Assembly: GCA_963827655.1 (NCBI GenBank)
Contig: CAWHCF010000041.1
Location: 167,918-231,917 of the forward strand
Origin: an uncultured Acidobacteriota bacterium
Lineage (GTDB): Bacteria; Acidobacteriota; UBA6911
DNA length: 64,000 nt
Direction: 5' to 3'
The notes under the pieces were generated by a model. That model saw only the letters and a program-made list of their open reading frames with translations. It was not told the origin of the DNA and ran no database searches. Within the stretch, counting starts at the first letter, position 1, and the number at the start of each line of letters is the position of its first letter. The position numbers and the translations under genes are program-made. This document shows positions 1 through 64,000 of the stretch, one piece after another.

Positions 1-264
1 CGCAACATGCCTTTTCGAAAGGCGCACGAGCTGGTGGGCAAAATCGTTCTTTACGCTTTGGAGCGGAACTGCAGCCTGGAAGACCTTCGCTTAAGCGAAT
101 TTCGCAGGTTTTCACGCCGCTTTACGCCCGAACTGTACCAGTGGCTTCAGGTCGAACCGAGCCTGGCGCGCCGCCGCGAACGAGGCGGAACCGCCCCGGC
201 CCAGGTCCGTCGAGCTTTGCAGAAATTCCGCAGGCAAATCGGAGAACAAAAAACCAACCGCTAG
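1..264 (+). CDS. argH: Argininosuccinate lyase, C-terminal part (gene starts before the window)
   Basis: MPFRKAHELVGKIV...GGTAPAQV matches the ArgH C-terminal helical domain; stop TAG at 262-264. Confidence 0.9.
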   Translation, partial: RNMPFRKAHELVGKIVLYALERNCSLEDLRLSEFRRFSRRFTPELYQWLQVEPSLARRRERGGTAPAQVRRALQKFRRQIGEQKTNR

Positions 265-496
265 GGTTCGCGCAGAAATAAGTTCGCATTCTGCTGCAGG
301 CCCCCAGCCCCGCTGGCGCGGCGCGAGCGACGATGCTTACCCGGTGCGGTACGTGAGGAGCGAGCAACAAAGCCAGCGGGTCTGCGGGCCGCAGCCCGAA
401 GGGGCGCGATCCTCAGCAGTGCTTAGCGAACAGAAGCCGGTTCATGATTGACCACCGATCTCGCGCCAGAATGTGAAGTTATTTTTGCGCGAGCCC
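264..496. mobile_element. 233-bp MITE, copy 1 (non-coding, about 30-bp terminal inverted repeats)
   Basis: Left end GGGTTCGCGCAGAAATAAGTTCGCATTCTG matches the reverse complement of the right end at 26/30; flanks are CTA and TAA; a same-length, highly similar copy lies at 50168-50400. Confidence 0.85.
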
Positions 497-540
497 TAAG
501 ACTCGAAGACTCAAAGAAAGGCCAGGAACAACAACCAACC

Positions 541-867
541 ACTAGTGCCGTTCCGACTTGTTGTCTCTAAGCATCGAAAGCGAAGAGGCGAGTCGGTGTT
601 TCAGGTAGCGGCCCTCCCTTGCCAGTCTTCAGAAAGCGCTCCCGCCGAAAGGCATCGTCGGGGCTGAGGCACGCTTCGTAGTAGATCAGCTTCAGCGGCA
701 TTCTGTGCGCGGTCGACTTTACACGGCCGGGCACGGTGAAGTGTCATTCGTTCTCGCAGATCACTCGTCGCTCCGGTGTAGAAACGTCCGTCGGCCTCGC
801 TTAACAAGACGTAGGTGTAGTGCACCGGCCTCCTCCCATAGCGCGAAACCGTTGGAACGGCACTAGT
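541..867. mobile_element. Small inverted-repeat-bounded element carrying a GIY-YIG nuclease gene
   Basis: ACTAGTGCCGTTCCGAC (541-557) matches the reverse complement of GTTGGAACGGCACTAGT (851-867) at 16/17; CTAG at both ends (542-545 and 863-866). Confidence 0.7.
542..825 (-). CDS. GIY-YIG nuclease family protein (YhbQ/UPF0213-like), about 93 aa after correcting two +1 indels
   Basis: YTYVLLS...FYTG-T-DL--R---H; after frame correction near 730 and 615 it continues GRVKSTAHRMPLKLIYYEACLSPDDAFRRERFLKTGKGGRYLKHRL...KSERH*; GGAGG SD upstream of the GTG start. Confidence 0.8.
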
Positions 868-2779
868 CTTCGAGATAGGTGTAACTTTCGAGAGTGGATC
901 GAAAAGAATCCATCAGAGACTCGCGCTCGTCGGCGCTTGTGCGGGACTGAACCTGGACGGCATTAATCGCTTGCCGGAATCCGTCGAGCAGACTCTGCGT
1001 GTCATAGCCGGCCGTGGTGAGGACGTGGCCCAGCGACTCGCCTCGAATAACTTTGTCGAGATGTGGACGTCCTGCATCATCGACCAGGAAGTGCGCTTCG
1101 TTCACGGAGCCAAGCAGATTGTGATTCATGCCAAGTGATTCCTGGTAGGCTCCGATCAGAGTCATGGCCAGGAAATACGGCTCGGCGTTCACGCCGTGCA
1201 GCTCAAGCGCTTGTTTGACGTCTCGCAAGTCGACAAACTTGTCGATCTGTCCGTCCGAATCGCACGTGATATCGCAGAGCGTAGCGCGCTCGGTGGGCTC
1301 TTCGTTCAGCCGGGTTACCGGTATGATGGGAAACAGCTGATCAAGAGCCCAGGTGTCCGGCGACGATTGAAACACAGAAAAGTTGCAGATGTACTTGCTG
1401 GCCAGAATGTTCTCCAGGTCGGCAAACTCCTCGGGCCTTTCCTTCATCGAGCGAGAAAACTTGATGGCCTTGCGGCAGATTTCCCAGAACAGCCACTCGC
1501 CATGGGCCCGGTTCTGGAGATTCAGATAGCCAAGATTGAACAGCGATTGGAGCTCTTCCCGGTGTTGCAACGCGTCGTGATAGTATTCGCGGAAATTTTT
1601 CGGATTGATGTCCTTGTGCAGGTCCATCATTTCCCGAACCACTTCGGAATCTACTTTGGAAGGGCTGATCTCGGTTCCGCCCAAGCCAGGGTTCAGGGTT
1701 CGGATCACGTTGGTTATGAACATTGCGTGATGGGCGACGACGGCGCGTCCGCTCTCGGTGACAATGGTCGGCGGAGGCACGTTTTCCGAAAGGCAGATTT
1801 CATTGATGGTGTAAACAATGTCGTTGGCGAACTCCTGCACGCTGTAGTTCACGCTGCAGTCGGAAGCCGTTCGGCTGCCGTCGTAGTCGACTCCCAGCCC
1901 GCCGCCTACATTCAGATATTCGACCGGGTAGCCCATCTTGTGGACTTTGGCATAAACCCGAGCCGCCTCCTTGATAGCGCTCTTGATCCTGCGAATATCG
2001 GTTATCTGAGAGCCGATATGGAAATGAAGCATCTTGAGTTGCTGCGTCAGTTGCTGATCGGAGACCAGCTTCAAACAATCCAGGAGTTGAATGGTATTGA
2101 TCCCGAATTTCGAGGTCTCCCCGCCGGACTCCTCCCATTTTCCTGCACCGCGGGAAAATATGCGGACGCGCACACCCAGGATCGGTTTTGCCTGCAGTGA
2201 AGTCGCCACCTCTATGATCTTTCTGAGATCCGAAACCTCCTCCATGACGATCACCGGATTCTTGCCGATTTTCGCCGCCTGCATCGCCCACTCCAGGTAG
2301 CGACGATCCTTAACTCCATTGCACACCAAAAGCGCATTGGGATGCATCGAAACGGTGAGAGCGGCGGCCAGTTCGGCTTTGGTTCCTACTTCGAGGCCGT
2401 ATTCATAGCGATGGCCGGCTGAGACCAGACGTTCGACTACGCTGCGTTTCTGGTTCACCTTCATCGGGAAGACTCCCCGATGACGCGCCCCGTAATTGTA
2501 CTCGGCGATGGAGTTACGGAAGGCTTCGTGAAACTCTTTGATCTGAGTATCCAGAATCTGAGGGAAGCGCAAGAGGAAGGGAGCGGGGACTTTACGCTGG
2601 GCAAGGGTCTGCAACAGCGCGATGATCTCCACTCCCATAAGCGGGTTGCGAGTGGGATGAACCGTCAGACATCCTTGCTCGCTGACCCCGAAGTAACCGG
2701 CTCCCCAATTCTCCACGCCGTAAATCCGGTGCGGTATCTCGCTCGGCGTCAAACGAAGAGCCTGGGTCAGTTCTTTCAT
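863..2779 (-). CDS. speA: Biosynthetic arginine decarboxylase
   Basis: 638 aa; WGAGYF, FPMKVNQ (PLP lysine), HFHIGSQI, VGGGLGVDYDG, DITCDSDG motifs. Confidence 0.95.
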   Translation of the reverse strand: MKELTQALRLTPSEIPHRIYGVENWGAGYFGVSEQGCLTVHPTRNPLMGVEIIALLQTLAQRKVPAPFLLRFPQILDTQIKEFHEAFRNSIAEYNYGARHRGVFPMKVNQKRSVVERLVSAGHRYEYGLEVGTKAELAAALTVSMHPNALLVCNGVKDRRYLEWAMQAAKIGKNPVIVMEEVSDLRKIIEVATSLQAKPILGVRVRIFSRGAGKWEESGGETSKFGINTIQLLDCLKLVSDQQLTQQLKMLHFHIGSQITDIRRIKSAIKEAARVYAKVHKMGYPVEYLNVGGGLGVDYDGSRTASDCSVNYSVQEFANDIVYTINEICLSENVPPPTIVTESGRAVVAHHAMFITNVIRTLNPGLGGTEISPSKVDSEVVREMMDLHKDINPKNFREYYHDALQHREELQSLFNLGYLNLQNRAHGEWLFWEICRKAIKFSRSMKERPEEFADLENILASKYICNFSVFQSSPDTWALDQLFPIIPVTRLNEEPTERATLCDITCDSDGQIDKFVDLRDVKQALELHGVNAEPYFLAMTLIGAYQESLGMNHNLLGSVNEAHFLVDDAGRPHLDKVIRGESLGHVLTTAGYDTQSLLDGFRQAINAVQVQSRTSADERESLMDSFRSTLESYTYLED

Positions 2780-2860
2780 TTATGACTCGCTCCGCCTGGG
2801 AAGTGGGAAGACCTGCGAATTTCAAATCCTGCAAGTTACCAAACGCGTACCCTTAAATCA

Positions 2861-2951
2861 ATTGACGATTTACGATTGACGAATTGAGGCTGAGTCTGCG
2901 ATTAGCCGCAAGCTTGTGCAATCGTCAATCGTCAATCGTCAATCGTCAATC
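2861..2951. repeat. Paired inverted heptamer arrays (GATTGAC)n ... (CAATCGT)n
   Basis: ATTGACGATTTACGATTGACG at 2861-2881 and CAATCGTCAATCGTCAATCGTCAATCGTCAATC at 2919-2951, immediately after the efp stop. Confidence 0.85.
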
Positions 2952-2955
2952 AGAG

Positions 2956-3519
2956 CTAGGTCTTCACACGTTCCAGGTATTTCCCACCACTGGTATCGAC
3001 TCGAAGAAGCTCTCCCTCGTTAATGAAAGGAGGCACCTGGATGACGAGTCCGGTTTCCAGCGTGGCCGGTTTATTGACGTTGCTCACCGTGGCCCCGCGC
3101 AGGGCAGGTTCTGTGGACACCACTCTCAACTCGACCGAGGCCGGCAACTCGACCCCGATGGGTTTACCTTCGTAAAACTCCACCTGGATCTTGATGTTCG
3201 GAACCAGGTAGGAAACACCGTCTTCGAGCAGTTCCTTGGGAAGATGCAGTTGATCGAACGTCTCGGTGTTCATGAAATAGAAGTCCGAGCCATCCGAGTA
3301 GAGATACTCCATTTCGTGGTTCTCGAGGTACGCTTGTTCTATTCGGTCTTCTGAACGAAACCGGTGCTCGATGATGGAACCGGACTTGATGGATTTCAGT
3401 TTGGTCTGAACCATGCCGCGCCAGTTTCCAGGGGTGATGTGCTGGAAGGAGAATACGCGATACAGTTGGCCGTTGAGTTTGATGGTCATTCCACGCTTGA
3501 TCTGAGTTGCAGCAATCAT
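2956..3519 (-). CDS. efp: Elongation factor P
   Basis: 187 aa; HITPGNWRG loop, KPATLETG, VPPFINEGE, VDT motifs. Confidence 0.95.
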   Translation of the reverse strand: MIAATQIKRGMTIKLNGQLYRVFSFQHITPGNWRGMVQTKLKSIKSGSIIEHRFRSEDRIEQAYLENHEMEYLYSDGSDFYFMNTETFDQLHLPKELLEDGVSYLVPNIKIQVEFYEGKPIGVELPASVELRVVSTEPALRGATVSNVNKPATLETGLVIQVPPFINEGELLRVDTSGGKYLERVKT

Positions 3520-3558
3520 AGTAACGCCTCAAGAATACAAAGATGTGATTTTAGCGGA

Positions 3559-4242
3559 TTAATGCCTTGGCGGCGGATTTTTGTTTCGGATCAGCCTGGG
3601 TCGCGAACGGCGACCGACTTTTCTCTTCGCTCTGATCCGGAGCGCCTCGATGATGGCGGGAAGAATCGAAAGGAAAACGACGACGGCAATTACCACGTGA
3701 ATGTGCCGGTTGATGTCCGGGACCAGGGAACCCAGCCAGAATCCGCCCAGCAGCATACTCCAGACCCAGAGGATGCCGCCCAGTACGTTGTAGGTAACAA
3801 AGCTTCTGTAGTTCATGTTCGCGGCCCCGGCGACCGCGGGAGCGAAGGTTCGGATTATCGGAACAAAGCGAGCGATCACGATCGTCTTGGCCCCGTATTT
3901 CTCATAAAACTCGTGCGCGCGCTCGAGGTGCCGTTTTCTGAAGATGAGAGAATCTTCGCGGCGATACAGGGCGTGACCTGCCTTGCGGCCGATGAGGTAG
4001 CCAACCTGATCGCCGACAATAGCGCACAGCGAGACCAGCAAGAGAAGCCACCAGAGGTTCAAATGCCCTGCGGCGGCAAAGATCCCCGCCGAAACTAGAA
4101 GGGAGTCTCCGGGAAGAAAAAAGCCGACAAACAGGCCCGTTTCGACAAACACAATGCTGCAGATGAGGAAAGTACCTCCCCAGCGTATCAGACCCTCGAC
4201 GTCGTAGATGAAATGAAAGGCGTCTTTCAGAAACTCTATCAT
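3559..4242 (-). CDS. DedA/VTT family membrane protein
   Basis: FVETGLFVGFFLPGDSLL and ARFVPIIRTFAP DedA motifs. Confidence 0.9.
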   Translation of the reverse strand: MIEFLKDAFHFIYDVEGLIRWGGTFLICSIVFVETGLFVGFFLPGDSLLVSAGIFAAAGHLNLWWLLLLVSLCAIVGDQVGYLIGRKAGHALYRREDSLIFRKRHLERAHEFYEKYGAKTIVIARFVPIIRTFAPAVAGAANMNYRSFVTYNVLGGILWVWSMLLGGFWLGSLVPDINRHIHVVIAVVVFLSILPAIIEALRIRAKRKVGRRSRPRLIRNKNPPPRH

Positions 4243-5486
4243 TGGCGCAAGCTATGAGGCAGCTTCCCCTCAATTTCAGCGAGAAGCTCCTTCTCGGTCA
4301 AAACGCGGTCGGAGGATTTGGCTTTGGCGAAGATCCGTTCGATCAGCTCGTCGCTGGCTGGAATTCCGCGCTTTTCCAGCCAGTAAACCACATTTGATTT
4401 CCCGCTTACGGGGCCGACTTCGATGCGCTGTTCCAGGCCGAACCAGTGAGAAGGAACACCGGAGTACACCAGATTCGCCAGTTCGACATCTCCTTTTTTC
4501 AGCGCTTTGATGACTGCGGCCGCATGCACGCCGGTTCCGGTGCGGAATGCATCTTCCCCCACGACAGGATAGTTGGCAGGAATCGGGACGTCCGTGGCTT
4601 CCGAAACCGCCAGGCAATAGTCTTTCAAGCGGGAAAGGTCTCCCGCAATATAGCCCATCAGCCGTAGATTGACGAGGAGAAGATCCATGGACGTATTCCC
4701 GACCCGCTCCCCGATGCCCAGGCCCGAGGCGTGAAGCTGATGAGCGCCCGCCTCGAAGGCCGTAATCGCGTTGATGACTCCCAGCCCGCGATCACCGTGC
4801 CCGTGCCAGTCGACTCGAATCTCCGCGCCACTGGGACGAATTACCTCATCGAAGACGAACCGGATGAGACTCCGGACGCCTCCTGGAGTCGCGTGCCCGA
4901 CTGTGTCGCAAACCACGACAGCTCTCGCGCCCCAGCGGATCGCCTCCGAGAATACTTTCCGCACTACATCCGGACGCGAACGAGTGGTGTCTTCGGTTAC
5001 AAACATTACCGGAAGTCCCTCGTGAACCGCAAAACGAACCGCCTCCTCGCCGTGTCTTAGAATCGCATCCAGGTCCCAATCTTCGGCGTACTGGCGGATG
5101 GGGCTGGTGCCGATGAAAGCGGCGACCTCAATTGGATAACCGACCCTCTGGGAAATCTCCACGATGGGCCGGATATCCGCTATCACGGTGCGGGCAGCGC
5201 AATAGGGATGAATTCGCATGCGCTGTTCAGTGATCTCCCGCGCCAGTCTCATCGTATGCGACGCCACATGCGGGCCGGCGCCGGGCAGACCAATGTCGGC
5301 CACCTGGATGCCCAGCGATTCCATGAGATGAAGTATCGTCAGCTTTTCTGAAATCGAAGGGTTTCTGACCGATGGTGACTGCAGACCATCTCTAAGTGTT
5401 TCGTCGGCGAGTGAAACCGAGCGACGAGGCACCGCGTCCTCTGTTCTTGAGTTCCAGTCATAAATCAAATCAGACTCTTGGCTCAT
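4239..5486 (-). CDS. 2-isopropylmalate/homocitrate synthase family (DRE-TIM) protein lacking the C-terminal regulatory domain
   Basis: DETLRDGLQ, CDTVG, HGHGDRG, GIGERVGN, GVHAAAV motifs; only 415 aa. Confidence 0.85.
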   Translation of the reverse strand: MSQESDLIYDWNSRTEDAVPRRSVSLADETLRDGLQSPSVRNPSISEKLTILHLMESLGIQVADIGLPGAGPHVASHTMRLAREITEQRMRIHPYCAARTVIADIRPIVEISQRVGYPIEVAAFIGTSPIRQYAEDWDLDAILRHGEEAVRFAVHEGLPVMFVTEDTTRSRPDVVRKVFSEAIRWGARAVVVCDTVGHATPGGVRSLIRFVFDEVIRPSGAEIRVDWHGHGDRGLGVINAITAFEAGAHQLHASGLGIGERVGNTSMDLLLVNLRLMGYIAGDLSRLKDYCLAVSEATDVPIPANYPVVGEDAFRTGTGVHAAAVIKALKKGDVELANLVYSGVPSHWFGLEQRIEVGPVSGKSNVVYWLEKRGIPASDELIERIFAKAKSSDRVLTEKELLAEIEGKLPHSLRQ

Positions 5487-5493
5487 AAGGAGT

Positions 5494-6051
5494 CTAGATT
5501 TCGAGGATCTCGGCTTCTTTTTTCTTGAACAGCGAATCTATCTTGGCTACGTAGTCATCGGTAAGATCCTGCACTTTTTTAAGACCTTCTTTCTCCTGGT
5601 CCTCGGAGATTGTTTTATCTTTCAAGAAAGCCTTCAACTGATCATTGGCGTCATGCCGCACCTGCCGCACCGCCACGCGGTGCTGCTCGGCGATGTGCTT
5701 GATAGACTTCGCCAGCTGTTTACGGCGTTCTTCCGTGAGCGGCGGGATCGGCAAGCGCACAACTTTACCATCGTTGGTTGGGGTCAGTCCGAGATCCGAT
5801 GCAAGAATGGCCTTTTCTATGTTCGAGATGGTCGAGGTGTCCCACGGCTGAATTACAATCAGAGTCGGATCCGGCGTCGAGAGAGAAGCCATTTGATTCA
5901 GCGGGGTAGGAGTACCGTAGTAGTTTGCCTGAATGTGATCGAGAATACTGATCGACGCCCGCCCCGTCCGGATCGTGGCCAGGTCACGCTGCATGTCTTC
6001 GACGCATTTTTCCATTCTTTTTCTCGTAGTGTCGAGTACCTGTCGGATCAT
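5494..6051 (-). CDS. frr: Ribosome recycling factor
   Basis: IRTGRAS, YYGTPTPL, PPLTEERRK motifs; 185 aa. Confidence 0.97.
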   Translation of the reverse strand: MIRQVLDTTRKRMEKCVEDMQRDLATIRTGRASISILDHIQANYYGTPTPLNQMASLSTPDPTLIVIQPWDTSTISNIEKAILASDLGLTPTNDGKVVRLPIPPLTEERRKQLAKSIKHIAEQHRVAVRQVRHDANDQLKAFLKDKTISEDQEKEGLKKVQDLTDDYVAKIDSLFKKKEAEILEI

Positions 6052-6115
6052 GGGCTAATCTCCTTTTCGAGCGACGAGGATCGCGCGCTATCGCACCAGC
6101 CGGAAGCCAATCGCG

Positions 6116-6838
6116 TTAGGCTCGGATGACAGATCCCACACGGGAGCCCAGAACAACATTCTTGATATTACCATGGCGGAGCAGATTGAAAACCACGATG
6201 GGCAGCTTGTTGTCCATGCAGAGAGTAATGGCGGTCGTGTCCATGACTCTGAGTCCCTTTTCCAGTACCTCAAGGTAAGTCAGATGCTTCAGCAGCTTGG
6301 CCGACGGACTCGTGACTGGATCCCGGTCGTAGATCCCATCAACCTTGGTCGCCTTTAGAATTACGTCGGCGCCGATCTCGACGGCCCGCAACGCTGCCGC
6401 CGTGTCGGTGGAAAAGTAGGGGTTTCCAGTCCCTGCGGCAAAAATTACGACTCTCCCTTTTTCCAGGTGGCGAATAGCTCGCCGCCTGATGTAGGGTTCC
6501 GCGACCTCTTTCATTTCGATCGCCGATTGGACCCGGGTATAGACGTTCCTTTTCTCGAGGGCGTTCTGCAGGGCAAGGGCGTTTATGACGGTGGCAAGCA
6601 TACCCATATAATCGCCGCTGACTCGATCCATGCCTGCGGCGCTTACCGCAATGCCACGGATTATGTTTCCACCGCCAACAGTCGCTGCCACCTGAACACC
6701 CAGGTCATGAATCTCCTGAATCTCGGCTGCGATGCGACCGGCCATCAGGGGGTCGACACCGAAGCCCTGTTCCCCGATAAGGGCCTGCCCGCTCAGCTTC
6801 AACACCACTCGATGATATCTCGGCTTATTGGCCTTCAC
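6116..6838 (-). CDS. pyrH: UMP kinase
   Basis: [36 protein letters not shown] motifs. Confidence 0.97.
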
Positions 6839-6889
6839 GCACCCCCCAAATCAGTGGTCAGCCTCTAACCACGAAGACTCGATCCCGTT

Positions 6890-7480
6890 TCATTCACCCA
6901 GTCGGTAACGGACAAATCGGCGGACCCTGATATTCTCGCCGATCTTGCCGATGTAGCTCGCGATGTGCTCGTTTACGGTGATTCCGGGATCTCGCACGAA
7001 AGGCTGGTCCAGAAGGCAATTCTCGGAGTAGAACTTCGACATCCGCCCTTCCACAATCTTGTCCAGAACGTTCTCCGGCTTGCCGGTCGAGCGCGCCTGC
7101 TCCCTGTAGATCTCCCGCTCCTTCGCCAGGATCTCCTCGGTTACATCTTCTTTGCGGATAAAATGCGGATCACTGGCGGCGATGTGCATCGCCAGGTCTT
7201 TTACCAGCGCCTGAAAATCATTGTTGCGGGCGACAAAATCAGTCTCGCAGTTGACCTCGACCATTACGCCGATTTTGCCGGTGTGCACGTAGGCGCCGAT
7301 GAGACCTTCCTTGGTCTCTCTTCCCGCCTTTCTGGACTGGGCCGATAGACCTTTTTTCCGCAGTACGGTGATGGCGGCTTCCAGATCGCCATTGGTTTCC
7401 TGGAGCGCGCTTTTGCATTCCATAATGCCGACGCCTGTCTTCTCGCGAAGTTCTCTGACCTTCTCCGCCGATACACTCAT
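6890..7480 (-). CDS. tsf: Elongation factor Ts (short form, about 196 aa)
   Basis: VRELREKTGVGIMECK and EVNCETDFVA; start chosen at ATG 7480. Confidence 0.95.
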   Translation of the reverse strand: MSVSAEKVRELREKTGVGIMECKSALQETNGDLEAAITVLRKKGLSAQSRKAGRETKEGLIGAYVHTGKIGVMVEVNCETDFVARNNDFQALVKDLAMHIAASDPHFIRKEDVTEEILAKEREIYREQARSTGKPENVLDKIVEGRMSKFYSENCLLDQPFVRDPGITVNEHIASYIGKIGENIRVRRFVRYRLGE

Positions 7481-7594
7481 ACTTCTCTTGTCCTTTCTTT
7501 CTTTGGGCAGCAAACCGACCACAAACGACGCCAGGAGGCGACGAAACGCTTGGAGGATTGCTGCTCAGGTTTGGATTGGCGGGTGAGTTTGGAC

Positions 7595-8659
7595 CTAGCC
7601 GCCGGAAGCTTCGTGACCGTTCGTTATCTCGGAGCTGTCGTCCGGGGTGGTAACGAGTTTAGAGTCTTCCTCGGCCTGGGGAGTCGCCGGAGCTTCGAGC
7701 GGTGCATCAGTCTCAGGCTTCTTCGACTTGGGCTTCCGCTGGAGCGCCTTTCTGACCGTAGTCTTGGGCTTGGCCGTCGGGTCTCCCTGAGCAGGAGCAG
7801 CTTCCGAAGGCGCAGCAGCTGTTTCCGCGGTTCCCTTCCCTTCGGCGGCTTTCCGCGCGGCAGCTTCGGCCGCCGCCGCCGCCGCGGCTCTGGCCGCCGC
7901 TTCACGCGCCACCTGTTGGGCCTGGAGCTGACGCTGTCTTTCCAATTGATCGGCCAATTCCTTTTGCTGGGCCTCGTAGACAGCTTTTCCTTCCAGGTAT
8001 GCCTGAGCGATCGTTCCGGCTATCAGCCGAATCGCCCTTAGCGCGTCGTCGTTGCCTGGAATGATGTAATCGATTTCGTCGGGATCGCAGTTGGTATCGG
8101 CAACTCCGATGATCGGAATTCCCAGTTTCCGAGCCTCCTGTATGGCGATCGATTCCCTCTTGGTATCGATCACAAATAGCCCATCAGGTAGGCTGGCCAT
8201 GTCCTTGATGCCGGACAGGTTCTTCTCGAGCTTCTTGCGTTCGCGCTCGTATCGGGCCACTTCTTTCTTGGAAAACAGCTCGTACTGCCCGTTGGTTCGC
8301 ATGGCTTCCAGTTCGCGGAAGCGCTTGAGGCTTTTCTGGATCGTGACGAAGTTTGTCAGAAGCCCGCCCAACCAGCGTTGATTGACGTAGAACATGCCGC
8401 ACCGCTGAGCTTCTTCCTGGATGGCATCCTGGGCCTGGCGCTTCGTCCCCAAGAAAAGAATCGTCTTTCCGCGCGCTCCAAGCTCCTGAACAAACTGCAC
8501 GGCATTCTTGAACAGCTTCAAGCTTTTCTGAAGGTCGATGATATAAATGCCGTTGCGCTCTCCGAAGATGTACTCCTTCATCTTGGGATTCCAGCGCTTG
8601 GTCTGGTGGCCAAAGTGGACACCAGCCTCCAGAAGTTGCTTCATGGTGATAGAAACCAA
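7595..8659 (-). CDS. rpsB: 30S ribosomal protein S2 with Ala/Pro/Lys-rich C-terminal extension
   Basis: [34 protein letters not shown] motifs. Confidence 0.97.
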
Positions 8660-8674
8660 ACAGACCTCCTCATT

Positions 8675-9067
8675 CTACCGCTTGGAGAATTGGAACCTCT
8701 TGCGAGCTCCCTTTTGACCGTATTTTTTTCGTTCTTTGATCCGGGAATCACGCGTCAGCAACCCCGCACGTTTCAGCCTCGGCCGTAGCTCGGCGTTGAA
8801 TTCGAGGAGGGCCCGCGTAATCCCCAGACGAATGGCGCCCGCCTGCCCCGAGACGCCCCCGCCCATCACGGTCGCGCGCACATCGAACTTGGCGACATTG
8901 TCTGTGATGGTCAAGGGGTAACGAATCACTGTGCGCTGGGTTTCATTGCAGAAATACTTGCTCAGATCGCGCTTGTTCACGTTCATCTGGCCCGTTCCGG
9001 GAATCAGATAGACCCGCGCCGTCGAGCTTTTGCGTTTTCCAGTCCCGTAATATTGAACCACTGCCAA
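8675..9067 (-). CDS. rpsI: 30S ribosomal protein S9
   Basis: [15 protein letters not shown] and [19 protein letters not shown]. Confidence 0.97.
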
Positions 9068-9132
9068 GATCGCACTCCTCCTAAATGGAAAGATCCCCAG
9101 TTCGCCAGGGTGGTGTTTGACTGGGGCTTTGC

Positions 9133-9561
9133 CTACAGAGCAAGATTTGTGGGTCGCTGAGCTTGATGTGGATGATGAGGACCGCGGTACACTTTCAACT
9201 TCCGCCTCATTGCACGACCCAGCTTCGTCTTGGGAAGCATTCCGCTCACGGCTTCCCGCACCAGTTTTTCCGGGTTCTTGGCCAGCAAATCCCCCGCAGC
9301 GATCTCGCGCAGGCCACCGGGAAACCCCGTATGACGGCGGTACATCTTTTCGGAGAGCTTCTTTCCCGTGAGCTTTACCTTCTCAGCGTTGATGACGATT
9401 ACGTGGTCACCCGTATCCAGAAAGGTCACATACGTGGGCTTATCCTTGCCGGTAAGCAAACGGGCCACTCGACTCGCAAGTCTCCCCAGCACTTTGCCCT
9501 CGGCATCCAACACATGCCAGTTACTCTGAATTTCACTCTTTCGAGGTACGTAGCTCTTCAT
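9133..9561 (-). CDS. rplM: 50S ribosomal protein L13
   Basis: [33 protein letters not shown] motifs. Confidence 0.97.
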
Positions 9562-9602
9562 ACAACGCCTAATTGCGTGACAACACTGAAAAACAATCCT
9601 TT

Positions 9603-9631
9603 AGGCTAGCCAACGAAGTAATAGCTGTCAA
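9603..9631 (-). promoter_or_regulatory. Sigma70-type promoter of the rplM operon
   Basis: Minus strand TTGACA-N17-TAGCCT, about 40 bp upstream of the rplM ATG. Confidence 0.6.
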
Positions 9632-9947
9632 GCACATTATCCCGCACGCCTGGCGCGTCGCGGACAGCCCACTATTCTTGAGTACAGGCCGGAGCTGAGG
9701 CTGCCGGGCTCGCGCGGCTGGACAGCGGCAATAAGTTACATCATCGCAATAATTTAAGTCAACGCGCACCTTTGCCGGTTCACCTCTGACCAATCGCCAT
9801 CAACCGTTCGCGACAATGTCCTTGACAAGGCGCTCCTCACTGGTATTAGATTCCGCGTCCCTCACAGAGATTGCCTTCCCTCAAAGATTGTCCCTCCCTC
9901 ACAAAATGCATACGGATTTTTGACTCGAAGCCGGATGTCCTGTCCTG

Positions 9948-11012
9948 ATGGCGCTCAGTTTCCTGAACCGCAGCCAGCCACTTGTGGGTCTGGATATTGG
10001 ATCCAGCACAATCAAAGCGGCCGAGCTGCGATCGCTGCGCGATGGAAGTTACGAGCTGGTCAATCTCGGAATCGAGGAACTCCCTCCCGACTGCATTGTC
10101 CACGGCGTGATCACATCGAAGGCTCCTGTATCGGACGCGATCAATCGCCTCTTCAGCGAGCAGAGCATCAAGAACATGAGGGTTGCGACTTCGGTCTCCG
10201 GCCACTCGGTAATTGTGAAGAGAATTTCACTGCCGTCTCAGAGTGATGAAGATCTTGCGGAATCGATCCGATGGGAGGCCGAGCAACATATTCCCTTCGA
10301 TATCGCGGACGTCAGTCTGGCCTACCAGGTACTGGCAGAAAGCGCCAGCGTCGCGAACCTGGACCTGCTGCTGGTTGCGGTCAAAAAGGAAAGGATTACA
10401 GATCAAACCAGTGTGATTACGACGGCCGGGAAGAATCCCGTCGTCGTCGATGTCGACGCGTTCGCGCTACAGAATGCCTACGAGATCAACTATGACCCCG
10501 CGACCCCCGCTCTCATGGCTCTGCTTGATATCGGCGCGAGCATCATGACGATCAACATTATTTCCGGGACCGACCTCCTTTTCACGCGTGATGTGGGCGT
10601 GGGCGGCCATCAGTACACCGATTTCATACGCAAGGAGTTCAATCTCACCTTCAGCCAGGCGCAGGCTCTGAAACACGGCCAGCCTCAGGGAGGGATTGAA
10701 CCCTGGCAGGCGCGCCGCGTCATCGATTCCGTCACCGAGATCATTTGCCTGGAGATCCAGAAAACCTTCGATTTTTTCAGGACCACCACGACGTCCGGGC
10801 GTATTGATCGGATGCTGGTAAGCGGCGGCGCTGCGCATACTCCAGGGTTGATCGAAACCCTGGAACGCAAGTTCGAAATCCCGGTCCAGAAATTTGAAAG
10901 CTTCCGAAGAATCGCCCACGATTCGAAACGATTCTCACCCTCCCTGCTGGCGGAACGCGCCCCTGAACTGGCGGTCGCCATCGGCCTGGCTCTGCGCAAA
11001 GACAAGGAATAG
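9948..11012 (+). CDS. pilM: Type IV pilus assembly protein PilM
   Basis: VGLDIGSSTIK actin-like motif, EAEQHIPF, LDIGA, VSGGAA. Confidence 0.92.
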   Translation: MALSFLNRSQPLVGLDIGSSTIKAAELRSLRDGSYELVNLGIEELPPDCIVHGVITSKAPVSDAINRLFSEQSIKNMRVATSVSGHSVIVKRISLPSQSDEDLAESIRWEAEQHIPFDIADVSLAYQVLAESASVANLDLLLVAVKKERITDQTSVITTAGKNPVVVDVDAFALQNAYEINYDPATPALMALLDIGASIMTINIISGTDLLFTRDVGVGGHQYTDFIRKEFNLTFSQAQALKHGQPQGGIEPWQARRVIDSVTEIICLEIQKTFDFFRTTTTSGRIDRMLVSGGAAHTPGLIETLERKFEIPVQKFESFRRIAHDSKRFSPSLLAERAPELAVAIGLALRKDKE

Positions 11013-11014
11013 TC

Positions 11015-11578
11015 ATGATCCGGGTAAACCTTCTGAAGGACCACGGGGCCGACGCCAAAAAGCCGGCAGCCGAACCGCGGGGCTCTCGCATGGGCCTGGC
11101 GCTGATGGCCTTCTTTATTCTGATTTTATCCGGGATGGGAACCTCGTGGTACTACCTGGAAAACCAGGTCAGGATTCTCAAGGAACAGCGCGACACACTC
11201 AGGACCGAGAATGAGCGCTTGCAGCAGTCGAGAAAACAGATCGATGAATTGGAAGAACTGAAACGCCTGCGTCAGAGCCGGATCGAAGTCATCGAGAAGC
11301 TAAGAGACACTCAAACCGGCCCTGTGCTGATTCTGAATCACGTGATCCGGAGCATGCCGCGCGACGCGGCTCTGTGGTTGACTGTACTCGATCAGAAGGC
11401 GGATCGAGTACAGATCAAAGGATACGCCATGCGCGGCGAATCGATTCCAGATTTCATGAGCAACCTGTCCCAATCGGGATATTTCACAACCGTTGATCTG
11501 GAGTTGATCGAAGTCGAAAAGAATGCCGCGCGGTTTTCTCTTGGATGCAGCACGCTGCGTAAGACTCCGTCGGAGTGA
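11015..11578 (+). CDS. pilN: Type IV pilus assembly protein PilN
   Basis: N-terminal MIRVNLL motif, one TM helix, coiled coil; follows pilM. Confidence 0.88.
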   Translation: MIRVNLLKDHGADAKKPAAEPRGSRMGLALMAFFILILSGMGTSWYYLENQVRILKEQRDTLRTENERLQQSRKQIDELEELKRLRQSRIEVIEKLRDTQTGPVLILNHVIRSMPRDAALWLTVLDQKADRVQIKGYAMRGESIPDFMSNLSQSGYFTTVDLELIEVEKNAARFSLGCSTLRKTPSE

Positions 11579-11582
11579 ACCC

Positions 11583-12173
11583 ATGGATTATCATGTCGAG
11601 AACCTGCCCGGTTCCGGGCAGGCCGTAGTTTTCGCCGCGCTGGCGGCCGGCCTGGTGGCTGTCTTCTACGTTTTCTATCTGCGCGGCCCCCTCGAAGAGC
11701 GCGAGCACCTGCGCGACGAATTGACTCGGCTGGAGCCGGCCATCGCTCAGGGAAAGACCGTCGAACGCCAGCTGAGCCGCTGCAAGAGCGATCTCGCCCG
11801 GCTCGATCAACGGTTCGCAATCCTGCGCAGCATCCTGCTGCCCCCTGAGGAAACCGCTGTCGTCGTCCGGGCCGTTCAGCAGATGGCTAGCGCGAGCAAT
11901 CTTAAAATTACCCGGTTCACTCCGCAGCCGGTGGTGCCGCGAGCTTTTTATTCCGCCTGGCCAGTCATCATGGAGGTCGAGGGAAATTACCACGCACTGG
12001 GTCTCTTTTTCGAGAAGGTCAGTCGACTCGCTCGCATCATTAACATAGACCACATGACGATTAAAGGCATCGATGGCTCAAGCGATTCCTTCCGCACGCT
12101 CTCGGCCGTCTTCACTGCCACGACCTTCGTCCTCAAGGAAGTCCCCGCGTCAACCAGACCCGATCTGCCATGA
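11583..12173 (+). CDS. pilO: Type IV pilus assembly protein PilO
   Basis: TM helix, coiled coil, G-YH-LG-FFEKVSRL-RII motif; operon position. Confidence 0.88.
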   Translation: MDYHVENLPGSGQAVVFAALAAGLVAVFYVFYLRGPLEEREHLRDELTRLEPAIAQGKTVERQLSRCKSDLARLDQRFAILRSILLPPEETAVVVRAVQQMASASNLKITRFTPQPVVPRAFYSAWPVIMEVEGNYHALGLFFEKVSRLARIINIDHMTIKGIDGSSDSFRTLSAVFTATTFVLKEVPASTRPDLP

Positions 12174-12655
12174 AACAGAGCGGTTGCCATTGGGCTCTAG
12201 TCGGAACGGCTCTTTATCTGGTTTTTGCCTCACAGGGCTTGGCGCAAACGGGTGGGCGCGAGCCGAGCAAACCCAGGAAGGACGAGCCGGCAGAACCTGC
12301 GGCCGCCGTAGTCCGGTACCAATCTGCTGGTCGACGCGATCCGTTTCTTAACCCGCTGATCCTGGGCAAGAAATCCGACGACGAGGAGGAGAGTCGGGGC
12401 GAGCCACCTCCCGGAATCGAGGGAACATACCTCGAGCAGGCTGTACTCGTGGGCATCTCCCGGAGAGAGGGAGCGCGGACTGCGGTTTTCCAGGGACCCG
12501 ACCGGCGGGCGTATTTCCTCCAGGAAGGCGACCGGATGTTCGACGGCTATGTAAAGACGATTCAGGACGAGTCGGTCCTGCTGATGCGCGAGACCCGTTT
12601 GAGATCCGGCAAGGTTTTGACACAAGAAGTAACCAAAACGCTGAGATCGCGCTAG
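12170..12655 (+). CDS. pilP: PilP-like pilus assembly protein
   Basis: Signal peptide, GRRDPF motif, lies between pilO and pilQ. Confidence 0.7.
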   Translation: MKQSGCHWALVGTALYLVFASQGLAQTGGREPSKPRKDEPAEPAAAVVRYQSAGRRDPFLNPLILGKKSDDEEESRGEPPPGIEGTYLEQAVLVGISRREGARTAVFQGPDRRAYFLQEGDRMFDGYVKTIQDESVLLMRETRLRSGKVLTQEVTKTLRSR

Positions 12656-12676
12656 CGGCCGGCGAGGAGGGCGGCT

Positions 12677-14161
12677 ATGAAAATCAAGTCGATCAGACAT
12701 GCGGGCTTTGAATCAAGGAACGTGCGCCGGGTCGCAAGTGCGTCGATCCTGGTTTCCCTGCTAAGGTTTGCCGAGAGCCCCGCTGCACAGACGCCCCCGT
12801 CTCCGCTTCCTTCTTCCACGGCGACTTGGGACGGAAGGTTCTCTGGTCATCCGTTGACTCTCGACCTCGTAGACCTGCCGCTGGTGGATTTTTTCCGGCT
12901 CATGGCGCAAGAGGGCGGAATCAACGTCGTCATCGATCCGGAAATCAAAGGAAGCATCTCGATCAAAGTTGTCAAGTTACCCTGGGACCAGATCTTCGAA
13001 GCTGTGCTGCTCAACCACGGTCTGGACAAACACGTCGAAGGCAACCTTGTCCGCATCGCCACAAAACTGACTCTGCAAGAGGAAGCGCAACAGCGAGAGT
13101 CGCTGAAGACGGCAAACCTCCTGGCCGCCGACCTGGAAACCCGAATCAAGCGCTTGAACTATGCCAAAGCCGCGACCTTCGTCGCCGCGCTGACAGACCA
13201 GAAAACCGTTCGCGGAACCGTGGTAGTCGATGAGAGGACAAATTCGCTGATCCTCACCGATATTCCGCCCTCGCTCGATAAAATGATCGAGCTGGTAGAG
13301 TCGCTGGACATACCACAACCTCAGGTGGAGATCGAGGCGCGCATTGTTTCAGCGTCGCGCGACTTTGCGCGCGATATTGGAGTGCAATTTGGATTCGTTC
13401 AGGGAAATTTGCAGCGGGTCAGCGTCGGTGGCCCGAACACCTTTGGAACCATTGGAGGCACCCGGCCGGCGGCCACGCCGATCACCACATTCGCCGGCGG
13501 GAATGCCGCGAGAGGACGCGGCTCGCCTGACAGCATATCCAGTCAGTCGGCCGGAGTCAGCACGGGCACCGGAAATCAGAATGCGGGAAATCTCAACCTC
13601 AACCTCCCGGCCCTGAAGCCATTCGGCGGGATCGGCATTTCGGTCGGCAACATTCTCGATACATTTCTTCTGGACGCCGCAATTACGGCAGGGGAAAACA
13701 ACGGCCTGGCCAAATTGATCTCTCAGCCGAAAGTCACGGCTCTGAACAATCACGCCGCCAGCATCACCCAGGGGCTCCGCTTCCCGGTTCAGATCGTCGC
13801 CAACAACACGATCGCTGTGCAATTCCAGAACGCGGCCCTTAACCTGACGGTGACGCCGCAGATTACCGTCGAGGGGAACATAATCCTCGACCTGAAGATC
13901 GAAAACAATACGCCCGATTTCTCGCGATCGGTAAATGGAATCCCCTCCATCCGCACGAGCGAATCCGTGACGCGAGTCCTGGTGAGCGACGGCGGAACCA
14001 CTGTCATCGGCGGTATCCTGGTGGAGGATGAGACGACCCAGGAGGAGCGAATTCCGGGTCTGGCTTCTCTGCCGCTCATAGGAAATATCTTCCGGCGCTC
14101 CGCAGTTGCACGCAGCGTCCAGGAAGTTCTCTTCTTCATCACCCCCAGGATCGTGAAGTAG
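12677..14161 (+). CDS. pilQ: Type IV pilus secretin PilQ (short, no obvious AMIN domains)
   Basis: PWDQ, DERTNSLI, QVEIEARIV, DGGTTVIGGI, IPGLASLPLIG, FITPRIV motifs. Confidence 0.92.
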   Translation: MKIKSIRHAGFESRNVRRVASASILVSLLRFAESPAAQTPPSPLPSSTATWDGRFSGHPLTLDLVDLPLVDFFRLMAQEGGINVVIDPEIKGSISIKVVKLPWDQIFEAVLLNHGLDKHVEGNLVRIATKLTLQEEAQQRESLKTANLLAADLETRIKRLNYAKAATFVAALTDQKTVRGTVVVDERTNSLILTDIPPSLDKMIELVESLDIPQPQVEIEARIVSASRDFARDIGVQFGFVQGNLQRVSVGGPNTFGTIGGTRPAATPITTFAGGNAARGRGSPDSISSQSAGVSTGTGNQNAGNLNLNLPALKPFGGIGISVGNILDTFLLDAAITAGENNGLAKLISQPKVTALNNHAASITQGLRFPVQIVANNTIAVQFQNAALNLTVTPQITVEGNIILDLKIENNTPDFSRSVNGIPSIRTSESVTRVLVSDGGTTVIGGILVEDETTQEERIPGLASLPLIGNIFRRSAVARSVQEVLFFITPRIVK

Positions 14162-14202
14162 CCCAACGCTACGGCACCTCTTCGCCTTCGGAGACCGGCC
14201 GC

Positions 14203-14922
14203 CTACTTCCACGTGATCTCCATGCCGAAGAAGTGCATGAACACCTGTCTATTCGGGCGATTTTTTGGATTCTGCTCCGGGCTTCGAATGTAAAAATCGA
14301 TCTGCTGTGTCGCCGGATTGGTTTCGCCGCCCGGCAGTTTCTTGTTTGCCATCGGATAGTTGACGCGCAGGGACTTCCGGTCGCGAAGCCCCTGCGTTAC
14401 CATGAAGTGCATTTCGTAGTCCCGGTAGAGGGGCTTTCCATTGAGCGTTGCGTGCCCGAACCCCCAACCCGCCAGAAAACCGACCGTCTTCGGCCAGTTG
14501 TTGTCTCCACACCCCGAATCAGTTCCGTGCTCGTGGATGTACGCGACGATGCCGCCGTTCTGACACGGGCTGAATTCGTTCCACCTGTCCATTGCCAGCA
14601 CCAGTTCGCCTTCGGGAATCTTCAGTCTAGCTTCGAACGTACCCGTGTTCCGGATTTCGTTCACATCGATCTCGGCCGTCCCGGCAACAGGACGCACGTT
14701 CTTCGCTTCGTTGTCCAGATGGTCCCAACCGTCAGGATCATTCAGGCCTCCGACCATGTAGATGCGATTCGCTGAAATCACGAAATGCCCGTCGTACAAG
14801 TCGTGTTGTTCCGGCGCGTAGATGTGGACCAAAGCGCCCGGCTGCTGCCGGGGATTGGGTCCCTGCTGCGCGCCGACTGACGCCCCCAGGACCAGACTCA
14901 ATATCAGCATGCCCCTTCCCAT
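14203..14922 (-). CDS. Hypothetical secreted protein
   Basis: 239-aa clean ORF with signal peptide and GGAGG SD; no family recognised. Confidence 0.7.
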   Translation of the reverse strand: MGRGMLILSLVLGASVGAQQGPNPRQQPGALVHIYAPEQHDLYDGHFVISANRIYMVGGLNDPDGWDHLDNEAKNVRPVAGTAEIDVNEIRNTGTFEARLKIPEGELVLAMDRWNEFSPCQNGGIVAYIHEHGTDSGCGDNNWPKTVGFLAGWGFGHATLNGKPLYRDYEMHFMVTQGLRDRKSLRVNYPMANKKLPGGETNPATQQIDFYIRSPEQNPKNRPNRQVFMHFFGMEITWK

Positions 14923-14961
14923 AAAGCCCTCCTGTTTCCACGTGCTCCGAAACGAAAAAGG

Positions 14962-14993
14962 ATTATACTGAAACGACTGTTACAAAGTAAAAC
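14962..14993 (-). promoter_or_regulatory. Promoter with putative operator (TGTAAC-N4-GTTTCA) between the hypothetical gene and chrB
   Basis: Minus strand GTTTTACTTTGTAACAGTCGTTTCAGTATAAT; 25-mer 22/25 identical to 22159-22183. Confidence 0.6.
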
Positions 14994-15049
14994 GCGTGAC
15001 GGACGCGCGTTCGCCGCTGCCGATGCGGCATCGGCGGTAAAGGATCGGT

Positions 15050-16142
15050 ATGATTGCCTCCCATTCACAGCGGGACCGTTTCGCGACCGCGCGACCCGCA
15101 GCCGCCTCCCGCCGTTGGCTGCTGTTTGTGCATCAGCTTCCCCCGAACCCTTCGAACCTTCGCGTTCGCACGTGGCGCCGCCTTCAACAGATTGGAGCGC
15201 TGGCGGTCAAGCAGGCAGTATACGTGCTCCCGGATTCGCCCAACGCTCGCGAGGACTTCGAATGGTTGAAGACGGAGATCGAGGCTAACGGCGGGCAAGC
15301 GAGCGTCTTTGCGGCCGACACGGTTGATACCTGGTCGAACGACGCGCTGGTTGAAGAGTTCCGGCGCTCGCGCGAAATGGCGTACACCGAGTTGGCACGC
15401 GAGGCTGAACGGATACTGGCTCGGACAGGTGCCGGCCCGCGCCGCTCCAAGCGCATGCTTTCACGCCGCACCGTGCAACGACTGCGAGAGCGACTCACGG
15501 CGATTGAACATGTGGACTTCTTTGGCAGTGCGGGCCGCGACCGCGTGCTCGTGCTCGTCCGGCAGATTGAGGAACGCGCCATCGGAACGCAGCGCGGTGG
15601 CGGCGAAAGCGCCATCGGGCGACGCGCCGACGTCATACAAGGCACGACTGTGGGTGACTCGCCCGCGTCCGGGCGTCGACCGCATGGCGTCGGCATGGCT
15701 CGTCCGGCGCTTCATCGATCCCGAAGCGCGTTTCGCCTTCGCCGCAGATCGAAACGCGGTGCCTGATGATGCGATTCCGTTCGACATGTTTGGCGTGGAG
15801 TTCAGTCATCAAGGCGAAGGCTGCACGTTCGAGACGCTATGCACCGTCTTCGGCATCGAGGAGGCCGCGGTCAAGCGGCTTGCGCCGATTGTTCACGATC
15901 TCGATCTGAAGGATGCCCGGTTTGGCGCACCCGAAGCCGCCACGGTAGGGGCTGTCATCGAGGGACTGCAGCTCGCGCACGCCGACGATGACGCGCTGCT
16001 CGCGCACGGCATCGTGCTATTCGACTCACTCTATCGAGCGTTTGAAAAGTCAGCGCGGTCGGCGGGGCCGCGGGCTCTTGCGAAGCCCCGACGGAAGGAG
16101 TCCAAACATGCCCGGGCGTCACGGCCCCGAGGCAATCCATAG
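15050..16142 (+). CDS. chrB: ChrB family regulator (N-terminal ChrB domain plus chromate-resistance domain), frameshift near 15600
   Basis: RVRTWRRLQQIGA...VYVLP and VDFFGS in one frame; WVTRPRPGVDRMASAWLVRRFIDPEA, PFDMFGVEFSH, CTFE in another. Confidence 0.85.
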
Positions 16143-16151
16143 TCGTCAGGT

Positions 16152-17420
16152 GTGACCCATGAGCTCACCCCCAGCGGCCAGCCGCAGCTCCGAGATCGCT
16201 CACGCGATAGCGATCGCCGAGGAACTCCATTCCGGTGCGGCGCCGTCGCATTGATTCGTCTGTGTGCAGCCGGCTTCGTCGCGTACTGCAGCTACGCGAT
16301 CTGCAGGACGCCGTTGCTGCCCCTGTTCGCGAGTGAACTGGGCGCTGGTCCAGCATTGATCGGGTTCGTGATGGGCGCGTCGACCCTGACGGGCATCGTG
16401 GTGAAGCTACCGGCCGGCGCCTTGTCTGATGTGTTCGGGCGGCGCCGGCTGCTCATTGCAGGTGCGCTCGTCTTTGCCAGCCTGCCGTTCACCTACCTCC
16501 TGGCAACCGCGTTGTTCGTGCTCGTCCTGCTGCGATTCGTGCACGGCGCAGCAACAGCCATCTTCGGGCCGGTGGCCTCAGCGAGTCTCTCTGACATTGC
16601 GCCACCGGCGAGTCGCGGCGCCTGGCTCAGCGCATACTCCACCGCTCAGGGCGCAGGCCAGGCGCTGGGGCCTGTGCTCGCCGGGTACCTGATCGCGGCC
16701 GGCCGCTTCGATCTGGCGTTTCTCGCGTCGGGTCTCATCGGTGTGGCGGTGCCTCTCATCATCGCCGGCTGGCGCACCACGTCTCCCGCACGATCGAATC
16801 GTGCGCCATGGCAGGAATTCAAGCGTGGCGTCGCCGAGGTCGGACGCGATCGGCTCGTCCTGGTCACGAGTGGCGCACAAGCCGCACAGTTTGTCTTGAA
16901 CGGCATGCTTAATGCCTTCTTGCCGCTTTACGGCCGCGATGTCCTGGGACTGACGGCCGCGGAACTGGGCTGGCTGTTCGGTCTCCAAACGGTCACGACG
17001 CTGGCCATCCGTCCCGTCATCGGTTTCGTGTCGGATCGAGCCGGCAGGCGATGGGTCATCGTGACCGGCCTCATGATATGCGGCGCAGCGGTCCTCCTGG
17101 TCTCGATCGCCACAAATCGGGCCACGACCGTCACGGCGATTCTCATGTACGCCGCTGGGGTGGCGACGACCACTGCCGCCACGACCGCATACATCACGGA
17201 CGTGACACGCCGGGCACGCTATGGAGCCGCGCACGGCGTGTTCGGGACCATCTACGACATCGGCGACGCCCTCGGCCCGATCGCAGCCGGGCTACTCGTC
17301 GCGGCTGTCGGGTACGCGCGGATGTTCCAGGTTATGGCAGCGGTTGCGCTCGTCATGGCCGTCGCATTCGCCATCACATCAAGGCCGGTGACCACCGAAC
17401 GAGTATCCCAGGGCGCGTGA
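16152..17420 (+). CDS. MFS transporter
   Basis: About 12 hydrophobic segments; GALSDVFGRR and GFVSDRAGRR motif-A repeats. Confidence 0.9.
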   Translation: MTHELTPSGQPQLRDRSRDSDRRGTPFRCGAVALIRLCAAGFVAYCSYAICRTPLLPLFASELGAGPALIGFVMGASTLTGIVVKLPAGALSDVFGRRRLLIAGALVFASLPFTYLLATALFVLVLLRFVHGAATAIFGPVASASLSDIAPPASRGAWLSAYSTAQGAGQALGPVLAGYLIAAGRFDLAFLASGLIGVAVPLIIAGWRTTSPARSNRAPWQEFKRGVAEVGRDRLVLVTSGAQAAQFVLNGMLNAFLPLYGRDVLGLTAAELGWLFGLQTVTTLAIRPVIGFVSDRAGRRWVIVTGLMICGAAVLLVSIATNRATTVTAILMYAAGVATTTAATTAYITDVTRRARYGAAHGVFGTIYDIGDALGPIAAGLLVAAVGYARMFQVMAAVALVMAVAFAITSRPVTTERVSQGA

Positions 17421-17458
17421 TGCCGACTGGCCGTAGCCACAGAGAGAGGAAACCTCTC

Positions 17459-18118
17459 ATGAAAATGGCCAGGTTGTTACTGCCGCTCGTTGCGTTTGGC
17501 GCGACCCTCGTTGTCCATGCGGCGAGTCGAAGAGTCGACTTCTCCGACGACGCCGTGGGGCAGCCGCCGAAGGGCTTTGAATTCGGTCACACGGCCAAAG
17601 CAGGCGCACCCGGCAAGTGGATCGTGCAGGCTGAAGGCACGAACAAGTATCTGGCACAGGTGGACGCGGACAACACGCGCGCCCGGTTTCCAGTGGCCGT
17701 CGTGAGCGACATCAGTGCTGCCGATATCGATCTGTCCGTTCGGTTCAAACCCGTGTCGGGCCGTGTGGACCAGGCCGCGGGCCTCGTGTGGCGCTTCCAG
17801 AACGAGGACAACTATTACATCGTCCGCGCGAACGCGCTCGAAAACAATGTCGTGCTGTACAAGGTCGAGAAAGGTAACCGCACCGATCTCCCGGTCAAGG
17901 GAGAGGGCCGCACGTACGGCAAGAAGGCGCAGGTCCCGTCGGGGCAATGGAGCACGTTGAGAGTGGTGGCCGCCGGACCTCGCTTCGAGGTGCATTTCAA
18001 CGGGAGCAAGCTGTACGAGGTGGAAGACACCACCTTCAGTCAGGCCGGCAAAGTCGGCGTGTGGACCAAGGCCGACTCCGTGACCCAATTCGACGATTTA
18101 ACGGTCACCACCAGGTAG
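17459..18118 (+). CDS. Secreted DUF1080-like (concanavalin/GH16-fold) protein
   Basis: Signal peptide; DQAAGLVWRFQNEDNYYIVRANALENNV and GKVGVWTKADSVTQFDDL. Confidence 0.7.
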   Translation: MKMARLLLPLVAFGATLVVHAASRRVDFSDDAVGQPPKGFEFGHTAKAGAPGKWIVQAEGTNKYLAQVDADNTRARFPVAVVSDISAADIDLSVRFKPVSGRVDQAAGLVWRFQNEDNYYIVRANALENNVVLYKVEKGNRTDLPVKGEGRTYGKKAQVPSGQWSTLRVVAAGPRFEVHFNGSKLYEVEDTTFSQAGKVGVWTKADSVTQFDDLTVTTR

Positions 18119-18137
18119 CCGATTATGCGTTCACCGT

Positions 18138-19163
18138 GTGGCATCACCCTCCTTCACCTCGCGACGGCCGCTCGTCGTCACATTGGCCGGGTGTCGGTCG
18201 TCCGAACCGCCCCGAAATGCCTCTCGGACCGTCACGATCTATGTGTCAACGGATCGCGTCTTTTCTGAGCCGGTGCTTCGCGAGTACGAACGGCGCTCCG
18301 GCGTTCGAGTCAACGCCGTGTACGACACCGAAGAGACGAAGTCGACGGGGTTGGCCAACCGACTGCTCGCAGAGAAGGCCCGGCCTCAAGCCGACGTGTT
18401 CTGGTCGAACGAGCCCGTCCGCACGCTGGTGTTGAAATCACGCGATGTCCTGGCATCGTATCGATCGCCCAGTGCCGACGGAATCCCTTCTCTGCTCGTC
18501 GACCCGGACGGGTACTGGACCGGTTTCTCGGCGCGCATGCGGGTGCTCGCCTACAACACGAAGATGGTCAAGGCGGAAGACGCACCCGGATCCATTTTCG
18601 ACCTGGCGGAATCGAAATGGAAAGGACAGGTCGCGATGGCGGATCCGCGGTTCGGATCGACATCGTTCCATGTCGCCGCACTATACGCCCTGGCCGGCGA
18701 CGACAAGATGGATGCCTTCTTCAAGCGACTCAAGGCCAACGATGTGCGCATCGTCGATGGCAACTCGGTCGTGCGAGACCTGGTGGCCCGCGGTGAGGTC
18801 AAAGTGGGCCTCACCGACACGGACGATGTGAATGTGGCGATCGAGAACGGTCAGCCGGTGGGTATGGTCTTGCCGGACCGGGATGGACTCGGTGTGCCGG
18901 TCATGCCGAACATGGTTTCGCTCATTGCCAATGCGCCGCATCCGCAGGACGCGAGACAACTCATCGATTACCTGTTGTCGGCAGACGTGGAGCGACAACT
19001 CGCGCAGTCGGAGGCCGTGCAGATCCCGTTGCATGCCGGCGTCCCCGGTCCGAAGAACATTCCGCCGATCAACAGTTTCAAACCCATGACGCTCGACTTC
19101 GCAAAGGCGGCCCGTCGAGTCGAGGACGTGACGACCCGTCTCGCGACGATTCTCGGCCTGTAA
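18138..19163 (+). CDS. ABC transporter substrate-binding protein (Fe3+/AfuA-FbpA-like); true start probably slightly upstream with an indel
   Basis: VTIYVS, RLLAEKARPQADVFWS, WKGQVAMADPRFGST, ARQLIDYLLS. Confidence 0.85.
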   Translation: MASPSFTSRRPLVVTLAGCRSSEPPRNASRTVTIYVSTDRVFSEPVLREYERRSGVRVNAVYDTEETKSTGLANRLLAEKARPQADVFWSNEPVRTLVLKSRDVLASYRSPSADGIPSLLVDPDGYWTGFSARMRVLAYNTKMVKAEDAPGSIFDLAESKWKGQVAMADPRFGSTSFHVAALYALAGDDKMDAFFKRLKANDVRIVDGNSVVRDLVARGEVKVGLTDTDDVNVAIENGQPVGMVLPDRDGLGVPVMPNMVSLIANAPHPQDARQLIDYLLSADVERQLAQSEAVQIPLHAGVPGPKNIPPINSFKPMTLDFAKAARRVEDVTTRLATILGL

Positions 19164-19185
19164 GGAGTCGATCGTTTACAACGAC

Positions 19186-20756
19186 ATGTGGCGATGGCAG
19201 TCCAGCCGAACCCTGGTAGTTGGTATCGCGCTTGTCATGTTCATTGCGTGCTGCGTCATGCCGGTCGGCCATCTGCTCGCGGTGTCGCCGGGCGGCGTGG
19301 GCGCTTACACAGTCGGTGATGCTGGATACGCGCCAGCGCGGGCTTCTCGCCAACAGCGCGCTTCTCGGCGCCGGGACCGCAGTGCTTGCCACCGCGATCG
19401 GCGCCCCACTGGGTCTCGCGCTCGCACGCATCTCCCTGCCACGGAAAGGTCTGCTTCGCCTCGCGCTCGCGGCGCCGGTCCTGCTGCCGCCGTACATTGT
19501 CGGACTAGCCTGGACATATCTCGGCAGCGGCAGTGGATGGCTGGCGAGAGTTGTCGGCGCCGATCTGATATCACTCTGGACCTACAGCCTTCCGGCGGCC
19601 ATCCTCGTTCTGAGCCTCGTGTTCTACCCGGTTTCCATGCTCGCCACAGAAGTGGCGCTGCGGCAGATCGACGGCCGACTCGAGGAAGCCGCGCTCGTCG
19701 TCGCTTCGCCCGCTCGCGTGCTGGGGCGCATCACGCTGCCGCTAGCCCTGCCGTCAGTCCTCGCGGCGACGCTCCTGATCTTCGTGCTCGCGGTATCCGA
19801 GTTCGGCGTCCCTGGCCTGCTCCGGGTGCGCGTGTACACTACGGAGGTCTTCACGGCCTTCGCCGCGCTGTACGACTTCACTCGCGCCATCCTCCTCACC
19901 GTTCCACTCCTCGTTCTCTGTTTGGCCGTTGCGTCCGTCGCCGCCCTCATGGGAGGGCGTCTTCTGGTCACGCGCCGCAGTGCCGGCGTCCGTCCGCTTA
20001 TGTTCGACGCATGGCGGCAACCAGCGACAGCCGGCGCGATCGCCGTGCTGGCGATTGGTCTGGTACTGCCGCTCGCGATCCTGGTCGGCGAGGCATTGGG
20101 CGCTCGATCGCTGTCTACCGTGTTCGCGGGGTCCGGTGAAGCCATTTCAAACAGCCTGGTGCTGGCGACCGCAGGTGCCACGGTGGTCGTTATCGTGGCG
20201 GCCGTGCTCGGCTACGGACGAACCAGGGTCGGCGCACGAATCGGAGGGATCGCCGACGTTCTCTTCGTCGTGCTCTTCGCGGTGCCGAGCACGATCGTCG
20301 GCGATCGGTTTGATCAGTCTGTGGAATCGACCGGGCCCGCTGGGCATGGTCTACGGGACAGACGCGATGCTGCTTCTGGGATATTCGGCGCGGTTCCTTC
20401 CGGTCGCAGCGCTCGCGGTCGCCGCGAGCGCCCGCTATGTGCCTATCTCGCACGAGGAGGCTGCCGCGGTCAGCGGTGCCGGATGGTTTCGCACGATGTG
20501 GCGCATCGTCCTGCCGCAGATGCGCATGGGTCTGGCTGCAGCGTGGGTCATCGCGTTCGTTCTGGCATTCGGCGAGCTCGGCGTGAGCATTCTCGTGGCG
20601 CCGCCTGGTGAAGCGACGCTGCCGGTTCGCGTCTACACCCTCATCGCGAATACGCCTCCCTCGCACGTAGCCGCCCTGGCACTTCTGCAAGCCGGCGTTA
20701 TCTTTGCCCTTCTCGCCGCGCTCGCAGCGGCCGTTTCGTTGCGGGAGGGCCGATGA
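19186..20756 (+). CDS. ABC transporter permease (FbpB-like, two permease repeats), frameshifted
   Basis: LEEAALVVAS and HEEAAAVSGAG EAA motifs in consecutive frames; indels near 19290 and 20303. Confidence 0.85.
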
Positions 20757-21452
20757 AGGGGTCGCAGCTCTCCATCAAGAACGTCACCAAACGCTTCGGC
20801 GCGCATCAGGCGCTCAACGATGTCTCCCTGGAGGTCGCAGCCGGAGAAGTCGCCGTGATTCTCGGTCCGAGCGGCTGCGGCAAGACAACGCTGTTACGCT
20901 TGATCGCGGGGCTGGACCCGCCTGACAGCGGCGAAGTGTGGCTGGCCGGGCGTCAAGTGTCTGTTCCAGGTCGAACCATGGTATCACCGTATGATCGCGA
21001 GATCGGCTTTGTCTTTCAGGACCTGGCGCTGTGGCCACACCTCACCGTCCGGAGGAACCTGGAGTTCGTCCTCGAATCCGGCCAGGTGCCCAGGAGCGAC
21101 CGGCTTGTACGCGCGCGTGACGCCCTCACCCTTGCTCGTGTCGACGGGCTCGCGAACCGATTTCCGCACGAACTGTCGGGCGGTGAGCAACAGCGCGTGG
21201 CACTGGCCCGCGCCCTCGTCGGTCGTCCGCTGCTTCTGCTTCTCGACGAACCGCTCTCGAGTCTCGACCCGGAGTTGCGGGCCACGCTTCGGACCGAACT
21301 CGTTCAGCTTCAGCGGGCATCCAACGATGACGACGGTGTACGTCACGCACCACCGGGAGGATGCAAGCGCGCTCGCCGACTGCCTCATCGAGATGCAGGC
21401 CGGCAGAGTCGTCTCGACGAGTAGGACCGAAAGACTGGAGGCGCGTGCATGA
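20753..21452 (+). CDS. ABC transporter ATP-binding protein, frameshift near 21320
   Basis: GPSGCGKT, LSGGEQQRVALAR, LLLDEP; YVTH H-loop in the shifted frame. Confidence 0.9.
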
Positions 21453-22087
21453 GAGTGGCTCTGCTTGTCGCCTTTGCGCTACTGCGCTCGGTTCACGCGA
21501 TGGCACAGGGCACACCCACATGTCGACTGCTGTGCGCTCCTGAGTTTAATGTCGAACCCACCCTCACCTTCACGAACCTGTTCGGATCTCCACGCATTGC
21601 TGACGACCAGGGCACCGTCAAGCGAGAGTCGCGCGAACGCGAATTCGAACTGATCCTCTCGCTCGCGCTGCCCACGCGAACGTCCTGGCTGGAGTTCACG
21701 GTGGAAGCCATTTTTCTTCCATTCGAGCGCGAGAGCACACCGGAGCTCGAGTTCGAGACCAACCTGATCTGGCTATCCTCGGAACGTACCCGCGGCTGGC
21801 TGAGCTCCCACTTCGACATCGTGGACAAGTTCAGCGCGGCCGAACGCCCGACGGATCGCCGCGCGTACACGCACAAGCTGAATTTCGAGCTCGATACGGG
21901 TTTCGCGCTATTCAACTGGTTGCCGCCAGGCCGCTGGCTGCGCGGCTTTGAACTCGAGGGGTCGCTCGACTACGTCGCGACGGGATTACCCAGGGCCGGT
22001 GACAGCCTTGGCGGCATTCGCTTCCTTGACCATGCAAGCCCCTGGTCGTTCTCCGTGGTGTTTGTCCTTCCCATTGCCCCTTGGTGA
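21449..22087 (+). CDS. Hypothetical secreted/outer-membrane protein
   Basis: Signal peptide, alternating amphipathic beta-like segments, terminal Trp. Confidence 0.6.
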   Translation: MRVALLVAFALLRSVHAMAQGTPTCRLLCAPEFNVEPTLTFTNLFGSPRIADDQGTVKRESREREFELILSLALPTRTSWLEFTVEAIFLPFERESTPELEFETNLIWLSSERTRGWLSSHFDIVDKFSAAERPTDRRAYTHKLNFELDTGFALFNWLPPGRWLRGFELEGSLDYVATGLPRAGDSLGGIRFLDHASPWSFSVVFVLPIAPW

Positions 22088-22158
22088 TGGCGTATCGCAA
22101 ACGCCCTCCTTACAGTGACTGCCTCCCGGTCCTGACGATTGCATTCTGTAACGAATAT

Positions 22159-22183
22159 GTTTTAGTATGTAACAGTCGTTACA
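22159..22183 (+). promoter_or_regulatory. Putative operator, perfect TGTAAC-N4-GTTACA palindrome upstream of the ADOP permease
   Basis: TGTAACAGTCGTTACA at 22168-22183; near-identical to the site at 14969-14993. Confidence 0.6.
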
Positions 22184-22204
22184 CAATCATTTTGGGAGAC
22201 GAAC

Positions 22205-24631
22205 ATGCTCGAACTACTCCACGACCTCCGCCAGGCGGTGCGTATGGTGGTTCGCTCGCCCGGCTTCGCGGCGCTCGCGATCATCATTTTGTCAACCGGC
22301 ATTGGTGCGGCCACTCTCATGTTCAGTCTGGTGCACGCCGTCCTCCTGCGCACGCTGCCGTTCGACGATCCAGATCGCGTCGTGTGGATGTACAACCTTC
22401 GAACCGAACGTGGACGCGCGCCGCTGTGGATTCCTGATGTGGAGGACTACCGGCGAGCGTCGACGACTGTCGCCGGCCTGGCCGCCTTCACCAACTGGAC
22501 GCAAACCTGACCGGCAGTGGGCCGGCCAGAACGGCTGGAAGGCACGCGCGTGTCTGGAAACTTCTTTCAGTTGCTCGGTCTCCGTCCGCTGTTTGGACGC
22601 CCGCTCCAGCCGGACGATGAGGACCGGGAAGGGCGCGTGGCCGTGTTGACTCATGGGCTGTGGCTTCGTGGATTCGGCGGCGATCCAGGAGTGGTCGGCC
22701 GTAGCGTGTCCTTGAACGGCGCCAGCTACATCGTGGTCGGCGTGCTCCCTCCCGGGTTCATATTCCCGTTTCGCGAGGCGGAGTTGGCCGTCCCCTCAGC
22801 CTTCGCAGCGATCCAAGGCGATCGGATCGCGGCGCAAATTTTCTTCGAGTCGTTGCCCGACTCGCGCCAGGCACGACTTTGCAGCAGGCCAAGGCGGACC
22901 TTGACGCGATCGCTCACCGTCTTCAGCGCCAATATCCGACCGAGAACGCCCGAAAGACGGGAGTGAGTCTCTATCCGCTGCACGCCGAGATCGTCGCAGA
23001 CTACAGGGCCATCCTGTGGACACTGTTCGCTGGCGTCGGGATGCTGCTCGCGGTTGGATGCTTCAACGTCGCGAACCTGCTGTTGGTGCGCAATACCGGG
23101 CGGCAGACCGAATTTGCCATCCGGTTCTCACTTGGCGCATCGCGCGGGCGGCTCTTCCGTCAGCTGTTGAGCGAAGCCACGGTACTCGCCGCCGCTGCCA
23201 CAGTGGGTGGGATCGCATGGGCCGACATCGGGCTCTCAGCCTGGCGTGCGTGGGGACCGTCGAACTTTCCGCGCATGGCGGAGGTCACGCTTGATCCGAA
23301 CGTCCTGATGTTCGCCGTGTCGGTGTCGTGCCTCACCGCCCTGGCGTGCGGGGCGTTGCCGGCCTGGTTCGTATCGCGCAACACGGCGCATGCGCTTCGA
23401 GGCGCCACGCGAGCGATGACGATCCGGCGTGGTGACGCCGTCGTCCGGCGCGCGTTCGTAGGACTTCAGATCGCCGCCTCGACGGTGTTGCTCGTGGGGA
23501 TGGGACTGACCGCTCGCGGGTTTGCGCGTCTGGAACGTGTCGCCCCTGGATTCACGCCCGATCGGTCCTGGTCGATCCAACTCTCGCTACCGCCAAACGT
23601 GTACGGCAACCGAGGCGCGCTCGTCCGCTTCGCCGAGGCGCTTCAGGATCGACTCAGCGCGATCAGCGGTATCGAGACCAGCGGCATGGTGTCGCTCCTG
23701 CCGCTCAGCGGGCTTCTGTCGGCCATGGATATTGCTTTCCCGACCGCGCCGCGCCGCCGCCGGATGAAGTCCCACAAGCCCATTTTCGCGTGGCGAGTCC
23801 CGGGTACTTTGCCGCAGCCGGCATCGCGGTGATCCAGGGCCGCGAATTCTCCGGTCACGATCGCACCGACAGTCAGCCCGTCGCAATCGTGAGCCGGACC
23901 TTCGCGGCTCGTCATTGGCCCGATGAACAAGCGATCGGGAAAACGGTCCAGCTGGTGCAGTCCACGCGGTCGGCGCAGCTCGAGGTGGTGGGTGTCGTGA
24001 GCGACGTCAAGCACTTCACGCTGGATGATCCGTCCACGCCAGACCTGTACGTACCCCTTGGCGAGATGCCCGTCTCGAAGGCCCCTATGCTGGCGGCGCG
24101 GATGTTCTGGGTCGTGCGAGGCCGGCTCGCGCCGCGGCTTTTGCAGCTGCGGTCCGCGAGGCGGTTGCGCAAGTCGACCCTGGGGTTGCGGCCTCCAGCG
24201 CGCGACCGCTCGAATCCGTCGTGTCGACATCACTCGGCCCTCGCCGCGTGAATGTCCGTCTGCTCGAAGTCTTCGGGCAAATCGCGCTTGTTCTGTGCGC
24301 GATCGGCGTGTATGGTCTCGCCGCATTCTCAGCCCGGACGAGAGGCCGGGAGCTGGCCATTCGCGCTGCATTGGGAGCGCGAGGACGCGACCTCGCGACA
24401 TTGATGCCTCGCAGCGAGTTGTGGTCCGTCGTAGTTGGGATCGCTGCCGGCCTGTCGGTCGCCAGCCTCACGGCGCCGCGGCTGTTTGGCACGCCGTTCG
24501 AGACGGATCCCAGGGATGCCGTCACGTACGCCGGCGTGGGGTTCGTACTCCTCGTCGTGGGGGCGCTCGCGAGTTATGCCCCGGCTCGGCGCGCCGCTGG
24601 GACTGATCCGGTCGACGCTCTCAGGGCTTGA
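22205..24631 (+). CDS. ADOP-family (duplicated MacB/FtsX) ABC permease, several frameshifts
   Basis: DLRQAVR-----PGF, GIGAATLMFSLVHAVLLR-LPF--PDR, CFNVANLLL, EFAIRFSLGA, ELAIRAALGA, PARRAA-TDP--ALRA. Confidence 0.85.
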
Positions 24632-24822
24632 TGAGACATGATGCGGCATCCGGCGCGAACCGTCCAGAGTCATTCTCCATGAACGATAGCTCGTCTGCAG
24701 GCATCGGTCGAACACCTGTCAAACGCTTACCGTGGTGCGTCTGGAGGCGCCTCATCGCGGGAGAAACTTCTCTGGTGCCGGACCTGCTGTACCGGTGGCA
24801 ACCGTAGTTTCCGCCCGAGCAC

Positions 24823-26860
24823 TTACTTTCGCCCGAAACGATCGGCAGCGCCGGCCAGACGGTAGATCTCCGCGGTGCGATCAAAGGCCGCATCCTGCGC
24901 GCCGATGAGCGTGAGCTGACGCGGCGCCAGGCATCCGAGAGCCTCAGGAATATCGAGCACGCGCAGCACGTTCAGTAGCGCCGGGCCATACTCCTCACCG
25001 GGCGACCTCGGACGATGCGAAGCGGGCGGATCGACGGCAATCACGCCCTCTATGGCGGGTTGATACAGAGCCGCATACGCGGCCAGAATGCCCGAGCGTC
25101 CACGACCTGCCGCGCGCCAGTGGATGCCTGCGCCGGTGCGGCGACCGGCAACAGTCAGCACGTCCCATACGCGACCGCCGTCAATCGTCCCACCCAGCAG
25201 CGCCATCGAGCGTTCAATCGGATGGGGAAACTTGTCCCGTGTCCACGCGCCCGGGCCCATGCCCCGCGTGCTCAGCAGGAGCGCGGGATTTTCTCCTACT
25301 ACGCTGCCCGCCCATTCCGGCAGTTTCGCCGTATCTTCCTCCGGATTGAGCACGATGAGCCAGCGTACACCGCCCTGGTCTTTGCCCGGGAGCCAGCGCC
25401 AGTAAATATCGATCCCTTCTTCAGTAACTTCTCTGTCCGCCCTCGGCTCACTACCCAAAGCGGGCACGTAAACCACAGGGGGGGTTGCCGGCCAGGCCGC
25501 AAACGCGGCGAGGCGCAAACGATTCAACAAGTCCTCCCTCCACGGCCCGAACTTACCGGAGGCAGGCAACCCAGGCTTTGCCGGCGCGACGAAAAGCTCA
25601 TCAATCTTGACGTTGATACGATCCTGAGGAAAGTCGGCATCTTCAGGGAAAACCCGCAGCGCTTTCAATTCGACGCTGGGGCTGCCATCAGGTCTCAGGC
25701 CGGCATCGTCATCCATGACGCGCCCCGCATCGCGTTTTAGATGCCGGTTAAAGAATTCAAAGACGGCTCGCCGGATGTCGGTGCGATAGCCGTGTCCTCC
25801 CACGCTGATGACAGCGTCGACCATATCGCTTGCGCCGAACAGCGAATAAAGTCTTTCGAGCCGTAGGATGATGCGCTCATTGTTGGCCATCGGAAAATAA
25901 ACATCATTGTTGGAATTTACGAAAAGCAGTGGGCGCGGGCAGACGAGCGAGCAGATCGTGGTCCAGTTCCAGCGCGCGCGGTTGTAAAGAAAGAAGCAGT
26001 CGCAATGGCGGCTGATGCCATCTTCTCCGGCGTAGAAAGTCACATCGCCCATCCCGCTCACAGGCGCTGCCACTTTTACGCGGTCGTCGACCGCTGCTGA
26101 TCCAGAATGTGCCAATCCCGCCACCCGAAATGCCTGTGGCCCCGATTCTGCTGGCGTCTACCTCGGGGCGCGAAGTCAGATAGTCAATGGCGCGCATCGA
26201 ATTCCAGCACTCAACGCCGGCCGGAGTGTATCCGGCCGAATGCCACCACCACCGTCTTTCCCCCAGCAACCCCCGATGCAGGCCAGCAATTTCACTCAGT
26301 TCGAGCGTGTCCATAACCAACGCGACATAGCCGTGCGTTGCGAACCATATGCCATGATTCTGGCAGTCGGTGGCGGCTTTGGCGCCTTCACGCCGATCGC
26401 GGTTGTAATGGCCGCACTGGTACAGAATCGCCGGGTGACGTCCTTGCGCCAGCCGAGGAAGATAGAGATTTGCCGTGACGTAGAGTCCAGGGAGGCTCTG
26501 AAAATGAAGCTTCTCGATCGTGAAATCTGATCGTTCGATCCGCCCCGTGATCTTCGCTTCGAGCGCAGTCCTTTCGGGCATCGGCTTCAGCCCAAGCATG
26601 TCCAAGAGGTCGTCACGCAACGATGGGCGTATCTTCTCGAAATCGGCAGCGGTCGTGATTCCAGGCAAGAACTCACGTTCGAGTTCGGCGGCGCGGAGTG
26701 CAAGATATCGGCGGATCGACTCTTCCCCAGAAAGTCTCTGAGGCGAACCTGCCGGTAACGGGCCGGCCAGAGCACCCTCCCGCGAAAACTTCGAGGGATA
26801 GAAGGCCAAAGCCGCGAATGCAGCGCCCCGCAGCATCATCTCTCTTCTGGTCAGGAGCAT
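24823..26860 (-). CDS. Tat-exported alpha/beta hydrolase (acetyl xylan esterase-like, two domains), frameshift near 26095
   Basis: MLLTRREMML Tat motif; FQSLPGLYVTANLYLP, RIGATGISGGG nucleophile elbow, HCDC. Confidence 0.8.
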
Positions 26861-26874
26861 CCTAGTGTTTCTTC

Positions 26875-26920
26875 GGCGCTTAGCGAAACGTTCAAACCAA
26901 CATGTTGTCGTTCACAAGGG
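26875..26920 (+). repeat. 46-bp direct repeat, copy 1
   Basis: GGCGCTTAGCGAAACGTTCAAACCAACATGTTGTCGTTCACAAGGG; 45/46 identical to 50404-50449. Confidence 0.9.
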
Positions 26921-26985
26921 ACCTTCGTGTCTTCGCGTCTTGGTGGTTAATCTGGTAGAATCACGGTTTTTCTCATCGGTGAACC

Positions 26986-28086
26986 ATGAACTCTTATCCT
27001 GGAACCACCACCGCAGGATCCGGAAAATTGCGACGTCTTCGCCGCAACCTGGAGAACCTTGGGCTGGAGGGGATTATAGTCTCCCATCTCCCTAATCTTC
27101 GTTATCTTTTCGACTTCACCGGCAGCACGGGTACCGCGCTGGTCACGCCCGGCCAATCCTTCCTCTTTCTCGATTCGAGGTATATCCTGCAGGGCCGGGC
27201 CGAAACCACGGGTTGTGCTATCGAAATGGCGCATCCCTCGCTAGAAGAGGCTTTGGCGCAAAAGGTGCGGTCGCTCGGCCTTCGTACATTGGCCGTTGAA
27301 GAACACTACGTCAGCCTGCATCGATACCGGCTTCTGGCCAATAAACTGCCCCGGACCATCGATCTCAAACCCGTCGGTGGGCTGGTCGAAGAGCTGCGAA
27401 TGGTGAAATCGATCGAAGAAATCGAGGAGATTCAACGAACCCTGGATCTCACGGTCCAGGCCTTTGAGTCCATCATTCCCGACGTCAGGCCCGGTATCCG
27501 CGAGATAGACCTGGCTGCAGAACTGGAGTACCAGTTACGAAAGCGGGGCGCCAGGAAAACCTCTTTCGATACGATTGTCGCCTCGGGCTGGCGTTCGGCC
27601 ATGCCCCACGGTGTCGCGTCAACCAAGACCCTCGCCCAGAATGAATTCGTCGTTTTCGACTTTGGCGCGTACCGGGAGGGATATGCCAGCGATATGACCC
27701 GAACCCTGTTTCTCGGAAAGCCCGCGAGCGAGCAGAGAAAAATCTACGCGACCGTACTCGACGCCGTCCTGCGCGCGGAGGAGAAAATCCGTCCAGGACT
27801 CAGCTGCCAGACGGTGGACCGCCTCGCGCGAAGCCACATCGAAGAGCGAGGATTCGGGGATTACTTCGGGCATGGGACCGGTCATGGGATAGGACTGGAG
27901 GTCCACGAAGCTCCCCGCATCGCCCCCGCACAGAAGCGAAGAATCCGGCGGAATATGGTTTTTACGATTGAACCGGGGATTTATTTGCCGGATAAAGGGG
28001 GCGTCCGCATCGAGGATGTGGTCCGGGTAAGCCAGTCGGGCTGTGAGGTTATGACGCGCTATCCGAAGGAGCTCCTGGTGCTATAG
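26986..28086 (+). CDS. Xaa-Pro aminopeptidase/dipeptidase (M24B)
   Basis: RMVKS-EEI, SAMPHG, GYASDMTRT, HGTGHGIGLEVHEAP, TIEPGIY, GVRIED. Confidence 0.93.
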   Translation: MNSYPGTTTAGSGKLRRLRRNLENLGLEGIIVSHLPNLRYLFDFTGSTGTALVTPGQSFLFLDSRYILQGRAETTGCAIEMAHPSLEEALAQKVRSLGLRTLAVEEHYVSLHRYRLLANKLPRTIDLKPVGGLVEELRMVKSIEEIEEIQRTLDLTVQAFESIIPDVRPGIREIDLAAELEYQLRKRGARKTSFDTIVASGWRSAMPHGVASTKTLAQNEFVVFDFGAYREGYASDMTRTLFLGKPASEQRKIYATVLDAVLRAEEKIRPGLSCQTVDRLARSHIEERGFGDYFGHGTGHGIGLEVHEAPRIAPAQKRRIRRNMVFTIEPGIYLPDKGGVRIEDVVRVSQSGCEVMTRYPKELLVL

Positions 28087-28127
28087 CCGAGTTTCTACAA
28101 GGTCGCAATCTTGTTTTTTGGCAACGA

Positions 28128-28232
28128 TTCTTGGTGTTTCTTCGTGCCTTTGAGTCCTCGTGGTATTTGTTTTGCAGCTCTAACCACAAAGACACGAAGA
28201 CACGAAGACGCCAGGAACAAAGAGCGAAGAGG
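28128..28232. repeat. Inverted pair of degenerate ACACGAAG-type short repeats (REP-like)
   Basis: TTCTTGGTGTTTCTTCGTG... followed by AACCACAAAGACACGAAGACACGAAGACGCC; related units at about 500-535, 6867-6882, 7512-7548, 26922-26950 and 31841-31927. Confidence 0.65.
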
Positions 28233-28250
28233 AACCTCAGGAAGCACTCT

Positions 28251-28727
28251 ATGAACATGAAAGAAGTGAAGGACCTTATCCAGGAGATCCTTCAAAGCGA
28301 CATAACCGAGTTCGAATTGGAGCATACGGGCACCAGGGTGAAGCTCAAGAGAGGCATGAAAGGCCCCGAAGTCACTCAACTTTCGGTCACCCGGCCCTCC
28401 GTGGCGCCGTCACATCCATCCTCGTCGGCCCCTCCCGAGCCTTCACCACCGGCTATCAAGCAGGAGGACCTTTCAGACAATGGACTCCATCTCATTACGT
28501 CCCCCATCGTCGGGACTTTTTTTCGCGCGCCATCACCGGGAGCGGCGCCTTACATCGAAGTTGGCGACGTAGTCGAGGAAGGTTCGATACTGTGCGTCGT
28601 TGAGGCGATGAAACTCATGAACGAGATTCCTGCGGATATTACGGGCGAGGTGGTTCACATCTATGTAGAAAACAGCCAGCCCGTGGAGTTTGGCCAGAAG
28701 CTGTTCGGGCTTCGGCCCCGCAGGTAG
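28251..28727 (+). CDS. accB: Acetyl-CoA carboxylase biotin carboxyl carrier protein
   Basis: SPIVGTFFRAPSP and EAMKLMNEI biotinylation motif. Confidence 0.96.
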   Translation: MNMKEVKDLIQEILQSDITEFELEHTGTRVKLKRGMKGPEVTQLSVTRPSVAPSHPSSSAPPEPSPPAIKQEDLSDNGLHLITSPIVGTFFRAPSPGAAPYIEVGDVVEEGSILCVVEAMKLMNEIPADITGEVVHIYVENSQPVEFGQKLFGLRPRR

Positions 28728-28739
28728 ATCCCGCCAATT

Positions 28740-30083
28740 ATGTTTCGAAAAATCCTCATCGCCAATCGGGGTGAAATCGCCCTCAGGATCATATGCGCCT
28801 GCAAGGAGCTGGCGATCCCGACCGTCGCGATCTATTCTCAGGCCGATCAGAATTCGTTGCATGTCCGCTTCGCCGACGAGGCGATCTGCATCGGACCTCC
28901 CGAGAGCAGCGAAAGCTATCTGAACATTCCCGCGGTTATCAGCGCCGCCGAGATTACCAACGCCGAGGCAATCCACCCGGGTTACGGATTCCTGGCGGAG
29001 AGCGCGTACTTTGCGGAGGTCTGTGAGGCCTGCGGACTGACCTTTATTGGTCCATCTCCCGAAGTAATCCGACTCATGGGCGACAAGGACGTGGCCCGGC
29101 AGACGATGAAAGCGGCCTCTCTCCCGATCCTTCCTGGCACCGAAAAGATCAAAGGTCCGTCGCCGGAGCTCCTGCCCATGGCAGCGCAGATCGGCTATCC
29201 CCTGATTCTGAAGGCAGCCGCAGGGGGAGGTGGAAAAGGAATGCGCATTGTTTCGTCCGAGTCCGAATTCTCAGCCGCGCTGGAAATCGCCCAATCCGAG
29301 TCTCAGAGCGCATTCGGATCTTCGGAGCTTTATCTGGAAAAATATCTCCCTTCGGCCCGGCACATTGAGTTTCAAATCCTCGCCGATCAACATGGAAATG
29401 TAGTCCACCTGGGCGAAAGGGAGTGCTCTATTCAGCGGCGTCATCAGAAACTCCTCGAGGAAGCACCCTCGACCTATCTGACGCCCGAGAAACGCGAAGC
29501 GATCGGCCGGCTTGCCGTCCAGGCGATGCGTTCTGTCAATTACACCAACGCAGGCACCATCGAGTTCATCTTCGATGATCAGGGAGACTATTACTTCATG
29601 GAGATGAACACGCGGATCCAGGTGGAGCATCCTGTCACCGAAATGATCACCGGCATTGACCTGGTGAAGGAGCAGATTCGCATCGCCGCCGGCGAACGGC
29701 TGGGCTATTCTCAGAGCGATGTCACGGTGCGGGGACATGCCATGGAGTGTCGCATTAACGCCGAGTGTCCCGACACTTTTCTCCCGTTCCCTGGAAAAAT
29801 CACGGCTTTTCATCTTCCAAGCGGATTGGGTGTTCGAATCGATACCGCGGCTTACAATGAGTATTTCATCACGCCTTACTATGATTCCCTCATCGCCAAA
29901 GTGATCAGCTACGGCGCCAACCGCGAAGAGGTGATCCGCCGCATGGACCGAGCCCTGGAGATGACCATCGTGGAAGGGGTCAAGACTACCATTCCTCTCC
30001 ATCAACGCATTCTCGAGGATCCGGATTTTCGCGCCGGACGCATTACCACGCGGTTCCTGGATCGCTGGAGCCGCCGCGGTTGA
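28740..30083 (+). CDS. accC: Acetyl-CoA carboxylase biotin carboxylase
   Basis: [46 protein letters not shown]. Confidence 0.97.
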
Positions 30084-30085
30084 CG

Positions 30086-30718
30086 ATGTCGCTCCGCTTG
30101 CCCCCCATCTACCCCATAACGGATAAGAAACTCTCCGGACGCTCGACTCATTTATCGATCCTGAAAGAGCTGGTGCGAGGCGGGGCGCGGCTGGTCCAAA
30201 TTCGAGATAAGGACACCCCTGTCGCTGACCTGCTCGTAGACCTGAGGAGATGTGTCGAATTTGCTTCGAAGCATGACGTCCGAATCCTGGTTAATGATCG
30301 CTGCGATCTCGTTATGAGCAGCGGCGCTGCGGGAGTTCACCTGGGCCAGCAGGATCTTCCGCCTTCGGCTGCGCGCAGCCTTTTGGGACCGGACAGGATC
30401 ATTGGGTATTCGACCCACTCGATGCGAGAGGCGGACAAAGCGCTTGACGCGCCAGTGGACTACATCGGGTTCGGTCCGGTCTTTGCGACCACCACAAAAA
30501 CCAACCCGGCCAGGGTAGTCGGCCTGACGCGCCTCAAGCGGGTCTGCGAGCGCTCGCTCAGGCCGGTGGTAGCTATCGGCGGAATCGGACTGGCCCAGGT
30601 GAGCGCCGTGCTCGATGCGGGCGCCGCCAGCGCGGCGGTTATCTCCGGTTTGATGTGCGCAAAGAATCTTGCCGGCGGGATGGAGGAGTTCCTGAAGAGA
30701 GCCATGGAGAAGCCATAG
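30086..30718 (+). CDS. thiE: Thiamine-phosphate synthase
   Basis: QIRDK, VNDR, GVHLGQQD, GPVFATTTK, VAIGGI. Confidence 0.93.
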   Translation: MSLRLPPIYPITDKKLSGRSTHLSILKELVRGGARLVQIRDKDTPVADLLVDLRRCVEFASKHDVRILVNDRCDLVMSSGAAGVHLGQQDLPPSAARSLLGPDRIIGYSTHSMREADKALDAPVDYIGFGPVFATTTKTNPARVVGLTRLKRVCERSLRPVVAIGGIGLAQVSAVLDAGAASAAVISGLMCAKNLAGGMEEFLKRAMEKP

Positions 30719-31838
30719 AGCGCGAATATTGCGGATAAGCCTCCAGAACCAGGTCGGAACCGACGGGAAAGTTTCGAGCGATTCTGAATCGAGGCGCGCT
30801 CTCGACCGTGTTGAATCCCTCGCCGCCGATCGAGGGAATCGACCTTTTACCTCCCAGCACGAAGGGAGCCAGAATAAAGTAGAACTTGTCCGAGAATCGC
30901 CGGGATATAAAGGACCAGTGGACTTCGCTTCCGCCCTCAACCAGAAGTCCCAGGACTTTCCTTTTGGAGAGCTCAGCAATCACGCGCTTGAGGTCCAAGC
31001 CGCCCGTCACCCTGGGCACAGAGATCACTTCGGCCCCTGCCTTTTCGAGCCGGCGGCGAGCTCGAGGCGGCGCCTCGGGCTGGCAAAAAATCACCACGGG
31101 TGATGCATCCGTAGTGTGAAACACGCGGGCGCGAATCGGCGTCCGGAGCCGGCTGTCAAGAATGATCCTGATGAGCGGTCGATCTTTCACGCCTTTGCCC
31201 CGATAGGTTAGCTCTGGATCGTCGGCCAGGATTGTGCCCACGCCGACCAGAATGGCATCCAGTTGGCGCCGCAGCTCCTGGCCGAATTCGCGGGCCTTGG
31301 GAGAAGTAATCCAGCTCGTCTCGCGAGCTGCGGTTGCGATCCGGCCATCAAGTGACATTCCGGCCTTGGCGACGATCAGGGGGCGTCCAGTCGTTGCGTA
31401 ACAGGCAAACGGTTCGTTGAGCCTCAGCGCCTCCATTCGATAGAGCCCGGTTTCTACCCGTAGCCCCGCACTTCGCAGGCGATCGATCCCGTGGCCGCAG
31501 ACTTGAGGATTGGGGTCGATCATGGCAGCGACCACGCGCCGCAGGCCCGCTTGAATCAGCGCTTCTGCGCATGGCGGAGTTCTGCCATGATGCGAACATG
31601 GTTCCAGCGTGACATATGCCGTGGCTCCGCGCGCGAGTACGCCAGCCTGGCGTAACGCCTCGATCTCCGCGTGATCCTTGTGCGCGTATCGGTGCCACCC
31701 CTGGCCGACGATTTTCCCCTCCCGGACGACAACGCAACCTACGGTAGGGTTTGGACTGGCTTGGCCGACTCCTCGCGCCGCAAGCCTGAGCGCTTTTCGC
31801 ATGAAATGTCGATCTTTTGCGTCTGTGATCAAGGTCAA
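30639..31838 (-). CDS. ribD: Bifunctional riboflavin deaminase/reductase; start approximate
   Basis: PNPTVGCV, HAE, TLEPCSHHGRTPPC, SLDG, LLVEGG. Confidence 0.93.
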   Translation of the reverse strand: MTLITDAKDRHFMRKALRLAARGVGQASPNPTVGCVVVREGKIVGQGWHRYAHKDHAEIEALRQAGVLARGATAYVTLEPCSHHGRTPPCAEALIQAGLRRVVAAMIDPNPQVCGHGIDRLRSAGLRVETGLYRMEALRLNEPFACYATTGRPLIVAKAGMSLDGRIATAARETSWITSPKAREFGQELRRQLDAILVGVGTILADDPELTYRGKGVKDRPLIRIILDSRLRTPIRARVFHTTDASPVVIFCQPEAPPRARRRLEKAGAEVISVPRVTGGLDLKRVIAELSKRKVLGLLVEGGSEVHWSFISRRFSDKFYFILAPFVLGGKRSIPSIGGEGFNTVESAPRFRIARNFPVGSDLVLEAYPQYSRSMASPWLSSGTPPSRRQDSLRTSNRR

Positions 31839-31840
31839 TC

Positions 31841-31927
31841 CGTTTCTTCGTGTTTCTTGGTCTCTTCGGGCCTGGTGGTTAGCGCTGCGGAACAACCGCC
31901 ACAAGACTCGAAGAAACGCTAAGAACC
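31841..31927. repeat. Inverted pair of ACACGAAG-type repeats upstream of ribD
   Basis: CGTTTCTTCGTG...GGTGGTT and AACCGCCACAAGACTCGAAGAAACG can form a long imperfect hairpin. Confidence 0.6.
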
Positions 31928-31994
31928 TTGTCGAAAAAACAAGACAATCCGACTAGAGACACAAAGCCCCTTCAGTTATCATAATCCGGAAACT

Positions 31995-32471
31995 TTGGGT
32001 GACACCGTGAAACATCGCTTGAAGAGTGCCGTCGTTGCTGCGTCCTGGTCTCTGCTGGTTGCCATGGCCCAGGCCCCGCCGTCGGGGGCTGGTCTGGGAC
32101 GCGAAGAAGCAGGCGCAGCCAAGTTAGCAGGATACCTGGTCAAGGGAAAGCCTTGTCTTCCGCTGAAAAGGTTCGCGGCCGACGCGGGGTTCAAGACGAA
32201 TGTCAGCCCCAGTCGACAGGCTATTGCGGTTATTGTTGGAAGCAAGATTTCGATGGTCACCGCGAGCGGAACGGCATTAATAGACAGTAAGGAAGTACCA
32301 CTCTCGATGCAACCATTCCAGAGAGATGGCGATGTTTACATCCCATTGGAGTTTTACGAGAAAGTCTTTCCGCACACATTCACTTACGATCCCAAGAGCA
32401 AGACGGTAAAAGCAGAATTTCGGGGACGAACCCTTACGGCGCCTCTCTCAGATTTGCCCGCCAAGCCCTGA
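31995..32471 (+). CDS. Hypothetical secreted protein (possibly copper amine oxidase N-terminal/stalk-like domain)
   Basis: Signal peptide; DGDVYIPLEF resembles the stalk-domain motif. Confidence 0.55.
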   Translation: MGDTVKHRLKSAVVAASWSLLVAMAQAPPSGAGLGREEAGAAKLAGYLVKGKPCLPLKRFAADAGFKTNVSPSRQAIAVIVGSKISMVTASGTALIDSKEVPLSMQPFQRDGDVYIPLEFYEKVFPHTFTYDPKSKTVKAEFRGRTLTAPLSDLPAKP

Positions 32472-32495
32472 GCTTCGCCCCGGCTGGAGGAGTTT

Positions 32496-33887
32496 TTGAA
32501 AACTCTCATTCGCAAGGGCAAGATCGTGACTGCCCAGGATAGCTATCAAGCAGACATCCTGATTGAGAACGAACTGATCACGGTCATCGGACGAGATCTG
32601 AACATTGCCTCTGACGCCATCATTGATGCTTCCGGTCTGCTGGTTCTTCCCGGGGGGGTGGACGTCCACACTCACATGGATATGCCTTTCGGCGGAACCA
32701 CAAGTTCGGACGACTTCGAAACCGGAACCCGCGCCGCCGCTTTTGGCGGAACCACCACGCTGATCGATTTTGCCATTCAGTTCAGGGGGCAGAATATGCG
32801 TTCTGCCCTCGACACGTGGTTTGCCAAGGCAGATGGCCGCGCCGCGATCGATTACAGCTTCCACATGATCGTGACCGATCTTCCGGAGGCCGGGATCGAA
32901 GATATGCAGTCGCTCATACGCGACGGGGTGACGAGCTTCAAGCTCTTCATGGCCTATCCCGGGCTCCTCATGGTCGACGACGCGACTATATTCAAGGCCA
33001 TGAGAACGGCAGGACGGACCGGAGCCCTGATCTGCATGCACGCTGAAAACGGCAGCGTCATCGATTTGATAGTGAAAGAAGCGCTGGCCCAGGGAAAAAC
33101 AGCTCCGAAATACCACGCGTTGACTCGTCCGACCACCGCCGAGGCCGAAGCTACGGGACGGGCGATCGCCCTGGCCGAGATGGCCGACGCCCCGGTGTAT
33201 ATCGTTCATCTCAGCTCGGCCGATGCGCTCGAAAAAATACGGGAGGCGCGCGATCGTGGCCTTCCTGCCTATGCCGAAACTTGTCCTCAGTATCTGTTCC
33301 TGTCCATTGACGACTACGATCGTCCCGGCTTCGAAGCGGCCAAGTACGTCTTCACGCCGCCGCTTCGGGAAAAATGGCACCAGGCTGAGCTCTGGAAGGG
33401 GCTGGCAAAGGATCATCTCCAGGTGATCTCCACCGACCACTGCCCATTCTGTTACAAGGAACAGAAGGAATTGGGAAAAGCGGACTTCACCAAGATCCCC
33501 AACGGCGGCCCGGGCGTGGAGAACCGGTTGTCGCTGGTCTATGACGGGGGAGTCCGAAGCGGAAAGATCACATTGAACCGGTTTGTCGAGCTGGTTTCGA
33601 CGGCGCCGGCCCGAATGTTCGGACTGTATCCACGCAAGGGAACCATCGCGGTCGGCAGCGATGCGGACCTGGTTCTGTTCGATCCCGAAGCGGAAATGAC
33701 GATTTCGGCCGCCACGCACCATATGCGCGTCGATTACAGCCTGTACGAAGGTTGGAAGGTAAAGGGGGTTGCGAAAAAAGTGTTTTCGAGAGGCAACCTG
33801 ATCGTGGACGGCGACCGGTTTCTGGGACGACCCGGGGCGGTAGCTTCGTGCGCCGGGCCGCCTACTCCGGACTATGAAGGTGTCTGA
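32496..33887 (+). CDS. hydA: Dihydropyrimidinase (D-hydantoinase); probable indel near the C-terminus
   Basis: PGGVDVHTH, AAFGGTT, SFKLFMAY, MHAENG, YIVHLS, STDHCPF, KIPNG. Confidence 0.93.
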   Translation: MKTLIRKGKIVTAQDSYQADILIENELITVIGRDLNIASDAIIDASGLLVLPGGVDVHTHMDMPFGGTTSSDDFETGTRAAAFGGTTTLIDFAIQFRGQNMRSALDTWFAKADGRAAIDYSFHMIVTDLPEAGIEDMQSLIRDGVTSFKLFMAYPGLLMVDDATIFKAMRTAGRTGALICMHAENGSVIDLIVKEALAQGKTAPKYHALTRPTTAEAEATGRAIALAEMADAPVYIVHLSSADALEKIREARDRGLPAYAETCPQYLFLSIDDYDRPGFEAAKYVFTPPLREKWHQAELWKGLAKDHLQVISTDHCPFCYKEQKELGKADFTKIPNGGPGVENRLSLVYDGGVRSGKITLNRFVELVSTAPARMFGLYPRKGTIAVGSDADLVLFDPEAEMTISAATHHMRVDYSLYEGWKVKGVAKKVFSRGNLIVDGDRFLGRPGAVASCAGPPTPDYEGV

Positions 33888-34053
33888 AAACTCGCTATCC
33901 TGCAACCGGGGCGATGTCGCGGCTGGCGGAGTCCGTGCATCAACCCTCGGACATCTGCGGCAGATGAGCGCTGGCGGCGCATCCAGACCGTGAGATGATG
34001 AAGCTGGTTGAGTAGATGGGTAAGAGGCGGAAGGTTCACAAAGGAGTCCATCC

Positions 34054-35379
34054 ATGAAACGGAGAGAGTTTCTTGCTACGGCGGCTCTCGCCGCAGCCGG
34101 TCACCGTGGCGGCGCGGCCGTCCACAGCGCTGACCAGAGTCAGCCGGTGCGGCAGACGCCGCTGCGGGCCCGGCGGTTCGGCCCGCTCTACTACGATGAG
34201 GCGGAGCAGAAGGAGGTCGCTGACGTGCTCGCGTCGCGCCAGCCCTACCGCTGGTACGGCGACGGCAGGGAGGCGCCGGCGAAGGTCCTCACCTTCGAGC
34301 GGGAGTTCGCAGCCCGCATGCAGACACGCTACGCCCTGGCCGTCACATCCGGCTCCGCGGCTCTCACGACGGCCCTGGCAGCGCTCGGAATCGGTCCGGG
34401 CGACGAAGTCATCCTGCCGGCCTGGACCTGGTACTCCTGCTACAACGCCGTGATCCACTGTGGCGCCCTCCCGGTGTTCGCCGAAATCGACGACTCGTTC
34501 AACGTCGATCCGAAGGACCTCGAGGCGAAGATAACCCGAGCGACAAAGGTCATCATGGCAGTCCACCTTCTGGGGGTTCCCTGTGACATGGATCCCATCC
34601 TTGCGCTGGCGCGAGGGCGCGGCGTAAAGGTGCTCGAGGACTGCGCACAAGCCGTCGGCGGAAGCTATAAGGGCCGGCCGCTGGGCTCGCTCGGCGACAT
34701 CAACATCTACAGCCTGCAGATCGCCAAGACTATTTCGGCTGGCGAAGGGGGTGCCGTTGTGACAAACGATCCGGCGCTCTTCGAACGCGCCGCACGGTAC
34801 CACGACCTGGGAATCCTGCGACCGCCCCACCAGAAAATATTAGGCGGCGCGCGCGACGGCATGCTGCCTGGGAATCAGTATCGCATGAGCGAGTTCACCG
34901 GCGGCGTGCTGCTCGCGCAGCTGCGGAAGTTGGACCGTATCGTCGCCGACGTACGCGCCGTGGCCCGGCGCATCCATGAGGGAATCCACGACCTGGCTGG
35001 GATGGAGCTCCGTCGCATCCCGGATCCCGAGGGCGATCTTGGCTCGTCGGTCTTCCTCAAGTTCCGCAACAAAGACGAGCGGGACCGTTTCGTCCGCGCG
35101 ATGGACCAGGAGAACATACCGGCAGGTCCGCCAGGCGGCTCCGTGGTGCTGCCGATCCAGCCCCACATCGAGCGAAAGGTCACGGTACATCCGGCGTGGC
35201 CGTCCTTCGCCTCCGAGCGGGGCCGCTCAATCCGTTACGGCGCCGATTGCTGCCCGCGCACGAGCGAGATCCTCGACCGCTTCGCCGGCGTGTCTCTCGA
35301 TCCGAAGTTCACGCGCCGCGACGCCGATGACATCGTGGCGGCGATCCGGAAGGTGTATCCGGCGGTGACCCGAACCTGA
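34054..35379 (+). CDS. DegT/DnrJ/EryC1/StrS PLP-dependent aminotransferase with Tat-like N-terminus
   Basis: MKRREFLATAALAAAG; GPGDEVI, EDCAQA, YSLQIAKTISAGEGG. Confidence 0.9.
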   Translation: MKRREFLATAALAAAGHRGGAAVHSADQSQPVRQTPLRARRFGPLYYDEAEQKEVADVLASRQPYRWYGDGREAPAKVLTFEREFAARMQTRYALAVTSGSAALTTALAALGIGPGDEVILPAWTWYSCYNAVIHCGALPVFAEIDDSFNVDPKDLEAKITRATKVIMAVHLLGVPCDMDPILALARGRGVKVLEDCAQAVGGSYKGRPLGSLGDINIYSLQIAKTISAGEGGAVVTNDPALFERAARYHDLGILRPPHQKILGGARDGMLPGNQYRMSEFTGGVLLAQLRKLDRIVADVRAVARRIHEGIHDLAGMELRRIPDPEGDLGSSVFLKFRNKDERDRFVRAMDQENIPAGPPGGSVVLPIQPHIERKVTVHPAWPSFASERGRSIRYGADCCPRTSEILDRFAGVSLDPKFTRRDADDIVAAIRKVYPAVTRT

Positions 35380-35464
35380 CCGGCGGTCCCTGAGTCGACG
35401 GATATCAGACCCGTCGCAACTATCGTCGATCGGGACGGATTTGGCACTTAAAGAGTTCTTTTCC

Positions 35465-35602
35465 TGTCAGTCGTAGTCATTCTGTCATTTGTCATTTCAT
35501 GAGGGCCACAAGGCCCGCGGTAGTTTGGAGCGTCTAGACCCGGCACCGCAGCACGCCACTAATACAAATGACAGTTAAACAGATGACGAATGAGAACTGA
35601 CC
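35465..35602. repeat. Inverted pair of degenerate TGTCATT/AATGACA heptamer arrays
   Basis: GTCATTCTGTCATTTGTCATT at about 35476-35496 and AAATGACAG...GATGACGAATGAGAA at about 35566-35596. Confidence 0.55.
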
Positions 35603-35809
35603 GACGAGAGCTTATAGTGCCGCCACGGGGGCCGGGGACGGGCTTGATAGACCCGTCCGCACATGTCATTGGCGGGTTTTGAGACAATCATCTTACGGAC
35701 CGGCACTCCGATTGTGCCGCACCTTCGGCGCTCATGGTTGTCCCGAGCGTAACGATCGTCGGCAACATGCACACCAGGCGGGGGCCGCCTCGATGACTCC
35801 GACAGTCGT

Positions 35810-37123
35810 ATGACAAGCAGCGCCGAGCAAGAGCTTCTGGCGGTCGCCGGGCGCGAAGTGGCGATCTCGAATCCGCGCAAGGTTCTGTTTCCCGAGCCGG
35901 GCTACACGAAGCTGGACCTCGCGCGCTACTACCTTGCTGTGGCAGAAGGTGCGCTGCGCGCCGCGGGCGGACGGCCCAATGTACTGGTTCGTTATCCCAA
36001 CGGCATCGAAGGCGAATTCTTCTATCAGAAACGCGCGCCCCAATCGCGACCCGCGTGGCTCGAAGTGGTCGCGTTGCGCTTTCCTTCCGGCCGCAGCGCC
36101 GAAGAAGTGGTGCCGCGCGATGCCGCCGCACTTGCGTGGATGGCCAATCTCGCCTGTCTCGAGCTTCACTCGCACCCGGTGCGGGCGGAAGATCTCGACC
36201 ACCCGGACGAGCTGCGCATAGATCTTGATCCGGTGCCCGGGGTCACGTGGAGTCAGCTCCGCGACGTCGCGCGCGTGGTTCGCGCGGCCCTGGACGACTT
36301 CGGGCTCGTCGGCTGGCCGAAGACCTCCGGCTCGCGCGGCATCCACGTTTACGTGCGCATCGAGCGGCACTGGACCTTTGATGAGGTTCGCCGGGCCGCG
36401 CTCGCGCTGGCGCGCGACGTCGAACGGCGCGCGCCGGATCTGGCGACCAGCAAGTGGTGGAAAGAAGAGCGCCACGGAGTGTTCCTCGACTACAACCAGA
36501 ACGCGAAGGACCGCACGATCGCGAATGCATACTCTGTGCGGCCCACGCCTGACGCGCGCGTGTCGGCTCCACTGACATGGGACGAGCTCGACTCCTGTGA
36601 GCCCGGAGACTTTACCCTCGGCACGATGCCTGCGCGCTTCGCCGAGATCGGCGACCGGCATGCGGCAATGGACCTGCATCCGGGCTCGCTCACGGGCCTG
36701 CTCGAGTTGTCGGCGCGTCATGAACGCGATGGCCTGGGCGATGCACCCTGGCCGCCTCACTACCAGAAACAACCCGGTGAACCCGCGCGCGTGCAACCGT
36801 CGCGGCGGCGAATACCGAAGCATCCGCTCATCGAAATCGGGCGCGCCCAGCGGAAAGAGGATGCGCTCGCCGGACTCGAGCGATGGAAGACGCGTCATCA
36901 GGAGGCTGCCGCTCACCTGACGGCGCCGGACGTGCTCGTCGATTCCATGCGCGGCCGATACAAAACGTGGACCCGCATCCGCGTTAACCTGCAGCACGTT
37001 CCGGATGCGTTACGACCCGCGCAAGAAGCGCTCGATCCGGATGACGCTCCCGGGGATTGGACTGGAATCAGCGCTGACGCCCCACCGCGCCGAAAACCTT
37101 CTCGAGCTCGTAAGCCGTCGTGA
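35810..37123 (+). CDS. Stand-alone LigD-type primase-polymerase (Prim-PolC-like) with C-terminal extension
   Basis: TKLDLARYY, RYPNG---FFYQKRAP, DLDP, KTSGSRGIH, FLDYNQN, YSVRP, VSAPLTW. Confidence 0.9.
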   Translation: MTSSAEQELLAVAGREVAISNPRKVLFPEPGYTKLDLARYYLAVAEGALRAAGGRPNVLVRYPNGIEGEFFYQKRAPQSRPAWLEVVALRFPSGRSAEEVVPRDAAALAWMANLACLELHSHPVRAEDLDHPDELRIDLDPVPGVTWSQLRDVARVVRAALDDFGLVGWPKTSGSRGIHVYVRIERHWTFDEVRRAALALARDVERRAPDLATSKWWKEERHGVFLDYNQNAKDRTIANAYSVRPTPDARVSAPLTWDELDSCEPGDFTLGTMPARFAEIGDRHAAMDLHPGSLTGLLELSARHERDGLGDAPWPPHYQKQPGEPARVQPSRRRIPKHPLIEIGRAQRKEDALAGLERWKTRHQEAAAHLTAPDVLVDSMRGRYKTWTRIRVNLQHVPDALRPAQEALDPDDAPGDWTGISADAPPRRKPSRARKPS

Positions 37124-38177
37124 CCTCGAGCTGGTCATAGCGGCAGTCGCCCGGACTCTTGTCCGGGCGCCAGCGGAGAAAGATAGCCGCGTGGCGAAAG
37201 CGCGGCCCCTGCATGTGGTCGTACTTGACCTCGCACACTCGCTCGATGCGCAGTGGTTCCCAGGAGAGATCCTTGCCGGCGCTCCAACGACTCTGGCCCC
37301 CGGGCATGCGATGATTTTCCATCCCCTCGGCATCGGCCCATGCGCGCCACGGGTGCGCGTCGATGGCATGTTCGCGGAGAGGCGCAAGTTCCTGCGCCAG
37401 CTGCTTGCGTGTCGCCATTGTGAACGACGATGTGACGCCGACGTGTTGCAGAGCCCCCTGGTGGTCGTACAGCCCGAGCAGCAACGAGCCCACGAATACG
37501 TGCTTTCCGTTCTTATGCCAGCGAAAGCCGGCGACGACGCAGTCGGCCGTGCGGGAGTGTTTGACCTTGATCATGGCGCGCTTGCCCGGCTCATACGTCC
37601 CGAGCTCCGGCTTTGCGATCACTCCATCGAGACCGGCTCCCTCGAAGCGCGTGAGCCAGTCTGACGCCAGCGCGGCATCGCGCGTCATGGGGGTAAGGTG
37701 GATCGGCGCTCCGATATCGGCCAGCGCCTGTTCCAGCAAGGCTCGGCGTTCGCCCTGCGGCGTGGCGCGCAGGTCACGGCCGCCGATGGCAATCAAATCG
37801 AATGCCACGAAGGACGCGGGCGTCGCTTGCGCCAGCTTGGCCACGCGCGAGGCGGCTGGATGAAGCCGAAGCTGGAGCGCGTCGAAATCGAGTCCGTGGG
37901 GGGTAGCGATCACGATCTCGCCGTCGACGACACAACCCTGCGGCAGATTAGCCAGAAAGGCCGCATTCAGCTCGGGGAAGTAGCGATCGAGCGGCCGCAG
38001 CTCCCGGCTCTGGATGAATACGTCGGATTCGCCGCGAAATACGATCGCGCGAAATCCATCCCACTTCGGCTCGTACAGGAAGGCTCCACTAACGGGGAGT
38101 TGCTCGGCGAGCTTCGCGAGCATCGGCTCGATCGGGGGCGCGATTGCGAAGTTCGAGGGCGGTTTGCGGGACGCCAT
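37068..38177 (-). CDS. ligC: ATP-dependent DNA ligase (LigC-like)
   Basis: YEPKWDGFR adenylation motif, DGEI, AFDL, DGVIAK, LLLGLYD, RWRPDK. Confidence 0.9.
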   Translation of the reverse strand: MASRKPPSNFAIAPPIEPMLAKLAEQLPVSGAFLYEPKWDGFRAIVFRGESDVFIQSRELRPLDRYFPELNAAFLANLPQGCVVDGEIVIATPHGLDFDALQLRLHPAASRVAKLAQATPASFVAFDLIAIGGRDLRATPQGERRALLEQALADIGAPIHLTPMTRDAALASDWLTRFEGAGLDGVIAKPELGTYEPGKRAMIKVKHSRTADCVVAGFRWHKNGKHVFVGSLLLGLYDHQGALQHVGVTSSFTMATRKQLAQELAPLREHAIDAHPWRAWADAEGMENHRMPGGQSRWSAGKDLSWEPLRIERVCEVKYDHMQGPRFRHAAIFLRWRPDKSPGDCRYDQLEVTTAYELEKVFGAVGRQR

Positions 38178-38212
38178 AGGTCGGATTGCAATTCCTCGTG
38201 TCTTCGCTCCCC

Positions 38213-39493
38213 TTAGAGGTATTTGTTCACTCGTAAATCGTCAATCGCCTCTGGCAGGAGGATGCGCATCTTGTGCAGGCGCTTGCGATCAGCGTCGAGG
38301 ATCTGGACGTGCAGGTCCTCGAGGTCGAATTCCTCGCCCGGAACCGGAACACGCCCGAGGTGCGCCACGATGAGGCCGGAAACGGTAGAGCAGTCCGTGT
38401 CATCGAATTTCTTGCCTGAAAGCTCTTCAAGGCGATAGAGCTCGACGCTGCCACGAAGAATGTAACTGCGTGGACTCTCCTCCACTACCTCGCTCACATG
38501 GGCCTGATCTTCATCACGGATTTCACCGACTATTTCCTCCAGCAGATCTTCCATCGTGACCAGGCCCGCGACTCCTCCGAATTCATCGATGACGATCGCG
38601 GAGTGATCGCCGCGCGCCTGAAGCTCCTTCAGGAGGGTGGAGACAGGTTTCGTCTCGGGAACGAACAGCGCCGGATAAACCAGGGTTCCAATCGGGTCGG
38701 ATTCCCTTCCCTGAATGAAATGCGCCAGCAGTTGCCGGATGTGCGCGATCCCGATAATGTGGTCGAGATCATCCTGATAAATGGGAATGCGGGAGTGGCG
38801 ATGATTCACCATGATATTCTTTAACTCCCCGATCGTGGCATTCTCCTCACACCCGATAATCTCCGTGCGCGGAGTCATTACCTCTCGCACCAGTGTATCG
38901 CCGAACTCGACGACAGACTGGATCAGCTTGGTGTCCTCCTTCTCGAGTATGCCTTCGTCCTCGCCGATATCCAGATAAGCCTGAATCTCTTCCTCGGCTT
39001 TTTCTTCACTGGCGGGCCCTGTTACCGGCTTCGGCACTCGCTTGAACACCCTCAGGACACTGGAGAGCGGCAGGGCGAGCGAGCGCAACATCCGGTAAAT
39101 CGGATAGAAAACACCAAGCAACCATACCAGTTTCCTTTCCGGATCGTTCTGCGTAAGAAGGCGCGGGAATAGCTGTCGGAACAGCAGGGACAGAACGAAG
39201 ATGATCAGGAAGGCAAATCCGAGTCCCCATTCGGACCAATGGCTCAAGCTGAGGTGAGTGGTCAAAATAGCTATTGTTATGAGCGAAACCTGCGTACCCA
39301 GGTGCAGTGGAACGAGAAGGTGCATCTTGTTGTCAAGCACGACCGGCAGGAGCGCCGGCGGCTTCTCGCGTTCCAGCATCATTCTCAATGCAAGCGGGCT
39401 GGACTGGGTGATGGCCCCTTCGATCGAAGAGAGAAAAACCAGAAAGGCCAGGCAGAAGGCTATCGCAGCGAGCTCCAGAGAGACAGGCGTCAT
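38213..39493 (-). CDS. Hemolysin/CorC-HlyC family protein (CNNM-CBS-CorC)
   Basis: N-terminal TMs; VREVMTPR, HSRIP, VIDEFGGVAGLVTMEDLLEEIVGEI. Confidence 0.92.
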   Translation of the reverse strand: MTPVSLELAAIAFCLAFLVFLSSIEGAITQSSPLALRMMLEREKPPALLPVVLDNKMHLLVPLHLGTQVSLITIAILTTHLSLSHWSEWGLGFAFLIIFVLSLLFRQLFPRLLTQNDPERKLVWLLGVFYPIYRMLRSLALPLSSVLRVFKRVPKPVTGPASEEKAEEEIQAYLDIGEDEGILEKEDTKLIQSVVEFGDTLVREVMTPRTEIIGCEENATIGELKNIMVNHRHSRIPIYQDDLDHIIGIAHIRQLLAHFIQGRESDPIGTLVYPALFVPETKPVSTLLKELQARGDHSAIVIDEFGGVAGLVTMEDLLEEIVGEIRDEDQAHVSEVVEESPRSYILRGSVELYRLEELSGKKFDDTDCSTVSGLIVAHLGRVPVPGEEFDLEDLHVQILDADRKRLHKMRILLPEAIDDLRVNKYL

Positions 39494-39946
39494 GATGGAT
39501 TCCTCAGGCTTGCAACTGGAGCGGAGTCGCGGAATACCGGGCTGCGGATTATTCTCGACTGAAGGCGGTTCATCTCGCCCTGGTCGGTCTCATGATCGTA
39601 GCCGACGAGATGCAGGATTCCGTGCACGAGCAGCTTGCGAACCTCTTGCTCCCCGCCCCCGGAAGAGTTGCGGGCGCGCGCCCAGGCAACCCCCGGCGCA
39701 ACAACAATCTCTCCCAAGAACGGGATGCCGTCGACGGTCTCACCCGGGTAGTGGAAACTCAAGACATCGGTAGGATAGTCCCTGCCGCGATAAGTCGTGG
39801 TTTATCGCCTGCATTGCCTTCGGGCCCACGAAAGTTACCGATAGAGCCCAATCCGTCTTGCCGAGCTTCTGCAGAAGTCCGGAACAAAACGATTCAACGG
39901 ATCTGCCGTATACCTTAAACCGCCTTTGCCGGTCTTGAACGTACAC
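39490..39946 (-). CDS. ybeY: rRNA maturation endoribonuclease YbeY, frameshifted near 39765-39790
   Basis: LLVHGILHLVGYDH zinc motif; upstream frame has LSVTFV-----M-AIN. Confidence 0.85.
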
Positions 39947-42256
39947 TCTCGACGGAAGCTCTTTCGGGCTCGCTGTCGACATTCTTGAAGTCATATCCGG
40001 GATAATCGATGCGGCGATGGTAGATGCCGGTGAGAATCTTGAAAAAGCTCTCCTTTACAAGACGTATATCGCGCAGCGTGATGTCGCACTCGTCGAACTG
40101 GTTGTCCGCGACAATGGCATCGACGACTCGGTTAATCATGCCCTGGACCTGGGCGGGAGGCGGATTGGACAGAGTCCGGGAAGCTGCTTCTACAGAATCG
40201 GACATCATCATGATGGCCGCTTCTTTGGTCTGGGGCTTCGGGCCAGGATAGCGAAAATCCGCCTCGATCACTTCCTGATTCTTGGAGGCTTCCTTCGCCT
40301 TCTGGTAAAAGTAGGTCATGATCCGCGTCCCGTGATGCTGCGGAATCATGTCGCGGATTCTTTGAGACAGGCCTATTTCTTTTGCCAGCTCCAGCCCATC
40401 CTTCACATGGCTTGCAATGATCAGGCAGCTCATGCTTGGGCGAGAGGGTTTCGTGCTTGTTGATACCGAAAACCTGGTTTTCGACGAAATACTCCGGCTT
40501 GAGCATTTTCCCCAAGTCGTGATAGTAGGCGGCGACGCGCACCAGCAGCGGATTGGCCCCTGTCGCTTCGGCCGCGGCTTCCGCGAGAGTCCCGACCATG
40601 AGACTGTGATGGTACGTCCCGGGCGCCTCCACTGAAAGACGCCGGAGGATCGGCGCGTTCAGGTTTGAAAGCTCCAGCAATCGGATATCCGTCGTGATCT
40701 TGAATAGTGATTCCAGGGCCGGAAGCAGCATGGATGCCAGGGCCGAAGCCAGCAGACCGCTGAGCAAGGCAATCGATATTTTGAAGAAGGCCGTCGACGA
40801 TGTCAGAGGAGCCTGGCGCAGGAAGCCGATTCCCAGCAGACCCAGCGCGTTTACAATCCCGATCGTCAGACCCGCCTTGAGCACGGCCGCTCGTTCCTTG
40901 TATTGCCGGATACTGTAGATTCCGGCCAGGCCTCCCACCATTACGTAGGTGCCCAGGTAAATGTCGCCGTAAAACAGCCCGGTGAGAATACTCAGCGCGA
41001 TCGAGACCAGGAACCCGACATTCGTGTCGACCAGCAAGGTCACGAGCACCGCAGCAAAGGCGAACGGGATCGCGTAGTAGAGATTCAAAGGATCCCGGAA
41101 TGCCTCCACACCCAAACGTCCGCTCAGGAGGTCAGCCAGCGCTAGTCATCAAGCGCGTCACGCCGAGCGCGGTGACCAGGATTACCAGGATAAGGAGAAC
41201 ATGGTTGCGGATCTTCCGATGACGGCTCTGATAGTGAACAAAGTAGCGCCAGAGAGCATAAACGAACGTCACGACGAAAAAGAAAAAGCCAAACAATTGT
41301 TTGATAAGCGACCTGGGCCTTTGGAGATTCTTCAGTGCAGTCAATTGCGAGACCGTGTTTGGAGTGATCTCGTCGCCGGTTCGAAATATGGTCTTTCCCT
41401 TCCTTATCTCCATCTCAACCGGGACCACCTGAGCAACCGCGGTTTCCCGCCGTTTCTTTGTCTCCTGCTCGTTGAACACCAGGTTGGGGACAAGCAGAGT
41501 CTCCAGAAAATCAAGTACGGTGTCGCGTTCGCGAACCGACAAACCTGAAAAGTCCTGACGAAACTGGCGCAGATAGTCCCTGGCCGCGACCAGATCACGC
41601 GCGATGTAGGCTTCTGTAAGCGGCTGTTCGACAGAGGTTGAAGTTTCACGTACCACCACCCCGGTCCTCTGATCGCTGAGGAATTGAGCTCGATTGGCCA
41701 CCACTCCTGTCCGTAGCACCGTATCCAGGACCTTGATCATCTGGCCTTCCAGGTCGGGATTGAACCGGTGTTTCAACAAAACGCGGATAGGATCCGGCGG
41801 GAAAATCTGACCTACTTCTTGCTGAAGATCTTTGAGGATTTCGCGCTCGAGAGAACTATCAATGCCACCTTTTGGAGGAACCTTTTTCCTTTCCAAGAGC
41901 CGCCGGGCGGTGTCGAAAGCCTTGGAGAGCTCGCTCTGACGGCGCTGCATGAGACTCGTATCGAGATCGTAGCGCGCCGCCGTGCCAATCCTGGCGGCCC
42001 GACGTTTCGACTCAGTCGCTGCACGATCTTCGAACGTTACGTCCTGGATGGCCCGCAGATCCTGCTGGGCTATGTCGCCGATTTTGTAGTCCGGGACGGC
42101 CTGATACCGAAAGTCGAGGAGAAGCGCTGATATCAGGAATGCCGCTCCGCCACCGACGAAGAGATCCAGCCACCGCACTTCACTGCGGAGATTCTCCAGC
42201 AGCCGCATGAACCAGCCCTGCTTAGAGCGATCCCGGATTCTGGGTATACTCGCCAT
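39915..42256 (-). CDS. 7TM-HDIG phosphohydrolase (PgpH/YqfF-like), frameshifts near 41130 and 40440
   Basis: LLELSNLN, APGTYHHS, YYHDLGK--KPEYFVENQ, HVKDG, QHHGT, FRYPGPKPQTKEAAI---DSVEAASR. Confidence 0.9.
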
Positions 42257-42421
42257 CGAATTCCTTCTATGAGTCGGAAAGTATAGCACAGAACCGGGAT
42301 TTGAGGACCCGGGCGGGGCAACACTAGCGGACGATCCCTTGTCTTATTAATAGTTTAGCGCTTGATTCCGCTATCAACTATTAATCACGAAGCCCCGACG
42401 ACACGGGGTTGAGCTCTCCGG

Positions 42422-43402
42422 TCATTGCGCCTTGAGTTTCCGGACTTCCTGGGCAAGGGCGGGCACTATGGTAAAGAGGTCGCCGACAATGCCGTAGTCG
42501 GCAAGCTTGAAAATAGGAGCCTCGGGATCTTTGTTAATCGCGACAATATACTTGGAGGAAGACATACCTGCCAGGTGCTGGATGGCCCCGCTGATGCCAC
42601 AGGCAACGTATAGCGTGGGAGAAACTGTCTTCCCCGTCTGTCCGACCTGGTGCTGATGATCGATCCAGCCCGCATCGACAGCGGCCCTTGACGCTCCCAT
42701 GGCCCCGCCCAGAGCGTCCGCCAGATCCTGGACAATTGCGAAGTTCTCGGGCCCTTTGAGACCTCTCCCGCCGGACACGATGATATTCGCCTCGGTGAGC
42801 TCCACCTTTTGCCCCCCTGAAGCCTGCATTCCCGTGGCCCGGGCGCGAATTTTACCGGGAGAAAGATCCGGAGCGAAGTCTTCCGGCTCGGCGCGGCGCG
42901 AGGTCTCGGGTGCGCCCAGCGAAAACACATTGGGCCGGAGGGTCGCCATCGACGGGACCCGCGTCAGGCGCACACGGGCGAAGGCCTTGCCCGCATAGAT
43001 CGGCCGCACGCACTCCAGCTGCTGATCGACGATTCGGGCTTCGGTGCAATCCTGGGCGAGACCGACACGCAGACGCGCGGCGACGCGTGGGAGGAGATCC
43101 CGTCCCATTGCGCTCGCCGACCCGAGGATAATGCGAGGTTGAATCCTCTCGGCGGCCTGCGCGATTGTGGATGCATAGCCTTCGGTGGAGTAAGCATCGA
43201 GAAGATCATGCCGCGCCCGCAGCACTTTATCTGCGCCAAAGTGCGCCAGCTGCTCCAAAGGACCGTCCGCTCCTATGCAGACGGCCGTAGTCTGTTCTTG
43301 AATCGAATCGGCTAGTTTCCGGCCGGCTGAGAGTGCTTCCAGTGAAGTCTTCTTGACCGCCCCCTGGCGGGCTTCGATGAAAACCATCACTCCGTTAGCC
43401 AT
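42422..43402 (-). CDS. etfA: Electron transfer flavoprotein alpha subunit
   Basis: [40 protein letters not shown]. Confidence 0.96.
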
Positions 43403-43411
43403 TAGCACCCT

Positions 43412-43553
43412 CGATTTACGATTGACGATTGACGATTGAAAGCCAAGTGTCGTTCATTCGGAGCGATTGAAAGAACTAGTTCTTGCCATCACCATTGGCC
43501 ATTACTTGGTCGTGTTTTTCAATCGTCAATCGTCAATCGTCAATCGTCAATCA
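43412..43553. repeat. Paired inverted heptamer arrays between etfB and etfA
   Basis: CGATTTACGATTGACGATTGACGATTG (43412-43438) and (CAATCGT)n (43520-43553); the etfB stop lies at the array end. Confidence 0.85.
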
Positions 43554-44327
43554 AATGACTTTGGCTTCGTCGTGCAGCAGTCTCACTAGTTCCGGAACTG
43601 TTTGAGAAACATCACCGGTCAATATCTTGCCGGGAGGCCGCGGCGCAGGCAGTGTAACCTGCACAACTTCGACGCGAGATTGAAGGTCGTCTGGAGAAAG
43701 TGCCAGGGAATCGAGCGAGACCACGCGGATCTCTTTCTTCTTCGCCGCCATGATCCCTTTGAGCGAGGCGTAGCGAGGCATGTTCAAGCCCTTTTGAGCA
43801 GTGAAGACAGCCGGCAAACTCCCCTCCATAACCTCGTGGGCTCCTTCGATCTCCCTTTCGGCGCGAAACGTGCCGTCCTTGATCTCGAGTTTCACCACCA
43901 CGGATACCTGCGGAAGATCCAGAAGTTGCGCAACTACTGCGGGAACCTGGCTATTGTCCACACCGATCGCATGCTTCCCGAAGAAGATCAGATCAGGTGC
44001 CAGGCCCCGGCACACTTGCGCCAGAGCCGAGCCGATGAGAAAAGGGTCGGCATTCTCCAGGGAATCATCCCGGATAAAAACACCCGAATCGGCGCCCATC
44101 GCCAGGCAGGTGCGCACACCGGCGGTGGCCCGTTCGGCGCCGGCGCTAACCACGATGACTTCGCCTCCCATACGCTCCTTGATCTGGAGCGCTTCCTCTA
44201 CGGCAAATTCATCGTAGGGATTGACGACAAACGACACGTCAGCCAGATCGAGGCTCTTGCCCTCTGGTGCAATCTTCACCTTAAGAGCGGTATCGGGGAC
44301 GTATTTTACACAAACCACGATCTTCAT
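43551..44327 (-). CDS. etfB: Electron transfer flavoprotein beta subunit
   Basis: VCVKYVPD, NPYDEFAVEEAL, LAMGAD, PRYASLKGIMAAKKK. Confidence 0.96.
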   Translation of the reverse strand: MKIVVCVKYVPDTALKVKIAPEGKSLDLADVSFVVNPYDEFAVEEALQIKERMGGEVIVVSAGAERATAGVRTCLAMGADSGVFIRDDSLENADPFLIGSALAQVCRGLAPDLIFFGKHAIGVDNSQVPAVVAQLLDLPQVSVVVKLEIKDGTFRAEREIEGAHEVMEGSLPAVFTAQKGLNMPRYASLKGIMAAKKKEIRVVSLDSLALSPDDLQSRVEVVQVTLPAPRPPGKILTGDVSQTVPELVRLLHDEAKVI

Positions 44328-44466
44328 TTTGATTTACGATTGACGATTGACGATTGATTCTCAACTGATTCACCCCGGGTCCTAAGCTGACGACTTGCAA
44401 TCGACGATTTCCTTTTAAATCGTCAATCGTCAATCGTAAATCGTCAATCCTTTAAATCGTCAATCC
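44328..44466. repeat. Paired inverted heptamer arrays between fabF and etfB
   Basis: GATTTACGATTGACGATTGACGATTG (44331-44356) and AATCGTCAATCGTCAATCGTAAATCGTCAATC...AATCGTCAATC (44418-44465); includes the fabF stop. Confidence 0.85.
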
Positions 44467-45704
44467 TCAAACCGCTTCAGCAATAGGCAGGCATTGGTGC
44501 CGCCGAAGCCGAAGCCGTTGGAAAGGGCGTATCGAATCCTGGCCTGGCGCGCCACGTTGGGCACGTAATCAAGGTCGCAATCGGGATCAGGAAATTCCTG
44601 GTTGATGGTCGGATGTATGGTTTGCTCGCGAATCGTCAAGGCAGTGACCCCCGCCTCGACGGCTCCAGCTGCGCCGAGAAGATGGCCGATCATCGACTTC
44701 GTGGAGCTCACTGCGAGCTTGTAGGCATGTTCGCCAAAGACAGCGCGAATGGCGGCGGTTTCCGTCCGGTCGTTTTGCGGCGTCGATGTGCCATGGGCAT
44801 TTATGTAATCCACCTGTTCGGGATTGATACCGGCGTCTTTCACGGTTAATCGCATGGCGCGGATCGCCCCGTCTCCGTCGACAGATGGCGCCGTTATATG
44901 GTAGGCATCTCCAGACATGCCATAACCCACGATTTCCGCATAAACATCGGCGCCTCGCTGCCGGGCATGTTCCAGCTCTTCAAGGATCAGAATTCCCGCT
45001 CCCTCGCCCACGACGAAACCATCGCGCTCGCGATCAAAAGGACGGCTTGCCTTGGTCGGTTCGTCATTGCGCGTCGACAGCGCCTTCAGGGCCGCAAATC
45101 CTCCTACCCCCATTGGAGTGATCGCCGCTTCACTCCCCCCGGCGATCATGACATCCGCGTCACCGCGCTGAATAATTTTGAACGAATCCCCGATTGCGTG
45201 GCTCCCTGCCGAACAAGCCGTGCAGGGTGCGGAGTTCGGGCCGCGCGCTCCGAATCGGATCGAAACCTGGCCCGCAGCCAGATTTACGATGCTTGAAGGA
45301 ATAAAAAAAGGGGAGATCCGCTTTGGACCTTCCTTGAGCAGCACTTCGTGTTCGCGTTCAATAATGGCAAATCCGCCGATTCCCGATCCAATGATGACAC
45401 CCGCTCTTTCGCTCTCCGATTCGTCAATATCGAGTTTGGCGTCCTTCAATGCAAACCCTGAAGCGGCGAGCGCAAAATGGATGAAGGTGTCCATCTTCTT
45501 GATTTCCTTCTTCTCGACAAAAAGAGACGGATCGAATCCCTTCACCTCGCCCGCGATGGTAGTAGGAAAGTCAGTTGTGTCAAACCGGGTGATGGGTCCT
45601 ATGCCCGACTCACCTTTAAGGAGAGCGAGCCAGGTTTGCTGGGATCCAACCCCGAGGGCGGTAACGAGGCCCACGCCCGTAACCACAACGCGCCGTTTCA
45701 ACAT
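44460..45704 (-). CDS. fabF: 3-oxoacyl-ACP synthase II
   Basis: [47 protein letters not shown]. Confidence 0.96.
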
Positions 45705-45720
45705 TCGGCCTTCTTTATCT

Positions 45721-45957
45721 CTAGCTGCCGTGAGACTGGATGTAGTCAATGGCATCCTTGACGGTCTTTATCTTCTCAGCATCCTCGTCAGGTATCTCGA
45801 TACCGAACGCTTCCTCGAATGCCATTACCAGCTCGATGGTATCCAAGGAATCAGCGCCAAGATCGTCTACAAAAGAGGCGGCTGCCGTGACCTCCCCTTC
45901 ATTGACCCCCAACTGGTCCACAATAATCGACTTCACCTTATCTTCCACCGATGCCAT
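45721..45957 (-). CDS. acpP: Acyl carrier protein
   Basis: DLGADSLD phosphopantetheine site. Confidence 0.97.
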
Positions 45958-46017
45958 ACCATTCTCTCCTTTGCGAATTTTTGCGCGACCAGACCTTAAC
46001 GCCGGGCACAGAAAGCG

Positions 46018-46962
46018 TCACATTTTAGCATCCGAAAAAGCAGAAGCAAGCGCTTCAATGCCGCGAATTCCGTCCGCGCTGCCGGTCTGCGCGCGAGGGA
46101 CGATTCGCCTTACCAGGCCACTTAGCACCTTACCCGGACCCACTTCCACAAAGCTCTCGATCCCCGCTTGAACCATGTGCTGGATGCTCTCCTCCCAGCG
46201 AACTGGCGCGCAAATCTGGCGGATCAAAGAGTCTCGAGCGCTACTCCCCTCCCGGATCTCGCGAGCGTCGGCGTTGTTTATCAGTGGAATCCGCAGATCC
46301 CTGAAATCCATCGCCTCGAGTTCCGGAGTCAAGCGATCTCGCGCGGGCGCCATCAACTCGCAGTGAAACGGTGCGCTCACCGCGAGGGAGATAACCCGTG
46401 TGGCGCCCTTCTCCTTCGCGTTGTCGCATGCTTTCCGCACAGCGTCCGCCAGGCCCGCAATGACGATCTGGTCCGAAGCGTTGAGGTTCGCCGGAGCTAC
46501 AAATCCGATGGAGGACGCTTCCGCGCAGGCCTCCTGCACCTTTGTCAGATTCAAGCCGAGCACCGCTGCCATTGCCCCCCGGCCCGGCCCTACGGCTTCC
46601 TGCATGTATCTCCCCCTTTTGCGAGCAAGGATCACAGCGTCCGAGAAAGCAATAGCTCCGGCACAGACAAGCGCAGAGTACTCCCCCAGGCTGTGACCCG
46701 CTACGTAGTCCGGCCGCACCCCTCTCTCTTCGAGAACGCGCGCAATCGCAATACTGACCGTGAGGATAGCAGGCTGGGTATTCTGAGTGAGTCTTAGCTC
46801 TTCCTCAGGACCTCCGAAGCAGAGCTGGGAAAGCGGAAAGCCCAGAATGCTGTCGGCCTCGACAAACACATCGCGAGCCGAGTCAAACGCTTCGTAGGCT
46901 TCTTTCCCCATCCCGACATACTGCGATCCTTGTCCGGGAAAGATAAATGCAAGTCTGGCCAT
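46018..46962 (-). CDS. fabD: Malonyl-CoA:ACP transacylase
   Basis: FPGQGSQ, TQPAI, GHSLGEY, SAPFHC. Confidence 0.96.
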   Translation of the reverse strand: MARLAFIFPGQGSQYVGMGKEAYEAFDSARDVFVEADSILGFPLSQLCFGGPEEELRLTQNTQPAILTVSIAIARVLEERGVRPDYVAGHSLGEYSALVCAGAIAFSDAVILARKRGRYMQEAVGPGRGAMAAVLGLNLTKVQEACAEASSIGFVAPANLNASDQIVIAGLADAVRKACDNAKEKGATRVISLAVSAPFHCELMAPARDRLTPELEAMDFRDLRIPLINNADAREIREGSSARDSLIRQICAPVRWEESIQHMVQAGIESFVEVGPGKVLSGLVRRIVPRAQTGSADGIRGIEALASAFSDAKM

Positions 46963-46968
46963 CCTGCC

Positions 46969-47997
46969 CTAAACCCAGGCGCTGCTGTTAGATCCCGCAG
47001 TCGCATTCAACTGGCTCAACTCAGCCTCGAGCTTCGTATTGACCTGGCTTTCCGCGTACTCCTTGGCAACCCGGATCGCATTCTTGATGGCATTACTGCT
47101 GGATCTGCCGTGACAGATGATGGTCACGCCTCGCAGACCTATGAGTGGCGCGCCTCCGTACTCCGAGTAATCGAGCCGCTTCTTGAGGCGCTTGAAGGAC
47201 TGCTGCGTCAGGAGAGCTCCCACTTTCGCCTGCAGATTGCTGGAAAGTTCGTCGGCCAGTAACTTCAATACTGCTTCGATCAGTCCCTCGCTGGTCTTCA
47301 ACGCCACATTTCCGGTGAAGCCATCGCACACAATGACGTCGGCGCGGCCGTTGTAAAGGTCTCTTCCTTCAACGTTTCCGATGAAGTTCAACGAAATCTT
47401 CTTCAGGTATTTGTGTACCTCTTTTGTCAGCTCGTTGCCCTTGCTCTCTTCTTCCCCGACCGACATGAGCCCGACGCGGGGAGAAGCAATACCGACGATC
47501 TTCTTGCTGAACAGATGCCCCATGATCGCGAATTGAACCAGGTGATGAGGCTTGCACGCGATGTTAGCGCCGACATCGAGCAGGACCGCATGCCCGGTCA
47601 GGGTGGGCACCACCGCCGCAAGGGCCGGCCGGTCCACGCCCTGCAACACACCCATGACTGTCTTCGAGATCGCCATCACAGCGCCTGTATTTCCGGCGCT
47701 CACCAGACCGCTGGCCTTTCCTGCGCGCACCAGTTCCGCCGCAACCCGAACCGACGAATCTCTTTTCTTCCGAAGCGCCACCGCCGGCGGTTCGTCCATG
47801 AGGACGACCTGGCTCGCATGATGAACCTCGATCGCCAGCCCGTCCCCTCCGTTTTGCTTCAAAAGGGGAGTGAGAACCGGTTCCTTGCCGACCAAAACGA
47901 TACTTACGGCCCAGGCGCGGGCGGCCTGCACGGCACCTTCTACTTCACTCTGGGGAGAGTTATCGCTCCCCATAGCGTCCACGGCAATCTTGATCAT
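46969..47997 (-). CDS. plsX: Phosphate acyltransferase PlsX
   Basis: IAVDAMG, SAGNTGA, LDVGAN, DGFTGNVALK, HGRS. Confidence 0.96.
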   Translation of the reverse strand: MIKIAVDAMGSDNSPQSEVEGAVQAARAWAVSIVLVGKEPVLTPLLKQNGGDGLAIEVHHASQVVLMDEPPAVALRKKRDSSVRVAAELVRAGKASGLVSAGNTGAVMAISKTVMGVLQGVDRPALAAVVPTLTGHAVLLDVGANIACKPHHLVQFAIMGHLFSKKIVGIASPRVGLMSVGEEESKGNELTKEVHKYLKKISLNFIGNVEGRDLYNGRADVIVCDGFTGNVALKTSEGLIEAVLKLLADELSSNLQAKVGALLTQQSFKRLKKRLDYSEYGGAPLIGLRGVTIICHGRSSSNAIKNAIRVAKEYAESQVNTKLEAELSQLNATAGSNSSAWV

Positions 47998-48044
47998 GGG
48001 GCGAGAGGGTTTCTCTGGGTGGATCGGTTCAATTCACAGACTTG

Positions 48045-48230
48045 CTAGATCTCTTCTTCTCCCTCTACAACCTGCTTGCCTTTGTAGTAACCGCATTTTT
48101 GGCATGCCTGATGTGGCGGTTTTGGTTCGAGGCATTGCGGGCATATTCCGGGAGTGACGGACTGCAGGAAGTCATGCGCGCGACGCTTGCCTCTGCGTGA
48201 TTTCGAATGTCTGCGTTTTGGATTTGGCAT
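48045..48230 (-). CDS. rpmF: 50S ribosomal protein L32
   Basis: MPNPKRRHSKSRRGKRRAH and CxxC...CxxCGYY. Confidence 0.95.
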   Translation of the reverse strand: MPNPKRRHSKSRRGKRRAHDFLQSVTPGICPQCLEPKPPHQACQKCGYYKGKQVVEGEEEI

Positions 48231-48252
48231 ACTGAAACAGCTCCCCTCGATG

Positions 48253-48780
48253 CTACTGATCCATTTTCTTTCGAAACTCCCGAAGAACAGCCAGACGGGA
48301 ATCGATATCTGAGGCCTTGCACAGACACGGACTCTCATTCAGGTCGGCGCCACAATGGACGCATAGTCCCTTACAAGCCTCCTGGCAGATGAATTTCATA
48401 GGCAGGGCAAGCTCGATCTGTTCCAATACCATCAAGTCTACGTCGAACCTGACCCCGTCATAAAACCCGATCTGCATATCATCGTACTTCAGTTCGATCT
48501 CCTGGTCGACGCTCGGGGCGGGCTGCGGGAGATACAAGAGATCGAAGCTCGTTGCCAGCCTGCGCGATGATTCTCGGAGGCAGCGTGCGCACTTATACCG
48601 CACTGAGGTCTGCAGAGTTCCCCCAAGGCGCAGATCCTTATCCTTGTGATCCAGAACAAACTCAACGGACACCGGTTCATCCAAAGCCGCGTCAGCGTGC
48701 GCGAAATCCAGATCTTTCACACCGTAGAGGTGATGAACATGCACAGGCTCCGTTTTGAGATCTTCAATTTCGATAAACAC
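48253..48780 (-). CDS. DUF177 (YceD) family protein
   Basis: CARCL, LALPMK--CQEACKGLC--CGADLN, DSRLA-L; upstream of rpmF. Confidence 0.92.
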   Translation of the reverse strand: MFIEIEDLKTEPVHVHHLYGVKDLDFAHADAALDEPVSVEFVLDHKDKDLRLGGTLQTSVRYKCARCLRESSRRLATSFDLLYLPQPAPSVDQEIELKYDDMQIGFYDGVRFDVDLMVLEQIELALPMKFICQEACKGLCVHCGADLNESPCLCKASDIDSRLAVLREFRKKMDQ

Positions 48781-48808
48781 TTCGGTCTCCCGCGCGAACG
48801 AAGCTTGA

Positions 48809-48836
48809 ATTATAGTCCGGCGAGCTTTTTTGTCAA
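48809..48836 (-). promoter_or_regulatory. Consensus sigma70 promoter of the DUF177-rpmF-plsX-fab operon
   Basis: Minus strand TTGACA (48836-48831)-N16-TATAAT (48814-48809). Confidence 0.8.
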
Positions 48837-48874
48837 GGATAAACGCCCTAATTTACAATGACTTACGGTTTTTC

Positions 48875-49253
48875 TCACGGGCCGGGACGATCCACACGGT
48901 CGTGTCCAGGTCAGGAACTAAGGTTCGGCTCTACCCGGATCCTTGTGGTCCCACCCTGATGAAAGCAGGGCGCTCAGGATCCTGCCTGCCACCGGCCTCC
49001 CGTTTCCACAAGTTGGGTAGGGTTTGTCACACTCTGGTTCACGGCAGGCAAGATTCAATCTCATGCCGGTCCAGCCCTGCAGCCTCGATAGTAAGGTTTT
49101 AGTTCACGTGGGCGGGATTGCCACGACACGTAACAAGCCCAGGGATCTCAGTGTCGGATAAGGATGGCGTGGGTTCGCGTCTGTCCAGGTAAGGAGCCAA
49201 TGGCTCCGAAAAGCGATGCTTCACCGACTCTGATCACCGGGCTTTCGGGCCGA
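48875..49253 (+). ncRNA. Candidate large structured non-coding RNA (unassigned)
   Basis: No credible ORF; nested stems 48915-48923/49097-49105, 48937-48943/48976-48982, 48983-48990/49043-49050, 49153-49157/49224-49228; GAAA and UUCG loops; upstream TTGTCA-N18-TACAAT. Confidence 0.45.
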
Positions 49254-49258
49254 TGATG

Positions 49259-50017
49259 TCAGTCCTGGGCGCCGGCTGACCCGCTCCCGAGGCGGTCGAG
49301 CTCCTGAACGATAAGTGGTTGAAGTGAGCTTCCGGTGGCACTATCCCGAGCTTCCCGCAGAGTCTTTACGGCGTCCTCACGTTTTCCCTGCGCGAGGTAC
49401 GACCGCGCTACCTCCAGTTTAAGGTCTTCTTTGGGAAGCTCGCACTGGGGATCTTTGATCATGCCCTCCAGGATTTCCTGAGCTCCTTTGTAGTTTCCTT
49501 CTCCCATGTAGTGTTTCGCGAGGACTTTTTTTCCCAGATAGGCGATCGTCCGGTCCCTGGTGTTGTTTCGCACCGCTTCCAGCGATTTTACCGCCGCTTC
49601 CTTTTGATTCAGGTGCAGCTGGCAAAGTCCTAGATAATATTGGGCTATCACAGCTGCTTTAGACGAACCATATTTCTCGATTACCGACGAGAACTCTTTG
49701 CTGGCTCCTTTGTACTTTGCCTCGTCGGTGCGAAAAACCGGATCGGGGCCCTTTCCATAAGGATCGTCCAAAGCAGCGGGATCGAGCTGGGCATGGTAGA
49801 GGTCCATGCCCCGGCCCAGCTGCTGTTGAGCCGACATTTGCCGGTTCTCCATGAATCGAAGAATGAGGTATGTTCCTATCGAAACCAGAGCAATGCCAAC
49901 GATGGCTAACGCAATGATCTTGCCCCGCGACCGGACCACTTCGATGGATCGTATCATCGCGTGATGAACCGGATCCTCGGTCAGAATCTCTTTACGGGTC
50001 AGTCTTGTAGTGCCCAC
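49259..50017 (-). CDS. Membrane-anchored TPR protein (YfgM-like)
   Basis: N-terminal RLTRKEI--DP, one TM helix, TPR-like helices (AQYYLGLC). Confidence 0.75.
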   Translation of the reverse strand: MGTTRLTRKEILTEDPVHHAMIRSIEVVRSRGKIIALAIVGIALVSIGTYLILRFMENRQMSAQQQLGRGMDLYHAQLDPAALDDPYGKGPDPVFRTDEAKYKGASKEFSSVIEKYGSSKAAVIAQYYLGLCQLHLNQKEAAVKSLEAVRNNTRDRTIAYLGKKVLAKHYMGEGNYKGAQEILEGMIKDPQCELPKEDLKLEVARSYLAQGKREDAVKTLREARDSATGSSLQPLIVQELDRLGSGSAGAQD

Positions 50018-50167
50018 AGAATTTTTTCCTTAGATCATGGTTAAACCCAGCAAAATAGCACAACCGGCGTTACGGTGCAAATTCCACTTCGTCTGGCTCG
50101 CGCCTTGGTTGATTTTCGTGCGCTTTTAAAACTTCGATTGACTTCACGCCCAGCCTGGCAGACCTTA

Positions 50168-50400
50168 GGGCTCGCGCAGAAATAAGTTCACATTCTGCTG
50201 CAGGCCCCCAGGCCCGCTGGCAAGGCGCGAGCGACGATGCGTACCCGGTGCGGTACGTGAGGAGCTGAGCAATAAAGCCAGCGGGCCTGCGGGCCGCAGC
50301 CCGAAGGGGCGCGACCCTCAGCGTGTTAGCAAACAGAAACCGGTCCATGATTGAGCACCAACCCTCGCGCCAGAATGTAGAGTTATTTCTGCGCGAGCCC
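50168..50400. mobile_element. 233-bp MITE, copy 2, with TTA target-site duplication
   Basis: TIRs 27/30 (GGGCTCGCGCAGAAATAA...); TTA at 50165-50167 and 50401-50403; homologous to 264-496. Confidence 0.88.
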
Positions 50401-50403
50401 TTA

Positions 50404-50449
50404 GGCGCTTAGCGAAACGTTCAAACCAACATGTTATCGTTCACAAGGG
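50404..50449 (+). repeat. 46-bp direct repeat, copy 2
   Basis: 45/46 identical to 26875-26920; followed by hairpin TCGTTCGGGG-N6-CCCCGAACGA. Confidence 0.9.
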
Positions 50450-50533
50450 GCCTTTCGTTCGGGGCGAAGTCCCCGAACGAACCTTAGCCTCTTCGTTGCT
50501 AAAGAACTGACGTCGCGCACGCTGGGAGACGAA

Positions 50534-51253
50534 ATGTCTGCAGGCCCGAAAGTGCTGGCAGCTATTCTTGCCAGGGGTGGCTCGAAGGGGGTGAAGAGGA
50601 AGAATATCCGCTTGATTTGTGGCCGTCCTCTGATCGCGTATACCATTGAGACTGCTCTGGCGGCGCGCCACTTCTTCTATCGTGTTATCGTGAGCACCGA
50701 TGACCCGGAGATTGCCGAGATCGCGCGACGCCATGGCGCTGAAGTTCCCTTCCGGCGGCCAGCCGAACTTGCGGGCGATGGTGTGCCTACCGTTCCGGTT
50801 TTGCAACATGCTGTCCGGTTCGTCGAACAGCAGGACAGAGTACGCCTGGACTGGGTCTATCTTCTTCAGCCCACGGAGCCGTTTCGAACCGTGGAAGATA
50901 TGCAGGAGGGCTTGCGACTAGCCTTCGCTGGAGGCTGCGATTCGGTAATCAGCGTCGTTCAAGCATTCGCCACCCATCCCGTCTCGATGAAACGCATCGA
51001 AAACGGCCGATTGCTCCCCTTTTGCGTCGAAGAGACCGAAGGCACCCGAAGGCAGGACTATCACCCTCCGGCCTTCACGCGAAATGGGGCGGTCTACCTG
51101 ACGCGCCGCGACGTCCTGATGGAGCAGAACTCAATCTGGGGGAAATCGATCCGCCCTTATGTTATGCCGCCTGAACGCTCCATCAGCATCGATACCGAGC
51201 TCGATTTGAAGCTCGCGGAACTATTGATGCAGGAGCGATTGGGAAACCTTTAA
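50534..51253 (+). CDS. Acylneuraminate cytidylyltransferase (NeuA/PseF-like)
   Basis: ARGGSKGVKRKNI, VSTDD, LLQPT-PFR, NGAVY, SIDTELD. Confidence 0.9.
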   Translation: MSAGPKVLAAILARGGSKGVKRKNIRLICGRPLIAYTIETALAARHFFYRVIVSTDDPEIAEIARRHGAEVPFRRPAELAGDGVPTVPVLQHAVRFVEQQDRVRLDWVYLLQPTEPFRTVEDMQEGLRLAFAGGCDSVISVVQAFATHPVSMKRIENGRLLPFCVEETEGTRRQDYHPPAFTRNGAVYLTRRDVLMEQNSIWGKSIRPYVMPPERSISIDTELDLKLAELLMQERLGNL

Positions 51254-51305
51254 GCCGCAATAAAAGAAGGGTGCTTTACAGACTGGGGGTCTCCTCCTCG
51301 TACAC

Positions 51306-51446
51306 GTTCCCGTTTCCGTTCCCGTTTTCCGGCGGTATCCCATAGTAATGCCGTTTACGTCCCCGATATCTCGGGCCCAGTGGGTTAGCGACTGAGTCCG
51401 CAGCTATACTTGATTGACCGGGAACGTGGACGGGAACGGGAACGGT
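51306..51446. repeat. Inverted pair of GTTCCC/GGGAAC hexamer arrays
   Basis: GTTCCCGTTTCCGTTCCCGTT at 51306-51326 and GGGAACGTGGACGGGAACGGGAACGG at 51420-51445. Confidence 0.7.
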
Positions 51447-51498
51447 TCTCCAGTCGGTTAAGCACCGTCGCTCCCGCGGCTCAGACGCGAAAAACCCA

Positions 51499-52131
51499 TC
51501 AATTTCCAGGACGCCGAACGACGTTCAGGACAAAATCGGTTCCCAGCTTCTGACGGTGGGCGAGCGTAATCCACAGCAGTGCGAGCGGCTCCAGCAGCCG
51601 CGAGGCAGTCAGCGGCCCGAGGTCTATCGGGTCGAAGCCGAGGTCACGGGCAAGCTGGGCGGCGATTGCCTTGGCGCCGGCATCGTCGCCGGCGTGCAGC
51701 ATCGTAACCGGAGTGCCGTAACGGGAGTCTGCCATGTTGCGGGCTCCTGTGGTGTTGAATATCTTGACCACCTTTCCCCCTTTCGCCTGCAGCGCAACCT
51801 GCTCCCCGCCCGAGGTGCTCGTTCCCAATTCCAGACCCGCAAGGTCGGACGTCAGCGGATTCGTGCAATCGAGGATAACTTTGTCCTGCAGCGTCCCGGC
51901 GGCAGCGATGGCGTCCGGAACCGCCTTCCACGGAACTGCCAGCACGACCACTTCCGCCTGAGCCGCCGCTTCTCCTACCGATGCCAGCTTTGCCTTCATT
52001 CTCCGTGCCTCGTCACGCGTCTTCGGGTCCTTGCTATCACGGACGCCGAAGATGACTTCGTGCCCCGCCTCGGCCCAGCGACTTCCCAGCGCGCTGCCGA
52101 CGTTTCCCATTCCGATGATTCCAATTTTCAC
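51499..52131 (-). CDS. NADP oxidoreductase, F420-dependent family (F420_oxidored)
   Basis: GTG start; KIGIIGMGNVG Rossmann motif, VLAVPW, DCTNP, VVKIFNT, GDD, LEP. Confidence 0.88.
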   Translation of the reverse strand: MKIGIIGMGNVGSALGSRWAEAGHEVIFGVRDSKDPKTRDEARRMKAKLASVGEAAAQAEVVVLAVPWKAVPDAIAAAGTLQDKVILDCTNPLTSDLAGLELGTSTSGGEQVALQAKGGKVVKIFNTTGARNMADSRYGTPVTMLHAGDDAGAKAIAAQLARDLGFDPIDLGPLTASRLLEPLALLWITLAHRQKLGTDFVLNVVRRPGN

Positions 52132-52165
52132 TGTTGTTCTCCGTTTCCCTTCTCGGTGCGCGCTG

Positions 52166-53743
52166 TCAGCGCACCGAACCGGGCCTGAATCGCAGAAAGA
52201 CCTGAAACGAGGGACGGCGGCCATAGATAGGGTCCAGATCAGCCGGCTGATGCCGGAACGTAACGTCACCGCCGATTCCGATCCGAAGCGCATTGACCAC
52301 TACCAGATCGCGAACTCCGCCGAAAGTAAAGGCGCCGACCCGCAGCCACCGGTTGAACATCTCAGCCGGGTAGACACGACCCGGCGTGGGAACATTCCCT
52401 CCGTGAAACACGATCCCGTCCGGGAGGGGGGCGGGAAGCGGCCCGCCGGGTTGGCAGACAAGCGTACCGGGGTTTGCCGAGGCGGCGATTCTGGGAAGGC
52501 CTTTCCCCGATTGTTGGATTCGTGCGCAAACGAGTCCGAGACGATCGAAGATGTTATCCTCGAACAGCCCCTGTTTATCCACGAGCTCCATCCGTGTGTA
52601 CAGATGGTTCCTGCGGTTGAAGCTCAAGGTTGACTCGACGAGGTAGGCATTCGAGATGCCGTGGAGCTCGGAATTCCGACCCCAAACCAGCGAGCTCGAC
52701 CAGTTACCCAGGGCCAGCGGTCGGTTGTACGTGACCGAGGAGGTAATGCGGTCCACATCGCCGGCATGAAACACATCAGGACGGGCAAGGTGGCCATAGG
52801 AAAACTGGGCGGCCCAGTTGCGCCCCGGAGTAAACCACACCCGAAAACTCGATGAATCGAGCGCTCCGAGATCGATGCGCAGACGATCTTCGTCGGGCTC
52901 CGCTCCTCGAAAGCGCGAGAACTCGAACTTGAACCGCCAGGCCGTCACTCCGCCGGTGATCACCCCGTGGGCTATGTGAGTCGAATCCTGCCAGTGGTGC
53001 CCAAGGGGGGAGGACGGGTTTTCGATTGCAGAGGACCGGTGCATGAACGCCACTGGTCCAAGGGCCGGCTCTCCGACCGGACCACCGTAGACCTGCACTG
53101 CCACGTTTTCCGTGATCGGAATTGTATAGCTTGCCGCCAGCTCCATTACGACGTCGTGCGGGTGCTGGGCATCGATGATGGGCCGACCACGGTAGCTCTC
53201 GCCGCTCTGGAAGAGTTGAGGGAAACCACCATGGGGAGCGGTCAGCGGCTCGGCAGAAAACATGCCTCGAAGCAGCAGCCGGCCCGGTCCCAGGCCGCGT
53301 TCGCCCATCGCCATCGCCCAGTTCTGAGACTGGACTTTTCCCACGCCCCGCTGCCCGCCCTGGTAGTTAAACCCCGCCTTAAGCTCGCCATGCAGCATCA
53401 TCATCCAGTTGCCCGGGGTGAAGTGCCAGGCAGCCATCGGAGTCGTAGCGGGTTGCAGCGCCGTGCCCGAGCCGACAGCATTCATGGAGCGAAAGGGCCC
53501 TCCGGCAGCCGTGGCCATGTTGTGCGCCGCGTGGTCGTGGACCGCGGTTGAAGGAGCGCCGTTTTGTGCGTCGGCATGGTGCCCGGCGTGCGAATCACTG
53601 GGTGGTCGCGGCTCAGCAGGAGATGCCGGCTTTTCCTGGGGAGCGGGAGGCGGCGGCGGTTCCTGATCATCGAAGCCGAGCCCGCAGCCAATCCCGAGCT
53701 GGAGCGCCAGGCAAATCGCGAAGGAGAGGGGGTGAAGCCGCAT
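52166..53743 (-). CDS. Hypothetical outer-membrane protein with His/Met-rich N-terminus
   Basis: Signal peptide, HAGHH/HDHAAH segments, GSGTALQP, QHPHD, GEPALGPVAFMHR-S, HHWQDSTHI; beta-rich C-terminus. Confidence 0.7.
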   Translation of the reverse strand: MRLHPLSFAICLALQLGIGCGLGFDDQEPPPPPAPQEKPASPAEPRPPSDSHAGHHADAQNGAPSTAVHDHAAHNMATAAGGPFRSMNAVGSGTALQPATTPMAAWHFTPGNWMMMLHGELKAGFNYQGGQRGVGKVQSQNWAMAMGERGLGPGRLLLRGMFSAEPLTAPHGGFPQLFQSGESYRGRPIIDAQHPHDVVMELAASYTIPITENVAVQVYGGPVGEPALGPVAFMHRSSAIENPSSPLGHHWQDSTHIAHGVITGGVTAWRFKFEFSRFRGAEPDEDRLRIDLGALDSSSFRVWFTPGRNWAAQFSYGHLARPDVFHAGDVDRITSSVTYNRPLALGNWSSSLVWGRNSELHGISNAYLVESTLSFNRRNHLYTRMELVDKQGLFEDNIFDRLGLVCARIQQSGKGLPRIAASANPGTLVCQPGGPLPAPLPDGIVFHGGNVPTPGRVYPAEMFNRWLRVGAFTFGGVRDLVVVNALRIGIGGDVTFRHQPADLDPIYGRRPSFQVFLRFRPGSVR

Positions 53744-53910
53744 TGGATTATTTAATCATCTCGATAGCGCCGCAGCAAGATCTCGAGCGGGTCGCATCCG
53801 ATCGAAGGTTGCGGTAAGTTGCGAACCAAGTGCGCGAGGATGACTCCGATGAGGGTTCAGACATAGGACAGGTCTCTGGTCGCGTATTGCAGTTGGTGAT
53901 TCCTGACAGA

Positions 53911-55318
53911 TTATTCGCCGAAGTACTGACCGTGAAAGCCGAAAGGAATGTGGTGCGGAACTTCCGCTCTGGCCCGCCCTTCGAAAGACCTGGCATCGAG
54001 AACCAGCAAAAAAGATGTGCCTCTCTTCGCGTCCAACACAACCGAAAGGATCACGCCCTCATCTTCTGCGGCACCGTTTGGCGATCCCACAAAGACCGGC
54101 TCTCCGGGGTAACATCCTTCCTCGTTCCATGTCAGAACGGCCCCATCCCGGACATCAATCTTCACGAGTTGATCCAAAAAATTACCCTTCAGCCGGTTGC
54201 CGGTTCCGAAAACATAGCGGTGGAGTTTTGTACTCTTCCCGCGATAGTTAATCCGGGGAAGCTCTATCTTCTCCTCCGCCAGCGCTTCGGAGGCAACGTG
54301 ATTCCCGCCAATCCTGACGCGATAACGCCGCAGTTGGCCGGCCGACAGATCCGACCGGCTCCTGAGTCTGTCAAGGTACAACGCGGCAATGATCGAGGGA
54401 TCGGCGTAGGTCACCAGATCGAGGACGATCTCGTCTCCTTGCTCGAAGGCGTTGACGTGATGGAAGGCAAAGAATGCTTCGCCTTCAGAGCTCGCAACTA
54501 TCTCTCCGCCATCCTTATTGATGACCCAGAATCGTGTCCCGCGTTCCGGGCTCCACCGGTAGTTCTCGATGAACGGCTTTCCGCTCAGCAGCAGTTCGAC
54601 CGGGCTGACCACGAGTGGAAACTCGACGAGGACGATGTACCGCTCAGACATGCCGAACGAATGCATATAGGCTGGTTTGTCAATGGGAACTGTACCGACA
54701 AGCCGCGCACGCTCCTCTTCTCGACCTGCCGAGAAGACCTGATATGCGCTCTTGCGCGAAAGTCTGGTGCAGTAGTTGAAAGCCTGTTTTCGGATGAAGT
54801 CGAAGTGAGGGTGGGCGGTGGAGATCTGTCCTTTAAGCTCGTTGCCGTAATCGATGACGCCGACGGTGCGGAGGGTCTCCGGGTCGAAGACGATCGGCAT
54901 GCGTGTCTCGGTCATAGCGATAAATTTACCAGCCAGCATGCTGACATTGACGTTGGCATTGTCTGTCACTCGGGGAAAGAAGAGCGACGCGACCCGGCCG
55001 AAGATTGAGCGGCAAGGATCGGTACCGAATTCACCCCTGCTGATCTTTCCCTCTTTTCTGGCTTCGGTGTAGGACTTGCTCTCAATGAACCGGTTGGCAT
55101 AGGAGACGCGGCTTCCCCTGAAAGAGAACTTGTGAAGCATGGCCAGACCGTCAAACCAATGCTTATATCGCTGCTCACCGACCTCGAACTGGGCTGGACC
55201 GGTGCGAACGAGCGTGCCGTTTAACCAGTCTTGGGAAATTTCCCCGAAGCGGTAGATCATCGAGTTGAATCTCCTTGCCGAGGGTCGAGAAGCCGATTGC
55301 ATACGGAGGCGAATTCAT
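53911..55318 (-). CDS. Carotenoid oxygenase (RPE65 family), frameshift near 55248
   Basis: HWFDG--M, DNANVN, TAHPH, YMHSFG, FHHVNAFE, ELPRIN, GEPVFV, PFGFHG (four Fe-binding His). Confidence 0.92.
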
Positions 55319-55727
55319 TCGGTTTCTCCTTTCTCGTACTGCACGCGTCCTGACATATCGAGACAAATTTAATCAGACTATAGGCGAAACAAGAAGCTTC
55401 TTTAGGCGGGAGGCCCCGTTGAGCTGAACTCTGATTTGGGGGATCGACGAAACAGCTTCTCGATAGCTGTAGGATTCTAAATCCTTCGGCGTTCCAGGCG
55501 AGTGATAGCCTCTAAGAGGAAAAACCCAATGAAATTCCACCCTAGACCGACCTATACATCAACAGCTCCTCAGCGCGAGTTCCTATTCGTGCCGCACGTC
55601 GGCCTTCTGGTCCGCGCGGTTCCCTTGCTGACCTAGGTATCCATAAATCTGTCGTACATTTTTAACCAATTGGCTCTGGCCTCTGTGCGCGGCGCTGCAT
55701 TAGAATCGTCTCCACAGAGCGCAAACC

Positions 55728-55808
55728 GTGAGCGACATCTTTATCAGCTACGCCAGGTCGGATCGTGGTCACGTCAGGGATCTTCATCAGCTACCGGCGC
55801 CAGGATAG
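55728..55808 (+). pseudogene. Remnant 5' end of a second TIR-domain gene
   Basis: GTG-SDIFISYARSDRGHVRDL, a typical TIR_2 start, out of frame with and overlapping the next TIR gene. Confidence 0.55.
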
Positions 55809-56604
55809 TGATGCTTATGCAGGACGGTTGTATGACCGGCTGAGCACTCACTTCGGCAAAGCACGGATATTCATGGATATTGACATGAATCTCGGCATCG
55901 ACTTTGTTGACGAAATTGAAGAAAGAGTGGCCTCTTGCGAGGTTTTGATCGCGGTGATCGGTCGCAACTGGCTGGAAGTCAAAGATGACGGGGGTCGCCG
56001 AAGACTGGATAATCCAAAGGACTGGGTCCGTCTCGAGATCGCGGCTGCCCTCGAACGGAACATTCCAGTCATACCGGCGCTGGTTGGCGATGCCAAAATG
56101 CCCGGCTCTTCAGATTTGCCAAGCGTGCTCTCAAATTTGACGCGGAGACAAGCGATTGAAATCAGTCACAGTCGATTCCATCCCGACGTGGACCGTTTGA
56201 TCCGTGGTCTGGAAAGAATCGTATCCTCCACCGGCACCACAATGGAGGTCCCCGAAGGCGTCTACGTCGACCCTGAAACGAAGTTGATGTGGACCATTGA
56301 GGACAACGGAGAAGACATCGACTGGTTCGAAGCAAACGAATACGCCAAGCAATTGAGGCTGGGTGGGTATTCCGATTGGCGGTTACCGACGATCGAAGAG
56401 CTGGAGCGACTCAATGATCCAAAGAGTGGAAACAGATTTGAGATCAGACAGCCATTCCAGCTAACTTCCGAAAAGATCTGGAGCTCGACGAGAGAACGCT
56501 CGCGGGCCTCTTACTTTATCTTCGGCCCCTACATCCTGGGAGATCCTGTCCCCATGGACCGCGCCGACGCACGTGCCTTGTGTGTGCGTCGTTCCGGAGA
56601 ATGA
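55765..56604 (+). CDS. TIR_2 domain plus Lcl/DUF1566 domain protein
   Basis: IFISYRRQDS--YAGRLYDRL, DWVRLEIAAAL (catalytic Glu); D--TKLMW, LGGYSDWRLPTIEEL, WSST, ALCVR. Confidence 0.85.
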   Translation: MVTSGIFISYRRQDSDAYAGRLYDRLSTHFGKARIFMDIDMNLGIDFVDEIEERVASCEVLIAVIGRNWLEVKDDGGRRRLDNPKDWVRLEIAAALERNIPVIPALVGDAKMPGSSDLPSVLSNLTRRQAIEISHSRFHPDVDRLIRGLERIVSSTGTTMEVPEGVYVDPETKLMWTIEDNGEDIDWFEANEYAKQLRLGGYSDWRLPTIEELERLNDPKSGNRFEIRQPFQLTSEKIWSSTRERSRASYFIFGPYILGDPVPMDRADARALCVRRSGE

Positions 56605-56711
56605 TGTCGACCAATGGGTCATTTGGTTATTGGGTGATTTCGAAAATGTTTTGAAGCAGGTAAAGCTTGCGTGAGCGAGGGATTCCTGGCATCACCGCTG
56701 TTTGAGATTTT

Positions 56712-57083
56712 TTGCACTCCACAATTCCCCTGAATCAGACCGCCATAGACACGCTTCGAGCGATTCCCAGGCGGCTGGACTCCAAGTATCTCTTTGCGGG
56801 AAAGACGCCTGACACGCCTTTCTACGACCTGAAACGGCAATTTGAGAACGCGGTCAAGAAGGCTGGCCTGGAGGGCGTGACCTTCCACGGTTGAGAACTC
56901 ATGCGGATCGCATCTCCCGATGGCGGGCGTGGATCTCAGGACGGTACAGGAGATCCTCCGGCACAAGTCAATCTTGATGACCCAGCGGTATTCCCACCTC
57001 TCGCCGGCTCACAAGAAATCGCTTTAGACGCCCTGGAAAAAGCCCTGTCTGGAGCTGTGGAAAAGTCCGAAAAACACGCCTGA
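56712..57083 (+). pseudogene. Tyrosine integrase C-terminal remnant pointing at the tRNA 3' end
   Basis: IPLN, GVTFH-LR, then in a shifted frame MAGVDLRTVQEILRHKSILMTQRYSHL; 5' part absent. Confidence 0.8.
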
Positions 57084-57173
57084 TTACCTACGCCCTACCC
57101 ACAAAGGCAAAATGCGCTCCACGGGAAGGCAAGAAGCAACCGACCTAAGTAGCTTGGAATCAATGATCTGTGG

Positions 57174-57250
57174 TGGTGCGCCTGGGGTGACTCGAACACC
57201 CGGCCCACGGTTTAGGAAACCGTTGCTCTATCCAACTGAGCTACAGGCGC
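57174..57250 (-). tRNA. tRNA-Arg (anticodon CCT)
   Basis: GCGCCTGTAGCTCAGTTGGATAGAGCAACGGTTTCCTAAACCGTGGGCCGGGTGTTCGAGTCACCCCAGGCGCACCA; cloverleaf with encoded CCA. Confidence 0.97.
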
Positions 57251-57259
57251 ACACTTTAT

Positions 57260-57322
57260 AATCAATCACTTAGAGGAATCGACAATTTGCAGAAATTGCC
57301 GATTGTGCATGAAATTGTGCAT
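57260..57322. promoter_or_regulatory. att-like accessory sites: IHF consensus and tandem arm-type repeats
   Basis: AATCAATCACTTA (57260-57272) fits WATCAANNNNTTR; ATTGTGCAT repeated at 57302-57310 and 57314-57322. Confidence 0.55.
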
Positions 57323-58347
57323 ACGGCATCGAATCCAGCTTCCGGGCAGCATCGAAAAGATCACCCTCGCTGACGATGTTGTACCGCTCAAAAACCGAGC
57401 GCGTTTTGTGACCAGTCATCTTCATCGCGACGGCCTCCGGGATCCCGGCGCGGACCAGATTCCGGACCGCAGTTCGGCGGAAGTCGTGTGGAATTTTCGC
57501 CGGAACACCGGCAGCCACACAGGCGGTCTTCCAGGAGCGGCGGAATTCCTTGATGGGCTTTCCGCGCCGATGAAACACCCAGGGGCAAATGATACCCCGC
57601 TTTCTCAGTAGCTCCAGCTTGATTCGTTGTTCCTCCAGGACTGCGCGCAGCTCCCGGGTAAATGGGAAATACCCTCGCCTCATCATTCTTGGTCGTACCG
57701 GGTTCCAGGCGCACAATCCCAGCAGCAAAATCAACCTGTGACCACTCGAGGAAGCGTACCTCGCTTCGGATCCGCCAGCCCGTGATGTAGGCGAAAGTTA
57801 CCATCGGCTGAACGTCCGGCGAGAGGCGCTTCCGGACTGCCTCGAACTGCTCCAGGTCGAAGAACCCTTTCCTGACGTTATTCTCTTTTAGCATTGGAAC
57901 GTGAGGCTTCGTCATGATCTTGCCGGCCTGGGCCGCCAAAGAGAAGGCCCGCTTGATCGCCGTAAGTTCCCGGTTGATCGTGCCGTTTGCAGCGCCTTCC
58001 TCCTGGCGCCGGACGACATATCTGCGGATATCCGCCGTTGTAATTGCCGAAGCGCGCGCTTCTCCGAAAAACGGCAGGATGTGTTTTTCAAATCTCGTCT
58101 CGACATCCTTGACCGATCGCCGGCCGTTAATCCTGTAGTCATTGATTTCATCCGCGGCCATCTCCGAGAACCTGATCTGGCCCATCCGGGGCGTAACTGG
58201 GATTCCCTTTGCAATGTCAGATTCCTTCAAGCTCAGGAGGCGCTTTGCCTCGGCCTGGCTTACACTGCCGGAGCTTTCCCGCATGTGGATCCCGTCCCGG
58301 TAATACGAAATCCACCAGGTGTTCCCTCTCTTATATGTGCTTCCCAT
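57270..58347 (-). CDS. Tyrosine recombinase/integrase, frameshift near 57665
   Basis: N-terminal arm-binding WWISYY, TINREL, TGWR--SE, TKN, PHDFRRTAVRNL, GHKTRSVFERY. Confidence 0.92.
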
Positions 58348-58414
58348 CCTAGTCGCCTTTTTCTCTCGAGCGCGTGTTGATACCCAGTATCCATTGCTAC
58401 CGAGTATCCGTCCG

Positions 58415-58600
58415 CTAACTCGCTTCCTTTGGGTGCTTGACCTTCGGAAGCACGATCAGCTTCCGCTTTTCGGCTTTCTCTACGTAATCTTCCAGAAGCT
58501 TCTGGGCAATCTGCTTCATCGTCTTGCCTTCCAGAACGCAGACTATCCTCAACCTCTGGTGTAACTCCGCCGGAATGTCCATCACAAATCGCTTTTTCAT
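58415..58600 (-). CDS. Small ribbon-helix-helix (CopG/ParG-like) DNA-binding protein
   Basis: KRFVMDIPAELHQRLRIVCVLEGKTMKQIAQKLLEDYV pattern; directly upstream of the integrase. Confidence 0.65.
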   Translation of the reverse strand: MKKRFVMDIPAELHQRLRIVCVLEGKTMKQIAQKLLEDYVEKAEKRKLIVLPKVKHPKEAS

Positions 58601-59326
58601 GATGTAGTAATGTACATGCGTCCATCGTATTATTCAAGCTCTTTTCTCACGTAATCGCCTTGATTCCTCATCCTGGAAATGGCCGGCGAGACCGATCTTG
58701 CCGCGGTCGCTGCGTGGGAGCCGGCGACAGTCCTCTTCTGCGGGCTGATGACGAAGGACTTCCGTGGTTCGGAGGAGGATAAGAACACCAAGTCCATCAT
58801 GGCCGACCCAGGCAAGTACTTTACGGGTCAGCACCGGCAGCTCACGCGCGAGAAACTCAGCAAGATCCGGTGTCCGGTCATCGTGACCCACGGCGACGTT
58901 TCCGCCCTCAAGAAAATCAACTTCGAGTTCTTCTTCCCTGAGCTCATGAACGCCGGCAAGAAGGTAACGATCAGCATAAGCCGTGGCGTGCGAGATTTCT
59001 ACGAGATTTCGGCAGCATGTCTCCAGTGTGTGGGAAGACCTGGTTCGCCAGAGCATACCGTGTGTGCCGTACTTTGGCAGAGAGTGGAAGGCAGCCACTT
59101 CATGGTGGGGCACTCGATTGGACCGAAGAGCGTTGGAACTAGACTTGGTGGCGGAGAGCACGGATGGAAATCTCTCCTAAGAATGAAGGACATCTTGCTC
59201 GTTGCACGTCCACTTCTGGGCGAAGATCTGGTCGAGGAGATGCGCGGGATGCTTGATTCCTCTTTTATCAAGCTTCTCGGCGGCTAACCTCGATGGCAAG
59301 CGCCAGCTACGCGCGCTGCCTCTACG

Positions 59327-59587
59327 ATGAAGCTGGAAACCATTTCAGCCGCGCTGCAGAAGTTGGCTGTCCCTACCAGAAATTCCGAACGTGCTGTTAT
59401 GATTGACCTTCGCTTATTAATTCGCCAGGGACAGGCCGAATTGTTCAGACACCAGGAAGTAGTGAAACTTATCGGTTTTCGCGATGGAGATGGGGAGATC
59501 GACGACAGCTACATTCAGAAACTCAAGACTCCCTTCGAAAGCAAGGATTTCACACCTTGGAATCATTTAGCAGTAGGCAACGTGTGA
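59327..59587 (+). CDS. Hypothetical protein (possibly a fragment)
   Basis: 86-aa ORF with ATG start in an AT-richer segment; no family recognised. Confidence 0.3.
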   Translation: MKLETISAALQKLAVPTRNSERAVMIDLRLLIRQGQAELFRHQEVVKLIGFRDGDGEIDDSYIQKLKTPFESKDFTPWNHLAVGNV

Positions 59588-60029
59588 TGATCAAGAGGGA
59601 ACCTCTTGCTGGAATGGGAAGGGATCCTAGTCGCTCAGAAGAAAACGTTCAGAGTTGTTCTTTCCATAACACTGCTTACGAGGTCCGTTGCGGTTGAAAT
59701 CGATTTTGATGACTTCATCCTAATCACTTGAAAGTATTTTTCCCTAATTAGCAAAGGCAGTGTCAAAAGGTTCGGCCCGCAAGTGCCTCACCCCGTCTGG
59801 TAATCCTTCCCCTACTCCTGTCCCTGGCGAATTCCGAATTTGCTGTCATTTCCATCCACGCATCCACTACGAATTGTCGCAATCCTACATTTTCCGATTT
59901 TCAAACGCGGCAACCAAGTGAACCCGGGCTATACAAAGGCGAACGTGATAGTCCGACGCTCTGAGCCAGTGCTCAGTCCTATTTACTTGCCTGACGCTCA
60001 CCACAGTAGAGCTTCATGTCGCTATTGGC

Positions 60030-60401
60030 GTTTGATAGAGTCCGCGACACAGTGTGGCGACTTCGTCGAAGGTCGAGCGACGGTGTTGGTCTATGGTAAG
60101 GCGTTCTGGCGTTCGAGCAGAATGTCATCTCACAAATCCGGCACAGAGATCGACGACGTTTCCCGGAGTTGGTCTGGTAGAAGTCATGGAGGATGATACT
60201 TCCGGCATCGGCATCTCTCGACAGAGGGCATTCCCTGTTTGGACAGCTGACACTCTTCATTGTTCCAGGACCTTGTGGATTATGGAACTGATTGCTTGGA
60301 ATTGAGTGCTGCCGGAGGGCAACGATCTCCAGGCCGAGGTTGTAGCGCGAACGGAAGAACGCGCTGAGGCAGGTGACGAAGCTGATAAAAAATGAAATCA
60401 T
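60030..60401 (-). pseudogene. Fused transposase remnants (integrase-core IS N-terminus plus InsA-like zinc ribbon)
   Basis: FFRSRYNLGLEIVALRQ resembles an IS transposase N-terminus; CPNRECP...RRR-LCRICEMTF resembles an IS1 InsA zinc ribbon; degenerate downstream. Confidence 0.55.
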
Positions 60402-60744
60402 GAGTTCAGATTCATAGCATAGGCGTCCGTCCCGACGTCCACGTTAAAGGCTTGAATTTGCCACCTCACGGGGAGTATCGGCGACACACAAGTCGCAGAA
60501 TTGTCAATATCATGGCCAGGAAGTGTCGGGCCCAGAGGCACGGAAAGTCAACCGTTTCAACGCTGTCGCGATTTTGGCGAATGACACTCGGCTAACTCGC
60601 GCCGCCGAGATATTTCGGCAGACCATCTCGCCCAACTTATGCTATTCTCCCACCGGCACCGAAAAGCAATTTCCTATTCTTCACGACAGGCATCGACATG
60701 GCCGCGGTCGGCCCAAGGAAACGGAGTCTGCGCGCTACCGCCTG

Positions 60745-61289
60745 ACGCCCGTCCGTCTGTCGCCGTCGGCCGTTGGCGCACACCACTGGCCTCCGATGGC
60801 GTTCAACCGGCGACCGGTCTGGTCTATTATCCGGGGCAGGCAACGAGCATGGCGTTCTCGATGCAGGAGCAGTACGACTTCAAAGAAGGTCGGTGGCGCA
60901 TCGGCGCACAATTGGACCCGCCGTCACCTCCGGACCCGAAGGCTCCTCCGATGGCGGGATTCTTCGTCGCCTGGGACCCGGTGGGGCGGAGAGGCGCGAT
61001 GGCGCATTCCGTTTCAGCCGAGCGGCGGCGCGCTTTCGACCGCGGGACAGCTGATCGTCGTCGGCAACAGCGCAGGTGCGCTGCTCGCGCTCGGTCCGGC
61101 GACCGCGGGACGCTGTGGCAGCACCAGATGCTGCCTGGCGTCGCCACGCCCATCACCTACAAGTTCGATGGTCGCTAGTACATCGCAGTGATGTCAGGAT
61201 CGAACAACGGTCGTGTGTTTGCGTTCACGCTCGATGCATCAAGGAAACCAGTAACGGCGAAACGATTCTGCAGGTTGCTTCCGCCATGA
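60745..61289 (+). pseudogene. C-terminal fragment of a PQQ-dependent alcohol dehydrogenase
   Basis: PSAVGAHHWPPMAFNPATGLVY, AWDP, GGALSTAG-L, ATPITY--DG; frameshifts plus in-frame TAG at about 61176; 5' part missing. Confidence 0.7.
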
Positions 61290-63566
61290 GCCGCCCGAAT
61301 GTTTTTGTCAGCTACAGCCACAAGAACAGTCGTGCGCTCAAGAGCCTGCTCCCGTATCTGGACACGCTGAAGCGAGCCAACTTCGTGGACGTGTGGACCG
61401 ACAGACAGTTGCGCGGCGGGCAGCGCTGGCGCGAGGAAATCCGCGCGGCACTCGCCGCCGCGGGACGTTGCCGTCCTTCTCATCTCCCAGGAGTTTCTGA
61501 CGTCGACGTTCGTCTACGAAGAAGAGCTGCCGAGCATCCTGGAGCGGCAGACGAACGGCACGCTCACGGTCCTGCCGGTGTACGTCAGTCCCTCGACGGT
61601 GACGTCTGAGGAGGTTGTCTTTCTGGACGCGAGGGGACGCGAACAGCGCATCCTGCTGAGCGACACCCAGGGCTTTGGCACGCCGCAACGGACACTGAGC
61701 GAGCTCGATCTGCCGGAACGCCAGCGCGCGTTCGTGGACCTCCACGACCGGATTCGCGGCCTGGCCACCACACGACAGACACCATTGACGCCTGCGGCCG
61801 GCGTCCGCCGTGCGGCGGCGGCGCACGCGAGCACCGACCACCGCCCGCACATTCATCATTCTCCGTTCCCGCGCAATCGGAACTTCAGCGGACGTGAGGC
61901 GTACCTGCGCCAGCTGCACGAAGAGTTGACCAGCGGCAGACCAGATGCCGGAACGCAGGCGCTGACCGGGCTCGGTGGAATCGGCAAGACACAGATCGCC
62001 TTGGAGTACAGCTACCGCTACGGGGCGGAGTACGACATCTTGTGGTGGGTCCGCTCGGAGTACGTGGACACTTGCCTGGAAGACGTCCGAGGACTGGGCG
62101 CGGCATTGGGCGTCGAGGGCAGGAGCAATGCGAAACAGGCGGCGGCCGCGGGCCCGTCAAGCAGCTGAACAGCCTCGACGACTCGGCCTCTTGCCTTTGA
62201 CAACACCGAACATCCGGACGTCATTCGAGAGCTGCTTCCCAAATCTAGCCGCGGCCACGTCATCATCACCTCACGCTATCCCGCATGGGGCGCGGTGGCC
62301 CGCGTCCTCCGAATGGGCGTGTGGCAGCCGAAGGAGGCGGCCGCCTACCTGGAACGCCGCACTGGCCTCGCCATCTCAAGAGTGGCGGTCGACACGGCGG
62401 TCGCCGTCGGGCACCTGCCACTCGCGCTCGCTCAAGTCGCTGCATACGTCGAGGAAACCGGGGCCGGGTTCGAACGCTACCTCGATCTGCTCCAGAAGCC
62501 ACCCCGCAGAAACACTCGGGTGGCAGGTCAATGCATCGGAAGCGAAGAAGTCGGTTGCGACGGTGTGGGACATTGCTCTGGAACGCGTCGGGGCGTCGGA
62601 GCCGGCGGGCTGTTGACCTGCTGAACCTGTTTGCGTTCCTCCCGTCGGATGGGATCTTGCGCTCGCTGCTCGTGCAGCAAGCGGATCGGCTGCCTTCACC
62701 GCTGCGGGGCACGGTCCGCAATCAGCTGGCGCTCGACGCCGCCATCGCTGCCCTGCGGCGTTACTCGCTGGTCGACACGACGCCGGACGGGTTCATCGTG
62801 CATCGGCTTGTCCAAGTCGGTGGTTCAGGCACGTCTGGACGGCACGCGCCGCGCGGTGTTCTACGACGCCGCCACCGATTTGATGGGAAAGGATCCTGAG
62901 CTCGGCGTGCCAGCTTCTGCATCGACCTCCACGCCATCGCAGGCGCCCCCCGTACAACACAAGAAACGCCGAGCCGCCGAAGATGCACCTCTGGAGCCTT
63001 CGCGGTTGTGGACGGATCGCACGATACCGTACGTGCTTTCCTCGGGTCTCACCGAGTTCGACATCACCCTCGTGCGCCAGGCAATCGCGCCATTTCGAAG
63101 AGAAGACCGTCCTGCGTTTCACGCCGCTCGACAAGCCGGATGTGGAGGAAGGCGCCAATGACGTGGCGATCGTCAAAGGCCACGGCGACTTGTCAGCCGT
63201 TGGCATGCGGGGCGGACCGCAACGGCTGACGATCGGCAGTGCCAACCTGGGGAACGTCATCCATTCGTTCGGTCATACCGTCGGACTTGGGCACGAACAA
63301 CCGCCGGGCCGATCGCGACCGGTACGTGACGATCGTCTGGGAAAACATCGACCCCGGATTCCGGCACAACTTCATGATTCACCTGTCTGGTCACGAACTC
63401 ATACGCCCGTACGATCACGGCTCGATCATGCATGATGGACGGCACGCATTCAGCGCCAACGGACGGCCAACGATCATCCCCAAGGAAGATATCCACATCG
63501 GCCAGCGTTCGGGGACTGAGCGAGGGAGACGTGTTTCTTATCAACGCGCTCTACGGCGCGGGGTGA
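61286..63566 (+). CDS. TIR - NB-ARC (STAND) - astacin-like domain fusion protein; several indels
   Basis: VFVSYSHK...W-D--L-GG--W-EEI...LLISQEFLTS-F---EEL; RN-NFSGRE, GLGGIGKTQIALEY, FDN, IITSR, GHLPLALAQ, VHRLVQ; then LW----IPY, HSFGHTVGLGHEQ-R-DRD-YV-I-WENI, YDHGSIMH, IGQR-GLS-GD. Confidence 0.8.
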
Positions 63567-64000
63567 GCGTGGTCCTGTGGCAGAATCGTCGGACTGAATC
63601 CATAACCGTTTGATCCCTGGAAGGAAGTCATGAAGACGGACGTTCCACATGCAAGTCGCCCAGGTAGGTTATTGGGGGCTTCCGTCGTCAAGTGTTGCTG
63701 GAATGGACGTAAAACTCTATGTGGCATGAAATTACAGGCGAATTTGACTTCAGCAGTTCTAATCTGGGTTAAATTGGACATAAATGTTTTCGACACAATT
63801 AGATGGGACTAAGCCAACAACAGCAGATTGCGGAAGCACTGAGAGTTGGAATGCGGCTCCCAGGGACAAGCCAACGAACTCACGCCGATTCATGAGCGGC
63901 CTTCCACCTCAGGGATTTTGGGACTATTCCGCCCTCGTTAGAGCGTGCCCGGTTTGGACGTTGAGCAACACTGTATCAGAACTGTACCTTCAGAGCGAAT

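What the first reader, a model, noticed from the sequence alone, without database searches (positions are those of the whole stretch)
55765..56640. TIR-Lcl(DUF1566) gene that may be a remote DGR target
Seen: a TIR domain with catalytic Glu fused to a C-terminal Lcl/DUF1566 domain. The segment between WSST and ALCVR is rich in NNC codons, and the stop is followed by a short degenerate repeat GGTCATTTGGTTATTGGGTGATTT. Established: DUF1566 is a C-type-lectin-fold domain commonly diversified by diversity-generating retroelements, with the variable region at the extreme C-terminus derived from AAC-rich templates. Inference: a hypervariable receptor coupled to a TIR effector. No reverse transcriptase or template repeat is visible in this window, and NNC bias is partly expected at this GC content.
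Basis: inference. Interest (0 to 1): 0.5.

Follow-up and report, generated by a model that had tools for sequence, protein, structure and literature searches.

The report
TIR-lectin sensor gene, orphaned DGR target
This gene joins a SARM1-like NAD-cleaving TIR domain to a lectin-fold sensor domain of the kind that retroelements hypermutate, but the genome's only such retroelement is a wreck on another contig, so this copy is most likely a frozen former target.

Summary
Window 55765-56604 (+) encodes a 279-aa protein with a SARM1-like TIR domain (Glu91 aligns with SARM1 E642) and a C-terminal Lcl_C/DUF1566 domain.

The gene is one of five paralogous Lcl_C cassettes in the 8.18-Mb assembly. The other four are fused to TIR or nSTAND1. 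Among them the stretch before ...RALCVRRSGE* varies almost only at codon positions 1 and 2, with third positions homogenised (C13 vs C36a: VR 6/10/0 against framework 13/10/31, p=2e-5). That is a DGR-type NNC signature.

No template repeat exists in the assembly. I did find a fossil of a DGR-type reverse transcriptase on contig C36. It starts at the stop codon of one paralog, is frameshifted, and is truncated after about 93 residues.

The window's own copy does not share the homogenised scaffold (differences 18/11/10). Its NNC excess is weak (15/28 vs 33%). It is a mosaic whose ancestral ATG now reads ACG.

Verdict: a known kind (DGR-diversified lectin sensors on TIR/STAND conflict proteins), here as an orphaned, probably frozen copy. 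"Remote DGR target" is partly supported, as history rather than current activity. Read-level variation could not be tested.

The parts
55701..55706 (+). TAGAAT, a -10-like hexamer in the conserved upstream block shared with the C13 paralog and its metagenome ortholog L128
   Evidence: Alignments. The consensus promoter scan did not call it, so the promoter role is inferred.
55728..55808 (+). Relic 5' end of a different (C13-type) TIR gene. GTG start and 13 codons (VSDIFISYARSDR) are homologous to the C13 paralog. It is out of frame with the main ORF and ends at TAG 55806-55808.
   Evidence: An Acidimicrobiia MAG carries the two gene types in tandem, so a deletion fusion is inferred.
55765..56604 (+). 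TIR-Lcl_C ORF, 279 aa. GTG 55765 is the only in-frame start. The ancestral ATG (MSGIFISY in homologues) reads ACG here.
55780..56196 (+). TIR domain (residues 6-144), SARM1-like
   Evidence: Pfam. phmmer against PDB, SARM1 TIR E=4.3e-5. Foldseek E=1.8e-9. VIA-align Z=18.8, rmsd 2.1, 138 aligned, 9hq0_A.
56035..56037 (+). Codon of Glu91, aligned with the SARM1 catalytic Glu
   Evidence: Invariant in 14 of 14 homologues.
56260..56595 (+). Lcl_C/DUF1566 domain (residues 166-277)
   Evidence: Pfam. Model residues 151-277 against the Legionella Lcl C-terminal domain 8q4e_A: Z=10.6, rmsd 3.0, 115 aligned, 24% identity.
56491..56574 (+). VR-like patch (residues 243-270, RERSRASYFIFGPYILGDPVPMDRADAR). 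It diverges from the scaffold shared by the four sister cassettes.
   Evidence: The only similar patch found is in protein P0009.
56575..56597 (+). Adenine-free 23-mer tail GCCTTGTGTGTGCGTCGTTCCGG. It is identical in 4 of 5 paralogs and in 10 metagenome loci, and within 2 mismatches in MAGs of two other phyla.
56617..56640 (+). Post-stop degenerate repeat (GGTCATTT-like, three units)

Best explanation
The gene encodes a small cytoplasmic sensor-effector. The effector is a SARM1-like TIR domain, presumed to be an NADase with Glu91 as the catalytic residue. It is joined by a short linker to an Lcl_C (DUF1566, lectin-fold) domain whose C-terminal patch would bind a ligand.

By analogy with other TIR defence proteins, ligand binding would trigger TIR assembly and NAD+ cleavage (inferred, not shown).

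The Lcl_C module is a portable cassette present five times in this planctomycete genome, on TIR-only and TIR-nSTAND1 proteins. The cassettes were once rewritten by a diversity-generating retroelement located on contig C36. That element is now dead. Its reverse transcriptase is frameshifted and cut off after about 93 residues. No template repeat or accessory gene is left. The cassette beside it sits exactly where the template should be, as expected if the variable and template repeats recombined and deleted what lay between them.

The window's copy is a rearranged member of the family. It has a foreign TIR body placed behind the promoter and first 13 codons of a sister gene, and its ancestral ATG is lost. 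Its variable patch no longer matches the shared scaffold. It is therefore best read as an orphaned, frozen former target, possibly itself decaying, and not as an actively hypermutated receptor.
For: Domains, fold and Glu91.

Five cassettes.

DGR-type signature among the sister cassettes (codon table):
- C13 vs C36a: framework of 68 codons differs at positions 1/2/3 in 13/10/31 codons. The patch of 29 codons differs in 6/10/0. The tail of 10 codons shows no difference. Fisher p=2e-5.
- With C36c added, p=1e-6. With all four, p=3e-6.

Ortholog L128 has flanks that are nearly identical, but its patch is changed at NNC codons.

The same scaffold occurs in verified DGR templates. My scanner found adenine-biased TR/VR pairs (fraction 0.85-1.0) in 5 of 54 viral Lcl_C loci, reading TGG AAC GTC AAC TTC AAC AAC GGC.

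RT fossil:
- PADLOC 'RT', E=4.5e-5.
- BLASTP against RTs beside 4 of those 5 verified TRs gives 42-57% identity, E 8e-12 to 2e-8.
- The nearest database relatives are 334-375-aa PF00078 proteins.
- tblastn of P0122 maps residues 1-58 (74% identity) to C36:27403-27230 and residues 51-93 to another frame. No further piece is found anywhere in the genome.
- P0122 is 40-45% identical over about 270 aa to all 5 verified DGR RTs.

In 5 of 5 verified DGRs the TR ends within 5 nt of the RT start. Here the C36b cassette ends at the RT's ATG.

This copy's divergence: against C13 the patch differs at 18/11/10 of 28 codons (p=0.10). Mosaic structure.

DGR targets with nSTAND1, TIR and lectin-fold domains, trans targets and degenerate loci are described in PMC10907252 (passages read). 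DUF1566 as a DGR target class and remote targets are in PMC5758913 (passages read).
Against: - No template repeat was found, so adenine-specificity is inferred from codon-position patterns and from homologous templates, not seen directly.
- The assembly is 90.3% complete in 53 contigs. A live DGR on an unbinned plasmid or phage, or in a gap, cannot be excluded.
- The C36b cassette is not adenine-rich at the variable sites, so the 'variable x template recombination' step rests on position alone. In a same-class genome with a verified DGR the template lies downstream of the RT, so the other gene order is possible.
- The window copy's patch scaffold recurs in one unrelated metagenome protein (P0009). 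That suggests a distinct conserved type rather than decay, and it could have had its own template.
- The ORF is intact over 279 codons and Glu91 is kept, so the protein may still work.
- Frameshifts in the sister genes could be assembly errors.
- NADase activity and any defence role are untested. No partner genes were recognised nearby.
Confidence: 0.6

Rival explanations
1. The gene is a live remote DGR target. A working RT, Avd and template lie in the unassembled tenth of the genome or on a mobile element, and they rewrite 56491-56574 in trans.
For: - NNC excess of 15/28.
- The copy has the same adenine-free tail and the same kind of post-stop flank as the sister cassettes.
- Remote targets are documented (PMC5758913 and PMC10907252, passages read).
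- The genome is only 90% complete.
- DGR-type RTs occur in 3 of 120 other sampled genomes of the class.
Against: - There is no sixth copy of the repeat by blastn or by an nhmmer profile.
- The only DGR-type RT is a stump.
- The patch differs from the sister scaffold at 10 of 28 third positions, so the sisters' template could not serve it.
- P0010, from another assembly, shows the same patch residues as far as its frame holds.
- None of the 80 genome loci and 10 metagenome loci of relatives holds a P0122-like RT at E<1e-8 in the DNA held, and none of the 80 genome loci holds an adenine-biased repeat pair.
Confidence: 0.12
2. This copy was never a DGR target. It is an ordinary diverged Lcl_C domain acquired by horizontal transfer with its TIR. 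The NNC excess is GC-driven codon bias, and the shared tail and flank reflect common descent of the cassette.
For: - The NNC excess is only nominally significant (p about 0.03-0.04).
- The patch lacks the conserved Trp and Gly of the scaffold.
- The Pfam match stops at profile position 91 of 117.
- The closest full-length relatives are in Acidimicrobiia MAGs.
- GTCATT arrays are common genome-wide (65 arrays).
Against: - When placed in register, the patch reads NNC-TTY-NNC-TTC-GNC-NNC like the scaffold (re-read by eye).
- The tail 23-mer is identical at synonymous sites to copies that show the DGR signature.
- Homologues with the same TIR type carry canonical hypervariable-looking patches.
Confidence: 0.2
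3. The position-1/2-only variation among the sister cassettes comes from gene conversion plus strong diversifying selection, without any retroelement.
For: Paralogs lying close together on C36 could convert one another, and homogenised third positions are what conversion gives.
Against: - Conversion would also homogenise the variable codons.
- All four bases occur at the same first and second positions while the third stays C.
- These positions coincide with AAC codons of verified templates of the same domain.
- A DGR-type RT fossil abuts one cassette.
Confidence: 0.05

Closest known systems
DGR-diversified putative antigen sensors of conflict systems: STAND (nSTAND1/NACHT), TIR or peptidase N-termini with a C-terminal lectin-fold VR (PMC10907252; framework in PMC7159879)
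   Same: The architecture logic is the same: effector or NTPase at the N-terminus and a lectin-fold variable domain at the extreme C-terminus. Several targets occur per genome, with trans targets and degenerate loci. nSTAND1-Lcl_C and TIR-Lcl_C paralogs are found here.
   Different: - The variable domain here is Lcl_C/DUF1566, not the FGE-sulfatase type stressed in those papers.
- The window's gene is a minimal TIR-lectin fusion with no NTPase.
- The DGR is dead: an RT stump and no template.
- No paper in the library holds both 'DUF1566' and 'TIR domain' (one search).
DUF1566/DUF823/Fib_succ_major class of DGR targets (category 'd', CLec2 VRs; Legionella LdtA) in PMC5758913
   Same: Same Pfam family for the variable domain, with the VR at the C-terminus. 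The fold matches the Legionella Lcl C-terminal domain (Z=10.6). Verified viral relatives have TR/VR pairs.
   Different: Those targets are mostly surface lipoproteins or adhesin-like proteins. This one has no signal peptide or membrane helix in the model and carries an N-terminal TIR, so it is presumably cytoplasmic.
SARM1 TIR domain (NAD+ hydrolase)
   Same: It is the best sequence and fold match. The motif KDWV.xE is shared, with Glu91 aligned to E642.
   Different: Identity is 24-27%. There are no ARM or SAM domains. Enzymatic activity is untested here.
Thoeris ThsB-type TIR proteins
   Same: Partial profile matches (PADLOC ThsB E=4.2e-7; NCBIfam ThcB4 34.9 bits) and fold similarity to ThsB (Z=11.7).
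   Different: Scores are far below the family cut-off (34.9 vs 220 bits). No ThsA-like partner was recognised among 24 neighbouring ORFs or 12 downstream ORFs.

Membership tests
TIR domain, SARM1-like NADase | TIR fold | tested here: met
   Pfam TIR_2 53.9 bits vs cut-off 28. VIA-align Z=18.8, rmsd 2.1, 138 aligned to the SARM1 TIR.
TIR domain, SARM1-like NADase | Catalytic glutamate in the W-x-x-x-E position | tested here: met
   Glu91 aligns with the SARM1 Glu. Invariant in 14 of 14 homologues.
TIR domain, SARM1-like NADase | NAD+ cleavage activity | not testable with these tools
   Needs an enzyme assay.
Lcl_C / DUF1566 (lectin-fold) domain | Profile match over the curated cut-off | tested here: met
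   55.8 bits vs 34.9, but only profile positions 2-91 of 117. The sister cassettes match 2-117.
Lcl_C / DUF1566 (lectin-fold) domain | Fold like the solved Lcl C-terminal domain | tested here: met
   8q4e_A Z=10.6, rmsd 3.0, 115 aligned. Model pLDDT is 68-78 in the last 30 residues.
DGR variable protein (current target) | Cognate template repeat differing from the VR almost only at template adenines | tested here: not met
   blastn and an nhmmer profile find only the five gene-terminal copies in the 8.18-Mb assembly. The assembly is 90% complete.
DGR variable protein (current target) | Intact DGR-type reverse transcriptase in the genome | tested here: not met
   The two RVT_1 hits are group II intron RTs. 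The one DGR-type RT is frameshifted and truncated after about 93 residues.
DGR variable protein (current target) | Differences from sister VRs confined to codon positions 1 and 2, with non-adenine sites homogenised | tested here: not met
   This copy against C13: 18/11/10 of 28 codons. The feature is met among the four sister cassettes (6/10/0, p=2e-5).
DGR variable protein (current target) | Within-population variation at the VR | tested here: inconclusive
   Only 151-197-nt contigs from four soil runs could be laid, and none covers 56490-56604.
DGR variable protein (current target) | VR at the extreme C-terminus of a lectin-fold domain, on the W-x-F-x-F-x-x-G ... ALCVR scaffold seen in verified VRs | tested here: inconclusive
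   The position and the ALCVRR tail are met. Trp and Gly of the scaffold are replaced (Ser, Tyr) in this copy.
Thoeris ThsB | Family-level profile score and a ThsA partner nearby | tested here: not met
   NCBIfam ThcB4 34.9 bits vs cut-off 220. No partner among the neighbouring ORFs scanned.

The most novel reading that the evidence does not exclude
The Lcl_C cassette carries a portable DGR 'landing pad'. It consists of an adenine-free 23-mer at the end of the ORF plus a post-stop array of GGTCATTT units lying just outside the template homology. This pad is conserved at the DNA level across Planctomycetota, Acidimicrobiia and Acidobacteriota MAGs and soil metagenomes. If so, any gene that acquires the cassette becomes a trans target of whichever compatible DGR is present in the cell, including one borne by a plasmid or phage. 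Genomes such as this one would then hold 'orphan' receptors that can be re-armed by an incoming element. The C36 locus would also show how such elements die, by recombination between the variable and template repeats.
Probability: 0.2. Interest if true: 0.65.

Novelty: new member of a known kind. Interest (0 to 1): 0.42.

Why it matters
DGR-diversified lectin sensors fused to TIR or STAND domains are proposed to be bacterial antigen receptors. This genome offers a natural 'after' state of such a system:
- five sensor cassettes on different effector chassis;
- a dated wreck of the retroelement;
- one minimal TIR-lectin fusion, which would be an easy construct for testing whether ligand binding by an Lcl_C domain switches on a SARM1-like NADase.

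The DNA-level conservation of the cassette's tail and flank across phyla gives a concrete candidate for the cis element that marks a gene as a DGR target.

Tried and rejected
- Template search. blastn of 56350-56660 and an nhmmer profile of the five cassette ends against the whole assembly found only the five gene ends.
- Close relatives. There was no DNA match in 60 related genomes. A phylum scan of 400 other genomes with the 23-mer (up to 2 mismatches) hit only one, G276. G276 has two secreted or membrane-anchored Lcl_C proteins. One of its two RVT_1 hits carries a group II maturase-like tail by my reading, and neither locus holds a template-like match to its VRs.
- Local DGRs beside relatives. 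None of the 80 genome-contig loci holds an adenine-biased repeat pair within 10 kb. The 10 metagenome loci hold no extra, template-like copy of the repeat outside gene ends. The two 23-mer matches in L126 are two tandem Lcl_C domains of one protein, not a VR and TR.
- Acidimicrobiia MAGs carrying the closest homologues. Their RVT_1 loci show no match to the VRs. Whole-genome DNA searches with their VRs found only a tandem paralog.
- Viral contigs. There were 0 exact 23-mer hits.
- Read-level variation. No run holds half of the stretch's words. The four best runs gave only 151-197-nt contigs, with none over 56490-56604. Nothing can be said either way about polymorphism or habitat.
- Search for more proteins with this copy's patch type (region 222-279). 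Only the protein itself and P0010 were found.
- C36b as the template. It was rejected because about 8 of 22 of its differences from C13 lie at its adenines (my count by eye on the table).
- The 221 nt upstream of the RT in G432 had no second copy. That element's template lies downstream of the RT.
- Consensus promoter and terminator scan of 55400-56900. It gave 1 promoter-like site inside the ORF and 0 terminators, no better than shuffles.
- Earlier findings of this scan. Nothing fitted the look-up.
Full report
**1. What is in the window**

Window 55765-56604 (+) is a 279-codon ORF.
- Pfam finds TIR_2 at residues 6-144 (E=3.3e-14) and Lcl_C/DUF1566 at residues 166-250 (E=6.9e-15). The Lcl_C match covers only profile positions 2-91 of 117.
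- PADLOC and NCBIfam give only partial ThsB/ThcB4-like TIR matches, far under family cut-offs.
- An AlphaFold2 model built on 14 homologues (mean pLDDT 85.1) has two domains joined by a short low-confidence linker and no membrane helix.
- Residues 3-152 superpose on the SARM1 TIR domain (Z=18.8, rmsd 2.1, 138 aligned). Residues 151-277 superpose on the Legionella Lcl C-terminal domain (8q4e_A, Z=10.6, rmsd 3.0, 115 aligned) (Foldseek).
- By sequence the best solved relatives are SARM1 TIR domains (E=4.3e-5). Glu91 aligns with the Glu of SARM1 'KDWVHKE', which is E642 by the numbering and the title of 7cm7. Glu91 is invariant in 14 of 14 homologues.

NNC codons are 15 of 28 between WSST and ALCVR, against 83 of 251 in the rest of the gene (p=0.038) and 34% in eight neighbouring genes (p=0.029).

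**2. The gene is a mosaic**

Thirty-seven bases upstream of the ORF's GTG lies another GTG (55728). It is followed, in a different frame, by codons for SDIFISYARSDR, a second TIR N-terminal motif.
- Aligned with two paralogs, the upstream block (including TAGAAT at 55701-55706) and these 13 codons are homologous to the TIR-Lcl_C gene on contig C13.
- The TIR body is unrelated to C13's. Homology resumes at the Lcl_C domain.
- The TIR body is closest to genes in Acidimicrobiia MAGs (62-78% identity).
- One of those MAGs carries a C13-type TIR-TM-Lcl_C gene followed 37 nt later by a gene of this window's type. A deletion between such a tandem pair would give what is seen here. This step is an inference.
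- The ATG that starts the homologues (MSGIFISY) reads ACG here. GTG 55765 is the only in-frame start.

The organism is a planctomycete by its PSCyt/PSD1/DUF1501 genes. The gene sits between a carotenoid-oxygenase gene and a split integrase, near the contig end.

**3. Five cassettes, and a DGR-type signature in four of them**

The last ~300 nt of the gene have four other copies in the 8.18-Mb, 53-contig, 90.3%-complete assembly.

| Copy | Position | Host gene | State |
|---|---|---|---|
| C13 | C13:73634-74020 | TIR-Lcl_C | TIR and Lcl_C lie in different frames |
| C36a | C36:15193-16575 | nSTAND1-Lcl_C | N-terminally incomplete |
| C36b | C36:27406-28953 | nSTAND1-Lcl_C | a TIR plus nSTAND1 start lies in a separate upstream ORF |
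| C36c | C36:26384-26707 | TIR-Lcl_C | frameshifted |

All copies end ...RALCV(R/H)RSGE*.

A codon table of the alignment shows a sharp switch in how the copies differ.
- In the framework the copies differ mostly at third positions.
- From about 30 codons before the tail they differ only at first and second positions of particular codons. All four bases occur at these sites while the third base stays C. The scaffold reads TGG NNC TTC NNC TTC GNC NNC GGC AAG CGC ... CGC GCC TTG TGT.

| Comparison | Framework, 68 codons (pos 1/2/3) | Patch (pos 1/2/3) | Tail, 10 codons | Fisher p |
|---|---|---|---|---|
| C13 vs C36a | 13/10/31 | 6/10/0 of 29 codons | no differences | 2e-5 |
| three copies (C36c added) | 18/11/39 | 9/11/0 of 28 codons | no differences | 1e-6 |
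| four copies (C36b added) | 25/20/48 | 12/14/1 of 27 codons | 1 codon (position 2) | 3e-6 |
| this window's copy vs C13 | 14/8/18 | 18/11/10 of 28 codons | no differences | 0.10 |

Third positions that are homogenised while first and second positions are scrambled is what repeated overwriting from one adenine-rich template produces. Ordinary divergence or gene conversion does not give this pattern.

A metagenome ortholog of the C13 gene (L128) has flanks that are nearly identical, yet its patch is changed at the same kind of codons.

**4. The scaffold is that of verified DGR templates**

My repeat scanner reports pairs in which at least 70% of the mismatches fall on A of one copy.
- It found nothing in 80 loci of cellular relatives.
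- It flagged 7 of 54 viral Lcl_C loci. Two of those are self-palindromes. Five (L145, L154, L157, L167, L177) have one template and two or three variable repeats, with 85-100% of mismatches at template adenines.
- Their templates read, for example, TGG AAC GTC AAC TTC AAC AAC GGC AAT ... GCC TGT GTG CGT. The AAC codons fall where the cassettes here vary.

This serves as a positive control for the scanner, and it shows the patch is the DGR-addressed part of this domain family. DUF1566 as a DGR target class (14% of 372 DGRs) and remote targets (45 DGRs with 73 non-adjacent targets) are in PMC5758913 (passages read).

**5. No template, but an RT fossil**

PF00078 hits the assembly twice. One hit carries a group II maturase domain. 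The other is a 158-aa fragment 78% identical to it.

A PADLOC scan of ORFs around the C36 cassettes gave a weak 'RT' match (E=4.5e-5) for C36:26725-27381 (-), immediately downstream of C36b.
- Residues 27-87 of this ORF align at 42-57% identity (E 8e-12 to 2e-8) with the RTs beside 4 of the 5 verified viral templates. The shared motif is KPxPSxxFIxxxPKxREIxAxDFxDRVVxHxxVxxLExLWE.
- Its best database relatives are 334-375-aa PF00078 proteins.
- The best of these, P0122, contains IGNYTSQ and YVDD. That IGxxxSQ marks DGR RTs is my recollection, not a tool result.
- P0122 is 40-45% identical over about 270 residues to all five verified DGR RTs (E 1e-52 to 1e-65), against 25-31% (one short 71-residue stretch, 37%) to the RTs of the other genomes.
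- tblastn of P0122 on the genome maps residues 1-58 (74% identity, MVSLFSFEN...) to C36:27403-27230 and residues 51-93 to another frame. After that the reading frame runs into an unrelated MutS-domain-I-like stretch (Pfam E=7e-5). No other piece exists anywhere in the assembly.

The RT is therefore a frameshifted stump lacking motifs 3-7.

Its ATG shares the A of C36b's TGA stop. In all five verified DGRs the template ends within 5 nt of the RT start. The C36b cassette thus occupies the template's slot. It is also the only copy whose post-stop sequence differs from the others. I infer that the variable repeat of C36b recombined with the template and deleted the spacer with any accessory gene. 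C36b is not adenine-rich at the variable sites, so this step rests on geometry alone. A same-class genome has a verified DGR with the template downstream of the RT (L203: 15 mismatches, 93% at template A), so the alternative gene order cannot be excluded.

**6. Where the window's copy stands**

- Against C13 its framework differs at 14/8/18 of 68 codons, but its patch differs at 18/11/10 of 28 codons (p=0.10).
- Read in register it still shows NNC-TTY-NNC-TTC-GNC-NNC, but the scaffold's Trp and Gly are replaced, and there are compensating one-codon indels (by eye).
- One metagenome protein (P0009, 66% identity) has the same unusual patch type, ASY.IFGP.IL.DPV..DRA.ARALCVRR. A word-based search with residues 222-279 found no others.
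- P0010, the same locus from another assembly, has the same patch residues up to its own frameshift.
- The copy keeps the adenine-free tail and a GGTCATTT-type flank.

I read it as a former target of a related template, now frozen. I give about 0.12 to current trans diversification and about 0.2 to its never having been a target.

**7. The tail and the flank**

- The 23-mer GCCTTGTGTGTGCGTCGTTCCGG contains no adenine. It is exact in 4 of 5 cassettes here and in 10 metagenome loci. All of those are ends of TIR-, nSTAND1- or TIR-coiled-coil-Lcl_C genes, some with two or three tandem Lcl_C domains, plus two relics in which a TIR start is fused to the tail.
- With up to 2 mismatches it occurs in Acidimicrobiia and Acidobacteriaceae MAG loci and in 1 of 400 other planctomycete genomes sampled.
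- Most of these are followed by TGATGTGGGT(C/G)ATTTGG....
- Judging from where C36b diverges, the flank lies just outside the template homology. It is a candidate target-side recognition element.
- However, 65 arrays of GTCATT-type heptamers, often in inverted pairs, occur elsewhere in this genome (0 for the reversed control). The flank may therefore be an unrelated genome-wide repeat.

**8. What could not be done**

- No public run holds most of the stretch. Contigs of the four best runs do not reach the patch.
- The contigs of P0122 and P0009 could not be fetched.
- No defence partner was recognised among 24 neighbouring ORFs (Pfam) or 12 downstream ORFs (PADLOC).
- Function as a ligand-triggered NADase is inferred from the domains and from PMC10907252 (passages read) and PMC7159879 (passages read).
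- No paper in the library holds both 'DUF1566' and 'TIR domain' (one search).

**9. Verdict**

It is a new member of a known kind and of moderate interest.

Noticed in passing
genome-wide (e.g. G000:C26:218974-219059, C49:159956-160039); in the window only 56617-56640 by the looser pattern: There are 65 arrays of three or more heptamers NN[TC]CATT ((GTCATTN)n), often as inverted pairs 40-120 nt apart in intergenic DNA. The reversed control pattern gives 0. This is an unexplained genome-specific repeat family that shares its core with the post-stop repeat of the Lcl_C genes.
   Followed up: partly
G000:C36:26725-27403 (L023:6725-7403, minus strand): A DGR-type reverse-transcriptase pseudogene. 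Its ATG overlaps the stop of an nSTAND1-Lcl_C gene, it has a frameshift near codon 50, and it is cut after about codon 93, where it is joined to a MutS-domain-I-like fragment that has no other copy in the genome.
   Followed up: yes
window 57270-58347 (-): A tyrosine-integrase gene split over two overlapping frames. The N-terminal SAM-like and core pieces are in 57388-58347 and the catalytic C-terminal half is in 57270-57734. It is probably a pseudogene marking a mobile-element border just downstream of the TIR gene.
   Followed up: no
window 58415-58600 (-): A 61-aa ribbon-helix-helix, ParD-like antitoxin candidate (Pfam RHH_10 E=9e-5). No recognised toxin partner was found in the ORFs scanned.
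   Followed up: no
G000:C22:191537-192801 and C49:4318-4791: A group II intron RT (RVT_1 plus GIIM) whose N-terminal part appears to lie in a different frame from the rest of the gene, and a 158-aa fragment 78% identical to it next to transposase-like ORFs.
   Followed up: partly
L026:8800-10885 (Acidimicrobiia MAG): A tandem pair of TIR-Lcl_C genes of the two TIR types, the first with a membrane segment between TIR and Lcl_C. The next gene encodes another TIR-like or deoxyribosyltransferase-like N-terminus. The same cassette tail is present with 2 mismatches, which points to cross-phylum transfer.
   Followed up: partly
L125:655-765 and L131:3513-3623 (metagenome contigs): Relics in which a TIR start (RYDLFVSYASED) is joined directly to the last ~60 nt of the cassette (…DMDNPAVNRALCVRRSGE*). 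This suggests recurrent internal deletions in this gene family.
   Followed up: no
L126:1085-2902, L130 (metagenome contigs): Proteins with two or three tandem Lcl_C domains. Each domain ends with the same 23-mer and has a different NNC patch.
   Followed up: partly
L203:9559-11358 (G432, same class): An apparently live DGR in a related planctomycete. The variable repeat is at 9559-9684, the RT follows, and the template is at 11233-11358. There are 15 mismatches, 93% at template adenines, on an FGE-sulfatase-type scaffold.
   Followed up: partly
G000:C36:18360-25708 (L022:14360-17867, L023:4302-5708): Between the C36 cassettes lie a type III restriction-like helicase, an AriA/GajA-like ATPase fragment and a type III methyltransferase-like ORF. 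The dead DGR therefore sits in a defence-island-like stretch.
   Followed up: no

Follow-up and report, generated by a model that had tools for sequence, protein, structure and literature searches.

A bacterial TIR-NB-ARC protein with an apparently inactive astacin fold in the sensor position

The window analyzed here, a 64,000-nucleotide stretch of a contig from an uncultured Acidobacteriota bacterium, encodes on its forward strand, at 61286-63566, one 756-aa protein in which a TIR domain is followed by an NB-ARC/DUF7779 STAND ATPase, a linker predicted to be disordered and a full astacin-like domain (Table 1). We interpret it as an NLR-like TIR receptor in which a catalytically dead peptidase fold acts as the ligand-binding sensor, a reading to which we assign a probability of about 0.55. 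The role of the astacin-like domain is most likely to bind a peptide or protein ligand and not to cleave it, because the zinc site is kept and the general-base Glu is lost (HSxxH). The gene is a rare variant of a known receptor type. Searches of the literature turned up no account of a TIR-NB-ARC-astacin fusion; one may appear in supplementary sensor-cluster tables, for instance in those of PMC13581612.

Table 1. Coordinates of the gene, its domains and motifs, and the upstream tRNA and integrase, in window positions
Feature	Position	Strand	Remarks
tRNA-Arg (CCT)	57174-57250	-	adjoins the integrase
Tyrosine recombinase (phage integrase family)	57273-58455	-	two frames; Phage_integrase on 57273-57797 and 57391-58455
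Whole gene	61286-63566	+	756 aa when intact; here disrupted by 9 insertion events (10 nt)
TIR domain, aa 6-116	61301-61634	+	Pfam TIR_2, E 4.6e-6 (piece) and E 6e-13 (P0001); PADLOC ThsB-like TIR
STAND ATPase, NB-ARC/FxsT type, aa 195-530	61869-62882	+	NF040586, weak Pfam NB-ARC, Foldseek
DUF7779, winged-helix part of STAND, aa 437-519	62599-62849	+	Pfam, pieces and P0001
Linker rich in Ser/Pro/Ala, aa 531-570	62883-63002	+	predicted disordered, poorly conserved
Astacin (M12A)-like domain, aa 573-753	63009-63554	+	Pfam Astacin, E 2.4e-40 (P0001)
Zinc motif H-S-F-G-H-T-V-G-L-G-H-E	63262-63297	+	Ser (TCG, 63265-63267) at the catalytic Glu position
Met-turn SIMHD	63422-63436	+	Asp in place of the zinc-binding Tyr

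Domain architecture

An earlier sequence-only reading of this DNA had stitched several frames into one protein of about 750 aa. The size is borne out by P0001, an intact and near-identical ORF (756 aa, ~100% identical) in another public assembly, and by the frameshift-aware alignment of P0001 to window positions 61286-63566, which places Met1 at 61286 and the stop codon at 63564-63566; the two assemblies may stem from one sample and so lack biological independence. The same reading had asked whether a genuine stop separates the NB-ARC and astacin parts. In three-frame translation of the window, one frame stays open across 62625-63158, a stretch that takes in the last part of the STAND module, the whole linker and the beginning of the astacin-like domain; the junction is likewise intact in P0001, which confirms that the fusion is one gene and not two.

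Pfam searches on the separate pieces recovered TIR_2, a weak NB-ARC, DUF7779 and two Astacin pieces (E 3.7e-9 and 1.4e-13), and the succession of TIR, NB-ARC/STAND, linker and full astacin domain proposed earlier is confirmed. The predicted structure shows a mean pLDDT of 81.7, and the best Foldseek match of its TIR-NB-ARC core is the plant TIR-NLR RPP1 (7dfv, E 2e-14). The conserved Glu of the TIR domain is the third Glu of YEEEL (61524-61526), which we take to be the catalytic TIR Glu; it is kept in all three family members that have a TIR domain, and the equivalent residue of the sister protein P0009 aligns with the Glu of the AbTIR 'YEL'. The TIR fold and this conserved Glu are features of TIR-domain NADases, NAD+ cleavage itself being putative.

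The STAND module scores 308 bits against NCBIfam NF040586, covering profile positions 3-414 of 830, and comprises the P-loop, Walker B, helical and winged-helix domains and the Apaf-1-like fold that characterize the NB-ARC/AP-ATPase clade, with the Pfam NB-ARC match of P0001 falling below the cut-off (16.6 vs 23.5 bits). The Walker A motif GLGGIGKT (61968-61991), IITSR, GHLPLAL and VHRLVQ were all found by direct reading, as the sequence-only reading had listed them together with FDN and the TIR Glu. Walker B reads LLVFDN in P0001, with DN instead of DD, and the region is garbled to LAFDN in the window through a nearby insertion. In Foldseek searches the STAND part matches RPP1, Apaf-1 and NRC, the superposition with Apaf-1 (3sfz) extending over 379 columns with an rmsd of 4.9. 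The linker that follows has a pLDDT of ~30 at residues 536-570 and contains no hydrophobic segment, and Pfam detected no TPR family in P0001.

The astacin-like domain

The C-terminal domain matches the astacin 3lqb with an E-value of 2e-31 (phmmer, PDB) and shares 31-40% identity with solved astacins, and Foldseek retrieves 3lqb, BMP1 (3edh) and 1ast, with target-normalized TM-scores of 0.56-0.58. Nothing marks it as a secreted, disulfide-bonded zymogen: signal peptide and propeptide are both missing, the final 200 aa contain 0 Cys, and the domain lies within a cytoplasmic protein that has no hydrophobic segment. HMMER alignment with solved astacins places HSFGH on HELNH/HELGH, with the Ser on the Glu of 3lqb and BMP1, and SIMHD on SLMHY/SIMHY, so that neither the active-astacin motif HExxHxxGxxHE nor the Met-turn SxMHY is present. 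The HExxH Glu is the general base in zincins. Judged from these motifs, the domain is probably a pseudo-protease, as had been proposed; the loss of the Glu makes catalysis unlikely and does not prove its absence.

Two details of the earlier motif assignment require qualification. The HSFGH part of the zinc motif is correct, down to the Ser codon at its exact position, but the Gly of GLGHE (63289-63291) is Trp (GLWHE) in P0001 and in all relatives, and is thus a private difference or an error. The Met-turn SIMHD exists as described, in the window and P0001 only; the remaining three family members read SIMHY, so the change of Tyr to Asp is private to this lineage. The same genome also encodes a secreted, active-looking astacin (C11), with the motifs HEIGH and SIMHY.

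Conservation of the fusion

The known fusion family comprises four proteins, all from metagenome-type assemblies, one of which (P0202) has neither TIR domain nor P-loop. All four carry the zinc motif HS[FI]GH at 49-62% identity, and Ser658, the three zinc ligands H657, H661 and H667, E668 and M712 are invariant; the edge strand of the astacin-like domain is also conserved. Since the Ser is invariant across the four members at such divergence, the replacement of Glu is not private decay, which answers the check on homologues that had been proposed. P0001, P0003 and the 150 closest astacin representatives together contribute 167 motifs, of which 159 have HE and three have HS, the latter all in these fusions. 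Pairwise identity among the members amounts to 51-62% in the astacin domain, 44-65% in the NB-ARC module and 15-29% in the linker; the pseudo-protease is as conserved as the ATPase, and the dead astacin domain is under purifying selection.

The fusion is scarce in the collections that were searched. At the DNA level, none of 50 genomes from the same family gave a match to the gene, and the only other DNA match in its own genome is a 103-nt P-loop stretch of a paralogue on contig C52. In the scan of 185,579 species genomes (alignment A1), whose list may omit the window's own genome, none of the 80 loci kept extends beyond query residue 604, and the scan yielded no other genome that carries the fusion. 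The back-translated pattern HS[FI]GHxVGLWHE had 0 matches in metagenome contigs, and in a second metagenome scan each of the 80 loci kept matched one part only, NLR or astacin, and none matched the two together. The best metagenome locus (L089), with 58% identity over residues 1-550, encodes a sister protein of 1050 aa that belongs to the P0002 type.

Relatives and sister proteins

TPRs follow DUF7779 in 32 of the 36 next-nearest relatives and a peptidase in none, and TPR families are listed for 33 of the 51 database matches of the homologue search. The astacin-like domain occupies the position of the TPR sensors of its relatives.

The sister clade, whose N-terminal parts are 51-61% identical, includes further peptidase-like folds at the C-terminus. 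The M28 domain of P0008 has Asn, Asn and Thr-Gln opposite the His, Asp and Glu-Glu of 1amp, and the M6-like domain of P0009 has HYAAH vs HExxH in all 35 M6 relatives, so both the M28-like and the M6-like domains are devoid of the catalytic Glu. An Atlas search with the C-terminal domain of P0002 gave unnamed clusters only. In six of the seven non-astacin sisters a hydrophobic helix follows the STAND module and precedes the C-terminal domain, a topology that would place the latter outside the cell, a natural place for a sensor. It is conceivable, if rather doubtful, that one FxsT-type TIR-NB-ARC clade has repeatedly recruited dead metallopeptidases as sensors, drawing on three mutually unrelated families (M12A astacin, M28 and M6), in which case the dead peptidase would be cytoplasmic in the protein described here and, in the sisters, beyond a membrane helix outside the cell.

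Genomic context

A tRNA-Arg gene and an integrase lie 3-4 kb upstream of the gene, and the G+C content is mosaic, with 0.64-0.655 within the gene vs 0.51-0.57 alongside. Of the proposed tRNA-linked integrase island near another TIR gene, the tRNA and the integrase are present; the second TIR gene (55732-56601) lies on the opposite side of the tRNA from the integrase. The far boundary of the island is hidden by the contig end. A 16-nt direct repeat (56192 and 63605; 15/16 identical) was considered as an island boundary and rejected, as it is at about chance level in 14 kb, and no tRNA-derived repeat was found. The flanking frames 58637-61300 and 63560-63999 have no Pfam match, and no defense neighbors were recognized by the Pfam scan of the flanks, which on the downstream side reach the contig end after 434 nt. 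The genomic setting is thus weak evidence for the receptor reading. With PADLOC-DB 2.0, all five proteins scanned gave TIR-level matches only (ThsB-like, SAVED_TIR and others), and no Avs or NLR model.

Proposed mechanism and alternatives

We envisage a cytoplasmic receptor with an N-terminal TIR effector and an NB-ARC (FxsT-type) switch, joined by a flexible linker to an astacin-fold domain at the C-terminus. A ligand lodged in the astacin cleft would relieve autoinhibition, the ATPase would then oligomerize and bring the TIR domains together, and the infected cell would be stopped as these use up NAD+ or generate a signal. The role in phage defense, the function of the dead fold as a ligand trap or decoy, the ligand-driven oligomerization and the NADase activity are what we infer from the architecture.

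Known bacterial NLR-like receptors sense phage proteins mostly by repeat or propeller domains. A conserved protease fold that has lost its base and keeps its zinc site, employed as a sensor, would mean recognition by reusing the substrate cleft as a trap. If the clade has indeed recruited dead metallopeptidases repeatedly, these proteins would amount to bacterial equivalents of immune receptors with integrated decoys or substrate traps, detecting peptides of invaders or invader factors that target peptidases and responding by TIR-mediated destruction of NAD+, sometimes across a membrane. The dead M28 and M6 folds of the sisters, apparently displayed outside the membrane, suggest that the principle may be general in the clade, and such generality would bring bacteria nearer to the integrated-decoy logic of plant NLRs.

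The location of the dead domain also bears on a different assignment of its role, to which we give a low probability, namely that it is an intramolecular regulatory or scaffold module, such as an autoinhibitory lid on the NB-ARC or an oligomerization surface, or else a decoy or dominant-negative module in the 'effector position'. Kaur et al. suggest dominant-negative or peptide-binding roles for inactive peptidases of other conflict systems, and Kaur et al. 2021 (PMC8195603) count among effectors the fusion of a STAND NTPase with zincin-like metalloprotease domains that are inactive. Moreover, P0065 (EAD8 and astacin, HDIGH) and P0112 (alpha/beta-hydrolase and astacin, HVLGH) join non-Glu astacin domains to other modules without an ATPase. 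Against such a role, the domain stands where most relatives carry TPR sensors, and the hydrophobic helix that precedes the C-terminal domain in nearly all sisters fits sensing better.

A comparably small chance is left to a receptor for an endogenous processed peptide, involved in social signaling or programmed cell death and related to the FxSxx-COOH system, rather than a direct sensor of phage proteins. NF040586, the profile of the FxSxx-COOH system TPR protein, is matched over its N-terminal half by the STAND module, many relatives from the homologue search are named as FxSxx-COOH system proteins, and a peptidase fold without its base would be a natural peptide binder. Kaur et al. 2020 link such AP-ATPases with an N-terminal TIR to the release of a C-terminal peptide by a zincin-like peptidase. 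Nevertheless, NF040586 is matched by the ATPase half only, the integrase neighbor and the mosaic G+C content fit a mobile defense gene, and Pfam recognized no FxSxx-type neighbors in the flanking frames, which are ridden with errors and bounded downstream by the nearby contig end.

Retained proteolysis, in which the astacin-like domain would serve as a second effector or in self-processing with another residue as the base, is quite improbable: the conservation of the three His ligands, Glu668, the Met-turn and the edge strand, and of the SIMHY Tyr in three of the four members, would suit an enzyme, yet the general base is Ser in every member while nearly all astacin motifs have HE, the M28-like and M6-like domains of the sisters have also lost the catalytic Glu, and in this lineage the Tyr is gone as well.

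Comparison with known systems

The receptor with a dead peptidase sensor, as we prefer to read it, resembles several known systems in part. The closest are the FxsT-type TIR-NB-ARC-TPR proteins (NF040586; AP-ATPases of Kaur et al. 2020), which share the NB-ARC and DUF7779 parts and, in many members, the TIR domain; identity to the genome relatives is 29-47%, and the TPR half of NF040586 is missing here, replaced by the astacin-like domain, so that the profile is not covered over its full length. Avs and bNACHT proteins show the same order of effector, STAND switch and sensor, and TIR is a known effector type (PMC13581612 and PMC11564622). In contrast to their TPR-like or β-propeller sensors, the one proposed here is an enzyme-derived globular fold, and no Avs or NLR model of PADLOC matches the protein. 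The term 'peptidase' is absent from the main text of PMC13581612.

Inactive peptidases of conflict systems (PMC7159879; PMC8195603, iSTAND2) likewise comprise dead peptidase folds as binders or decoys within NTPase-based proteins. Those modules are described in the effector position of MoxR-vWA ternary systems, whereas the M12A fold of the present gene occupies the sensor position, and its TIR-NB-ARC protein stands alone. With the M12A astacins (1ast, ZHE1 3lqb, BMP1, meprins and bacterial LegP-like enzymes) the domain shares the fold, the three zinc His, the following Glu and the Met-turn, but it differs in Ser for the catalytic Glu, in Asp for Tyr in this lineage, in the lack of signal peptide, propeptide and Cys, and in being cytoplasmic and fused to an ATPase. 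Finally, plant TIR-NLRs with integrated decoys (NLR-ID) also combine a TIR-NB-ARC core with a non-repeat domain from another protein class; LRRs are missing here, and the likeness would be one of logic and not of descent, with decoy mimicry only conceptual.

Frame breaks in the window

The alignment of P0001 to the window called for nine frame corrections, every one due to extra bases in the window, with 0 deletions and 0 in-frame stops. Eight are single-base insertions (near 61463, 62189, 62493, 62608, 62816, 63090, 63298 and 63512) and one is a 2-base insertion (near 62151), in agreement with the length of the gene (756 x 3 + 3 + 10 = 2281 nt). The breaks are assembly errors and not decay, because the intact P0001 exists, only insertions occur, rpoB, rpoC and secA of the window's genome are each split in two frames (3/3 tested), and the contig terminus lies 434 nt downstream of the gene. 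Long-ORF cover averages 0.693 at contig ends (n=92) vs 0.794 in interior windows (n=990), and drops to 0.27 at this contig end, a value as low as that of only 0.6% of the interior windows.

A decaying pseudogene, that is, a chance fusion eroding in this genome, might be read into the nine breaks, which over 2.3 kb amount to roughly ten times the frequency in rpoB, rpoC and secA, and into several amino-acid differences from P0001, including the Trp to Gly change in the zinc motif, but it is very improbable given an intact 756-aa version, insertions alone, their location near a contig end in an assembly whose indel errors are proven, and a fusion conserved in four proteins whose astacin-like domain is held as strongly as the ATPase. 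In practice, error-prone long contigs may make a live gene resemble a pseudogene. The sole sequencing run found, X1, contains 6% of the sampled words and provides depth in 10 of the 30 bins over 60000-64000, where most pieces continue into unlike sequence; one 151-nt short-read contig is free of the 2 extra bases at 62152.

Interrupted Reading Frame of the NLR-like Gene

The gene under study (61286-63566, forward strand) ends 434 nt from the end of contig C41, of which the window is the final 64 kb, in a genome of 8.18 Mb distributed over 53 contigs, with ~59% G+C and a completeness given as 90.34%. On translation no frame is open throughout, and consecutive pieces of one protein are spread over three forward frames, in which the domains are recognized separately (see table). 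The use of one such piece (61371-62165) as a query among longer proteins disclosed P0001, an intact protein of 756 aa, ~100% identical, encoded on a contig of 9.8 kb from a different public assembly and comprising TIR_2, DUF7779, and Astacin domains; the single protein that the sequence-only reading had obtained by stitching frames across indels is thereby recovered. Frameshift-aware alignment of P0001 with the window requires nine frame corrections, each corresponding to extra base(s) in the window (eight of 1 nt and one of 2 nt, 10 nt in total), and shows 17 amino-acid differences, ~9 of them away from the indels. A single frame stays open from the STAND module into the astacin-like domain (62625-63158); therefore, no stop separates the two parts, and the proposed fusion holds.

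The frame breaks are very probably technical, originating in assembly error, because several observations converge: (i) rpoB (C8:77700-81924), rpoC (C8:82147-86155), and secA (C8:37089-39423) are each divided between two frames in the same genome, so the assembly carries indel errors even in essential genes, and its apparent pseudogenes are therefore untrustworthy; (ii) the mean long-ORF cover is 0.693 at contig ends (n=92) versus 0.794 in interior 7-kb windows (n=990), with 0.27 at the end holding the gene, a value as low in only 0.6% of interior windows; (iii) the adjoining integrase and a secreted astacin on contig C11 are frame-broken too; and (iv) in one public run containing a small part of the locus, a 151-nt contig (depth 2) lacks the two extra bases at 62152, and a second contig is identical to the window over 61907-62057, thin support that points the same way.

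Features of the window in and around the NLR-like gene
Feature	Position	Strand	Basis
TIR gene, TIR_2 then Lcl_C	55732-56601	+	
tRNA-Arg(CCT)	57174-57250	-	
Tyrosine recombinase, split into two frames, adjoining tRNA-Arg	57273-58455	-	
Small ribbon-helix-helix gene, 72-aa ORF, ParD/CopG-like	58418-58633	-	
TIR_2	61286-61606	+	Pfam on separate piece
NB-ARC/AAA_16, weak	61371-62165	+	Pfam on separate piece
DUF7779	62249-62896	+	Pfam on separate piece
Astacin, first piece	62884-63432	+	Pfam, E 3.7e-9
Astacin, second piece	63230-63610	+	Pfam, E 1.4e-13

Domain Architecture and Predicted Fold

The product is a single-chain TIR-STAND protein with intact effector and ATPase motifs, comprising (i) a TIR domain (aa 6-116) that keeps the Glu of YEEEL; (ii) an NB-ARC-type STAND module (about aa 195-530) displaying GLGGIGKT, LLVFDN, IITSR, GHLPLAL, a DUF7779 winged helix, and VHRLVQ, and scoring 308 bits against the NCBIfam profile of the FxSxx-COOH system TPR protein over its N-terminal half (profile positions 3-414 of 830); (iii) a Ser/Pro/Ala-rich linker (aa 531-570), predicted to be disordered (pLDDT ~30) and only 15-29% identical between fusion members; and (iv) an astacin-like domain (aa 573-753; Pfam E 2.4e-40) devoid of cysteines and hydrophobic segments. 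The AlphaFold2 model of P0001 (mean pLDDT 81.7, pTM 0.59) matches in Foldseek the plant TIR-NLR RPP1 (E 2e-14), Apaf-1, and NRC resistosomes, as well as the astacins ZHE1, BMP1, and 1ast. The four-part architecture originally proposed is confirmed.

Active Site of the Astacin-like Domain

HMMER alignment places HSFGH on HELNH/HELGH and SIMHD on SLMHY/SIMHY of solved astacins. The STAND-astacin fusion is known in four proteins, P0001, P0003 (735 aa), P0055 (734 aa), and P0202 (475 aa, lacking the TIR domain and the P-loop), across which Ser658, the three zinc ligands His657, His661, and His667, Glu668, and Met712 are invariant. A library of 1.84 billion proteins yielded 4049 astacin hits; when the top 150 of these were examined together with P0001 and P0003, 159 of 167 zinc motifs read HE, and the only three reading HS belong to STAND-astacin fusions. 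Judged by these comparisons, the Glu>Ser replacement is old and maintained within a domain under purifying selection, because Ser658 is invariant and the astacin-like domain is conserved between members (51-62% identity) comparably to the NB-ARC module (44-65%). The sequence-only reading had asked whether both substitutions are conserved in homologues; the Glu>Ser change is, whereas the Met-turn Tyr is present in three members, and the Asp, found only in P0001 and the window, is private to that lineage. The astacin-like domain is best described as a pseudo-protease, conserved in the sensor position.

Peptidase Folds after the STAND Module

The nine closest proteins are 51-61% identical in the TIR-STAND part and divergent beyond it, where they carry an astacin domain (P0001, P0003), Peptidase_M28 (P0008), Peptidase_M6 (P0009), an unknown domain of ~450 aa (P0002, P0006, and, beyond these nine, the metagenome locus L089:2335-5487), or other short tails (P0004, P0005, P0007). 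When P0008 is aligned with the Vibrio aminopeptidase 1amp, its NLDST, GADNN, and ATTQG fall on HLDST, GADDD, and AAEEVG, so that His97, Asp117, and Glu151-Glu152 are replaced; P0009 reads HYAAHALGLGEQY, where 35 of 35 M6 relatives display HExxHxxGxPDxY. With the HS motif of the astacin domain, these motifs show that three peptidase folds occupy the post-STAND position, all without the catalytic Glu. A strongly hydrophobic 19-mer directly follows the STAND module in six of seven non-astacin sisters versus none of four astacin members; should this helix cross the membrane, P0008, P0009, P0002, P0006, and L089 would count as NLR-like proteins whose domain beyond the helix (M28-like, M6-like, or unknown) faces outward.

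More distant relatives (29-47% identity) carry TPR repeats after DUF7779 in 32 of 36 examined, and a peptidase in none of the 36. The conserved astacin fold, which keeps its zinc ligands and lacks the catalytic base, sits where relatives carry sensors. The fusion was found neither in 50 genomes of the same family nor among the 80 loci retained from a species-genome scan or the 80 retained from a metagenome scan.

Genomic Surroundings

The proposed tRNA-linked integrase island near a TIR gene stands as to the tRNA-Arg and the integrase, but the other TIR gene, one of 31 TIR_2 matches in the whole genome, lies just before the tRNA, on the side opposite the integrase. The island is plausible but not delimited, because no att-like repeat of tRNA-Arg was found and the contig ends at 64000. 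A 16-nt direct repeat (56192-56207 and 63605-63620, 15/16 identical, 7413 nt apart) brackets the tRNA, integrase, and NLR gene, at a frequency about as chance predicts in 14 kb. The Pfam scan recognized no domains between 58.6 and 61.3 kb. The G+C content of the gene (0.64-0.655, window 61000-62999) versus the left flank (0.51-0.57, 58000-59999), with a contig average of ~0.59, fits a mosaic, acquired region.

Proposed Mechanism and Precedent

The pseudo-protease receptor reading is partly supported: the dead astacin domain conserved in the sensor position is observed, whereas we infer how the receptor works and that it serves in defence. The dead-peptidase cleft would bind a peptide or protein, ligand binding would release the NB-ARC switch, and oligomerisation would then assemble the TIR domains, which would destroy NAD+ or make a signal. 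The ligand may come from a phage (a protein), from an invader (a factor directed at peptidases, with the domain as a decoy), or from the cell itself (a processed peptide). The ATPase of the window gene is of the FxSxx-COOH type; Kaur et al. 2020 (PMC7159879) connect such ATPases with peptide release by a zincin peptidase.

The general idea of a dead peptidase in conflict proteins has precedent in the literature: (i) Kaur et al. 2020 (PMC7159879) place inactive caspase/trypsin and, rarely, metallopeptidase domains at the effector position of conflict systems, suggesting peptide-binding, dominant-negative, or decoy roles; (ii) Kaur et al. 2021 (PMC8195603) mention a STAND NTPase joined to inactive zincin-like metalloprotease domains; and (iii) a STAND-sensor survey of 2026 (PMC13581612) names FGE-sulfatase and WD40 sensors, the word "peptidase" being absent from its main text. 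PADLOC models match the TIR domain alone, and the literature search found no published description of the TIR-NB-ARC-astacin architecture or of the three-family pattern in one clade. The window gene is a rare variant of the bacterial NLR-like kind, and the original sequence observation as a whole is confirmed.

Other Astacins and Related Genes

The same genome encodes an active-looking astacin paralogue (L001, G000:C11:22782-26165, minus strand, locus ~1054-2476), secreted-looking and frameshift-broken, with HEIGHAVGLWHE and SIMHY; after it come QxW-motif repeats that look ricin-B-like by eye. Bacterial astacin-like domains fused to conflict-type modules also occur in P0065 (392 aa, EAD8 and astacin, HDIGH and SIMHM), P0112 (571 aa, alpha/beta-hydrolase and astacin, HVLGH), and P0087 (817 aa, GDSL lipase and astacin, HEIGH). 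A second NB-ARC/DUF7779 gene of the genome (G000:C52:169051-169933, minus strand) lies within an open frame of 831 aa, and the DNA of its P-loop region is 74% identical to window positions 61958-62060.
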